This document shows, piece after piece, positions 1-64,000 of a stretch of DNA of 64,000 nucleotides (within the stretch, counting starts at the first letter, position 1; each line of letters opens with the position of its first letter). Under the pieces are notes generated by a model. It made no database searches. It was not told where the DNA came from and saw only the letters and a list, made by a program, of their open reading frames with translations. A program made the position numbers and the translations under genes. Origin of the DNA: Leucoraja erinacea (lineage: Eukaryota); the NCBI RefSeq assembly GCF_028641065.1, contig NC_073409.1, forward strand, positions 7,254,001 to 7,318,000. Reading direction: 5' to 3'.

Positions 1-2538
1 AACTTGATCGCTGTTTGGTTTTGCCATTCTTAATGTTTTGTTTATTGTCACGTGTACTGAGGTACAGTGAAAAGCTTTTTAATTGCATGCTATTCAGCCA
101 GTGAAAAGGACATACATAAGTTCATTAGTGATAGGAGCAGAATTAGGCCATTCGGCCCATCAAGTCTACTTCGCCTTTTAATCATGGCTGATCTATCTCT
201 CCCTCCTAACCCCATTCTCCTGCCTTCGTCCCATAACCCCTGACACCCATACGAATCAAAAATCTATCTATCCCTGACTTAAAAATATCCATTGACTTGG
301 CCTCCACAGCTTTTGGTGGCAATGAGTTCCACAGATTCACCACCTTCTGACTAAATAATTTTCTTTTCATCACCTTCCTAAACGACCATCCTTTTATTCA
401 GAGGCTACAACCCAAACTCTCCCACTAGTGGAAACATCCTCTCCACATCCACTCCATCCAGGGATTTCACCACATGATTACAATCAAACCTTCCATGATG
501 TGCCGATATAGGACAAAGGGAATAATGTTGAGTACAAGATAAGGAGGAGGAGGAGCCCTTGCTGCCTCCTCCCCTTCCTATCTCTCCCAGCCCTCGGGCT
601 GCTCCTCCTCCTTTTTCCTTTCTTCTACCCACCCCCACCCCCCATCCCCCATCAGTCTGAAGAAGGGTTTCGGTCCGAAAAGTTGCCTATATCCTTCGCT
701 CCATAGATGCTGCTGCACCAGCTGAGTTTCTCCAGCATTTTTGTGTACCTTCGATTTTCCAGCATCTGCAGTTCCTTCTTAAACACAAAGTCCGATTAAA
801 GGTAGTTCGACAGTTCAGTGGAAAGAAATAGTCTAAAATTAAAAACTGAAGCACATCCAGGCAGTCCAGGTAACTTGAACCGATTCAGAACAATAACGTC
901 TTGACAAAGTGCATTTTGAATTTTAAACTTAAGTACTTTATGAATGTTTGCTGGCATCAAATTTAATTTGTAAATGCCAACACCGCACATTGTTTGAAGA
1001 AAAATTCCAAGAACCTTATTAAAAATGCTTTGAACTAATGGGCTCAATTTTCCCTTTAAAACAAGTCCTGTAAAAGGCATCCTGTATGTAGTCATAGTTT
1101 GATATTTGATAGAGTGGAAATATTACTGAACTTAACCAAGAAATAAACATTCAACATTCAAAGCTTTTCTTCCTTCCATGTTAGTTATTAGCATGGTTGA
1201 AGGTGAATCAGCAGCAGTTTTCTTTCTTAGAACCTGCTAAAATCTCAGTTTATTATCAACGTTTATTGAAAAAATGTTGTGGCGTAGTGGTGCAGCGGTA
1301 GAGGTACTGCCTTACAGCGCCAGAGACCCGGGTTCAATCCCGACTGTCTGTGCGGAGTTTGTATGTTTAGAGGGTATTTAGCTACAGGGCGAGGTTGGAC
1401 AAACTTGGATTGTTTTCTCTGGAAGGTGGTGACTGAGGGGAGTAATTTATAAAATTATGAGAGGCAAGGATAGGGTGTACAGTTGGAACCTTGTTCCCAA
1501 ATGTGGAAATGTGAGACACAAAGGCACAGCTTTAAGGTGAAAGCTGCAAAGTTGAAAGGTCGATAGACACAAAAAGCTGAGGTAACTCAGCGGGTCAGGC
1601 AGCATCCATGGAGAAAAGAAATTGATGACGTTTCGGGTCGAGACCTTTCTTCAGACCTGAAACGTCACCTATTCTTTTTCTCCAGAGATGCTGTCTGACC
1701 CGCTGAGTTACTCCAGCTTTTTTGTGTCCATCTTTGGTGTAAACCAGCATCTGCAGTTCCCTCCTCCGCAAAGTTTAAAGGAGATGAGTGAGGCAAGTGT
1801 TTAGCACAGACGGCAGTGTGTGTGTGGAGCACGCTGCCTGGTGTGATGTTGGAGGTACCGACGATAGCAACTTTGTGGAAGCTTTTTGAACACAGGTAAC
1901 CCCATTGCTTTGGGGTTAAATTCTGTCACGGCATGAAAACTGAAACCATTTTGCATTAAATGTGCAAATATCCAGCTCACAATCACTTCAGCTAATCACA
2001 GTAAATCTAATGAAAGAAACTGAGCAGCAAGCATTTCTTTTGGCTCCAGCTATGTTCCTTGTACCTTCTTAATGTCCAACTTTAGAATGATTTGCAAGTA
2101 AGGAACAAGTTCTATTGATAAGCTGTTGCCACTTCCCACACTGAATGTTTTTTTTGCATCTCGCCAGATTTTAGTGAATCTTAAAGTGCTGTTAGGACAT
2201 AGAACAGTACATCAGGAACAGGCCCTAACGCCCAAATATGATGCCTTGCTGAACTGATCTCATTTACCTGTATATGATGCATATCTCTATTCCCTACACT
2301 TCCACGAGCCTGTCTAAAAAACCTCTTAAATGCCAAGATCATATCTGCCTCCACCACCACCCCAGGCAATGCATTACAGGCCCCCACCACTCTGTGAGAA
2401 AAAACCTGCCCCACACATCTCCATTAAACTTTCCCCCTCTCACCTTATAGTTACGCCCTCTAGTGTTGGACACTTCCACCCTGGGGAAAAAGGTTCTGAC
2501 TGTCTTCCCTATGTATGCCTCTCATAATTTTATATATA

Positions 2539-3766
2539 CAGGTGCACAACCTTTTATCCGGTGTTCCAGAAACCGAAAAGCTCCGAAAACCGACCATTTT
2601 TTCCAGATGTCGTCTGCGCACCAAAGCTCGCGTTTGGCGCCAAACCTGACCCAAAACGACCCACGGTCAACCCAGGTCTGTACTACTGTAGCGGCTGCCT
2701 CCTCCCTGGAGACCGGGAGACGCTTAAACATCTGTAAATCATTGCTTAAATGTTAGTCAGTTAGTTTGGAGGGCTTTTATGTGAAGGGGGGTGAAGGGGT
2801 AAACTTTAATTCTTAGTCCCCTACCTGGTCGGAGAGGCGGGGAGCGGTCAATGCCTTACCGGGTCGCTGTGCAGTAAGCTCCGCAGCGCTGTGGCCGGTG
2901 GGGCCGCCGGTTGTAGCTCCGACCCCGGCATCTCTACCCCTGGCTGCGAGGCGCTCCAAATCCAGCGCGGCCCGCGGCCGGACGCCCCAGCTCCGCGAAT
3001 GTCGGGAGTCGGCAGCGTCGCAGCGCTGGGAAACCAGCGGGGTGCGGGCAATGCCTTACCGGGTCGCCGTGCGGCAAGCTCCGGAGCGCTGTGGCCGCCA
3101 ACACACAACATCGCGGAGCGTCGCTGGATTTGGAGCCGCGCAGCCAGGGGTAGAGTTGCCGGGGTCGGAGCTCCAACCGGCGCCGCCCGCGGCCGGACGG
3201 AGCCCCCAGCTCCGCGGCTCCAAATCCAGCGACGCTCCGCGAATGTTGGAAGAAGGCGGCCACAGCGCTCCGGAGCTTGCCGCACGGCGACCCGGTAAGG
3301 CATTGCCCGCTCCCCGCTGGTATCCCAGCGCTGCGATGCCGCCGACTCCCGACATTCTCGGAGCTGGGACGTCCGGCCGCGGGCCGCGCTGGATTTGGAG
3401 CGCCTCGCAGTCAGGGGTAGAGTTGCCGGGGTCGGAGCTACAACCGGCGCCGCCCGCGGCCGGACGGAGCCCCCAGCTCCGCGAGGTTGGGAGTCGCCGA
3501 CCAGGTAGGTAGGGGACTAAGAATTAAAGTTTCCCCCTTCACCCCGACTCCACCACCACCACATAAAATCCCTCCAAACTAACTGACTAACATTTATGCA
3601 ATGATTCTCCCGGTCTCCGGGGAGGAGGCAGCTGCTCCAGACTTTTCAAGCCGCCCGCGCTACCTACCTAATCTACGCTAAAAATCTTCCATTCTGAAAT
3701 CCGAAAATGTCCGAAATCCGACAAGTGTCTGGTCCCAAGGCTTTCGGATAAAAGGTTGTGCACCTG
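2539..3766. mobile_element. Tigger/pogo-like (Tc1-mariner) non-autonomous DNA element with a foldback interior
   Basis: TIRs CAGGTGCACAACCTTTTATCCG / CGGATAAAAGGTTGTGCACCTG flanked by TA. The subterminal CCGAAATCCG...CTGGTCCCAAG..TTTCGGATAA resembles Tigger4/MER46 ends. No transposase ORF. Confidence 0.8.
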
Positions 3767-4838
3767 TACTAAAATTATATAGAGTTTGAATTGTTTTTTT
3801 TGTTTATATTAATTTTACGAATGAGCAGAATCCTGAAGCCTTCGAAGATGTTGTGAGGTTCCGTCAGCTGTTTGTTTCTGCTGCTGGATAATATGGGGCC
3901 CACATCAGAGGTACAGGGTCTCTGCACCCAGGCTGTGATTAAACATAGGGGCCACATTGTTAGACAGTGAATCACTCAGCATCATCACATTCATTCTATT
4001 CATGATAAAATGAGTAGCTGTCAACTTGCAGTGAACTCGTATTCTGTGCAGTTGCATAAGCACTAACATTTCCCAGCTGACTCACAGAAGATGCCGTGCA
4101 TTCTTATACAGTACCCAGCAATCAATCTATGGATCGATGGGCTGAATGGCTTAATTCTGCTCCTATGGCTTGTGAACTTAAGATTACATGGGAACTTGTA
4201 CTTTTTAAGAATATAGTTATGATATATTACTGCAGGATTTTGATAACTCTCAAATATAAAATCTTTAATCAAGCCCCCACTGTCGTGACTACATTGCCAT
4301 GTGATACTCACTCCTTATAAACCCTTCAATGTGTCATTGCATTTAATAATGAAATCAAAGCAGTCTGCAAGCTCACTGTATTTCTGAATGCAGATATATT
4401 CTACAAGCAGATGTTAATGTGCATAGGTAACGTTTGTGTGCAAATATAAATTAACCAAGAAACTGTATTTAAATTTTAATCTGAAATACTACAAGTGAAG
4501 TAATTCTCAGATAATCTGGGGGTTTTTAGTCTAAAATGAAATTAAACTAAATTATGAAATGTATTTTAATTTGAATGTTTTTAATTTCTTCCAACCATTT
4601 TCTTATAACAGTGAATGTACCAGTAGTGAACTTACATGAACTGGTTTGTGAACCGATGCTAAATGAGACTGATCCCCTGACACATTATTTAAGACTGTTC
4701 TATTGATGTCAAATGTTAATAACGTCAGTGTTCACGACTTTGTTGTGGGCTGGTTTCAGACTCGCATGAAAAGTAAGTTCAGAGGTGGTTTCTTTCTGAT
4801 CCTTTCATTAATTAATTGTCCCGTGGTTTCTTTGCCAG

Positions 4839-4940
4839 ATCCTCAAGTACCTGCGAACCCAGGATCGCCTCTGTATGGAGGGCTACAAGGGGAGACTTGT
4901 CAAAGAAGCTATGGAGATTTTTCAAAATTCTGAGGAAAAG
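4839..4940 (+). CDS. UBAP1L: UBAP1-like protein, penultimate coding exon (SOUBA/UBA region)
   Basis: ttgccag|ATC...GAAAAG|gtttga; 102 nt, phase 0-0; ILKYLRTQDRLCMEGYKGRLVKEAMEIFQNSEEK resembles the UBAP1/UBAP1L C-terminal UBA repeats; lies tail-to-tail with KBTBD13 as human UBAP1L does. Upstream exons were not found in the window. Confidence 0.85.
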
Positions 4941-6309
4941 GTTTGAGCATCCTTAATCTGCGGCGTTTTAAGGAGAATCGTTCCCTATTCTCCCCATTCT
5001 GTACCGATCATTCTGAGAATGAAGCATATCCACACATTATCATCTAGGAATGTCTGATTTCACTAGGAATAGCTTGCATTAGTCATAGAGTCATACCCTT
5101 CAGTCCAAGTCGTCCATGTTGACCAAGTTTGGTCATCTAAGCTAGTGCCTTTTCCCCATGATGTCCCATATCCCTCTTAACCTTTCCAGTACATGTCCCA
5201 ATGTCTTTTAAATGTTGTTATTGTACCTACCTCAACTACTTCCTCTGGCAAAATGTGTAGGAAGGAACTGCAGATGCTGGTTTAAACCGATGATTGGCAC
5301 AAAAAGCTGGAGTAACTCAGCGGGTCACGCACCTCCCTGGAGAAAAGGAATAGGTGACATTTCGGAAGGGTCTCGACCCCGAAACGTCATCTATTGCTTT
5401 TCTCCAGAGATGCCGAGTTGCTCCAGCTTTTTGTGTGTGCTTCCTCTGTCAGCTTGTTTCATATATAACCATATAACCATATAACAATTACAGGGAAAAG
5501 GCAATCTCGGCCCTACAAGTCCGTGCCGAACAACATTTTTCCCTTAGTCCCACCTGCCTGCACTCATACCATAACCCTCCATTCCCTTCTCATCCATATG
5601 CCTATCCAATTTATTTTTAAATGATACCAATGAACCTGCCTCCACCACTTCCACTGGAAGCTCATTCCACACCGCTACCACTCTCTGAGTAAAAAAGTTC
5701 CCCCTCATGTTACCCCTACTATATATATATATCCACTATCTTTAGTGTGAAAAAGTTGCCCTCCGGTTCCTAATAAATCTTTCCCCTCTCACCTTTATGC
5801 CTCTGGTACTCGATTTCCCTACCATTGGTAAAAGAGTCTGCGCATTCACCCTATCCAATCCCCTCTTGATTTGATACAACTCTATAAGATCACCCCCCAG
5901 CACTCTAAGGAATAAGGTCCTCACCTACCCAACCACTGGGTATAGGACAGGCCTTCTAGTTCATGCAACATAGTCGTAAATCCTCTCTGCACTCTTTCTA
6001 GATTAAATTATTAATTGAATGATGGAACTTTGAATTTCAAATGGAAATTACATTTAATTACAAGGTACACGGTTATGAGATCCAAGACTGTGTGAAAGTT
6101 CCAGAAACTTCTTAAAACTAAACAGCAAAATCTCTCTGCAGACCATACTGTTTTCATTTTAGATGATGAGATAAGCCCTCGGTTAATATTTGTCTAGATT
6201 CCATTGCCACATTTCCAAAGATGTCCAGAGCTGATTGTCTAGCTTGCGTTTGTTTCCTGCCAGACGTCAATAATTCCTTTATTCTTTCCTGCATTGTTTC
6301 TCCATGAAG

Positions 6310-6444
6310 GCAAAGGAATTCCTGACCCTCATGACGCAGTTCGATGAGATGGGCTTTCATCATGAAGATATTAAAGAAGTTCTTCTCATCCATAACAACC
6401 ATCAAGAAAGAGCATTTGAGGAACTCGTGGCTCGTTCCCGGTAG
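6310..6444 (+). CDS. UBAP1L: UBAP1-like protein, last coding exon
   Basis: catgaag|GCA...CGG TAG; AKEFLTLMTQFDEMGFHHEDIKEVLLIHNNHQERAFEELVARSR* contains the UBA MGF motif and is in frame with the 4839-4940 exon. Confidence 0.85.
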   Translation, partial: AKEFLTLMTQFDEMGFHHEDIKEVLLIHNNHQERAFEELVARSR

Positions 6445-6689
6445 ACAACAAAGGTGTGGACTTCACATTTATTTGGTTTGTGTATTCCATCCACACTCGG
6501 GTGTTCTAATCCTCACCCTAACCCTGGATTTTTTAAAATGGAACATTTAAAAATCCCACTGGCCAAACTGAAATACCGACACAAATGAATTAATTTTCAA
6601 TGTGTAACAATTTTGCCAGTGCTCACCTATACACAACACCTAGCAATTTGATCTCTGCCTGGCCTTTTGAACTACATAAAGCCCAGCGC

Positions 6690-7008
6690 AGCAAGGTGGC
6701 ATAGCTGTAGAGTTGCTGCCTCACCGCGCAGACACCCAGGTTCAATCCCGATGACTACGGGTGCTGTCTGTATTGAGTTTGTACGTTCTCCCCGTGACCT
6801 GCATGGGCTTTCTCCGGGAGCTCCAGGGTCCTCCCACACTCCAAAGACGTTGAGGGTTGTAGGTTAATTGGCTTGGTCAAATTGCAATATTGTCCCTAGT
6901 CTGTGACGGATAGTGTTAATGTGCGGGGATCACTGCTCGGCACAGACTCGGCTTGTTGAGAGAAGGGCCTGTTTCCGCCTTGTATCCCTAAACTAAACTA
7001 GACTAACT
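6690..7008 (+). mobile_element. tRNA-derived V-SINE (HE1-like)
   Basis: GGTGGC...GGTTCAATCCC A/B-box head, central GGGCTTTCTCCGGGAGCTCC...CCTCCCACA core and (TAAAC)n tail. Confidence 0.75.
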
Positions 7009-10000
7009 GAAGAAGGGACCTGATCCCAAAGATCACCTTCTCCACCTTCTCCAGAGATGCTGCCTGACCTCCTGCACGTTGTGTAACTTTTTTGGGAACT
7101 AACATCTGCAGTTCCTTGTGTCTCCATAACGTCTAACTGAGCTGTTGTTATTACAAGAGGTTGTCCCAAAGTGTGGAGGTTGGAGTTTATCCAGGACCAG
7201 AGTCAATCGTAGGTCTGTAAAACACTGGTCAGAGCAGCCCAGAGTAAGGTGCCTGCCACCATTGTACATACAAGCCCAGGTAAAGCTGTGGGAATACCAG
7301 CTAGTGAGAACTTCCAGGGAGACAGAGACAGGCTCCTGGAGCATCTACAGTTAGTGGAAGGGCAAGTTGGTAAACTTCTGAAAACTGCTTTGGGGAAAAA
7401 TAATTAGACAATCCCAAATATTTTGCTGTAATACATGGGAGTGTTTGAGTTTGGCAACTGTTGTCTATGTGAATGCTGCTGCAAAGACTCTTACAGCATT
7501 TGATTGTAGATTTTTTTATGGGCCAAGCGCAGGCAGGTGGGACTAGTGTAGATGGGACATGTTGGTCGGTGTGTGTAAATTGAGCTGAAAGGCCTGTTTC
7601 CACGCTGTAAGACTCGATGATTCTATGACTCTAATTGCTGAGCAGTCATCAACATTAAAGTTTGGGTCCAATTTAAAAAATGACGCGGATCTCCATGGTT
7701 TAATTTGGCAAGGCATTGTTACACACAGTGTTTCTGCTGGGACTGTGATTATTCTTAGAACATGGCTCGGAATTCTTATAAAGAAAATGTTTTCTTTACA
7801 CTGATGTGCTTGCATTAAAACAAGAGAAAATTGATGAGATGTTAGATTAATAATCTGTCATATCAAAAAAAAGCACCTGGTTTATAACAAGTGTCCCTGT
7901 TACATTAAAAACAGTACCTTAAATCTGCTTATTAAAAACAAAATGAGTTTGGAATAAATTGTAAACTCTGTCTGAAAGAATCATGTTAATCTAGAACCTT
8001 ATTAAAGACTTTGTTGAATTATACCATCTTGTTCAGCACCACAGTCTGCCACATTATAACCTGGCACTTTTTCAACACTCACTTTTCCAACACTCAATTC
8101 ATAGACACAAACTGTCCACTGGATGTGAATTTCCATTTTAGTTTGCTCCATGTTCCTGCTCTCTGTCTGTTGAAAACATTGTAAGTAACTGGAGATCCTA
8201 AAGCATTCTCAGTGATTGAGGATCCACAGTGAAAAGGTTGAGAATCCAAAGATTTATAACCAGCTACATAACGATTTTTTAACTGTGCAGGAAGGAACTG
8301 CAGATGCTGGTTTACACTGAAGATAAACCAAAATGCTGGAGTAACTCAGCGGGACAGGCAGTGTCTCTGGAGAGAAGGAATGGGTGACGTTTCGGGTCCA
8401 GACCCATCTTCAGATTCCTAAATGTGTAATAACTAAATGTGACTTTGGCAACATTCCTTGTGACTCATTTTCACTTTGATGTTAGTTTTGAATTACATGC
8501 CCTTTGTAAGTCATCCTCCCATCTGAAAGGAAGTGTGGTGGTTGGGGTTTCATTCTGTTATTACTGGATGATTCTAATATTATTCATTGAACTCTCCGAG
8601 CTGTGTGTGTGAGCCAGGACTCTACTTTGACAGAAGTACTCGTTATTCCCACTCTTGGACAAACCCAAACACAAAAATAAACCATGTATTGAAATTAAAT
8701 TTCAGATATTAGCACATACTTTATGGCTGATGTATTTGTGTATAATTCCCTGGAACCTATTTAAGACATTATTCCCCATTTTAGACATGAATTCATCCAT
8801 TTTAATGGAAATATTAAAAGGTTGCTTATCCGTTCCTTCTGCATTAAAAAACCATAAACGCAAGTGTTAAAACATTTCACTTTGTATGTGACATGCGATC
8901 CATGCAATATACTATAAGTTTGATCATCATGTTATGGATTAATTTGTCTCTGCTGCTGTTGTGCTCATGTAAACATTAGTAACACATCAACTATAGGTAC
9001 CATGTAATCCCGTGCTACCTGCTCCATGGTCAGATAGTCGGTGACTAAACCGTCTCCCCCACCTGGTTTGCCAGGTGAGGAGGGGGCTGTGGACCCCCAG
9101 AAGGACCAAAAACAAGACCTGCCAAAGGGCGGATGAGCTTCTAGCGAGTCAATGGCCATCCACACTTCAGTAGATGTTGCGATCACTGTCATACATAACA
9201 TTGTAAGGAATGATGATAAAGCACACACACCAAAACCCTATACTTCCAGCGGCGGAAGTCGCAGGAACTGGAGGACAGAGATGTGTGGTGCGTCCGTCAC
9301 TGTTCCCGTTGGAAACCAGCACCACTGCATCGCTAATGTTTTCAACGATGGTGAATGAATGAAAATAAATGATTATAGTCTGTTCAAAGGTGTCATTCAA
9401 AGTAAAAAAATCAATGGGACATGTGCTCTGTAGCCTTACTTTGTAAATTATTGATTAAAACATGTTAATAGAAATAAAAGTCATGCATAAAAACTCTAAT
9501 CTATTGTTTGTTCATATTCTAAGTTTGATCAATTGAATATTTAACTAAATTCATTTTACGAGGTTCCTTATTTTCAGCAGACAGAATTTGTAGGAAGCAA
9601 TTGCAGATGCTGGTTTACACTGAAGATAGACACAAAATGCTGGAGTAACTCAGCGGGGTCAGGCAGCACCTCTGGACAAAAGGACTAGATGACGTTTCAG
9701 TTTGAGACTGTTCCACAGACCTTTGGACAGTCTTTTGGACCTTCAGTCTGCAGAAGTGTCTCGACCTGAAATGTCACCTATTCCTTCTCTCCAGAGATGC
9801 TGCCTGGCCTGCTGAGTTACTCCAGCATTTTGAGTCTATCTTATTTTTAGCAACGTGGGATGTTGGACATAAAATGGATGTGTCCCTGGATGGAGAGTGG
9901 AGGGGTGGGTGTGAGGACGTACAGAGTGGCCAGTCTCCACATTTCAGGTCGTTACTCAGAGAATATTACTCGGATATTAATTTAGAGAATGTAAAGTTAT

Positions 10001-10618
10001 AATCAAAGTGGCCAATCAATATATTCCAAACATCATGCTGAAACTGCAAAACCATTGCTTAGCATAAATCAGCAGCTTAGGTTTTAAATAACTGTGCACA
10101 AAAAGATATAGTGTAGAAAAGAAATTCTGCAGATGCTGGTTTGATACTCAAGCATGAAGATATTAGACATGTTGGACAAAAATGTGCTGGTGGAGTAGGA
10201 CGTCAGAGTGGCAGTCTCCACATTTCAGGTCATTACTCGGAGAATATTACAGCATTTTAATCAAAGTCTCATGCTGAAACTGGGTGAAAACGGTTTATAG
10301 TGTAGAAAAGAACTGGATCTGAAGAAGGGTCCCAGCACCTTTGGGTCTGAAGAAGTCACTCCCAGAGATGCTGCCTGACCCGACCAGTTACTCCAGCACT
10401 TGTTGTCTATCTTCTTGTGCACAATGAGTGTCAGCATTCTTCAACCACATCATCAAAAGAAAATCACAGAAAATTAATTTATCCTGAATTCACTGGTTTC
10501 ATATTGCATTTTAAATGTGTTGTTTATTTGGATCTTTCATTGTATAAGCACACAATATACTTAATCGTCTATGGGTTAAAATAGGTTCTCCATGGCATTA
10601 TTGAAAACTGTACTTGGG

Positions 10619-11370
10619 CTGTGGGTCAAGGAGCTTTCTCGTTCATTTTCGTGACCCAGTTCACGGAACTACCTGAATTTTTAACATATTGTGTAAAAAT
10701 ATATAAATCATTCCCTGAAACTCGTCAGGCCCAAAACCTGCACATTTTTAAGAAATATGAGGAAAAATCTCAAATTTTCTGAGTAGTAATTGCCCAATCA
10801 ATGCACATTTGACATTGAGGTTGCACGCAAACTGACAAATCCCGCGCTTTGTTTTATGGTCACTAGGCAGCGAGGACCCTGGGATCATGGCTGCCTCCTC
10901 ATTACATCAAAACAATAGCAAGGTTTCCAGGGATAAAGGTAATGCTCACTTTGCTGTGGTGAGAGTGGTCGGTTCTGCCTGGTCTCCGGTGGGTGGTGAG
11001 AGCGGTTGGTCGGGCTGTCGGTAGGTGATGAGAGCGGTCTGACGGAGCTGGCACTATGGGGATGCTGAAGGTGGCCCGGGTTGCGTGCAGGGCAGTGCTG
11101 CTCCTCACCATCATCACCACCAGAAGGGAATGCTGGCCGAGTTGGTCATGCTACGGGGCCACACGTACGCAGCCCGCAGCTGGTCCCAAATGAGTTTAAT
11201 TAACTAATATCTAATTAGTTTAATTAATTAATGTGCAACTTTTGGCACTGACGAGTTATGACTTCCTTCTCAATTATATTTAATCTAAATCTGTGGAAAA
11301 TGTCATGTAGTTCCGAGACATGGGTCACAAAAGTTGATTTCTAGACACATTTTTGATGCTCGGCCCACTA
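10619..11370. mobile_element. Possible degenerate DNA-transposon relic
   Basis: TTTTCGTGACCCAGTTCACGGAACTACCTGA (~10646-10676) is inverted, with mismatches, at ~11303-11332; weak GTGGG...CCCAC termini. Confidence 0.35.
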
Positions 11371-13944
11371 GAAGCCGAACTGGAAATTCAGATTTACAGT
11401 GCTTATATATCCATTATTGATGCAGTGTTCAGTCCAACTTTCCAAACTGCAGCTTCCCACTGCTGCACATTGCATTACTCTGCGCAGTGGTGAGATCTAT
11501 AAATTATTTGCAGAATAAATCTTTCTCAAACATTCAGCAGAAGGTCTTTTGGACCTTGATGTTGCCCAGTGATGAGGAAAACACAGCCCTGTTTAGAAAA
11601 ACAAACCTTGAGTGTGGAGTATAAAGCTTTGAAATCCAAGCCCTTCTGTTTATAGATCTCCAGTAGGGAGAGTTCAAACCCCTTGCACCGGCAGCGATGA
11701 CGGCAGCTTCTCCCAGGCACTGGTTCCCACAGGATCAAAATAATCTGGGAACTTTATTACCAACTGCCTTGTTGTGCAGCAAAGGTTCAGGAATAGCTAC
11801 TTCCCAATAGCCATCAGGCTATTAAACTCGTCTCGGACAAAAATCTGAACATTAATAGCCCATTATCTGTTTATTTGCATTTTATCCTTTTATTTATTTA
11901 TGTGTGTGTATATATTTATATAATGGGATATGGACACACTGATCTGTTCTGTGTTCGTGCCTACTATGTTCTGGTGTGCAAAAGCAAAGCAAAATTTCAT
12001 TTTCCTATCAGGGACACATGACAATAAACTCTCTTGAATCTTGAATCTCAATCCCTCGGTAATTGGATGCAGATACGTTTACTGGTGGTGCGGTTCTGCT
12101 GCTGGGGAAAGTGCTTTAAGCCCGACTGTGCAAGATAAATAATGGCTCCGCACTGTGGCAGGCTGTGTCGTAGTTCCCTGGTGAAATCAGCTGACTCTTC
12201 CTGCTCTAAACCCGGGCCAAATGACCGGGAACTCTAACCATGCGGACGTGACCTTCAGTAACTGCAGGTAAAGTGCAATTCCATTTGATTATAATGATTG
12301 GCCTTCAGACGCTTAACTGAACAGGAGCTATAAAGAGTGTAGGAAGGAACCGTTGATGCTGGTTTTACACCAAAGATAGACACAAAAAGCTGGAGTAACT
12401 CGGCTGGTCAGGCAGCATCTCTGGAGAAAAGGAATGGGTGATATTTTTCCAGAAATGCTGCCTGACCTGCTGAGTTACTCCAGCTGTTTGTGTCTATCAT
12501 GGGAGCTATAAAGAATTACATCCGAGGGTCTCCAACCCATCATACAGGCACGAGCACCTTGGAAAGATTGGTAATAAACAATTTGTGGTATTCCACAATG
12601 TTGTAATCATTCCATTCTGACACAAGAAAGCATTGAATGGGAAATCAACTCACGATGCAAACTGAGAGACAACACTGTGTGGTGTGGGGAACAATGTTGA
12701 CATGCCTCACGGGAAGACAGCATAACAATTCAGAGATGTCTTCCAGAATATTAAGCATCCTGGGACACGTATGTGACTCCCTGAGCCTGGACATGAGATG
12801 GGGCTTTACATAAAAAGCCACAAAGTGCTGGAGTAACTCAGCGTGTCAGGCAGCATCTCTGGAGAACATGGATAGGTGACAGGATCCATCTTCCTGAGCT
12901 TAGTGCTTTGAATATCTTGCCATTGCTATCTCACTAAAGATTGGAAATCTCAAGGGTTGATGTGTAGATTTCCATGGCTGCCAGTGTCAGAACCATACAG
13001 TATAACTTCTCAGTTTAGTTTAGTTTATTGTCACGTGTACTGTGTGCTGAGGTACAGTGAAAAGCTTTATAGGGTGTGTGCTAATCCTGTCAGCAGAAAG
13101 ACTATTCATGTTGATTACAATCGATCCATCCAGGGAACACAGATACAGGATAAAGGGAATAAAGTCCAATAAAGTCCAATTTGAAAGAGTTCAAGGGTCT
13201 CCAATTAGGTAGATAGTAGCTCAGGACCGCTCTAGTTGGTGATAAGATGGTTCAGTTGCCTGATAACAGCTGGGAAGAAACTGTCCCTGAATCTGGAGGT
13301 GATCAACTTGTGGAAGGTAATGGGTCTGTGGGTATAGATTAGTCAGCTGTTGCTGCCACTCGGTGAAGCCATGTAAAACTTGGTCTGACAACTCCTCACA
13401 ACCTTTATTGGAGGTGGTGAATTGAAGGAGAAGCCTGTGCAATTAAAAAAAATTGATTAAAAACAAACAAGAAGGGAAATTTAAATTTGAACATAGCTCT
13501 GAAAAACCACAGGTCCAAGTGAATACTACAAAATATGACAAATGTTATTTTTAACTCCAGATATCAAAATAACTGGCCAGAATTCACCACAATAAATCGA
13601 GCAGCTATTATTGATGTTACTGGAAATTATTATAAAAGGCATACTGCATGTCGGAGTTGTTTCTTTAGATGTTTATCAAGGTGTTCCTTTATGTAACTGT
13701 TCTCATCTTAACTTGCCATCATGTTTTAAATTAGAAAGAAATGCAGCCATGGAAAGAATGATTCCACCCCGACATACACTGATTATCGGGAGCCGCTCTG
13801 TTTCACTGATGGTTTGCCACAACTCAATTTCTGCTGCTAAAAGTTACAGATCATATCAGGCTGGTGTTCCTCAGAGGAATTTGAGTGCTGAGTCCAACAG
13901 CATACACGTTATTCACTCCCAATCCGCACATCAATCCTGTGACT

Positions 13945-14239
13945 GGTGGTGTGCCTCGGGGGTCAGTGCTGGGCCCTTTGCTGTTTGTGGTTTTATATTG
14001 CGGAGAACATATAAGGCATGATTAGCAAGTTTGCAGATGACACGAAAGTGGGTGGCATCGTAGACAGCGAAGGTGGTTATCAAAAATTGCAGCAGGATCT
14101 TAATCATTTGAGCAAGTGGGCTGAAGAATGGTTGATGGAGTTTAATACAGATAAGTGCGATGTGTTGAATTTTGGGAAGTCAAACCAGGGCAGGACCTTC
14201 ATAGTGAATGGCAGGGCCCTGGGGAGTGCTGTAGAGTAG
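13945..14239 (+). mobile_element. Degenerate CR1 RT fragment
   Basis: GVPRGSVLGP-like segment followed by ISKFADDTKVGGIVDSEGGYQKLQQDL...WLMEFNTDKC; a further fragment lies at ~14760-15145. Confidence 0.8.
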
Positions 14240-15149
14240 TGTGATCGCGGTATAGTTCCTTTTTATCTCTCCATCCAAATAGTTTACACAATACACAACA
14301 CACTTCATGAAAGTCTGTATCTTCTTTCTATTTATTTTCTTAATTCAAAGGGAGGGTTTCATCCACTCTTTCTTATTCCAACCATAACAGCAAGAAGCAC
14401 GAGGAATCTGACACATTCCAAGCCAACAGTTTATCAAACAGTTTACAAATTTGTTCACAAAGCCACACTCCTCCAGAAAACATAACTACCGGTTACTGCA
14501 AGCCTAGCTTCTTCGTGTAAAATAGACCATGGATTTTTATAGGGATAAAGAGATAGCCAAGCTTCTATCTGTGTATATATTTTCCTGTATTTCGACTCAT
14601 CTTTTCATTGAAGGCTTTGCATTTCTTTCTCGTATCAAAGTCTCCTAAGTTGTTATTTTTTCTGGATTTGATGCAAAGCCTTTGGACATATTCCTACATT
14701 AGTCATTTGGCTTACACCCATCAGCTATTTTGAACTCTATTATCAATTTAATTGAGAATTGGGCGTTGAGTGTAGGAGACAGGATCAGGTTGTAGCTTTA
14801 TAGGAGTTTGGTTTGGGAGTGTGGTGCAAAAGAGGCGAGCCAGAATCTTTGTGGAGAGTACTGACTATGAGGAGAAGTTGGACAGACAGATCGGATTGTT
14901 TTCTTTGGAAAGTCAGAGGTTGCGGGGAGACCTGATAAAACTATATAACATTGTGAAAGGCATAGATAGGGTAGACAGTCAGAACCTTTGTCTCAGGGTG
15001 GAAATGTCAAAAACTAGAGGGCACAGCTTTAAAGGAGGTTTGTGGGGCGGGTTTTTTGCACAGAGAGTTTTGGGGATTGGAACACGCTACCAGGAGTGGT
15101 GTTGAAGGCAGATGGCAGTGGCATTTAAAAGACTTTAGATAGGCACCAT

Positions 15150-15465
15150 TTAAACTTTAGAGATACAGCATGAAAACAGGCCCTTTGGCCCACTGAGTCC
15201 ACACCGACCAGCGATCAACCCAGACATCAGCACTATCCTACACACAAGGGACAATTTCCAATTTTTGCCAAAGCCAATTAACCTACAAACTTGTATGTCT
15301 TTGGAGTGTGGGAGGAAACCGGAGCACCCAGAGAAAACCCACGTGGTCACAGGAAGAATGTACGAACTCTGTACAGGCAGCACCTGTAGTCAGGATCGAA
15401 CCCTGGCCTCTGGCACTGTAAGGCAGCAACTACTGCTGTAAGGTAGCAACTCTACTGTGCCACCC
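15150..15465 (-). mobile_element. V-SINE (HE1-like)
   Basis: Reverse-complement copy of the same SINE. Others lie at ~1281-1367, 31275-31550, 32085-32665 (split by a LINE piece), 37378-37795, 58318-58550 and 61110-61883 (split). Confidence 0.75.
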
Positions 15466-16335
15466 GAGTGGGCAAGCAATGGAGGGATATGGATCACGTA
15501 CTGGCAGAGGAGATTAGTTTATCTTGGCATCATGTCTGGCACAGACATTATGGGCTGAAGGGCCTGTTCCTGTGCTGTACTGTTCTATGCTCTATTTCAC
15601 TCTGAAATTCATTTGCAGCAAATGCAATGCTGAAACATAAACCAGATATAATGGTTCAATGCAAAATGGGAAACACCTTTCAGATACCAAGGAGTCAAGG
15701 GATATGGACAGAAAGGAAGAACAGTAGATCTGAATTGATCATCATCATATAAATGGTAGAACAGACTAAAGGGGTGAATGATCTACTCCTGCACATGTGT
15801 TCCTCTGTTGTACCAAGTGCTGGAATATATCCAGCATACAATCTTTCACTAAAGATAAGATTGGTGCTCCAAAAATAAAAGTAATTATATAGACAAGTTA
15901 AAACAATATTGCTTGCAAAACTGTCTTATGAGCCCAGTCAATAGAAACTTGCACCCTGATTTCCATGTACATGTTAGGGATAACACCAGCAGCAGAAACT
16001 GTGAATGGCAAGTATTTAAAGATGTGTCCTTCAGTGGTGTCCTTTTGATATGGTAATACTGGACGTCTGATGAGAATAACATCACGAGTAGTTTAAAAAT
16101 AGTTTTAATTAATTAATTAATGGAATGGGAATATCAGCCAAAAGGGTATCAAGAAAGCATTGAGGCATTTGAACACAATTGCCGGAAAAGTGATGTATTT
16201 ATAATGCTCAATGCTGGGAGCTGGAGGTTAGATCTCCTGGAAACATTGTCTGATGTGGAGTGCAGACCAAAGTAGAGGGAATGAAAATGACATTAATTCT
16301 TCTTTAGGCTTGACTTACCAGTAGCCACACATGAT

Positions 16336-16798
16336 TTCCAGATGGCGGGACTGCCATATGCTGAGCGAATGGAGCGGCTGGGCTTGTATACTCTGGAGTT
16401 TAGAAGGATGAGAGAGAATCTTATTGAAACAGATAGGATTATTCAGGGTTTGGACACACAAGAGGTAGGTAACATGTTCCCGATGTTGGGGGAGTCCAGA
16501 ACCAGGGGCCACAGTTTAAGAATAAGAGGTAAGCCATTTAGAACGGAGACGAGGAAACACTTTTTTACACAGAGTGGTGAGTCTGTGGAATTCTCTGCCT
16601 CAGAGGGAGGTGGAGGCCGCTTCTCTGGATACTTTCAAGAGAGAGTTAGATAGGGCTCTTAAAGATAGCGGAGTCAGAGGATATGGGGCGAAGGCAGGAA
16701 CTGGGTACTGGTTGGGGATGATCAGCCGTGATCACATTGAATGGCGGTGCTGGCTCGAAGGGCCGAATGGCCTACTCCTGCACCTATTGTCTATTGTC
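16336..16798 (+). mobile_element. CR1/HER1 LINE 3' fragment
   Basis: Encodes RLGLYTLEFRRMR...ESRTRGHSLRIRG; conserved 3'UTR GGCTCGAAGGGCCGAATGGCCTACTCCTGCACCT with a (CTATTGT) tail. Confidence 0.88.
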
Positions 16799-18173
16799 AT
16801 TCATTCATAGTCGTGTGGCGGGTAGCGAGTCGCCTCTTCGGGAGCCGGAGTAAGAAGCTGTACATGGAGCCACTCCGAGGGAAACCAGCCGCTTCCTTCA
16901 CCGGCTTCCAGCGGTCCCCCTGGATATTGTAGACCAGAGTCAACATTCTGTTGACGGTAAACACCCGGTCGCCTCTGACGGTGGCTGTGAAAAGTGCCCC
17001 TTTACTGTTGACATAATACCCGGAGAGGCTGCTCCACTGGTCCCGGGTCAGGTTGTAACAATCTATGAAGCATCTCAGAAAGTCGTCGGCCGGTCCGTTT
17101 CTCATCACGTACAGGTTGTCTACGTGGGACACCATGCAGTGGCCGTAGCTCTGCTGGCGCCTGAGCGTGGTCACTAGAGTCCACTCGTCCCCCTGGGTCC
17201 CGTACTCGTAAATGTCCGTGGTCTCCATGGGGAACCAGAGACACACGAACGTTCGGCCCATCGCTCGAGTGCACGCCACCCCTTCCCCGGGTCTGGGCAG
17301 CGGGGCAACCGAGGACCAAGAGTTGGAGGCGACGTGAAACCTCTCCACGGTGGCCACCACTTTACCCTTGCACACGCCACCGATGGCGAAGAGGCTGCCG
17401 TCTTGGCCGCTCAGAGCCACGTTGTGGCGAAGGTATTGGCCGCAAGGAAACTCGCTCCAGCTGTCCCTGTCTGTGTTGTAGCAAAAGTTAGTTGGCACCA
17501 CCCGTTTGCTCACGCCGTCCACTCCTCCCACTATGTAGATGCTGTTGTCCATGACTGTGATGCCGGCGAGGGATGTGCTGGCCGGCTCGGGCAACCAGGT
17601 GAGATCTCTCCACACATTGTCCGCCTCGTCCAGGTAACAGATGGTCCTGGAGTGATCCTGGAGATGTTGGGGAGAGGGGGAGTGGGTGGTCATGGCTACC
17701 AGTGTACTGGGGGACAGGGATTCGATGTAGTCCAGTTGATCCTGGGCCAGGTAGCTCAGCTCCTGCCGTACATCGGGATGCAGGTCCCTGATGTAGAGTG
17801 CCGAGGCGTGGAGCAGCTCGGGGAGCCCATACACGGCGGCGGCCTGCAGCATCAGCGCGCAGTTGCCGGGGCTGATGCAGTGGACCATGTGCTGGCTCAG
17901 GGGCCTCGCCTGCAGGAAAGCCGCGCACTCGGCAGCGTCTCCGATCTCCTCCTCGCCGCTCAGAGCCGGCCGCTCGCCCGCCAGCACCTGCACGGTCAGG
18001 GCGAAGCCCCGGGCCGCCAGCAGCGGCAGCACCATCTCCTCCTGGCCGCTCTCCCGCATGCCCGAAGCGAACAGAGCCCTGAAATAGTCGCTGCCCTCGC
18101 TCAGCTCCCGCCGGCCCACCGTGAACACCCGCTGCTCCACCTTCAGTCGCACCGAGCCCGGCACCTGCTGCAT
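16797..18173 (-). CDS. KBTBD13: Kelch repeat and BTB domain-containing protein 13 (single exon, 458 aa)
   Basis: Intronless ORF with an N-terminal BTB (SDYFRALFASGMRES) and kelch repeats (IYIVGG, LFAIGG). K391 and R409 have the 18-residue spacing of human NEM6 residues K390/R408. Lies between UBAP1L and RASL12 as in human. Confidence 0.95.
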   Translation of the reverse strand: MQQVPGSVRLKVEQRVFTVGRRELSEGSDYFRALFASGMRESGQEEMVLPLLAARGFALTVQVLAGERPALSGEEEIGDAAECAAFLQARPLSQHMVHCISPGNCALMLQAAAVYGLPELLHASALYIRDLHPDVRQELSYLAQDQLDYIESLSPSTLVAMTTHSPSPQHLQDHSRTICYLDEADNVWRDLTWLPEPASTSLAGITVMDNSIYIVGGVDGVSKRVVPTNFCYNTDRDSWSEFPCGQYLRHNVALSGQDGSLFAIGGVCKGKVVATVERFHVASNSWSSVAPLPRPGEGVACTRAMGRTFVCLWFPMETTDIYEYGTQGDEWTLVTTLRRQQSYGHCMVSHVDNLYVMRNGPADDFLRCFIDCYNLTRDQWSSLSGYYVNSKGALFTATVRGDRVFTVNRMLTLVYNIQGDRWKPVKEAAGFPRSGSMYSFLLRLPKRRLATRHTTMNE

Positions 18174-21055
18174 GGCGCCTCGCTGCCCGGTACCGGTTAC
18201 ACTCCCGTTACTGGCTGCACGGTGAATCTCTCCCCGGTACCGGCTACACGGTGCGGCTCAGCCCCGGCACCGGCGGGGGGTCCTGGAGAAAGGAGCGCAC
18301 TGTCTCTGTTTCGGGGCAGCAGGACAGGGACTCACACCACGGCCAATGTCCAAGGGGACAGACAGGGTCTGTGGGGAACCCGTGGCCACGGCCCAGCCTG
18401 TGAGCTATTAATATCGGGTCCCCGGAGAGCGGGCGACATAGCAGGTGCAGTCAGCGGGTTATTTTGGATGAAACTGGAGAGCGGTGGTCAGCCTTGCCAT
18501 CAGTCCCCGCGCCTCTCCGGCAATCCTGCACCGGATCCGACCCCCACTCTCACTGCGTGGCCACGGGCACTGTCTGTCTCCCCCCCGGGGTCCAGACTCT
18601 GCTAGAGTAACTGAACGGAACTGGCAGCATCTCTGGAGAGAAGGGAAGGGTGACGTGTTGGGTCTAAAGAAGGGCCTCTGCCCGAAACGTTACCCATCCC
18701 TTCTTCCCAGAGATGCTGCCTGTCCAGCTGAGCTACTCCAGGGGTGGTAGTCAAAGGGGAAATTAGCAATTTCTCTCACTGACATTTTGATCATCATCGG
18801 TAAAGTCAGTCATGTAGTGTTCAGCGGGTCAGGCAGCATCTCTGGAGAAAATGATAGGTGACTTTTCGGGTCGAGACCCGTCATCAGACTGAGTCTTAAG
18901 TCTCCCTCAATCTGAAGAAGGGTCTCGACCCGAAATGTTCCCTATTCCATCTCCCCAGAGATGCTGCCTGACTCCAGCATTTTTGATGCAAACCAGCATC
19001 TGCAGTTCCTTCCTACACATTATATAGTGCGCCGTCTCTACGTTAAAACACTTTGAAACCAATTGGATCAAGTTATAAGAGATCTGAGGATACAAAGTCA
19101 CAGATGCGTAGAAGTATATAACACATCAGCAAGCCTATGGAATGGAAATCAAAACACAGCAAATGCCGGGAACACTCAGAAACTGCAGAGAGAGAAACAT
19201 ATTTAGCATGTCCAGTTTAAGATAACGATCCGAGCATTTGACAAAGTGCATTTGATCTGAACCATTAACCTTGTTTATTTCCCACTAGCCCTGTTGAGAT
19301 GTTCCAGCCCTTTCTCTTTTCTCACCCACAAGCCATTTGGCCCATCAGGTGCCTGCTAGTTCTTTGAAAGTGTTGACCAGTTTCCTTGGATTATAGTCCT
19401 GCATTTTCTCCTTTTAAATATAGATGTAATTCCCATTTGAAAGTTAGCTCCCTTGGTCTCTTAGTTTAAAAATTAAATATTTGTTGGTTACACTGGAGCC
19501 GCGATTTGGTCCTGAACGATGGAATTGGGCAGAGTGAATTGGGATGGGTTTAATCATTTTGTAATATTTATCTTCTTCTAACAGTTGTGGGACTTTCTGC
19601 CAAATTCATAACTGCAGTTGCGGAGGTTTAAAGATCAGCTGCGTTTGACCCGGAGGCAACTATCTCACAGACCCAGTCACAGCCCTCATCGCTTTCTTAC
19701 CATGATTTGCTTCACTGAAACAGTTTCTGTGAACCAAACCATAATAACTAGAACTTTCCATGCCGCTCGGAGACAACGTGCACAATGTCTCAAAGCCCAG
19801 AATAAACAGAACTGCAGGAATATAAATATCCCAGAGTTTGCCATTGTGTTTGCAACGCTGCTAATGCCTCTGAGCTCAGAGATGAATGAGTGGACTCAAA
19901 CTGCTTCACTTTGAGCAACGCTGCCAAGTTGGTTATTTTTGGATACCCTGCAGTGTGGGACGTTAAACAAGCTTGTCAATTCCAAGGGAACATATCACAA
20001 GGCTCGGTATTTCATGATCCTCGTTGGGTGTGGTTTGAGTGATCATTGTTGGTGTTTTGTAACTACAGATTTCACCAGATAGTTTCAGGTGGACGTTTAT
20101 GAGCTGTTAGACTACACACTCTTTGATTTTGTGACTAGAAGTCGTCTTAATTGAACATCACAGCTGCAGTGTAAAGCAAGTTGGATGGACAACATAATAA
20201 AGAACCATACCGTACAGGTGCAGGCCTTTCCATCCACAACGTCTGTACCAAATATGAGACCAAGATAAAGTGATATCACCTGCATACACTTAATGAATAT
20301 CCCTCCTTTCCTTGCATATTTCCGTGTCTGTCTGAAGGTCTCTTAAACGACACTGTCTATCTGCCTCGACCACAACCCTTGCAGTGCATTCCAGGTACCC
20401 ACGCAGATCAATCCCAGCACGGACATAGCCAATCGGAGCTTTCACAAAAGGAATCGGCTTTGGGGGAAGTGTGTTGAGCTGGGTCTGATGAGAAGGCAGT
20501 GGAGTTTGGATGGGTCAAATGGTCTCATCTTGTGCTTGGGAAATGTTTTAATTTAAAGGCCACGTTGCAACGTAGACCACAAATCCTTGTATATCTCCCT
20601 TCAGAAAAAAATATTTTGCATTTTTCAAGTGCTTTCACCAACTGATAATTGCTGAGCCTGGATTCAAGAATGCAGATACGCGATTACGTTGCTTTTTTCA
20701 TCTGCGTGTGGAATGTTTCTTGGCGAAACTGTGAAGTGTTGAGAGCCCGGGCAAGCTTGCAACATTACAACTATAGCAATCGCGTTCTCTGTACCTTATG
20801 ATGAATGGCGTTTGCAAATTCTGCACGGGAAGAAAAAAAACTCTCTGAGATCCACGCTGAGTGTGGTTGGGGTGTTCATTGTTCGTGTTTAGTAACTGCA
20901 GATTTCGCCAGGTAGATTCGGGTGGACGGCTGTGAGCTGTTAGACTAAACACTCTTTGATTTTGTGACCAGAAGTCATCTTAATTGGACATCCCAGCTGC
21001 AGTGTAATGATGATCTAAATAAAAACAAAGAAAGGGTAGATCATAAGATCATGTG

Positions 21056-21243
21056 TTTAAGAAGGAACTGCAGATGCTGGAAAATCGAAGCTATACAAAA
21101 AAGCTGGAGAAACTCAGCAGGTGCAGCAGCATCTATGGAGCGAAGGAAATAGGCAACGTTTCGTCCCGAAACGTTGCCTATTTCCTTCGCTCCATAGATG
21201 CTGCTGCACCCGCTGAGTTTCTCCAGCTTTTTTTTGTGTACCT
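21056..21243. mobile_element. Short foldback Penelope-type non-autonomous element with a 15-bp direct repeat
   Basis: Palindrome centred on GGCAACGTTTCGTCCCGAAACGTTGCC; TCATAAGATCATGTG at 21041-21055 and 21244-21258. Family copies occur throughout, e.g. ~651, 1560, 5255, 8285, 9587, 12337, 18820, 23140, 25690, 28738, 30160, 42014, 46535, 49888, 54420, 57270 and 60325. The Penelope assignment is an inference. Confidence 0.65.
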
Positions 21244-21955
21244 TCATAAGATCATGTGATAGGAACAGAATTAGGCCGTTCGGCCCATCAAGTCTACTCC
21301 GCCATTCAATCACGGCTGATCTATCTCTCCCTCCTAACTAACCCCATTATCCGGCCTTCTCCCCATAGCATCTGACACAAGTACATAGAAACATAGAAAT
21401 TAGGTGCAGGAGTAGGCCATTCGGCCCTTCGAGCCTGCACCGCCATTCAATATGATCATGGCTGATCATCCAACTCAGTATCCCGTACCTGCCTTCTCTC
21501 CATACCCTCTGATCCCCTTAGCCACAAGGGCCACATCTAACTCCCTCTTAAATATAGCCAATGAACTAATCAAGAATCTAGCTATCTCTGCTTTAAAAAT
21601 ACCCACTGACTTGGCCTCCACGGCCTTCTGTGGTAAAGAATTCCACAGATTCACCACCACAGATTCATGAAGGTGCAGTGGGTGTGAGGGGGAGGAGAGT
21701 TAACAACCAGCAGAGACGAACGAGAACAAAATTCAGGACACAGATAAAATTGAAGTTAAAGTCAACAATTAAGTGAAATTAAAACAACACAAACCTTCAG
21801 AGTTAAACGATGTTTATCCTTTGAGTGAAGCAGTCACCCTGCCTAAAATGGCAACATTCCCTGACTTTTATTGAGGAATCGTGAACCTGTCACCCTAACA
21901 ACCTTGTGGCGTTATGTACTTGGTATTCGATTACTATTGTGATGTGTACTGAAAT

Positions 21956-22387
21956 ACAGTGAAAGACAGTGAAAGACCGTGAAGGCAGTGAAAGACAGTG
22001 AAAGACAGTGAAAGGCAGTGAAAACAGTGAAAGACAGTGAAAGACAGTGAAAGAGTGAAGACAGTGAAGACAGTGAAGACAGTGAAGACAGTGAAGACAG
22101 TGAAGGCAGTGACAGTGAAGGCAGTGAAGGCAGTGAAGAAGTGAGAGTGAAGACAGTGAAGACAGTGATGACAGTGAAGGCAGTGAAGACAGTGAAGACA
22201 GTGAAGACAGTGAAAGACAGTGAAGGCAGTGAAGACAGTGAAGACAGTGAAATACAGTGAAGGACAGTGAAGACAGTGAAGGCAATGAAGACAGTGAAGA
22301 CAGTGAAGGCAATGAAGACAGTGAAGACAGTGAAGGCAATGAAGACAGTGAAGACAGTGAAAGACAGTGAAAGGCAGTGAAAGGCAG
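21956..22387 (+). repeat. Purine-rich minisatellite (CAGTGAAGA / CAGTGAAAGA / CAGTGAAGG)n
   Basis: About 430 bp of 9-10-nt units; explains the low-complexity ORFs at 21890-22482. Confidence 0.95.
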
Positions 22388-24199
22388 CTATCCTGTCCCA
22401 CCAACAACACTTGAGTACAGGCCAAGTCGCGCACAAGTACAAGATGCAGAGCAAAGCGACCAACACCCGTGCAGAAGATCATGTTTTAACGTTGTGGCTT
22501 TAGATTTCCAAATAGCATCTGAGCAAGTTCTATCAAAAGCAAATTAAAATCAAAACTGGGGGGAGGGGGGGGGGGGTGTTCGTGTTCAGATCTTGGGTGT
22601 GTTTAGATTAAGACTGGAGTGAAACAGACAGGTTGGAGCTGCAATGGGAGGATAGAGAGATTCACCGTGGGTGTTGATATTCTGTTGGCTCAGCACAAGG
22701 TACTTTCAAACCATGCACCGATGACGCTAACCCGTTTAGTTGGGGCAGTGCAGGTCGCTGTTAATTCTAAATACAAATATTGAGCAGAGTGAAGAGTGCA
22801 TGGCTCAGGGTTCTGAGTTCCGCCCCGAAACGTCACCCATCGTTTCTCTCCAGAGATGCTGCCTGGACCGCCGAGTTACTCCAGCACGTTATGTCTATCT
22901 TTGTTTCAGAGTGGATTGCGCTTAGTTTATCGAGCCTGTCTTCCCCGGCTCCGAGATAAGAGAGTGGTGGTCAAACAGGAGATAGAGGGCAGAGAGAGGC
23001 GCGGAGTGTCAGAGGACTGAAGGGACATGGGCCGTTCTGCCTTGAGATAAATTGTTTACAAGAAGATCACAAAGAGGCGCGCATTAGTTGAAACCGTGTT
23101 TTTGAACTAAATTCTCGGGGGAGACAAAGGGGTGATTGAAGATGGAGTAACTCAGCGGGACAGGCAGCATCTCTGGAGAGAACAACTTGGTGACGTTTCG
23201 GGTCGAGACCCCCCCTTCCTCAGACCCGAAACGTCACCCATTCCTTCTCTCCAGGGATGCTGCCCGTTCCGCTGAGTTACTCCAGCATTTTATGTCTATC
23301 TTTAGTTTAAACCAGCATCTGCAGTTCCTTCCTACACATTCAAACCGGTTACCGATAACTTCGTTAGTTACTTTTCCTTGCCGTTCCAAAGAATGCCTGG
23401 GATGAACTGATCAATATTGTCACTGAATTTCATCCAATGACCCCACACATGCGTTGCATGTATAACATGATCTGATCATCACTGCCGTTCTAATATTTTA
23501 ATGCAACTTCAGATTATTTGAATATATTAATCTCAGTAAAAGCGAATTTAAATAAATAAAGGTGAACCTGGCATTTATCAGCCATCCCAGTGAAACTGCC
23601 GAACATATTGTGGGTGATGGTTTAAATATTGGCATTAACATGAAAGTGGAAGTTTAATCCAGCTTTAAGTGTTCTTAATCCAACTTGTCAAAGCATCGGA
23701 GGGTTGAAAACAATTGAAAATTAAAAAGGGCAGAATGTTCGAAATCTAACACGTAGATTCGCATAGATAACACACGGAATCTAACACGCGGAGAGAGGCA
23801 GAGATAGATAGATTCTTGATTAGTATGGGCGTCAGGGGATTATGGTGAGAAGGCAGGAGACTGGGGTAAGGAGGGAGAGATAGATCGGCGAAGTAGACTT
23901 GATGGGCCGAATGACCTCCTTTCTCATCCTATCACTTATGATTTTATGCCATAGATTCACATACACGACACACGAAATCTAACGCAGCGTGCAGCCGGAG
24001 TGCATCACACGGCATGTGTGTCCAGGCTGACATTGCCAACAATCATCCCACACTTACACAGTCCGGCATTTAACCCGGACCCGCTGCCTGACCCGCTGAT
24101 GTTTTTCCAACACTTTCGTGTGAAGTGTAAAGAGTTCGTCGGCTGTTGCAAAAGGGAGTGAGACTGGCAGGAGAGTTTAGCAGGAACATGACCGCGATT

Positions 24200-24950
24200 A
24201 GTTAGTTGCTCCCCAGACTCACACACTCCCGGAGACTGAGAAGGGCTGACGGGGGAGACGGGGAGGGGTCCTGGCCGGAGGGAGCGCCGGCTTCACTGGG
24301 ACAGCGTGAGGATGGGGAGCTCCCCCCACCCCGTTCGCCCCTGGCCACTCGGCCCTCCCTCCGCTGCCCGCCCGGCGGGTCCGTGACGGCGAGAGTGGCG
24401 ACTTCCTTACAAGGAGCGCAGCTGCGGATCAAAGCGCCGGCGCCCTGGTCAATGTCAGCAGCGACTCCCCTCCTGCCCGGGATCGTCCCCTCCCACGGGG
24501 CGGTTCCCTCCCGCGGAGGCGGCCCCTGACAGCTACCCCCCCCCCCCCCCCCCTCTCCCCCCGCCGGCCCAGGGGCGCGGAGCTCCGGTGCGGACCCGCC
24601 TGCTGACAGTCGCCGTGTAGCAGACGGCGGGGAATGTTTGGGAAGGTCCGGGTGGTCACTTTGCCGGGCGCCCCGGACCGGGAGCGGGACCGAGCCCACC
24701 ACCCACCCACCCCGGAATGTAGCATCGCCATCCTGGGCTACGCCGGCTCCGGTAAATCCGGTGAGTTCCGCCCGCGTCCCGCGTCCCGTGAGCGGGCAGT
24801 TGCAACCCCCAGCGCTAGCCCCACAGGGCGGGCGGGCAGGAGGGTCGGTATTGGACTCAGTTCCCTTGATCCCGGTCCTTGGCCAGGTCTCGCCGGTGAA
24901 ACTGCAGCCTGAGCGGGCAATGCCGGCCTGAGCCGCGCCGCCTCCAACAC
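24200..24950 (+). promoter_or_regulatory. CpG island at the RASL12 promoter and exon 1
   Basis: Marked GC/CpG enrichment spanning the RASL12 start codon. Confidence 0.6.
24634..24760 (+). CDS. RASL12: RAS-like family 12, coding exon 1 (G1/P-loop GYAGSGKS)
   Basis: ATG at 24634; MFGKVR...IAILGYAGSGKS; donor TCCG|gtgagt; lies in a CpG island. Confidence 0.88.
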
Positions 24951-24988
24951 TCAGCACCCTGACATTAATTAAACCTCTGCTCTTTCAG

Positions 24989-25045
24989 CTCTCACCGTGA
25001 AGTTTCTGACTAAAAGATTCATCAGCGAGTATGACCCGCACTTGG
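24989..25045 (+). CDS. RASL12: RASL12 coding exon 2
   Basis: tttcag|CT CTC ACC...TTG G|gtaag; (A)LTVKFLTKRFISEYDPHL. Confidence 0.93.
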
Positions 25046-25897
25046 GTAAGTGCCTGGAGTTTTCTCATTTATAACGTTACATTTCAACCTGTCTCCACGT
25101 AGGATATAAGCTTTGGGGAACACTAGCAAGTTAATTCGCGCTGGAGTTTGAGCTCACACACGGAATCGTCCTCTACACGCGTTCCCAAGATAGACTGAAG
25201 AAGGGTCTCAACCCGAAACTTCAGCCATTCCTTCTCTCCGCAGATGCTGCCTGTCCCGCGGAGTTACTCCCGCGTTTTGCGTCTGTCTTCGGTGTAAACC
25301 AGCACATGCAGTTCCTCCCTACACATTCCCAAGAGTGGGGCATGTCAGTTGTTGAGGAATAGTTTCAGCACGACCCCTGGATGTTGCCCGACCCCTGGAT
25401 GTTGCCCGACCGACCCATGGACCGTTTCCTTGTTCATCGTTGCTTCTTGTATATCTTTTATTCGTTTCTTCTGTGTGGCAGGAGAGTTACATTTCAACTC
25501 TATGTCGCCGTCTATGTGTCTCGCGTTTCCCTTTCCCCTGACTCAGTCTGAAGAAGGGCTCTCGATGGGCCATCTGCATTTAACATAAATCCCATACATT
25601 TTCATATTATCGTCTCTCCAGAGGTACTACTGCCTGTCCCGCTGAGTTACGACAGCATTTTGTGTCTATGTTAGTGCATTATGAAGGGACACATAAATAA
25701 ATGCTGGAGAAACCCAGCGGGTGCAGCGGCATCTATGGAGCGAAGGAAATAGGCAACGTTTCGTCCCGAAACGTTGCCTATTTCCTTCGCTCCATAGATG
25801 CTGCTGCACCCGCTGAATTTCTCCAGCATTTTTGTTTACCTTCGATTTTCCAGCGTCTGTAGTTCCTTCTTAAACACAGTGCATTATGAGTTTGAAA

Positions 25898-26282
25898 TAT
25901 AGAAACATAGACATAGAAATTAGGTGCAGGAGTAGGCCATTCGGCCCTTCGAGCCTGCACCGCCATTCAATATGAGCATGGCTGATCATCCAACTCAGTA
26001 TCCCGTACCTGCCTTCTCTCCATACCCCCTGATCCCCTTAGCCACAAGGGCCGCATCTAACTCCCTCTTAAATATAGCCAATGAACGGGCCTCAATTACC
26101 CTCTGTGGCAGAGTGTTCCAGAGATTCACCACTCTCTGTGTGAAAAAAGTTCTTCTCATCTCGGTTTTAAGGATTTCCCCCTTATCCTTAAGCTGTGACC
26201 CCTTGTCCTGGACTTCCCCAACATCGGGAACAATCTTCCTGCATCTAGCCTGTCCAACCCCTTAAGAATTTTGTAAGTTTAA
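25898..26282 (-). mobile_element. CR1/HER1 LINE 3' fragment
   Basis: Near-identical to 38351-38730. Similar fragments at ~21383-21660, 26595-26930, 29268-29600, 32185-32485 and 60558-60745. Confidence 0.88.
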
Positions 26283-26331
26283 ATAGGCACTGGCACAATG
26301 GTGACTCGTCATTGCTGATATTTGCTTGCAG

Positions 26332-26405
26332 AAGATATCTACACCACGGAAGAAATCGTGGATCACCAGTCGGTGTTCTTAAAGATAATGGACACGGCAG
26401 ACCAG
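26332..26405 (+). CDS. RASL12: RASL12 coding exon 3 (G3 DTADQ)
   Basis: ttgcag|AA GAT...GAC CAG|gtaacg; (E)DIYTTEEIVDHQSVFLKIMDTADQ. Confidence 0.93.
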
Positions 26406-27711
26406 GTAACGTGGCGGGGAGAACGTTGTACAAGCCAAGGAGAGGTTTGGGTTCGTTTTGAGACACAGCGCGGAAACAGGCCCACGGAGTCCGCGCCGAC
26501 CCCGCAAACTAGCTCGAGCCTACACATTAGGGACAACTTACAATTTTTACTAAAACCAAGTAACCTATAAACCTGCACGCATTTTAGAGGGTTAGAAACT
26601 TAGAAACATAGAAAATAGGTGCAGTAGTAGGCCATTCGGCCCTTCGAGCCTGCACCGCCATTCAATATGATCATGGCTGATCATCCAACTCAGTATCCTG
26701 TACCTGCCTTCTCTCCATACCCCATGATCCCTTTAGCCACAAGGGCCACATCTAGCTCCCTCTTAAATATAGCCAATGAACTTGCCTCAACTACCTTCTG
26801 TGGCAGAGAATTCCAGAGATTCACCACTCTCTGAGTGAAAAATGTTTTTCTCATCTCGGTCCTAAAAGACTTCCCCCTTATCCTTAAACTGTGACCCCTT
26901 GTTCTGGACTTCCCCAACATCGGGAACAATTTTGGGAGGAAAGTGGGGAAACACAGATGCACACATTCGCGTATTGTAGTCACGGGGCTGACGAAACAAT
27001 GTTTAAATAGACAACAGGAAAAATTATTGAACTTTTTAATCCTTATTTTTTTGCTGAGCTGTTGCATTTAATGCCACCATAGAGTCGCAGAGTCCTATGT
27101 ATGACCTCAGGACATAGACCTATATCCTCCACCTATGTCCTCTGGTTCTCGATTCCCCTACTCTGGGCAAGAAACTCCGTGCGTTTACCCAATCTATTAT
27201 TTTCATGCTTTTGTACACCTCTCTAAGATCACCTTCTGCGCTCCAATGGAATAGAATGCTCAACCTCTCCCAATATCCCAGGCTCTCTTTGTCCTGGCAA
27301 CATCCTCGTATTTCTTCTCTGCGCCCTTTCCAAAGTATTTGTATCCATTGTGTATGCAAGCAATGAATCGCACTGTGCCCAGTCACGTGTGGCAATAAAA
27401 TATTCCGTTCCATATCATTCCAGTGTGTGGGGAACTGTGTGTATATCTCTTTGGCTGCACGCACCTGTACACGTGGGTGTGGTTGAGAAAGACTGTGTGC
27501 ACACGTGTGTGTGAGAGACTGTGTGCATGTGTGTGTGTGTGTGAGAGAGAGACAGAGGGAGAGAGAGGCTGCATGCATATGTGTGTGGGAGAGATATAGA
27601 CACAAGTGCTGGAGTAACTCCGCGGGTCAGACAGCATCTCTGGAGAAAAGGAACATGTGATGTTTCGGATGGGAACCCTTCCTCAGACTGTTTGATAGAA
27701 CGTGCGCACGT

Positions 27712-27974
27712 NNNNNNNNNNNNNNNNNNNNNNNNNNNNNNNNNNNNNNNNNNNNNNNNNNNNNNNNNNNNNNNNNNNNNNNNNNNNNNNNNNNNNNNNN
27801 NNNNNNNNNNNNNNNNNNNNNNNNNNNNNNNNNNNNNNNNNNNNNNNNNNNNNNNNNNNNNNNNNNNNNNNNNNNNNNNNNNNNNNNNNNNNNNNNNNNN
27901 NNNNNNNNNNNNNNNNNNNNNNNNNNNNNNNNNNNNNNNNNNNNNNNNNNNNNNNNNNNNNNNNNNNNNNNNNN
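27712..27974. other. Assembly gap (263 N) flanked by TG-rich microsatellite in RASL12 intron 3
   Basis: Run of N; (TG)n/(AG)n tracts at ~27435-27600 and 27975-28090. Confidence 0.99.
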
Positions 27975-28533
27975 TGTCAGTGTTTGTCTGGGTGTGTCCC
28001 TGTGTGTGTCTGTGTGTGTGTGTGTGTGTGTGTGTCTGGGTGTGGGGTGTGAAGGAGATTGTGTGCATGTGTGTGTAACAGAGACTGTGTGCATTCATAT
28101 CGCCGGGCAACGTAGCAGAAGACTGTTCGGCCCATTGAGTCGACGCTGGCTCCCAGAGAATTCCCATCAATCCCACTCTCCCATTTATTTTTCCTTCCGG
28201 GTATTCTCTCACCTATACCCATGAGATCTCTGGACTGCCCCACCTCCCATCCAAAGGAGCCAGTGAACCTTCCAACCAGCGCAACCTTGGGAAGTGGGAA
28301 GTGAAACCACCCGGGAACTGAATATAGTCGTAGGGAGAACGTGCAAACTCCACACTGACAGGTAGTGCTCCGGTACGGAGATCAGGGCCGAATTCGGGTC
28401 ACAGGAGGTGGGAGGCAGCAGCACTACCTGCTGTACCATGTTGTGGCCACGGGTAATTGTTCCTATATGTACATACGTTAGTGATGCTCTGCCCATAGAA
28501 TGATGAACCAGCATTGGCGTTTTGCAACTTTAG

Positions 28534-28724
28534 GGGAAACCCGTGAACTCTGAGCGATACCTGAGCTGGGCAAACGCCTTTGTCGTGGTCTACAGCATCG
28601 ACAATAGGAAGAGCTTCGAAGCGAGCCGGGATTATCTGGAGATCATTTGCAGCCACACCAAAGGACAGCCGCACGACTACCCCGTCACCCTGCTGGGGAG
28701 TAAGCTGGACATGGAGCGGTACAG
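28534..28724 (+). CDS. RASL12: RASL12 coding exon 4 (G4 reads SKLD)
   Basis: ctttag|GGG AAA CCC...TAC AG|gtaaga; GKPVNSERYLSWANAFVVVYSIDNRKSF...LLGSKLDMERY. Confidence 0.92.
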
Positions 28725-29687
28725 GTAAGAGGTGTCATGTGTAGGAAGGAACTGCAGACGCTGCTTTGAATCGAAGATAGACACAAGAAGCTGGAGTAAC
28801 CCAGCGGGTCAGGCAGCATCTCTGGAGAGAAGGAATGGGTGGCGTTTCGGGTCGAGACCCTTCTTCAGACTCCTCTCTCCAGAGATGCTGCCTGCCCTGC
28901 TGAGTTACTCCAGCTTTTTGTGTCCACTTTCGGTTTCAACCTTCCTCCGTTTATTTCAAACCATCTACATTCTAAGATCTTTCCTTTGGATTGCTTTGAT
29001 GTTTCACAATATTTTCAGGTATTTGATTTTTCTTAGGACTGTAAACTCCTCTCACCAGAGACTAACGTTTACTGTACCACTCTACTGCTTTTTTTTAAAT
29101 TGCTGTTTTATTCCCTTTTTCCTTGCGCCCACAATATTTAATATGTAAAAGAATATGTGATTCTGTTCCATTCTGTTTGTAGTTTGTTTGTTTGTCTTTG
29201 TGCACAAAGTCCGCGAGCATTGCCACTTTTCCTTTCATTGCATATCACGTGTGTGTATGTGAATAATAACATAGAAACATAGAAACATAGAAAATAGGTG
29301 CAGGAGTAGGCCGTTCGGCCCTTCGAGCCTGCACCGCCATTCAATATGATCATGGCTGATCATCCAACTCAGTATCCTGTACCTGCCTTCTCTCCATACC
29401 CCCTGATCCCTTTAGCCACAAGGGCCACATCTAACTCCCTCTTAAATATAGCCAATGAACTGGCCTCAATTACCTTCTGTGGAAGAGAATTCCAGAGATT
29501 CACCACTCTCTGTGTGAAAAATGTTTTCCTCATCTCGGTCCTAAAAGATTTTCCCCTTATCCTTAAACTGTGACCCCATGTTCTGGACTTCCCCAACATA
29601 AACTTGACTTGACTTGACTTAACATATAACGCTAATGCATTTTGAAAATCATCTCTCTCTTTCTCTCTCTCTCTGTCTGTTTTACAG

Positions 29688-30078
29688 GCAGGTGAGCAAG
29701 TCTGATGGTCTCTCGCTGGCAGCCAAGTACAACTGCTCCTTCAACGAAGTGTCCGCCTGCTCGGATTTCCCTCCTGTTCAGAATGTGTTCCATGAGTTGG
29801 TGCGTGAGGTGAGGCGGGAGACTGAGCGCCACCTTCCCGTCAGGCCGCTCTTTATTTCCGAAGACAAGCCCATGTCGGGCCTTCCCCACCCTCCTGCCTT
29901 CGCCCAAGCTGTTAAACACCACCCGCCTGCCTTCGGGACGCAGCGACTATCCACCGCCACCTACAAGGAAATCCCCACCATCACCTCAGCTAAACTCGTC
30001 ACCGTAAAGTCAGCAAGAGCCCAGAGCAAGCGGAGAACACCCACCCTCACTCTGCTGAAAGGATTCAAGATATTTTGA
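29688..30078 (+). CDS. RASL12: RASL12 last coding exon
   Basis: ttacag|G CAG GTG...; contains EVSAC (G5) and the RASL12-specific C-terminus AKLVTVKSARAQSKRRTPTLTLLKGFKIF*. The five exons sum to 840 nt (279 aa). Confidence 0.95.
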
Positions 30079-31111
30079 AAAAAACATTAATCGCCACACT
30101 GAATAGCAAACCTCAACGTAGCCAGCTGGGTCATATCAACCAGGTGGATCATGCATCGTGTGTAGGAAGGAACTGCAGATGCTGGTTTACACTGACGAAA
30201 GACACAAAATGCCGGAGTGACGCACCGGATCAGGCAGCATCTCTGGAGAGAAGGAACGAGTCGAGACCCTTCTTCACCCATTCCTTCTCTCCAGAGATGC
30301 TGCCTGCCTGCCTAACTCGCTGAGTTATCCCAGCATTCTGTGTCTATCTTCAGTCATGCATCTTGTTCCATGGTCGGTGAAAACGGCCACTGATTTTTAA
30401 TATCAACCAAAGTTTAACTGCAAAATGTGATCTTATCTTAACAATGTGTGGATTCAGATTGGAGTAAATGGGCCAAATGCTCACAGTGGTCACGTGTGCC
30501 TGCCTTTGACGATTGCCAGAGCTCTTTCGGCGAAAATAATTAGTTAGAAGAATATTTATTGCGGCCTCTGCTGCAGGAGTTGTCTACGAGAAGGGAGGAA
30601 TGTAGCAAATGCCCAGTAATCTGAAGAGCAGGGTCGGTGTCTGCGAGATGTCCACATGACTGTGGTAATGAGGATAGTGGAACAAGCTTGTCAAGGATCA
30701 CCATATGAAAATTATATTTATTTTCCAAAAATCAATATCATATTTTCCCGTATCCATAATGAAGACGTTGCTCAGAAGACCAATAAATTCATAAATGGGA
30801 CCGTTATCTTATCTAGTCAGGATCCAAGCAATACTGTTCTGATGATGATACAGTGAAGTAATGGTTGCGAACATTCTTCGAAGGAGACGATATTGATCTT
30901 CCTAAGGCAATGGTTGTTTGACAAAGGATAATCAGAACCGATTTCCTTCAATTTACCTTCAAAAGTTGTGGTAACAATGAGACCAGTGATAGGAAGTTCC
31001 AGAAACTAGCTCTGTAAAGTTGAAGGATCATTGAAAGATTTACAAGTCAGGATGTTATATAACTTGATTGGAAACTTGTAGTGAGGAATTTGTAAAATAC
31101 ATATCGCTTTC

Positions 31112-31126
31112 CCAATAGATGGCGCT
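31112..31126 (+). promoter_or_regulatory. Candidate CTCF site between the RASL12 and SLC51B 3' ends
   Basis: CCAATAGATGGCGCT matches CCASYAGRKGGCRS except at one position. Motif match only. Confidence 0.35.
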
Positions 31127-34100
31127 TACAGAACAGTCTTGCTCATAATTTGGTGATTGTTAGGTAGTAGTTTCACTTAAAAGTCACAAGGATATCCAAT
31201 ACAGAGAAAATAATTGTTCATATTTCTTGGATTGGGCTACAGGTTCACACTAGACAATTTGGGCAGCCTAAACTGTGCCAGAGACCCGGGTTCGATCCTG
31301 ACTACGGATGCTGTCTGTACGGAGTTTTGTGCATTCTCCCTGTGACCGCATCGGTTTTCTCCAGGTGATCCTGTTTCCTCAACACTCGAAAGACGTCCAG
31401 GATTTTAGCTTAATTGGCTTCGGATAAAAATGGCAAACTGTCCCTAGTGAGAGTGTATTGGGTGATCGCTGGTTGGCGCGGACTTGGTGGGCCGGAGGGC
31501 CTGTTTCCAAGTTGTATCTCTGAAGCCTAAAGTCCAAAAAATCTAAAGTCTAATTTTAGGCAACATCGGGCCAAATGTTTGCATGGCTGCCTGTAAAAGG
31601 TGATGACTTTGAAGATAAAAATAAGAAAATTGTTTCTGATATTCTTTGTTAAACAAACCACAATAATTAACCAAATAATCATGTATCAATTTATAATCCC
31701 CAATGAATAGTTTCCCCATGATAGTATTCTGAGCACAGCAGAAGATATCTATGAACTATCTTTCATTCATGGGTAACATAACACATTCATTTCTTCAATC
31801 ATACATTTTATCTGCAATATATATACTACATATGTAAGTTACTTTTGAGTAGAATAAATATATTAAAAACATTATCATCAATCATTCACAATAAAATGAG
31901 AGGGAAACAAAATATTACTTGACGATGTTGGATTAATAAACACTCTATATTGTCCGCTGGTTGTCATTCTGTGTACTTGTGGTTTGGCCTAAATTTCACA
32001 TCTCTTCTCAGCCCACGGCTGATACATACGTCACTTTATATATCAATGGCTAGTATTCTATTGTCCTGATGATCTTGGTGGAGATACTTCCTTACAGCTC
32101 TAGAGAACCCAAGTTTGATCCTGACAATGGGTGCTGTATGTACGGAGTTTGTACATTCTCCCTGTGACCGCGTGGGTTTTAGACCTAGACAATAGGTGCA
32201 GGAGTAGGCCATTCGGCCCTTCGAGCCAGCACCGCCATTCAATGTGATCATGGCTGATCATCCCCAAACAGTACCCCGTTCCCGCCTTCTCCCCATATCC
32301 CCTGACTCCGCTATTTTTAATAGCCCTATCTAGCTCTCTCTTGAAAGCATCCAGAGAACCGGCCTCCACCGCCCTCTGAGGCAGAGAATTTCACAGACTT
32401 ACCACTCTCTGTGAGAAAAAGTGTTTCCTCGTCTCCGTTCTAAATGGCTTACTCCTTATTCTTAAACTGTGGCCCCTGGTTCTGGAACCGGCCCCTGTTT
32501 CTCAGTGTGTTCCCGTTACCTCCCACATTCCAAAGACGTACAGGTTTGTAGGTTAATTGGTTTCGGTAAAATTGTGAAAAATTGTCCCCGGTATGAAGTA
32601 TATCACGGGGTCTGCACAGACTCGATGGGTCGAAGAGCCTGTATCTTCAAACTAAGGTAAAGCAAAAGCAATGGTGAATTGAAATCTTCAACGATGTTCA
32701 CAATTCAGAGATCAGGTCTGAGGTAGGTCAGAAATGACAGCAGACAGGTTCAATTATTGGATGTCTGGACTTTTGATCCAGTGCCACAATTTGGAATCCC
32801 ATCAGGATAGCTGGAGGATTTAAATTCATGTCATTAAATAAGTATGAATTTTAAATGGTAGCTACAAAGTTACGCCATTAGTTAAATAAAGACCTGTTTC
32901 ACTAACATTGTTCAGGCAAGGATATCTGCTGTCCTGGGCTCGCCTGGTTCACAAGAGACCCCGGCCCCACCAACAAGGTTCTGCCTTCACTGCCTCCTGT
33001 CTTTACTTTGGGAGATTATTAGCAATGGGCGATTACACCCAATCTGTCCCACAGTGTCCACAGTCCATGAACAACTATACGTTATCAAATACCGAGGAGA
33101 ATATTACGGTGTCAAAGCACACAGCGGATCAACCCCTACAAGCAACGTGCAAAATGTAAAAAAAAAATACTCAAAGTGCTGGAGTAACTAAACGGGTCCT
33201 CAGGCAACATCTCTAGAGAACATGGGCAGGAGACGTTTTAGGTCAAGACCTCAAATTTAAAGCAAAATGTAACACAGCCCAGTGAATTAGATCAAATATC
33301 ATGTACTTTTTCCCTAAAAAAGTCCATTCAGATGACCATTCCGCTAAGCGCTGCTCAATGTGGATTGAGCGGGTCCTTCTATCGATTCGATCGCTTGCTG
33401 CAAGGCTCACAGCTCAAGACTGCAGGGAAGCTGTAACACACCTCACCTTCCAAGACAGGAAGGGGGATAAATCAGCTGAGAGTCCCATACGTGATTCCTA
33501 ACCCTCGACATCTCTGGATGTTTTCTGAGGTCAGAATGAACCTTTAGGAAAAAGATAAGACTTGTGGAAGGCTATTAGTAATTTAACGTAAGTCATATTG
33601 ATTTATGACGACGTAGCAACATGTTCTTGGACTCGCTCTAGAATCAGGAGACTGTTCATCCCTTTCCTCATATTCTTTCAGGCTTCAGTTCCCTGTGGCA
33701 CTTAAACGCTCCCTGTGACAAGAACTAGTGGACACAGGTTTAAGGTGAGAGGGTAAAGATTTAAGGGGAACCTGAGGAGTGACTTTTTCCACACAGAGGA
33801 TGCTGCATATATGGAACGAGCTGCCAGAGGAAGCAGTTGACACAGCTACTATAACAAAATTCTCCATCGATGCTGCCTCACCCGCTGAGTTTCTCCAGCA
33901 TTTTTGTCAACCATTACAAAATGTAGAGACATTTGGACAGGTGCATGTATAGGGAAGGTTAGAAGGATATGGGCCAAATGCAGGCAGGTGGGAGCAGTGT
34001 AGATTGGGGCATGTTGGTCAGTGTGGGCAAGTTGGGTCGAAGGGCTGTCTCCGTGCTGTGTGACTATGACTGTTGATTCTTGGTATTGGGAAAATGATGC

Positions 34101-35696
34101 AACGTGGGTGTTAATTGAACTAACAGGATTAAGATCACACTCCCTATTCAATCACATGATATGCAGAAAAGAATACAAGAATACAAGAATACAAGAAAAG
34201 TTTATACCAAAGATAGACACAAAGTGCTGGAGTAACTCATCGGGTTAGGCAGCATCTCTGGAGCAATCTGAAGAAGGGTTCTGACCCATGACATCACTCA
34301 ACCTTTTTCTCATTAGAGGTTGTCTGAGTTATTCCAGCTCTGTGTCTATCAACACTTGATACTTGAGTTCAGCCACAACAGCTGTTGCATGTATTCTACC
34401 CACAGTGTAGGCAGCACCTGCACAGTGATGAATCAATGCCCCCACGTGGGCGTCTGAGTTATGGCCATCTTCTCAGGTAAGAGCTATAAGGTGAAACCTC
34501 AGCACCTTACATGCCATTGTGTGGTCTGTATGGTGTCACCAGTGATTTGGGTAGACATGCAGTTCTGCTATAACTCTAGTTTCCACACAATGAAATTAAT
34601 ATAACGTGAGCGAGGAATCAGGGAACACTATTTGCATTACGTGGCGTGAATTGGTTGGAATGTGATTTTGAAAAGGAACTAGGGAACGACTTGAAAGTTA
34701 CTTTGGAAATTGACAAATGTCTTGGATTTAAACAGTTTAGGGGGAAAAACTGCTTCCATGTAATGTCCCCACAGCAATCCGACATCATTGTGCCTTGAGA
34801 ACATAGTCCGTTGGTGGCCGTGTATTTGACAAGCAATAATTCTGTGGACACTTGGGCAACGATAATCTACTAAACAATGTAACACGCAACCTTTAGTTTA
34901 ATAACAATACATTTATAGATATTGAAAATCCTGTGGGAAAAGGGCTGGAATGAGTACAGAGGAGATTTACGAGGATGTTGCCAGGACTCGATGTCCTGAG
35001 CTATAGGAAGAGGTTGGGTAGGTTAGGATTCTATTCCTTGTGGTGTAGGAGGCTGAGTGGTGATCTTATAGAAGTGTATAATATCTTGACGGGAATAGAT
35101 AGGTTGAATGCACAGAGTCTTTTACCAAGAGTAGGGGGATCAAGAACCAGAGGGCATTGTTTAAGCTGAAAGGAAAAAGATTTAAGAGGAACCTGAAGGG
35201 CATTTTGTTCATACAGAGGGTGGTGGGTATTCGGAACAAGATGTTAGAGGAGGTAGATGAGCCAGGTATCATAACAACATTTAAACAACATTGGACAGGT
35301 ACATGGATAGGAAAGAGTTAGAAGAATCTGAGCCAAATGCGGACAGGTGGGAAGAGTGTAGACGTGGCATCTTGGTCGGCAGAGGCAAGTTGGACTGAAG
35401 GTCCTGTTTCCATGCTGTAAGACTCTTTTCTGCTTTATTTTATTAATCCTCATAGTCACAATCTTCCTTGGAATTAAGCATCGCCTTCAACTTGGTTTTC
35501 ATGCCAATTTTTATTTCCAAATCCTGAGTAAATTATGAATGATAATATTCCCAGCAATAATCCAATGCTTTACCCGCTTATCCCCACTCCATAAACCGAT
35601 TGTTACCTGATTATTTATAAAGAAACACTTATAAAGATATGTCAATAACTCTTGTAATGGAATGATTTAGGCCAACCACCCTCCTGTAGCTGGTTG

Positions 35697-35970
35697 CTAC
35701 ACATCATCTTCCTTGCTGTCGGTGTAAAGGAAGCCAATGTTTCCATCCTTCCATTCGACCAGGATCTGTCCTTCTTTTGGGAGGACCTTTGGAGATGAGG
35801 TCTGTGCCACCTGGTTCAGGGAGATGTACGTCGGCTTGCTCTGTAGCATCTGGTCTGTTTCAGCAAGATTGTCAACCTCAACAACATATTGCATCATTGC
35901 CTTCTGTGTAGAGTCTGCCTCCGTTTCATTCCTGCCCTCTGCTCCGTTCAATGCCTTCATCTTTCGTGAC
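35697..35970 (-). CDS. SLC51B: Organic solute transporter beta, last coding exon (cytoplasmic tail)
   Basis: atgcag|G TCA CGA AAG ATG...; RSRKMKALNG...EGQILVEWKDGNIGFLYTDSKEDDV* matches my recollection of skate Ost-beta. Confidence 0.92.
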
Positions 35971-36673
35971 CTGCATGTGGATAAGGGAGATTACTGAATA
36001 TTGCCCGCAAGTGCATGCCAGATGATATCCTCCCATTCGCAGGTCTGAACTGAACAGTTTCTCATTTTCTCTGCATGGTCTAATGAGTGAGACTTCTGTC
36101 TGGTCTCATTTTACACAAAGCTTTGTCTTAGAAACATCTGATCAAATTGCAGGAAATGTTATCGGATGTTGTGTGGTCTGGTCAGGAGGAGATTGGGAAG
36201 GGGATGTTTAAAGATGGAAAACACAGTACTATTATATTAATATGTAGCCCGACAATGACTTTGGGTATACAACTGGTGAAAGGGAAGATTAGGTCACATA
36301 CCAGGAAACATTTCTTGACAAATTGGTTGGTGACTTTTCAAATACTTTTCACGGAGAAAGAGAAATAGCTTTTGGTCAGTAAACCAGAAAGCTGTGTGAA
36401 GTTACAGTAGCTAACAATGGCGTGTTTCCTTTATCACGTAACTATTTAGCATATCTTTCATTCATTTGTTCCATATATCTCTACATCATCGTCTATATCT
36501 CTCGTTTCCCTTTCCCCCCGACTCTCAGTCTGAAGAAGGGTCTCAACGCAAAACGTCACCCATTCCTTCTCTCCAGAGATGCTGCCTGTCCCGTTGAGTT
36601 ACTTCAGCGCTAAACGTCTGAAAGTCAAAACTCCCAAGGGACACACGAGACAGAGCAGTGAGTTCTGACGTAC

Positions 36674-36764
36674 CTGTTAGCTCTGGAGTTTTGTGCCAGG
36701 ATGAGGAATGCCAGAAACAGAACCACAAATGCAAGGGCCAATATCGCATAGTTCCAGTTAGTGG
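36674..36764 (-). CDS. SLC51B: SLC51B transmembrane exon
   Basis: ctgcag|CC ACT AAC TGG...AAC AG|gtacgt; (P)TNWNYAILALAFVVLFLAFLILAQNSRANR carries the OST-beta WNY motif, a single TM helix and ANR. Confidence 0.93.
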
Positions 36765-38088
36765 CTGCAGGGAATAAAAGGAATTTCAGTCAGAACAGAC
36801 TAATATAACTGCAAACTGGAATCACTCATTAGAGTCATAGAGTGATACAATGTGGAAACAGGCCCTTTGCCCCAACTTGCCCACACCGGCCAACATGTCC
36901 CAGCTACACTAGTCACACTTGCCCGCGTTTGGTCCGTATTCCTCCAAACCTGTCCTATTCATGTACCTGTCTAACTGTTTCTTAAACGTTGGGATAGTCT
37001 CAGCCTCAACTACCTCCTCTGGCAACTCTTTCCATACACCCACCACCCTTAGTGTGAAAAAGTTACCCTCAGATTCCTATTAAATCTTTTCCCCTTCACC
37101 TTAAACCTGTGTCCTCTGGTCCTCGATTCATTGTAGCGGGTCCTGTTGGCAGCACACCTCATCGATCCTGCCAATAACTCGGCCTCTCCTTCTGGCAGAT
37201 ATGATGAACCTTGCTGACTTCCTATGCATTGGATTTGATGAAACTCATACCCCCCTTTCCTTGCTTGCTTGCTTGCTGCAGGTGTCAATGTATTCCTTAT
37301 ATACCAATAGCACAGAAATGAAGGGCTGAATGTAGTTGGTTATTGGCCTGATTGGTAATTTAATCTAATTGATGAGGGCAGCACAGTTGCACAGATGGTA
37401 GAGATGCTGCCTCACAGCGCCAGAGATCTGGGTTCTATCCTGACCTCAGATGCTGCCTGTGCGGAGTTTGCACAGTCTCCTTTTGATTCTGTGAGTTTCC
37501 ACCAGGTCTCCATGCCCTCCTACAACTGAATGCCATGCAAGTTTGTGGGTTACTTAGAAATACAGCATGGAAACATGCCCTACCGAGTCCGTGCAGACCA
37601 GCAATCCCCACATACCAGCACTAGGGACAATTTACGATATTTACCAAAGCCAAATTAACCTACAAACCGATCCGTCTTTAGAGTGTGGGAAGAATCCAGA
37701 GCACCCGGGGAAAATCATGGGGAGAACGTACAAACTCCATACAGACAGCACCTGTGGTTAGGATGGAACCTGCCGCTGTAAAGCAGCAACTCTACTGGGA
37801 ATAGTATTTAAAAATCTCTGAGTACCAGGTGGTATTCAAGGGGAACCAGTTGGCTAGTCTAAATGAGTTGGCTAGTCTAAATGAGACAGGTGTGGAGGGG
37901 TGCTGGTAAAATATGACTGTAAAGGGCATGTCCCACTTTCATGACCTCTGCCAAGTTTGACCTTGACTCATCCTCGCAGCATGGTCGTCACAAAGTCATA
38001 TTTTCTAATGTGTGTAAGTTTTGATCACTCAATCCTAGTAAAAGTAAATCATATACAAACGAAAGAAACAGAGTCCAAGTACACTTAC

Positions 38089-38214
38089 GATCTTCCATCA
38101 GAAAGGATAACTGCTGAGCTAATGTACTGTTCCGTTCTCCAGTCATGTTCTGCTTCCCGATGCCAATTGTCTCATGTGGTTTGCTGATTGTTGCTGATGT
38201 CATATGTGTCTTGC
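38089..38214 (-). CDS. SLC51B: SLC51B ectodomain (stalk) exon
   Basis: gtaaag|GC AAG ACA CAT ATG...GAA GAT C|gtaagt; 126 nt, phase 1-1; (G)KTHMTSATISKPHETIGIGKQNMTGERNSTLAQQLSFLMED, with N-glycosylation sequons NMT and NST. Confidence 0.9.
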
Positions 38215-38350
38215 CTTTACATTGAAAGGAGATACCAGGAAATATGCATTAGTATTTTATATTTGCATATGTTCAAAGCCACAACGTGATCTGTTGTGAA
38301 TCACTCGTCTGTTGTTTCTTTTACTTCGTAAATATTTACATAATTAGTTA

Positions 38351-41170
38351 CATAGAAACATAGAAACATAGAAATTAGGTGCAGGAGTAGGCCATTCGGC
38401 CCTTCGAGCCTGCACCGCCATTCAATATGATCATGGCTGATCATCCAACTCAGTATCCTGTACCTGCCTTCTCTCCATACCCCCTGATCCCCTTAGCCAC
38501 AAGGGCCACATCTAACTCCCTCTTAAATATAGCCAATGAACTGGCCTCAACTACCCTCTGTGGCAGAGAGTTCCAGAGATTCACCACTCTCTGTGTGAAA
38601 AAAGTTCTTCTCATCTCGGTTTTAAAGGATTTCCCCCCCTTATCCTTAAGCTGTGACCTGGACTTCCTTAACATCGGGAACAATCTTCCTGCATCTAGCC
38701 TGTCCAACCCCTTAAGAATTTTGTAAGTTTCTATAAGATCCCCTCTCAATTTCCTAAATTCTAGAGAGTATAAACCAAGTCTATCCAGTCTTTCTTCATA
38801 AGACAGTCCTGACATCCCAGGAATCAGTCTGGTGAACCGTCTCTGCACTCCCTCTATGGCAATAATGTCCTTCCTCAGATTTGGAGACCAAAACTGTACG
38901 CAATACTCCAGGTGTGGTCTCACCAAGACCCTGTACAACTGCAGTAGAACCTCCCTGCTCCTATACTCAAATCCTTTTGCAATGAAAGCTAACATACCAT
39001 TCACTTTCTTTACTGCCTGCTGCACCTGCATGCCTACCTTCAATGACTGGTGTACCATGACACCCAGGTCTCGCTGCATCTCCCCCTTTCCCAATCGGCC
39101 ACCATTTAGATAATAGTCTGCTTTCCCCCGTTTTTGCCACCAAAATGGATAACCTCACATTTATCCACATTATACTGCATCTGCCAAACATTTGCCCACT
39201 CACCCAGCCTATCCAAGTCACCTTGCAGTCTCCTAGCATCCTCCTCACAGCTAACACTGCCCCCCAGCTTAGTGTCATCCGCAAACTTGGAGATATTGCC
39301 TTCAATTCCCTCATCCAGATCATTAATATATACTGTAAATAGCTGGGGTCCCAGCACTGAGCCTTGCGGTACCCCACTAGTCACTGCCTGCCATTGTGAA
39401 AAGGACCCGTTTACTCCTACTCTTTGCTTCCTGTTTGCCAGCCAGTTCTCTATCCACATCAATACTGAACCCCCAATGCCTTGTGCTTTAAGTTTGTATA
39501 GTAATCTCTTATGTGGGACCTTGTCGAAAGCCTTCTGGAAGTCCAGATACACCACATCCACTGGTTCTCCCCTATCCACGCTACTAGTTACATCCTCGAA
39601 AAATTCTATAAGATTCGTCAGACATGATTTACCTTTCGTAAATCCATGCTGACTTTGTCCAATGATTTCACCACTTTCCAAATGTGCTACTATCCCATCT
39701 TTAATAACTGACTCTAGCAGTTTCCCCACTACCGATGTTAGACTAACTGGTCTGTAATTCTCCATTTTCTCTCTCCCTCCCTTCTTAAAAAGTGGGGTTA
39801 CGTTTGCTACCCGCCAATCTTCAGGAACTACTCCAGAATCTAAAGAGTTTTGAAAGATTATTACTAATAGATCCACTATTTCTGGAGCTACTTCCTTAAG
39901 TACTCTGGGATGCAGCCTATCTGGCCCTGGGGATTTATCGGCCTTTAATCCATTCAATTTACCCAACACCACTTCCCGGCTAACCTGGATTTCACTCAAT
40001 TCCTCCAACTCCTTTGACCCGCGGTCCCCTGCTATTTCCGGCAAATTATTTATGTCTTCCTTAGTGAAGACGGAACCAAAGTAGTTATTCAATTGGTCCG
40101 CCATATCCTTGTTCCCCATGATCAACTCGCCTGTTTCTGACTGCAAGGGACCTACATTTGTTTTAACTAATCTCTTTCTTTTCACATATCTGTTTGCAGT
40201 CAGTTTTTATGTTCCCTGCCAGCTTTCTTTCATAATCTATTTTCCCTTTCCTAATTAAGCCCTTTGTCCTCCTCTGCTGGTCTTTGAATTTCTCCCAGTC
40301 CTCCGGTATGCTGCTTTTTCTGGCTAATTTGTACGCATCATCCTTCGCTTTGATACTATCCCTGATTTCCCTTGTTATCCATGGATGTACTACCTTCCCT
40401 GATTTATTCTTTTGCCAAACTGGTATGAACAATTTTTGTAGTTCATCCATGCAGCCTTTAAATGTCTTCCATTGCATATCCACCGTCAACCCTTTTAGAA
40501 TTAATTGCCAGTCAATCTTGGCCAATTCACGTCTCACACCCTCAAAGTTACCTTTCTTTAAGTTCAGAACCATTGTTTCTGAATTAACAATGTCACTCTC
40601 CATCCTAATGAAGAACTCAACCATATTATGGTCACTCTTGCCCAAGGGGGCACGTACAACAAGATTGCTAACTAACCCTTCCTCATTACTCAATACCCAG
40701 TCTAAAATAGCCTGCTCTCTCGTTGGTTCCTCTACATGTTGATTTAGATAACTATCCCGCATACATTCCAAGAAATCCTCTTCCTCAGCACCCCTGCCAA
40801 TTTGATTCACCCAATCTATATGTAGATTGAAGTCACCCATTATAACTGTTTTGCCTTTGTCGCACGCATTTCTAATTTCCTGTTTGATACCATCTCCAAC
40901 TTCACTACTACTGTTAGGTGGCCTGTACACAACACCCACCAGCGTTTTCTGCCCCTTAGTGTTTCGCAGCTCTACCCATACCGATTCCACATCCTCCAAA
41001 CTAATGTCCTTCCTTTCCATTGCATTAATCCCCTCTCTAATCAGTAACGCTACCCCACCTCCTTTTCCTTTCTGTCTATCCCTCCTGAATATTGAATATC
41101 CCTGGATGTTCAGCTCCCAGCCTTGGTCACCCTGGAGCCATGTCTCCGTGATCCCAACTATATCATAGTC
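38351..41170 (-). mobile_element. 5'-truncated CR1-clade LINE (HER1-like): APE endonuclease and RT, frameshifted
   Basis: ORF fragments 40163-41020 (VVYRPP, MGDFN, SDH), 39106-40185 (YLDFQKAFD, GVPQGSVLGP, KFADD) and 38450-39094; (CATAGAAA)n 3' tail at 38351. Sense orientation within SLC51B intron 1. Confidence 0.95.
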
Positions 41171-41572
41171 AAATTACTTACTAGTGCCTACTGGTGGTGA
41201 GAGGAGGTATTGAGGGGGGAGGCAGAATTAACTGTTGAGCCTTACCAAGGTGATGTGGGCCTAACTCAATGAAACACCAGTGAAGGGAGATGGTAACACC
41301 AATGATATACTGACATCTACACACCCAGTTTTTGTTGACCCATAGTTTAGATTTGTAAAGGCATTTTAGATTCTCACGTGGTATTGGGATTGGGTTTCTT
41401 GGTTAAACATTTAGCTTGTGTGTTTGTTAACATGTAGCTAGCTTGTTACTGAATACAAAGTTAGTTAAGGTCCTATTGCATTATTATGTATAGGTAGTTT
41501 AGATATTACTTTGGCATTGGGCTTGGTTGAGCGCTTATCCTGGTGTTGCTACACACCTACTTTGTAACTAAC

Positions 41573-41700
41573 TGGGTTTGCCCATGGTTTCTGATGTTAC
41601 ATGTGTCTTGTCTTTGCAATTAAAGGAGATACCAGAAGTCATGCATTAACATTTTATATTTGCACAGCCTCAAAGCAACAACATGGTCTGTTGTGAACCA
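41573..41700 (-). pseudogene. Diverged duplicate of the SLC51B stalk-exon 5' end and its upstream intron
   Basis: 41573-41700 aligns by eye with ~38176-38300; the peptide DKTHVTSETMGKP compares with GKTHMTSATISKP; the acceptor gcaaag| at 41611 is retained. Confidence 0.7.
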
Positions 41701-43206
41701 GTTAAATCCTGGAGTGCTGCCCTGAGTAACCTCATGTATCCGAGTTAGAAGGTTAGGTGTTCCAGTTCCGCTCCAGAAACTGAGCGCAAAACTCTAAGTT
41801 GACAGTCACGGCAGCAGAGGGCATATAGGGCTGTCCTGTCAGAGTTGACATGTCCACAAGAGAAGTTAACCATCCAGGTTGTCCCTCTCCAGGTAAAATC
41901 CTGGAAGGGAAGCAAGGGAGTTGACTTTGGTGTCTGACCTATTGATAGAGTTGATTGATAGAGTTATGCGCATGGAAACAGGCCCATCTGGTCAAGATGC
42001 CTCTGTATACTAAGGTACACAAAAATGCTGGAGAAACTCAGCGGGTGCAGCAGCATCGATGGAGCGAAGGAAATAGGCAACGTTTCGGGCCGAAACCCTT
42101 CTTCAGACCTCTGTATACTAATCCCATTGGCCTCAAAATCTTGCCTATCACTGAAATATATGGTCCTCATTACACATGGGTCTTTATGTTAACAAATTGC
42201 TGGGGAACGTTAGATGAGACCAAGATGGTCAATAACGTACTGATGTCCTTGGTCCAAACACACACTTTAAAAACAGTCAATGGGAAAAGACCCAAGAAGG
42301 TAGTTTGAATTTGCCATCACCTTCAAACTGAGCTTGAATTGAGCTTGTGGCACCCAGGGCTTCCTCACTGTTCTGGAAGTGAGGAGATGGAACAGTTCTA
42401 TTCGCACTTGACTTGCTTATGATTGCGGCAGCGAATCAATAATTTAAACCAAGAATAAGCACATTGGGTTGTTCCTGGCACCATTTATGTCCTTCAGAGA
42501 GTCTGATGAATCCTATGAAATAATTCAAATTTACCTTCTGCTCTTTGCCAATATATATTTGTTTTGAGGCTTTTAGCTTCTCAAATATCTTCTTTTAAGT
42601 TTGGTGAGGGGATCTGCTTATAGAAGTTGTTCATGGTCATAAGTGATCGGAGCTGAATTAGGCCATTTGGCCCATCAAGTCTACTCCGCCATTCAATAAT
42701 GGCTGATCTATCTCTCTCTCCTAACCCCATTCACCTGCCTTCTCCCCATAACCCCTGTCAATTGTACTAATCAAGAATCTATCTATCTCCTCCTTAAAAA
42801 TATCCATTGACTTGGCCTCTTGTTGAGTTGGAAAATATGAAGCAACAACTTTCAAAAGGTTACAATCTGATCACATTTAGCACGGTGCAAGGTCAACTCC
42901 ACATCCTGCACCAATCATGATCATTTGATTCAGTTTTCGACCAGTGTAACTAAAACTGCAGGCTGTGCCGCGAATCGCACTTGATTAAACAAAAAATGCC
43001 CAGACGTAGTCTTCCGATCAGGCATCATCTGTGAGAGGGAAGTGCTCTGAAGATTAGTCACCATCCTGCAAGGTTAACTGTGTTTCCCTCTGCACAAATG
43101 CTACCTGAACTCCCAATTGTTTCCACTTCTGATCTCCACAATTCATTTTCCTGAAGGATTTGAGTTCCTGCTCCTCCCATATCCATCTCTGATTTCTCCT
43201 TCTTAC

Positions 43207-43471
43207 ACCGAAGTTGCTCCTCGCAGATGTTGGTGTCATTTGCCGACCTCCATCTGGATTTTTTCCTCTTTTCTCTGGTAATCGACACCGCGGGCCCGTC
43301 ACTGGTCAGGAACCGAGACGTCTCCACGTGGACCAGATTGCGGTCCCTGCAAACCCACGCGAGGTTGGTCCCGTTTTCACAAACTGCGGTCATAACAAGG
43401 AAGGTCCCATCTGCCGAGAGGCATGGCTTGGTCCCTCGATTGTAGAGCTGGGTTCCTTTTCACGACCATTC
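43207..43471 (-). pseudogene. Cryptic or pseudo-exon in SLC51B intron 1 encoding a ricin-B/CysR-like lectin domain, 1 nt out of frame
   Basis: cttcag|GA ATG GTC GTG AAA [A] GGA ACC CAG CTC TAC AAT...CTT CGG T|gtaaga; 265 nt, or 264 nt (phase 1-1) if one A is removed. The Cys/Trp pattern resembles the mannose-receptor CysR domain. Confidence 0.6.
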
Positions 43472-43822
43472 CTGAAGTGGTGAGTCAGGGTTGCATGTCT
43501 CTGCTAACACACGGCTGTCTCTCACAGAGGCCACTAAACATTGACCCTTAATGCTCTTCATCACAAAAACGTCGACTCCTGCACACATTCAGAGAAAACG
43601 CAGCAAGTTGCAATCTTTACTTTAGACTTTCAAGGTTTCAAGGGCAGTTTATTGTCACATGTGGCAATTAATGTACAGTGATATTTGAGTGGCCATACAG
43701 CCATACTAAGTGAAAAGCAACAAGACACACAACCACATATAAGTTAACATAAACATCCATCACAGTGGATTCCACATTCCTCACTGTGGTGGAAGGCAAT
43801 AAAGTTCAATCTTCTTCCCCTT

Positions 43823-44103
43823 AGAGGTACAGGATGGAAGCAGGCCCTTCGGCCCACCGGGTCTGCGCTGACCATACGTACACTAACACTATCCTACACA
43901 CGAGGGACAATTTACAATTTTACCGAAGCCAATTAACCTACAAACCTGCACGTCTTTGAAATATGGGAGGAAACCAGAGCACCCAGAGAAAACCCACATG
44001 GTCACAGGGAGAACGTGCAAACTCCGTGCAGACAGCACCCATAGTCAGGATCGAACCCGGGTCTCTGGCACTGTGAGGTAGCAACTCTCCCACTGCGCCA
44101 CCA
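43823..44103 (-). mobile_element. V-SINE (HE1-like)
   Basis: Complete head-core-tail copy on the minus strand, with B box GGTTCGATCC. Confidence 0.75.
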
Positions 44104-44236
44104 TTTTAAACAATTTATTTTGGCCAATTGACAAAGCAAAATTCTGTGGGATTCAGTGCCTGCGTGTAATCTTCACAGAGAGTGGAGGGCTTGAACATTT
44201 ACACGGGTCAGGCTGTGACGCATCCGATCGACAGCT

Positions 44237-44930
44237 TCGTGGAAGTACAAGTGACGTTACACATTACACCAGGAAAACTGGAATGGCATTTAGCTTGAAT
44301 TATTTTTATATCTTCCAAGGGTTTTCTAGAGCAACACAGGCAAGGGTCTGATCTGTGGTGAATCCGCGATATTTCAGCCATGATTACAAGTAATGCAAGG
44401 GGTCTGTGACGAAAGGTAAGTGACAAAAATGCTGGAGTAACTCAGCGTGTCGGGCAGCAATCTACACCCTTCATCTGACCCAAAACATCACCTATTCCTC
44501 AGACTATCCTTGATCAGACTTGGCTGGCGTAAACTTGCACTAAACATAATTCCTTTATCATGTATCTATATTCTGTAAATGGGTCGATTGTAATCCTGCA
44601 TCGTCTTTCTGCTGACTGGATTGCAAGCAACAAAAGCTTTTCACTGTACCTCGGTACACGTGACAATAAACTAAACTGAACTGATTCCTTTTCTCCAGAG
44701 ATGCTGCCTGACCCGCTGAGTTACTCCAGCATTTTGTGTTTATCTTCTGTGTAAACCAGCATCTGCAATCCCTTCCTACACACAGTGACAAGGGGAGGTT
44801 CTTTGGCAGAGCCCGTGGAAGTGTCGACAAATCTGCCAGTGCGGATATGTGGTTCTGAGTGCCTGTCCCACTGAGCTATCCTCAGCCCATTTTCCTGGTG
44901 CAATGTGTAACGTCACTTGTACTTCCACGA
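44237..44930. mobile_element. Probable DNA-transposon/MITE relic with ~44-bp inverted repeats
   Basis: TCGTGGAAGTACAAGTGACGTTACACATTACACCAGGAAAACTGG (44237-44281) is near-perfectly inverted at 44887-44930; other repeats are nested inside. Confidence 0.5.
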
Positions 44931-45489
44931 GCATCAACTTTTCGCTGATCGGGGAATGAAAGAAAGAAAATATTTTTTATAAAGCATGTTTTTAACTGAA
45001 AGAATTGAAAGAACAGAAATACAATGAACTATAAAGCAAGAGTGTTTGCAGTGGAGTTTCATCATTGTTTGTGACAGTTCCAAAGGCAAACTGCTATCAC
45101 AGCGACGCCCACATCATTACTCCAGCGGTTACTGAACTCGCTTATCTCACAGTGGGTTATCCTGTGATTTTTGTTCCCTTAATGAGCAGCAGTTCCCGGC
45201 ATTAACTAATGTTTAATTCAGGATCAAGGTCTGAAGTGACAGCAATATTCATTCAACCCAATTCCTCATTACCAAAGGAGCTAATCTCACACTCAGGTTA
45301 CAGTATGGAGAGGCGAGCATCAAGAATGTTTAATTGTCATTTGTATTGGAACAAAACAATTATTTGCTGCAGCTTTAGCTGCCTAATATTGCAAAGACAC
45401 AACAAGTAATTGGCCAATAATCTATAATGCAATAAATGAATAATCAGTGATACTAGGTAACTATAATATTGCAAAACTGAAATATGCAA

Positions 45490-46300
45490 TACCAATGGTA
45501 GACTGGCCAATGTCTACCATTTTCTGTGACCTCCTTCATTCTTGGGCATTCGAGTTACCGAACCAGGTCACGATGCAACCAGTCAGTGTGGTTCCTACTG
45601 AACACCTGATTGAGGAGATCCCGTGTGTCGTCACGGTGGAGGCGTTGATGAGCTTTCTTTGTGATTGCGTCAATGAGCTGGGCCCAATGCAGACCTTCAG
45701 AGATGGGCACACCCAGGAATTTGTTGACTCTCCACCACTGTCCCATCGATGAGGACAGGTTCATAAGGACCTTGTCCTTCCCTTCCTGATGTCAACAATC
45801 AGCTCCTTGTTCTTGGTAATGTTGACAGGAAGATCGTTGTTCTGACATCATTCAATCTGATCTTCAATCTCCCTTCTGTACGCTGACTCATTGGTACCCG
45901 CTACTTGTCCAACAATGGTGGTATTGTTGGTGAGTTTAAATGTGGCATCAAAGCTACACAATCCATGGGGACAGAGAGAGTAGGCCAGGGCATGACTCAC
46001 ACAAACCTCGGGTAATCCTGTGCTCACGGTTATCAAGGAGGAAGTGTTGTTGCCAATTTGTGCTGCTGGTAAGGAAGTTAAGGATTCAATTACATAGGTA
46101 TGAGCAGAGACCCAGATCTTTGCGTTTTGTAAGTTTGGAGAGAATGATAGCTATAATCAGTGAACACCAGCCTGATGTACTTGTTCTTATTGTCCAAGTG
46201 GTCCAGCGCATTGTGGAGAGCCAAAGAGACTGCATGTTGATCTTGATGTTGTTAGGTGAACTGTAGTAGTCCAGACCCTTGCTAAGGCAAGGGGGTTGAC
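45490..46300 (-). mobile_element. Degenerate Rex1/Babar- or L2-type LINE RT fragment
   Basis: Remnants KLTNNTTIVGQVAGTNESAYRREIE and FLGVPISEGLHWAQLIDAITKKAHQRL. A related fragment at ~54565-54900 reads YHPVALTSIIKRF...DTLQFA. Confidence 0.7.
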
Positions 46301-47635
46301 AAAGGCTGATGAAAGAAATTCCAGCCTGCTACAAGGTTTATACACTTAATCTAGGCAGGTTCAGTATTTTATATGGATTCTCTACAAAGGCAGGATAAAG
46401 AAAACACTCCCAGCCAAGTTTTGGCAACAGTGAGAAACTTCTGTGGGAGTGTCTGCTGTAATTGAGATGCATCTGTTGACCAACTGAGCCAGTGGTCCCG
46501 ATATTATAAACCAAAATGAAGCCAACAGAGATTGGGCACAAAGTGTTGCAGTAACTCAGCAGGTCAGGCAGCATCTCTGGAGAACATGGATAGTTGACGT
46601 TTTAGGTTGAGAACCTTCTTCAGACCGAAGAAGGGTCTCGACCCGAAACGCCACCTATCTATGCTCTCCAGTAATGCTGCCTGACCTGCTGAGTTACTGC
46701 GGCACTTGTGTCCTTTTGCGTATTAACCAGCAACTGCAGTTCTTTGCTTCTACAGCAACAGACATTTGTGAGCACAGTGATTGAGAATTGACTCATTACA
46801 GATGGCTCACCTGACTCTGATTGGGAAAACAAGTTAATGATTTGTGATTTTCGAAGAAGACATTTTGGTTCATGGTTCTCTCAGGTGAAAGTTTATATAT
46901 TAAAGGGACTAAACTTGCAAAGATAAATAGTTTTGGGATCCTTGTGTAAAGAGTGAAAAGCAGAATTAATTGGAAGGTTCTTCCAAAGGTGGAGCCAGTG
47001 GATCTCATTATCTGAAACCAAAAGGGTTGGAGAGGGTCCAGAGGAGGTTTACGAGAAATATCCCAGGAATGATTAGTTTAACATATGGGGAGCGTTTGCA
47101 GGCACTGGGCCTGTGTTTGCTGGAGTTTAGAAGGATGAGGAGGGACCTTACTGACATTTACCGAATAGTGAAAGGTCTGGATAGAGTGGATGTGTGGAGA
47201 GGATGTTTCCACTAGTTGGAGAGTCTAGGATCAGAGGCCATAGCCTCAGAATAAAAGGATGTACCTTTAGAAAGGCAATGAGAAGGAATTTTGGGTCAGT
47301 GGGTGGTGAATCTGTGGGACGTAGATTGACAGATCTTTGATTAGCATGGGTGTCAGAGGTGATGGGGGAAGGCAGGAGAATGGGATTGAGACAATAGATA
47401 GCCACGAGTAGACGATGGGCTGAACAGCCTAATCCTTCTCATGTCATTTATGAACATGACAATTTCATCTGTGTAACACTGATTCATGAAAACCATATCT
47501 ATAACTCGTAGAATATCTCCGCCCTGTACTCATGGCCTCTGTGCCAGTGAGCAACTATAAGGATGAATCCCTCTATGGGATAGATGTTGTTGAATGTTTG
47601 TACTGTCTCCCTCTCACACACTTAGCAATCATTAC

Positions 47636-47693
47636 CTTGCAACAGCAGACACAGGATGAAGCAACCAAAGAGGTATTTCAACAAACCGCTCAT
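47636..47693 (-). CDS. SLC51B: SLC51B first coding exon (signal-peptide-like N-terminus)
   Basis: ATG at 47693; MSGLLKYLFGCFILCLLLQ(G) with donor CAA G|gtaat; acceptor ccctgcag| starts the exon at 47746. The four exons total 549 nt = 182 aa, the recalled length of skate Ost-beta. Confidence 0.9.
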
Positions 47694-47779
47694 GTCTGGT
47701 TTTCCAGTTGGAGGTGTGCGTCCGTGAGCTCCAAGATAAACAAGACCTGCAGGGAAAGATGATCTCAATCACAATTCCA

Positions 47780-48060
47780 GCGGTAGAGTTGATTCCCCAT
47801 AGCGCCAAACACCCGGGTTCGATCATGACCACGGGTGTTTGTCTGCACGGAGTGTGTATGTCCTCCCTGTGACCTGCATGGGATTTCTCCGTGAACTTTG
47901 GTTTCCTCCCACCCTCCAAAAACATACAGCTTTGTAGGTTAACTGGTTTCAGTAAAATTGTAAATTGTCCCTAGTGTTTAGTGCACGAGGATTACTGGTC
48001 GATGCAGACTTGGAGGGTTGAAGGGCCTGTTTCCGCACTGTATCTCTAAACTAAACTAAA
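47780..48060 (+). mobile_element. V-SINE (HE1-like)
   Basis: CCGGGTTCGATC head, V-core and CTAAACTAAACTAAA tail. Confidence 0.75.
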
Positions 48061-51000
48061 CACCTTCTTACACAAGGGAATCAATCTAATCATGATAATG
48101 AAGAGGTGGATCAGATGGTACAGCTGGCTGATAACTTTATGAGGCAAGCAGAACTTATTAAGTAATGAACTGTTCCTGTAATTTATTGGTAAATGCTATG
48201 ATTGACTTGTGGATAAACTGCCGATAAATTATGAAAGCACACGAGGCAACAGAAGCTTGAATGTGGAACCATGAACAAACTGCTGGAGAAATTCAACAGT
48301 CCAAGCAGCATCTGCGGACGCAGAAGGGTCTGCACTTTGTTTGGACACCAGCAATTAACATTATGTCAAAGATGGACACAAGGTGCTGGAGTAACTCAGC
48401 AGGTCAGGCAGCATCTCTGGAGAACATGGATGGGTGACGTTTCGGGTCAGGACCCTTCCTCAGACTGCATGGAGAGGTTTGGTGAAGTATCATCGGGACA
48501 TTCCAGGGGAGGTATATGATGGGGAAAATAACAGAAGGAATTACTGACAGCTCAGAGAATGCAGCAAGAGGCACCTTAGACCATGGACGTGACCACAGAC
48601 CAACTGGCTCAATTACTTTATTGTTCCTGATTGTTTTCATTTCTATACAACATATATTGTCCACCAAACTTGGGCCTATTTTTACAGTGAATGTTTTTTG
48701 TTACTTTGGTTGTTTAAAATAGATTGTGATCATGAATTGTAGAGGAAACAGTGCATTTTGGATCTTAATTAATAAGTGTGGCGGGGCTTATGGGGAGAAG
48801 GCAGAATAATGGAGTAGGAAGGGAAAGATATATCAGCCATGATTCAATGGCTGAGTAGACTTGATGGGCCGAAGGGCAAAATTCAGCCCCCGGATAACAT
48901 ATGAATTGCCTGCTGAATATAAAAAAAGTTTTCATACATTTAGTTGTTTAAAGTGTAGTTAAATCCGGAAATAAAGGCCAACGTCACAAGTGGTGTCAGA
49001 ATCCATAAACTCAGCGTTTTGTGTAATTGGTTAAAATAATCCCACATTGGATACAATATGTAGCACATGTGATGATGGTTTATACTGATAACCTCTCTGA
49101 AGAATAGGCCCTTTGTGGTCTCTGACAAGTGAACACTGTCTTGCTGCAGTTAATGCCGCAGCGTCTGTTTCCATGGGAAATAATGGGAAGAAATCCAAAT
49201 TTCAGATTATCGTTATTAAAAGCATCTGATTAAATCTACCGCAACAGCAATGTTTTGCTCAGGAGACTGACGGAGCAGTGTCGGACCTCAGACCATGCCC
49301 CGGCTACTGGCTTTACCTTGCTCCAAACGGTATTCACGGTATCTACACACTGTGGATGGCTCAATTGTATTGTCAATGTGTTGTCTTTATCGTGTATTTT
49401 CATGTATTGTCTTTCCGCTGACTGGTTAGCACGCAACAACAGTTTTTTCACTGTACCTCGGTAAACGTGACAATCAACTCAACTACTTTATGGCGAGTTG
49501 CTCCACAGCTCCATGGACAGATGCAGCACAGCCATGCAGAATGCAAAACAAATCGCACCCTCGTCACCACCTCACGCTTCAATGATCATGGAGTCGCATA
49601 GTCATACAGCATGGAAACAGGCCCTTCGGCCCATATTGCCCACACCGGCCAACATGTCCCATCTACACTTGTCCCACCTGCCTGTGTTTGTCACATGTCC
49701 CCCTAAAACCTTTCCTATCCATGTACCGGTCTCATTGTTTCTTAAACGGCGCGATAGTACCTGCCTCAACTACCTCCTCCGGCAGCTTGTTCCTTACACC
49801 CATTGCCCTTTGTTTGTGTAAAAATATTACCCTTCCGGACCGATCCCTGTGTAATCTCCTCCCTCACCGTTGAACCTATGTCCTCTGATAGACAAAAATG
49901 CTGGAGAAACTCAGCGGGTGCGGCAGCATCTATGGAGCGAAGGAGATAGGCAACGTTTCGGAACCCGAAACGTTGCCTATCTGCTTCGCTCCATAGATGC
50001 TGCCGCACCCGCGGAGTTTCTCCAGCATTTTTGTCTACCTTCGATTTTCCAGCATCTGCAGTTCCTTCTTAAACACTTTGTCTACTCCACTATGTCCTCT
50101 GGTTCTCGATTCCCCTACTCTGGGCAAGTCCCAGCTTGAAGCTGATGTCATCATCATGTCAGACACACTATTATATCAAAGATTCAGAAACAAGTGAATA
50201 TGTCTTTAATTTCCAACACATCTGTTAATATTTCAACAAATATCCTTCTTCGGTCCTCTCCACATCCCCAACCTCCACCCGCACGAACGCCACAATCCTA
50301 CAGCTGTCTGCTTTAACTAATGGGACCTACCCAAGGTTTCTTGGTCTCTGTGTGTCGCGCTGTGCCGCTGCAGTCTCTCCTTTTGGCCCAAGCGCAGAAA
50401 ACCTCGCGGTGAACTCGGCAAAGCGACAGTCCCCGGGACTCAGATGTCACAGCGGGAACTGAAAGACCCCAGCAAGCGATTCCCACGACTGAGTGTGACC
50501 CGGAAATGTGAAAAAGCAGCTTGCCCTTTCATCGAGTTTATTTTGAAATGCGCATTTACCGCCAGTATAAAACGCTGCCGTGAGTTCCCCGGCACTTGGT
50601 TCCAGGCACTTCAATCATTTTATGGCCCATGAACTTGGAAATATTAAATAGAACGTCTTTCCTCTGAAGTTGGACCAAGTCCAGACTGTAACATGGTTTC
50701 TGCTTTAGAACAAAAACTATGAATCTGGTGAAGCCACTACAATGAAATGGCTGGTTTTGAAGTATTTAGTTGGCGGGGATTTCCAGCTTCAGCTTCGATA
50801 ACCCCCAGCTGTGAGACTTGTTCCTTTCCAGCGGTGTCACTGACCGACTTTAATGGGTAACTAAAGACTGTCCATCAACGATCAGCTGCAACTACAAATG
50901 TTTAACCAATCAAGAGTGACGACCATATGACTAACACGGGTTCATAGATTTGTAATTTTAATTGGAAAAGTAAAATGTCCAACAGCAGATGTTGACATTT

Positions 51001-54000
51001 TCAAGAGAGAGTTAGATTTAGTTTTTAGGGTTATAGGAATCAAGGGATATGGAGTGAAAACAGAACGGGGTATTGATTTGAGATGATCGGCCATGATCAT
51101 ATTGAATGGGAATGCTGGCTCGAAGGGCCGAACGGCCTAATACTGCACTTATTTTTCTATGTTTCTAACTGAAGGCATGAGATGCTGGAAGCGCTGCTCG
51201 GGTCGGGCAGCATCTGCGACGGCAGAGCTCCCCTTCTACACGTCCCTGGTCTTGTGAGCGATCCCAGCATTTTCTCTTCAATTGCATTTTTATTCCATAA
51301 AGGTTTATAGACACCGAATGAGTTTAGAAGCGCCGCCTGTCGTAAAGGAACGGAAAAGAAAGATGTTGTCTAAAATGTTTCTGAAACGTTGTGATAGTCC
51401 CGCCTCAACTACCTCCTGCGGCAGCTCGTTCCATGCACCCAGCGCCCTTTGAGTTTGAAGAAGGGTCTCGATCCGAAACGTCACCCATACCTCCTCTCCA
51501 GAGATGCTGCCTGTCCCGCTGAGCTACTCCAGCATTTTGTGCTTGCCCTTTGTGTGGAAAAAGATACCCCTCTTTCCCCCCTCCCTTTAAACCTATGCTC
51601 TCTGGTTCTCGGTTCCCCTACTCTGGGCAAGAGGCTCTGTGCGTCTACCCGACCTCTCATTGTCACAAAATATGAAACAAAGTTTGTTGTTCATGATCTA
51701 AGATGAGTTTGCAGGGAGAAGGGAGAGCCGGGCTCAGCGCCAGGGAGGTGGGTGGAAAAGATGAACACTGTGGAGGAACGGCAGTTTCAACTCCATGTGA
51801 CAACATCTTTCTTTTCTGAGAGTTGGATAAAGCAACACGGAGTCTTCTTGTTCCGGACGTTGACAAAGCCAAGCCTTTCAGACAAGTCTTTCTGTGCACT
51901 TGGTATAGATGGATACATATGTAATATTCTTCCCACCAATAATCTTAACACAGCAAATTGACTCATGTCAACTGGATAGCGCTAACTCGGGAACTTGTAA
52001 ATCAAACGCAGATTATGGTCCTTTTTCAACCGTAAATTGTATTCTTCGATCTTCCCAATTTGCCACAGGGCATTTGTAAAGCATTACAAAGTGGTGAAAC
52101 AAGACGGCTCTAAAGATCACAAATAACCTGTCAGTTTGAAGTACAATGATGGGTTATAGTGCTGGGCTGTTTGTACTGACAACTGAAAATCAATGGCAGA
52201 TATCGTCTTGTAGAAATAAAGAACTGCAGATGCTGGTTAATACACAAAAGGACACAGAGTGATGGATAACTCGGCAGGCCAGGCAGCATCGCTGGAGAAC
52301 TGGGATAGGTGACGTTTCGGGTTGAGACCATACTTCGGACCCTTATGATGGGGAGAAGGCAGGAGAATGGAGTTGAGAAGGAAAGATGAGAGAACTGGGA
52401 TAGGTGACAAGTTACTCGGGTTGAGACCCCATACTGCCTTCGGACCCTTACTTGGTTTATACTCTCTAGAATTTAGGAGATGGAGGGGATCTTATAGAAA
52501 CTTACAAAATTCTTAAGGGGTTGGACAGGCAGATGAGAAGATGGAGTTGAGAAGGACAAGGGGTCACAGAGGATAAGGGGGATGTAGAGAACTTTTTTCA
52601 CACAGAGAGTGGTGTTTGGAACCACTAATGGGAGCCATCTGGCCCATCAAGTCTACTCCGCCATTCAATCATGGCTGATCTATCTTTTGCTCTCAACCCC
52701 ATTCCCCTGCCTTCTCCCTATAACCCCTGACACCCATACTAATCATGAATCTGCCAATCTGCACCCTAAAAATACCCAACGATGACCTCCACAGCTGATG
52801 GTGGCAATGAATTCCACAGATTCACCAGCCACTGACTAAATAAATTCCTCCTTTCCAAAGGTACATCCTTTTATTCGGAGGCTGTGCCCTCTGGTCCTAG
52901 ACTCTCCCACTAGTGGAAACATTCTTTCCGCATCCATGCTATCCAGGATCAATCCACGATGCTCTATCGAATGTGGAATTTTCCCGCCCTCGACCCTGGT
53001 CCTTAGTCTCACCAACAATGTATTCATGGTCAGGGTTGTAAGAGAGTTTGCGAAATATTCCTCGCAGAGTTATGGATCCAACTCTCCACAAAAACATTAA
53101 TAGATGGATAAATATTTACCATACAACTCAAAAGCAAAATGCCTCTGATGGACAAGTTCAAAGCACACTGAAAATTTCTGGGGATTCTTGGCACAAATGA
53201 ATCATATAACTGTTGATTTAATATTGCGAAAACATTTTTTAAAAGTGGATTTCTCATTATTTAGCCTTCTGGAATTCTGTTTATTCGTATGTATAGCTTA
53301 ATTTTTATCATATAAATCTGACTTTGTTAAATTGTTTAAATTAAAATCCTCTCTTGTAAAACATTTTAATTAAAAGACAGAACAGAGGGCAGGGGCAACA
53401 GATTTTAAGTGTTCAATAGTGCTATTGGCTAGATTCCTCTGGATACACTCAAAAAACTGGAATAACTCAGTGGGTCAGGCAGCATCTTGGAGAAAAGGAA
53501 CAGGTCGATATCCTTCTTCAGACTTGATATAATTGTAATTGTAAAATTGTCCCTGGTGTGTGCAGGATAGTGTGAATGGACTCAGTAGGACAAAGGGCCT
53601 GTTTCCATGCTGTATTTCTAAAACTAAAATGCTGTACTCCTGTCCAGGGGCTCGACAGAAGCTGAAGGTGTGTGTTTGAATGGGATAGATTCAATGTATC
53701 TGGGCTGAGATTTTGCAGTGTTGCTGCTTCTTCGACTGTGCTAGATTCGATTGTTCAATCTTTGCTACAACCAAGTCTCCCTGTTGGTCCAAAAGTTAGT
53801 TTGCACCAAGCCTTGAATAAAGCTCTTGCATTAAAATAAATAGTGACTGCATATTTAAACTATCTAGCCTATGATCCAATATTAGCAACTCGAGCCATCA
53901 AGTGGACCTCCAAAATAGCCATGTTATTGTGCTGTTGCTAATGTTGTCACGTAACCACAAATAAACTATTTTTTGATCCCACATTGAATCTAAAAACTTA

Positions 54001-55044
54001 TGAAAGTTACTTGTATTTAAAATCTCGGCCTTTGATGTTTAACTTAAAGACAAGCTTTTAAAATGCTGGTATAGTTTGTAGTCACTTGTAGTGGTTGGAA
54101 GAGATCCAGCTTCCTCCAGCTGTTTGGTTTTGTTCCAAATTCCAGCAACTACCATCTCTCCACTTGTAGCAGTGGGCTTGACTTTTGGTCAGGTCATTTC
54201 TGTGTTGTGTGCAAATTGGGACATTGATATTTTTAACTATTTTTGTGAAGGCAGCGCTATAGTTGATACATAGGAATCTTTCCAAATACATTTTATCTCT
54301 GTGCTGTAATCACCTTCTCCCAGCTAACATTGATCTGTTCTACATTGTCCTTGATCTCCATTCCCTTTGTCCTGTTTTCACATCTTACACTTCCTTATCT
54401 CTGTATCCCCCTTTCCCCTGACATCAGTCTGAAGAAGGGGTCTCAACCCGAAATGTCACCTATGCCTTCTCTCTGGAGATGCTGCCTTTCCCGCTGAGTT
54501 ACTCCAGCATTTTGTGTCTATCTTTGATTTAAACCATCATCTGCAGTTCCTTCATACACAAATAGGAGTCTAATATAGGTGTCCCAGTTATCTGGGTCTT
54601 CCAGAGATGAGTTCAGGGCCGGGGGAGATGGTACATGCTGTGGATCTGTACTGAGGGCAGCAAACTGCAGTGTATCAAGGCTAGCGAGGAGATTGGAGTT
54701 AATGTGTGCTATCACCAGTGTCTGGAAGAACCTCTTGATAATGGAGGTCAGAGCCACTGGATGGTAAATCATGAAGGCACGCTACCTTATTTTTTTTTGG
54801 CACTGGGATGATAGTGGTCTTTTTGGTTAAAGATGTCTGTGATTACCTCTTCCAGCTGATCCACATAAATCCTGAGGACAGGTCCTGGGATTCCACCCAG
54901 ACCAAATTCAAGAAGTTATAACCCCAGTAGTAATTACATCATTTAGCGAGTGCACTATTGCCTTCACAAAGACTGGTGAGCTGTTCAGAAAGTGAAATGA
55001 TCTTTGGAAGATAAGGGGCAGTAAACAAATCACAGCCTCATAAA

Positions 55045-55095
55045 GGGGTGGAAGATTGCAACCTTCACGTGGTCCACCCTGTTTCGACTAATGCA
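55045..55095 (+). ncRNA. Candidate HDV-like (CPEB3-type) self-cleaving ribozyme with minimal P4
   Basis: P1 GGGGUGG/CCACCCU with a G1-U wobble, P2 UGCA/UGCA, P3 ACC/GGU, L3 UUCACGU and J4/2 ACUAA with putative catalytic C55088. Structure assigned by hand. Confidence 0.65.
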
Positions 55096-55168
55096 CAAAC
55101 GAAAGATCAAATAGAACAAGTTGTCCAACAACTTTAGGCTGTGCACGCCACACGAAAGAAGAAGAAGA
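55045..55168 (+). mobile_element. ~125-nt SINE-like retroelement (Vingi/ingi- or RTE-related) with a (GAA)n tail and 9-bp TSD
   Basis: AGCCTCATA at 55034-55042 and 55169-55177; 3' end CACGAAAGAAGAAGAAGAAG; no tRNA head. Confidence 0.7.
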
Positions 55169-55976
55169 AGCCTCATATAAAGGCACAGAAACATCTGATA
55201 ACTGGGTTAGCATCCAGTTAAAGCAATAAAGAGTGAAACAAGAGATAATACAAATAAATCCCAGTTGTTAATACATCAGGCTCACCTTATTTACGAGGGG
55301 TTCAAACCTCAGGAAACAGAGTGCTGGAGTAATTCAGCAGGGCAGGCAGCATTCCTGGAGAACATGGATAGGTGCCGTTTCGGATCGGGACAACTTCTTC
55401 AGACTGTAGTTCTTTGTTTCTACAGCGGTTCAAACCTGCCTCATTTTCCAAGTTGGCAACTGTAGTTTTGCAATGCGATGTTGGGAGGATTCATTGTTTT
55501 ATGAACGGAGCAAAGTTCTATCCAAGGTGCTAAACAGAGGACAATGCTAATATGATAATATGAAGCCCTAATCTCACTGAATGGTGGAATGTGCTGAAGG
55601 AGTAGTTTAAGTCCCTCCTGTTGTAGAAACAGGGAACTGCAGATGCTGCTTCACCCAAAAGGACACAAAGTGCTGGAGTAACTCAGCAGGTTAGGCAACA
55701 TCTCCGGAGAAAATTAATATTAGGTCATAAAAGAGACATTTTGGGTCTTTTTCTTCGGCGTAAACCAGCATCTGCAGTTCCTTCCTATACATTGGTAGTT
55801 GAGGCATGTAGAATAACAACATTCAAAAGACATTAGGACAGGTACATGAATAGAAAAAATTGAGAGGGATGTGGGTCAAACGCGGGCAAATGGGACTACC
55901 TTAGATGGAGCATCGTGGTTGGCATAGACGAGCGGGGCCGAAGGGTCTGTTTCCTTGCTGTTTCGGGAGTTAAATT

Positions 55977-56355
55977 AGGTGGTGCTGATGAGTGAAGTCC
56001 AGCAGCTGCAGTAACAGCCCGGAGCCTGCGGGAGGGGCTAATGGGCGGATGAGTCGGGTGACCAGAGGTGGCGCTGATGAGTGAACTCCGGTGGCTGCAG
56101 TTACAGCTAAAGCCTGTGGGTGGCGGGGAAGTCGGCTGACCAGAGGTGGCGCTGATGAGTGAACTGGGGCGGCTGCAGTAACAGCCGCAGCCTGTGGGTG
56201 GCGGAGAAGTCGGCTGACCAGAGGTGGCGCTGATGAGTGAACTGGGGCGACTGCAGTAACAGCCGCAGCCTGTGGGTGGCAGAGGTGGCGCTGATGAGTG
56301 AACTCCGGCGGCAGCAGTGATAGCGGCCTGCGGGCGTGCGGGCAGTGGAGTCGGC
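55977..56355 (+). repeat. GC-rich ~78-bp tandem repeat, about 5 copies, upstream of the DPP8 promoter
   Basis: CAGAGGTGGCGCTGATGAGTGAACT...CTGCAGTAACAGCC recurs at ~55977, 56063, 56141, 56219 and 56280. Confidence 0.9.
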
Positions 56356-56720
56356 TGGCCGGGGGCGGCGCTGTTGGCGGAGGGCGGGGCCGGATCCGCG
56401 GGGCGGGGATCGCCCCTCGCCCCCGTTTGTTGACGTCGGGGAGCGGAAGTGCAAGAGGAGCCCGGAAGCGAGGGAGGGAGGCGCGCAGTGCGGGTGAGGA
56501 TGGAGCGGGCGCCGCGTTTGTTCTCCCGCTTCAGCCGCCGAGCAGCAGCAGCAGCAGGAGCGACGCGCTCAATACATTCTGACCCTTGTCTTTTACCCCC
56601 CACCCCGGGGCAGAACCCTCCCTCCCTCCCTGGATGCGCGGCATTCACTCCCTGCCCGCACGTCGAACCTGCATTTGTGTAGCGCCGGCACCGTCCCTCT
56701 GCAGGGATCATGAGGGGAGG
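56330..56720 (+). promoter_or_regulatory. CpG-island promoter and probable non-coding first exon of DPP8
   Basis: GC/CpG-rich; GC boxes (GGGCGGGG near 56382 and 56400), CRE-like TGACGTC (56431), ETS GCGGAAGTG (56443); candidate donor CGG|gtgagg at 56493/56494. Confidence 0.65.
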
Positions 56721-58005
56721 AGTCTGACCTCACAGGTTTAATCACAGACATTGAGTGTTTAAGGGTCAGCGAGTCGTTGCCGCAGCTTTGCTTAGGCCGC
56801 ATTCTGTGTGTCGTGTGCAGTTCTGGTTTCCCCATTAACAGGAAGGGTGGGGAGGCTTTGGAAAAAGGTGCAGAGGAGGGAGGTTCATCGGGAAGAAGAT
56901 ATACACACAACGCTGCAGTCACTCAGCAGGGCCAGGCAGCATCTCTGGAGGAAAACAGGATGGGTGATGTTTCGGGTCGGGACCCTCTTCAGACTGAAAG
57001 TATTGGGTGGGTGGGGGAGAATTTGCAGGCGAGAAAAGATCAGGGCCAGCCACAAATGCCTGAATGATGCCTGGATTAGAGGGTGTAAGCTATAAGGAGA
57101 GGTTGTACAGACTTGGAGTGTTTTCTCAGGAATGCTGGAGGTTGCAGCGAGGTCAGATACAAGTATCAGATTCAATTTTAATTGTCAGTGTACAGTACAG
57201 AGACAACGAAATGCATTTCGTCAAAAAGTATATACATTTAGGAGAGACATAGACAAGGTAGACGGAACCTGAAGAAGGGTCTCAACCCATAACGTCACCT
57301 CCTATTCTCCAGAGATGCTGCCTGATCTGCTGAGCTCCTCCAGTTTTTTTGTGTCTATCTTTGGATTAAATAGCATATGCAGTTCCTTCCTACACATTTT
57401 TTTTACTGCAGGGCGGAAACGTTAAGGACTAGAGGGATAGATGTATGGTGAGAAGTGGGAAGTTTAAAGATATGGGGGGGCAAGTTTTATTTTACACTGT
57501 TGTGTGGGGTGGTGTTGGAGGCAGATAGATAATGGTGTTCAAAAAGATTTTAGACAGGTACATGGATATGCAGGGAATGGAGACATAGGGATCATGTGTA
57601 GACAAATTAGATTAGCTTGGCATCATGTTGGGCATGGCCGTTGTGAGCTGAAGGGACTGTTTCTGTGTTGTATTTATGCTCCAAAATCCATCAATTATTC
57701 AGCCTTTATATCTCAAATCCAAAATAAATCAATGTGAGATTGCCTCAAATGATGGAACCTATCACAGTTCTAATTGCAAGAGCTGGAACGTCATAGGAAA
57801 GCCAGCGAGTGGTACAGTTTCTGCACCAGATTACTTCCAATGTTGTGCATTATGTGTGGAGTGAGGAATAATCTAGAGGCATGCATTAATCTCAACAGCA
57901 CGCCACTCTACAGTAGTGCTGCTGTTGTTGGGGTAGCACATCTTAGGGGCAGTATCTGTGTTTTTATACTTCTTTCTCTGTCCTTATCTTTTAGGAGGGG
58001 TGTTG

Positions 58006-58264
58006 ATGGCTGCAGCAATGGAAACCGAACAACCAAATATTGAGGTTTTTGAAACAGCTTCTGCCAATGCCACTGCGGATGTTGAAGGGTGCGAGGCGTT
58101 TGAACCGTATTACGTGGAGCGATACACGTGGAGCCGCCTCCGCAAATTAATCACGGACAGCAGGAAACTACATGGGCACATGATGGCAAAAACCCCCCAT
58201 GATTTTTATTTTGTAAAGAAAAATGACCCCGAAGGTCCTCAATCAGATCGTCTCTATTATCTTG
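58006..58264 (+). CDS. DPP8: Dipeptidyl peptidase 8, first coding exon
   Basis: Acceptor ttttag| at 57994, ATG at 58006; MAAAMETEQ...FEPYYVERYTWSRLRKLITDSRK...HDFYFVKKNDPEGPQSDRLYYL; donor CTT G|gtgagt. The MAAAMETEQ start is DPP8-type rather than DPP9-type. Confidence 0.93.
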
Positions 58265-59071
58265 GTGAGTTCCTTCTGTTTCTCAATTGTACCCAGTCTG
58301 CAGTATTAATTGTTTCGATTAGAGACACAGCATGGAAACAGGCCCTACGGCCCAGAGTCCACACCGGCCATTGATCACCCGTACACTAGTTCTATGCTTG
58401 TCTTTGAAATGTGGGAGTAAACTGGAGAACCCAGAGAAAATACAGGGCAAATGTACAAACACCATACTGATAACAACCACAGTCAGGATCACACCCAGGT
58501 CCCTGGCGTTGTGAGGCAGCAACTATACCATTGCTCTACCGTGTCACCCTCGCCGCACCACTCTGCTGTTGCATTTCAATTCTAAAGGCTCGTAGTCGCT
58601 TTAGAATCATCTGGATCGGTCTGTTTTGTGACTGGATGTATCCATTGCTGAACAACCTCAAGTCAAGTCAAGTTTTATTTGTCACTTGCACATAAAGTGC
58701 AAGTGAAATGAATTTGCCAGCAGCGGTACAATAAAAAAGAACACACAATACACAATAAAAATTGAACACAAACATTTTACCTTTCCTTCGTGAGAGAAAG
58801 AATGCTACTTTCTTGAGGAACAACCACATTGATGGGACAACAAAGAAGGCGCACCAACGTCAGACTGATCAGTATGAACAAGGGTTCCAACCCAAAAGTC
58901 ACCTTTTCATGGTCTCCAGATATGCTGTCTGACCTGTTCATTTACTCACTCCAGCGCTTTGCAACTTTGTAAGGGCTGATAATCTATAATTTGTTGATCT
59001 GAAGAGTTCTTGTAATATTACCGTCCCTTGACCTGGAAGATAATGGATTTAAGTGTATGGTTCTCTTCCAG

Positions 59072-59184
59072 CTATGTCAAATGAAAACCGGGAAAATACC
59101 TTGTTCTACTCGGATATTCCTCAAATTATCAACAAGGATGCTGCCCACTTGCTCACGTGGACTCCACTGCTGGACTATTTTCAG
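59072..59184 (+). CDS. DPP8: DPP8 coding exon 2
   Basis: ttccag|CT ATG TCA AAT GAA AAC CGG...TTT CAG|gtatgc; (A)MSNENRENTLFYSDIP...WTPLLDYFQ. Confidence 0.93.
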
Positions 59185-59232
59185 GTATGCGGGATCGAGT
59201 TTGTGTCTTTCATTTTACTTATTGCTCAATAA

Positions 59233-59496
<264 letters not shown>

Positions 59497-62138
59497 TGAT
59501 ATAATTTGGGGACTAAGAAGGCAGATAAAGATAATTTTTGTGTTCTGACTAATTGATCCCCCAGTCAGTGTGACTGAATAAAACTGAATCTGGTCATTAT
59601 TTGCGAGTGAAAGCAGGCTTTGCAATATGCCAACACTTCAAAAGCAGTGATTGAACTCTGACATGCTTAGGGGTGTGTTCTGCAACTGAACGAAAGGCCT
59701 TGTATAAATGCAAATCATTTTTATTTCACTTAGAAAATAGTAATATTGCCAAATGCTGATTCGCTCTCTAGCCTAACTTCCCCGTGGGAAAGCTTGTGAC
59801 TTCTCGCAGTATCCAAGTCTTTTTTTCCCTAAAATCCCTCAGCTGGGTGATCTTGTTTAGCATGTTTAACGTTGGATATGTTTTAAAGCTGTATGTCCAT
59901 CAGTTTTCTTGTTAGTTTGACCGGGTCGTCTTCTGATCAGCATCTGTTCAACGGGTCACCTAAAATCTATTCTGCTTGCCGAGCTACCCATATTGCTTCT
60001 AAACTGATAACTAGTTCACACTTGCATTCTTCGTAGACTAATTCTAGCAAAATGCTCCCCATATAATGTCATTGAGAATCATTCTGTTTACATTGTATGG
60101 AATTATATATTGCCTGAAAAATTGAGATGCCAGCGTCAGGGTTAGAGTTAATGAGTGGCCAAGCACAGTTTACAAGTTCCAGTAAACAGCGCTATTTTCT
60201 ATTCTATGTAGAAGTGTATTGGCATTTCTTTGTTACTGGGTTAGAATCGTGGGAACTGTCTAGTATCACTGTGGGAGTACTGACTGAAGGACTGCTCAGC
60301 ACATTCTAATCAAGGAGAGTTAAGGATAGACACACAATGCTGAAGTAACTCAGCGGGACAGGCAGCATCTCTGGAGAGAAGGAATGTGTGACGTTTAGGG
60401 TCAAGACCATTCTTCAGACTGGTTAAGGATAGGATAGGTACTGAACATTGGCCTTGCCATGAACAAGGCCTGGATAGAGTGAATATGGAAAGGATGTTTC
60501 CACAAGTGGGAGGATATACAACCAGAATAAAAGGATGTGCCTTTAGAAAGGAGAAACAGAGAAACATAGACATAGAAAATAGGTGCAGGAGGGGGCCATT
60601 CGGCTCTTCGAGCCAGCACTGTCATTCATTGTGATCATGGCTGACCGGCCCCAATCTGTAACCCGTGCCTGCCTTCTCCCCATATCCCTTGATTCAACAA
60701 GCTCCTAGAGCTCTATCTAACTCTCTCTTAAATCCATCCAGTGATTTTTGAGATGAGGAATTTATTTTAGCCAGAGCATGGTGAATCTGGAATTCATTGC
60801 CACAGAATGCCGTCAATGCATATTTTTAAGGCAGAGATTGACAGATTCTTGTCGGGAGAAAGCAGGAGAATGGGGTTAAGAGGGAAAGATAGATCAGCTA
60901 TGATTGAAGTTTCAGGATGAGCTTATTCTTGATCTGAGTTGCATATAGTGCAGCAACATTAGATTAAGGAATTGGTATTTTACTGCTTTTTGCTATGTAA
61001 GAATTGAGAGATTTTGTTCCATGTGATTAAAGGCGTGAGACCATGGTAGATATTATGATGGTTTTGCAGCTAGATCAGGTTTATTTTCACAGATTTATTA
61101 CGACATTTAGTTTAGAGACACAGCGTGGAAACAGGCCCTTCGGCACACTGACCATGCCAACCACCAATCCCTGCGCACTATCACTATCATACACACACTA
61201 AGGACAATTTACAATTATACCAAGCCAATTAACCTATAAACCTGTATGTCTTTGGAGTGTGGGAGGTGTTACAATGGAACAGGTTCAAGGATCTAACTCG
61301 TAGAACAGAAAAAGGCTCACTCGTCTCTTTAGTTACAAATCAGTTTTATTGACGAGAGGACAAAAGCAATACGTCTTGGTATGCGTGGACTCCCTCTCCC
61401 TCTCACTCCTCCCTCCCCCCCCCCCCCCCTCTCCATCCACGGTGCTGATCGGGACTCAGACCGTCAGTGAAATCCCTCTCATGCATAAACCTATGGCTTC
61501 TTGGCGCCTGTCTTTATACAGGTAAGAAATCAGCCGTTTAAATAACTGCAGGTAAGTCCTGGCCAATAGCATTGCTCTCAAATTCAAACTCAAACCAAAG
61601 GCAGGGACTGCATCCGAGTGAGCCCCCCCCCCGGTTTGGGAACAAAGCACCATCAGCCGCAGACTGGCACGTAAAGCAATATCAGCACTACAGACTTGCC
61701 GCGCAAAGCAAAGCACACAGCGCTGCCGATTTGGCGGGCAAAGGTATAAACGGAGCGCTGTCAGCTTTGCGCTATGGGTTCTAAATATAGCGCTACCGGC
61801 CCCAGGCACCGCCCATAGTCGGGATCGAACCCGAGTCTCTAGAGCTGCAAGGCCCAACTGTACCACTGCGTCACTGTGCCGCACAAGTCATAACAATGAG
61901 GCATAACAATCCGGTTATATTTGATATGATAGTACAGCGTTCAATTGAAATCAAGATCAGGTAAAGTTCGCTGTTATACAAGAAGATTTTAAACCAGAGC
62001 AAAGTCCTAAAATTCCACTAAAGGACAAAGATAGTTGTTTTACCGTTGAGCTGCCTGTTATGCAGTAAAGAAATCATTTATACGAGAGGTTTGAGGAGGT
62101 GCGATGATCAATGATGCCTTGACTGTTTTATTTTATAG

Positions 62139-62507
<369 letters not shown>

Positions 62508-63020
62508 TAAACCTATTCTATCCATGTACCTGTCCAAATGTTTTTTAAACGTTGTGATTGTACCTGCCTCAATTTCTTCCGCCATCAGCTCTTTCCATAT
62601 ACCTACAACCTTTTGTGTGTCCCTCAAGTTCTTATTTAATTTTTGTCACCTCACCTTAAACCCATGTCCTCTGGCTCTTGATTCCCCCAACTTTGGGTAA
62701 AAGACTGTATCTAGTCTATATATTCCTCTCGTGATCTTATATACCTCTATGGGATCAACCCTCATCCTCCTGCACTCCAAGGAATAAATTCTTAGCCTGC
62801 TCAACCTCTCCCGTTAGCTCAGGCCCTCGAGTCCTGGTAACATCTTTGTAATAGATCCCAGTGTACACTCTAGTGCTTCTGCCAATAACGTAGTTTGCCT
62901 TATTTATTTAAAGTACTTTGCAGCAAAAGGATATTAAAAGTATCTACCCATATAAATATATTCATGAGGTTTGTTAGTTTAAAAAATATATATCTACCAT
63001 GTTCCCACTTTGATCATTAA

Positions 63021-63335
<315 letters not shown>

Positions 63336-64000
63336 TAAACAATCCTCTTATGCTAAAGTCAACATCTTTCCATTGCTGCACATACTATTGAGCCAATATT
63401 GAGCAGACATTTGAGTCGGGAGAGGACAGGCGGCTGACCTTTGCATATAAAGGTGTTGCTGAGAGTCTTGCCAAACGTTGCATCAACTTGAACTTGTCTT
63501 CATGGTGTTGTCAGAGGTCTGTTCTAATAGTCTTTAGTTCGCAGTCATGGAGTTATACCGTGTGGAAACAGGCACTTCAACATGCTCATGAACCAAATGT
63601 ACCAGAGAGACATTGGTTAAATTTGCAGGCGATGTTACAGTAGCAGGGCTCTGCTTCTCCAGAGTCGGGGGAGAAAGTCAGCCTTGTTCCTCCACTTCAG
63701 GCTCCTCAGTAATCCCAATGTTATTGTCCAGCAGTACACAAAGTCCAAGCAATTGAATAATATATAGGAAATCTGCCATCACAGTGCCTTCCACCACAGT
63801 GATTAATGCTGTGGTGGATGTTTGTGTTACATTTTTATTGTGTTTGTGTGTTCTTTATCATTGTACCGCTGCTGACAAATTCATTTCACTTACACTTTAT
63901 GTGCAATGTGACGAATAAAACTGATTGTATTGTATTGTAGAAGGATAAAGAGCATTTATGTCTGCAAATATATTGTGTAACTTCAACATCTCCTGCGTAA

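Follow-up and report, generated by a model that had tools for sequence, protein, structure and literature searches.

In the gene slc51b, which encodes OST-beta, the window (the whole stretch of 64,000 nucleotides of Leucoraja erinacea DNA that was analysed) contains a minus-strand segment, 43578-43207, part of which had been noticed in a sequence-only reading as a hidden lectin-like exon. We hold with reasonable confidence that this segment is a complete trefoil exon of slc51b, broken by a single stop codon and absent from all skate protein records checked, and that it is likely an ancestral cassette which is skipped by skates and is likely decaying. The ancestral OST-beta of jawed vertebrates would have been a type I membrane protein combining a signal peptide, a CysR-type β-trefoil, a stalk, a transmembrane segment and a tail. 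The trefoil would be dispensable for transport, since the short skate form and the 128-residue human form both transport and the skate and mammalian OST subunits complement each other, as given in the accessible part of PMC4924846. Being symmetric, the exon can be skipped without loss of frame, and skipping would yield the 182-residue skate form. Once skipping had become the rule, selection on the exon would have been relaxed, and the haplotype of the window would then have acquired a nonsense codon together with a weaker donor.

Borders of the trefoil exon and its host gene

The trefoil exon (minus strand, 43207-43578, 372 nt, phase 1 at both ends) is delimited by reading frame, Pfam matches and the borders of homologues, and it encodes a complete CysR/ricin-B-type β-trefoil in which all six cysteines are retained. 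Its acceptor, TGTGCAG, lies at 43579|43578 and its donor at 43207|GTAAGA (43201-43207), the last exon base being T in the window; both ends have the phase of the signal-exon donor and of the stalk-exon acceptor of slc51b. An in-frame TGA at 43462-43460 (codon 39) is the sole defect. In the Pfam check of the peptide, set beforehand, the whole exon with X at the stop passes the threshold of Ricin_B_lectin (PF00652; E 5.3e-07, 30.3 bits against a cut-off of 29), and it matches CysR_MRC2_N (PF24562) below the cut-off (E 0.0015, 18.7 bits against 27). With homologues that carry the domain at the matching protein position, this bears out the earlier assignment of the segment to a trefoil exon of slc51b.

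The borders first proposed did not hold. Of the features described, the sequence does contain the donor, the A4 run (43460-43457), a CAG whose last base is 43472, and the peptide from 43459 onwards. The acceptor had been placed at 43471, with one base to be removed from the A4 run and about one trefoil subdomain thought to be missing. The CAG in question (43471-43474, minus strand) is out of frame within domain-coding sequence and is probably not used: 265 nt separate it from the donor, and a phase 1 reading from it stops after 30 codons. The same reading frame continues 107 nt upstream to 43579|43578; as it runs through the single TGA to the 43578 acceptor, the exon is complete without the removal of any base, the supposedly absent subdomain being encoded by 43578-43472. 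The 83-residue part enclosed by the earlier borders matches CysR alone, with no Ricin_B match. Nor do sequence reads at 43457-43460 contain an indel in the compared runs: the two runs that cover the exon, X20 and X22, have G in place of the first A of the run, which gives TGG. Because the frame extends as far as 43578 and the runs list no indel, an acceptor at 43471 combined with a one-base deletion was rejected. The two candidate acceptors have equal pyrimidine content (12/19 each), so that 43578 is preferred on frame and homology.

The host gene lies on the minus strand, and all four of its coding exons translate exactly to P0017 (XP_055517125.1, Leucoraja erinacea slc51b isoform X1), which scores 49.3 bits with OSTbeta (PF15048; cut-off 27). 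The coding start (47636-47693) has 19 codons, residues 1-19 of P0017, that may be taken as a signal peptide from their hydrophobic look; this exon has its acceptor at 47745 and a phase 1 donor. The stalk exon (38089-38214, 126 nt, phase 1-1) encodes residues 21-61, the transmembrane exon (36674-36764) residues 63-91, and the last coding exon with the stop (35697-35970) residues 93-182. The Pfam OSTbeta match falls on the transmembrane exon, which by itself stays below the cut-off of 27 (E 1.4e-05, 25.7 bits). The gene has in common with known OST-beta (little skate Q90YM4 and XP_055517125.1; human, 128 residues) that it encodes the single-pass partner of OST-alpha, to which OST-beta contributes one transmembrane helix in a 2:2 complex (PMC13346981, accessible part). 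It had been noted before that the characterised skate and human proteins lack a trefoil, and this is so, whereas the skate locus itself carries the exon.

On the plus strand, slc51b is neighboured by a DPP8/9 gene starting at about 57.9 kb of the window and by a Ras-family gene ending at about 30.1 kb; human SLC51B lies near RASL12 and DPP8. A LINE-type retrotransposon of about 2.9 kb (38350-41260, minus strand), in which pieces of endonuclease and reverse transcriptase lie in different frames, sits between the trefoil exon and the stalk exon, and its insertion may have favoured skipping of the trefoil exon. The region 41575-41700 (minus strand) is a copy, about 125 nt long, of the stalk-exon acceptor and exon start. 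This partial duplicate contains a candidate 39-nt phase 1-1 mini-exon (41573-41611, minus strand, GTTAGT donor) that would encode 12 stalk-like codons and is present in none of 21 skate and ray protein records. In the DPP8/9 gene, one exon end seems to be partially repeated (62095-62510 and 63392-63643, plus strand), an ESGE-RRLTFA-like stretch occurring twice, and near the start of that gene a G+C-rich region (55896-56729, minus strand) consists of several imperfect tandem copies.

Homologues and the probable ancestral architecture

A HMMER search with the trefoil exon gave 53 matches, with species names established for 20 of them; 36 were scanned with Pfam, and 17, mostly long multi-stretch matches, were left out. 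The trefoil and OSTbeta occur together in 13 of the 36 scanned records (12 by Pfam; P0022 by alignment and fold). The best matches are slc51b of the horn shark Heterodontus francisci (P0022, 313 residues, 49%) and of the devil ray Mobula hypostoma (isoform X2, P0023, 58%), the latter record being partial and beginning inside the trefoil domain. Without any gap, 59 of 120 residues are identical between the skate exon and horn shark slc51b, a resemblance that chance would not produce. In the horn shark protein the trefoil begins right after the signal peptide, exactly as the acceptor at 43578 predicts, and in both the shark and the devil ray proteins it ends at the position predicted by the donor at 43207. 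Named species with trefoil and OSTbeta belong to Heterodontus, Mobula, Dermochelys, Amia, Acipenser, Aldrovandia, Arapaima, Paramormyrops, Puntigrus and Pampus; Huso is found in the cluster of the Acipenser record. The full-length records P0027, P0081 and P0082, on Logan contigs of 1.1-1.5 kb, point to spliced messages. In the Atlas, a cluster named "slc51 subunit beta" with 116 chordate members carries OSTbeta in 100%, CysR in 39% and Ricin_B in 26%; with feature-search scores below 0.9, this is a lead at most.

In full-length homologues, Pfam finds only the trefoil and OSTbeta, without fibronectin II and C-type lectin domains. The architecture of signal peptide, trefoil, stalk and transmembrane segment that had been postulated as ancestral is found in shark, turtle and ray-finned fish records; across fishes, trefoil and OSTbeta are joined in shark, ray (partial), bowfin, sturgeon and teleosts. 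A domain tree of 36 domains, from which three near-duplicates were left out, places the window exon with Mobula and Heterodontus slc51b, with support values (89/80 and 89/94) below the bar for a star. The teleost group and the turtle-containing group are starred. Four Logan records with an open trefoil (P0024, P0025, P0032 and P0034) fall with the turtle sequence (100/100), a hint that the exon may persist in other sauropsids.

Trefoil and OSTbeta are also combined in paralogues from Protopterus (XP_043933812.1) and Chiloscyllium (XP_043543437.1, named si:dkey-245n4.2), which stand apart from the window exon in the tree. Like slc51b, the si:dkey-245n4.2-like proteins have a signal peptide, a trefoil, a transmembrane segment and a C-terminal motif, with OSTbeta matches and 29% identity to horn shark slc51b over the full length. 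Because this paralogue shares the layout, signal peptide, trefoil, stalk and transmembrane segment were likely already assembled before the split of cartilaginous and bony fishes.

Exon skipping in skates and the stop codon of the window

None of the 21 skate and ray OST-beta records examined contains the trefoil. Eleven of them reach the signal exon, and all eleven (including five Logan assemblies, one cloned cDNA record and models from Pristis and Rhinoraja) join it straight to the stalk, as expected from the earlier suggestion that skates leave the domain out. The Mobula hypostoma isoform X2 (P0023) includes the exon. Word-based searches for skate proteins of 217-2000 and of 45-146 residues returned none bearing it; these searches are weak, one of them having missed P0022 at 49% identity, and lengths of 147-216 residues lay outside their coverage. 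No RNA run was listed as carrying the exon in a sequencing-run search with the exon region, and the RNA run X24 has no read on it in 7.3 million records (about 6% of the run), a count that has no positive control, the compared stretch holding no other slc51b exon. Seventeen possible-RNA runs at 0.20-0.22 probably match the LINE; X16, the one of them that was compared, has nothing on the exon. Nonsense-mediated decay depends on the distance of a stop to the downstream junction. For the haplotype of the window, inclusion would place the stop 254 nt before the next junction, and a message including the exon would likely be destroyed in this way.

The codon interrupted by the TGA (43460-43462, minus strand) encodes Trp in 35/35 homologues. 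In this alignment the Trp is invariant, and the other 14 of the 15 invariant or near-invariant positions are kept in the window. Of four DNA or RNA runs compared over 42830-43720, two reach across the exon, X20 and X22, each with a single contig. Relative to the window, X20 (organism A, which may differ from the species of the window) differs at 15 of 775 letters and X22 (organism E) at 25 of 826. Both have TGG at codon 39, no indel, no stop, and G as the last exon base. A G at this place is closer to the donor consensus than a T, and the donor reads G|GTAAGA in X20 and X22 while the window has T as its last exon base. Recoding of the TGA (selenocysteine or readthrough) was dropped, the other alleles simply having TGG.

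When the odd letter of three is counted, the window has four private non-synonymous changes (stop included), one synonymous change and the donor change, X20 has four non-synonymous and four synonymous changes in the exon, and X22 six and one. Pooled over the three alleles, 14 non-synonymous changes (stop included) and 6 synonymous ones give a dN/dS of 0.70, with an interval of 0.25-2.2 that includes real purifying selection; the value is not distinguishable from neutral (p 0.30, three alleles). Between the window and X20, 14 of 15 differences lie inside the exon and one in the flank 42830-43206 (binomial p 2.9e-4). Half of the exon differences (7/14) are CpG transitions, the exon having 21 CpG against 7 in the flank, and within the exon the window, X20 and X22 alleles are about equally distant from one another. 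The concentration of differences in the exon may result from mutation bias (CpG decay), a haplotype mosaic or balancing selection.

That the exon is open and indel-free with intact splice sites in X20 and X22, and that the six cysteines are kept, argues against decay and for constraint until recently or still. The exon might accordingly be a live cassette, minor or tissue-restricted, whose long isoform works in TGG animals, the window then carrying a segregating null allele. The G|GTAAGA donor of both alleles, the 14 conserved positions, the Mobula isoform with equal exon borders and a dN/dS interval reaching down to 0.25 all agree with it. We nevertheless consider it unlikely in view of the skipping seen in all eleven informative records, cloned cDNA and Logan assemblies among them, the failure of the searches made to return an exon-bearing skate protein, and the X24 count of zero with the reservation just given; moreover, X20 has changes at well-kept columns, e.g., Ser111 to Leu and Thr63 to Ile.

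The window's own haplotype occurs in none of the compared runs, and the assembly is consequently the one source of the TGA. Should it be an assembly error, an A called for a G where a G run meets an A run, the exon would be intact in all skates, which fits either splicing state. Both covering runs read TGG, neither shows A, and the change does sit at a homopolymer border. An error is nonetheless improbable: the window has five more substitutions of its own in the exon, including two CpG transitions and one change at the donor, and so looks like a real, distinct haplotype that is not in X20. Little skate heterozygosity is 1.6% (PMC10115646, accessible part) and X20 has 15 differences in 775 letters; several residues also vary between two slc51b records of the little skate. 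These two, P0017 and P0018, are both from Leucoraja erinacea; among skate OST-beta records at large (P0017 against P0018; Logan records P0001-P0021), several stalk and tail residues vary.

Fold, kinship and fate of the trefoil domain

The fold was taken from the predicted model of the intact horn shark homologue P0022, in which residues 23-131 form a 12-strand trefoil (pLDDT block means 90-97 over residues 21-130). In a profile search against solved structures, the mannose-receptor CysR domain was the best match (E 9.3e-18), with the ricin B chain at E 5.2e-05. Structure matches gave human and mouse CysR at Z 19.1-19.0 (rmsd about 2, 120-123 residues aligned), tied with actinohivin and DEC-205 at Z 18.6. 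Like the CysR domains of the mannose receptor family (MRC1 1DQG/5XTW, MRC2, DEC-205, PLA2R; PF24562), the slc51b domain is a trefoil with six cysteines, encoded by a single phase 1-1 exon behind the signal exon; several fish homologues pass the PF24562 cut-off, e.g., P0055 at 36.7 bits, while the skate exon does not. The two differ in what follows, a short stalk and the OSTbeta transmembrane segment in slc51b, fibronectin II and C-type lectin domains in the mannose receptor. An MRC1-like exon of the skate genome (G000:C2) has phase 1-1 borders equal to those of the slc51b trefoil exon to the base: the first border lies five nucleotides ahead of Asp-Val-Phe, the second five codons and one base beyond the last Cys. 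Since these borders are identical, the two exons likely share one module. The MRC1-like exon (L005, 1588-1986, minus strand; G000:C2, about 23.585 Mb) visibly has the residues of the sulfated-sugar motif.

With ricin-B or R-type lectins (PF00652, actinohivin, CBM13) the slc51b exon shares a β-trefoil with Q-x-W repeat, although it is a domain of a vertebrate membrane protein without a toxin part, unlike ricin. R-type lectins carry Asp at the first-lobe position after Cys-Leu; this position is Gln or Glu in 30/33 rows. In MRC1, whose sulfated-sugar site also takes in the 111-116 loop, sulfated GalNAc is bound by Asn99, Asn102 and Trp117 (PMC2193177, accessible part), which align to Ser, a gap and Lys in the slc51b profile; the commonest letters in the Trp117 column are Leu, Asn, Lys or His. 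Of the earlier designation as a lectin, the fold is upheld by Pfam and structure matches and the sugar-site residues of the mannose receptor are absent; "lectin" is used here of the fold and not of a demonstrated activity. Sharks and skates use bile alcohol sulfates. A trefoil that worked at the mouth of the OST-alpha/beta tunnel as a lectin for sulfated sugars or sulfated bile alcohols, its loss having changed transport, would be in keeping with mannose-receptor CysR as the closest solved relative (rmsd 2.1 over 121 aligned residues at Z 19.1), with the basic loop before the last Trp in shark and skate, and with the movement of sulfated steroids by OST via an extracellular tunnel (PMC13346981). 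The replaced site residues and the transport by short skate and human forms that lack the domain make this quite unlikely. Most likely, the trefoil would serve in folding, in trafficking or in binding a protein, as a dispensable module, and would not bind sugar.

That the segment might be a member of a repeat family, or a stray mannose-receptor piece landed in the intron and unrelated to slc51b, can be dismissed: the intron is repeat-rich and the borders equal those of the MRC1-like exon, but the exon lies outside repeat-covered stretches in a self-comparison of the window, has a single match in the genome assembly G000, finds its best matches in horn shark and devil ray slc51b at the matching protein position, and is far from the MRC1-like exon in the tree.

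Furin recognises the consensus R-X-K/R-R. Right behind the trefoil, R-S-K/R-R is present in all six neopterygian species with full-length records (P0029, P0031, P0033, P0035, P0041, P0055); the motif follows the last Cys of the trefoil, and 34-46 residues then lead to the Trp at the start of the transmembrane segment. The four sturgeon records have R-X-X-R only, and the motif is absent in the shark, the ray, the turtle, one further record and three paralogue records. In genomic-looking records the open frame enters an apparent intron at the motif, which hence seems to be formed across a splice junction. The neopterygian trefoil is likely clipped at this predicted site, and the remaining stub would be close to the 35-residue ectodomain of human OST-beta (128 residues; PMC4924846, accessible part). 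Removal of the trefoil would thus proceed by skipping in skates, likely by cleavage at R-S-K/R-R in neopterygian fishes, and by deletion in mammals. On this reading, an outer domain of ancestral origin has likely disappeared from skates and mammals, whereas in bony fishes it would be clipped off.

A broader picture can be put forward only tentatively. OST-beta might be the stump of an ancient family of small trefoil receptors with two genes, slc51b and si:dkey-245n4.2, and its working transporter might have lost the trefoil in three ways: in ray-finned fishes furin would release it as a soluble protein, in skates the exon would be skipped while null alleles still segregate, and in mammals it would have been deleted together with the signal peptide. 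The trefoil shed in fishes could then be an unrecognised gut factor under bile-acid regulation, and the alleles of the skate exon may be old and kept by balancing selection.

OST-beta and the trefoil are both known, and their combination is already visible in automatic names and Pfam tags. In the openly accessible literature, most subscription papers being outside this coverage, no description of a trefoil-bearing OST-beta was found. A survey of domain shuffling (PMC11788884) contains no OSTbeta in its text or five supplements; slc51b occurs 11 times in a trout paper (PMC13157367) that uses neither "lectin" nor "ricin" in its accessible part; and one checked paper mentioning both OSTbeta and ricin has, in the part available, ricin only in a reference title. 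OST-beta has come to be regarded as a tiny helper with a single membrane pass, having been cloned from skate and examined in mammals, both lineages without the trefoil. Records from shark, turtle and ray-finned fish carry an extra folded module of 120 residues, in fish forms with a likely cleavage site, and these change how fish OST-beta should be modelled and tagged; the architecture also explains why many orthologues are filed as "uncharacterized" or "Ricin B lectin domain-containing protein". Through a symmetric exon, the skate locus offers a clear example of a domain that is likely being lost at present. The skate pseudo-exon is a modest finding by itself, and the testable part lies in the family architecture and the furin lead.

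The finding also directs attention to the unstudied paralogue si:dkey-245n4.2, whose protein may be a second partner of OST-alpha or of TMEM184 proteins. In the skate this is a separate gene (source name "uncharacterized") with a stop-free trefoil exon and no furin-type motif, located on G000:C1 at about 35.15-35.19 Mb (L002, 1507-1923, minus strand; L003; L004).
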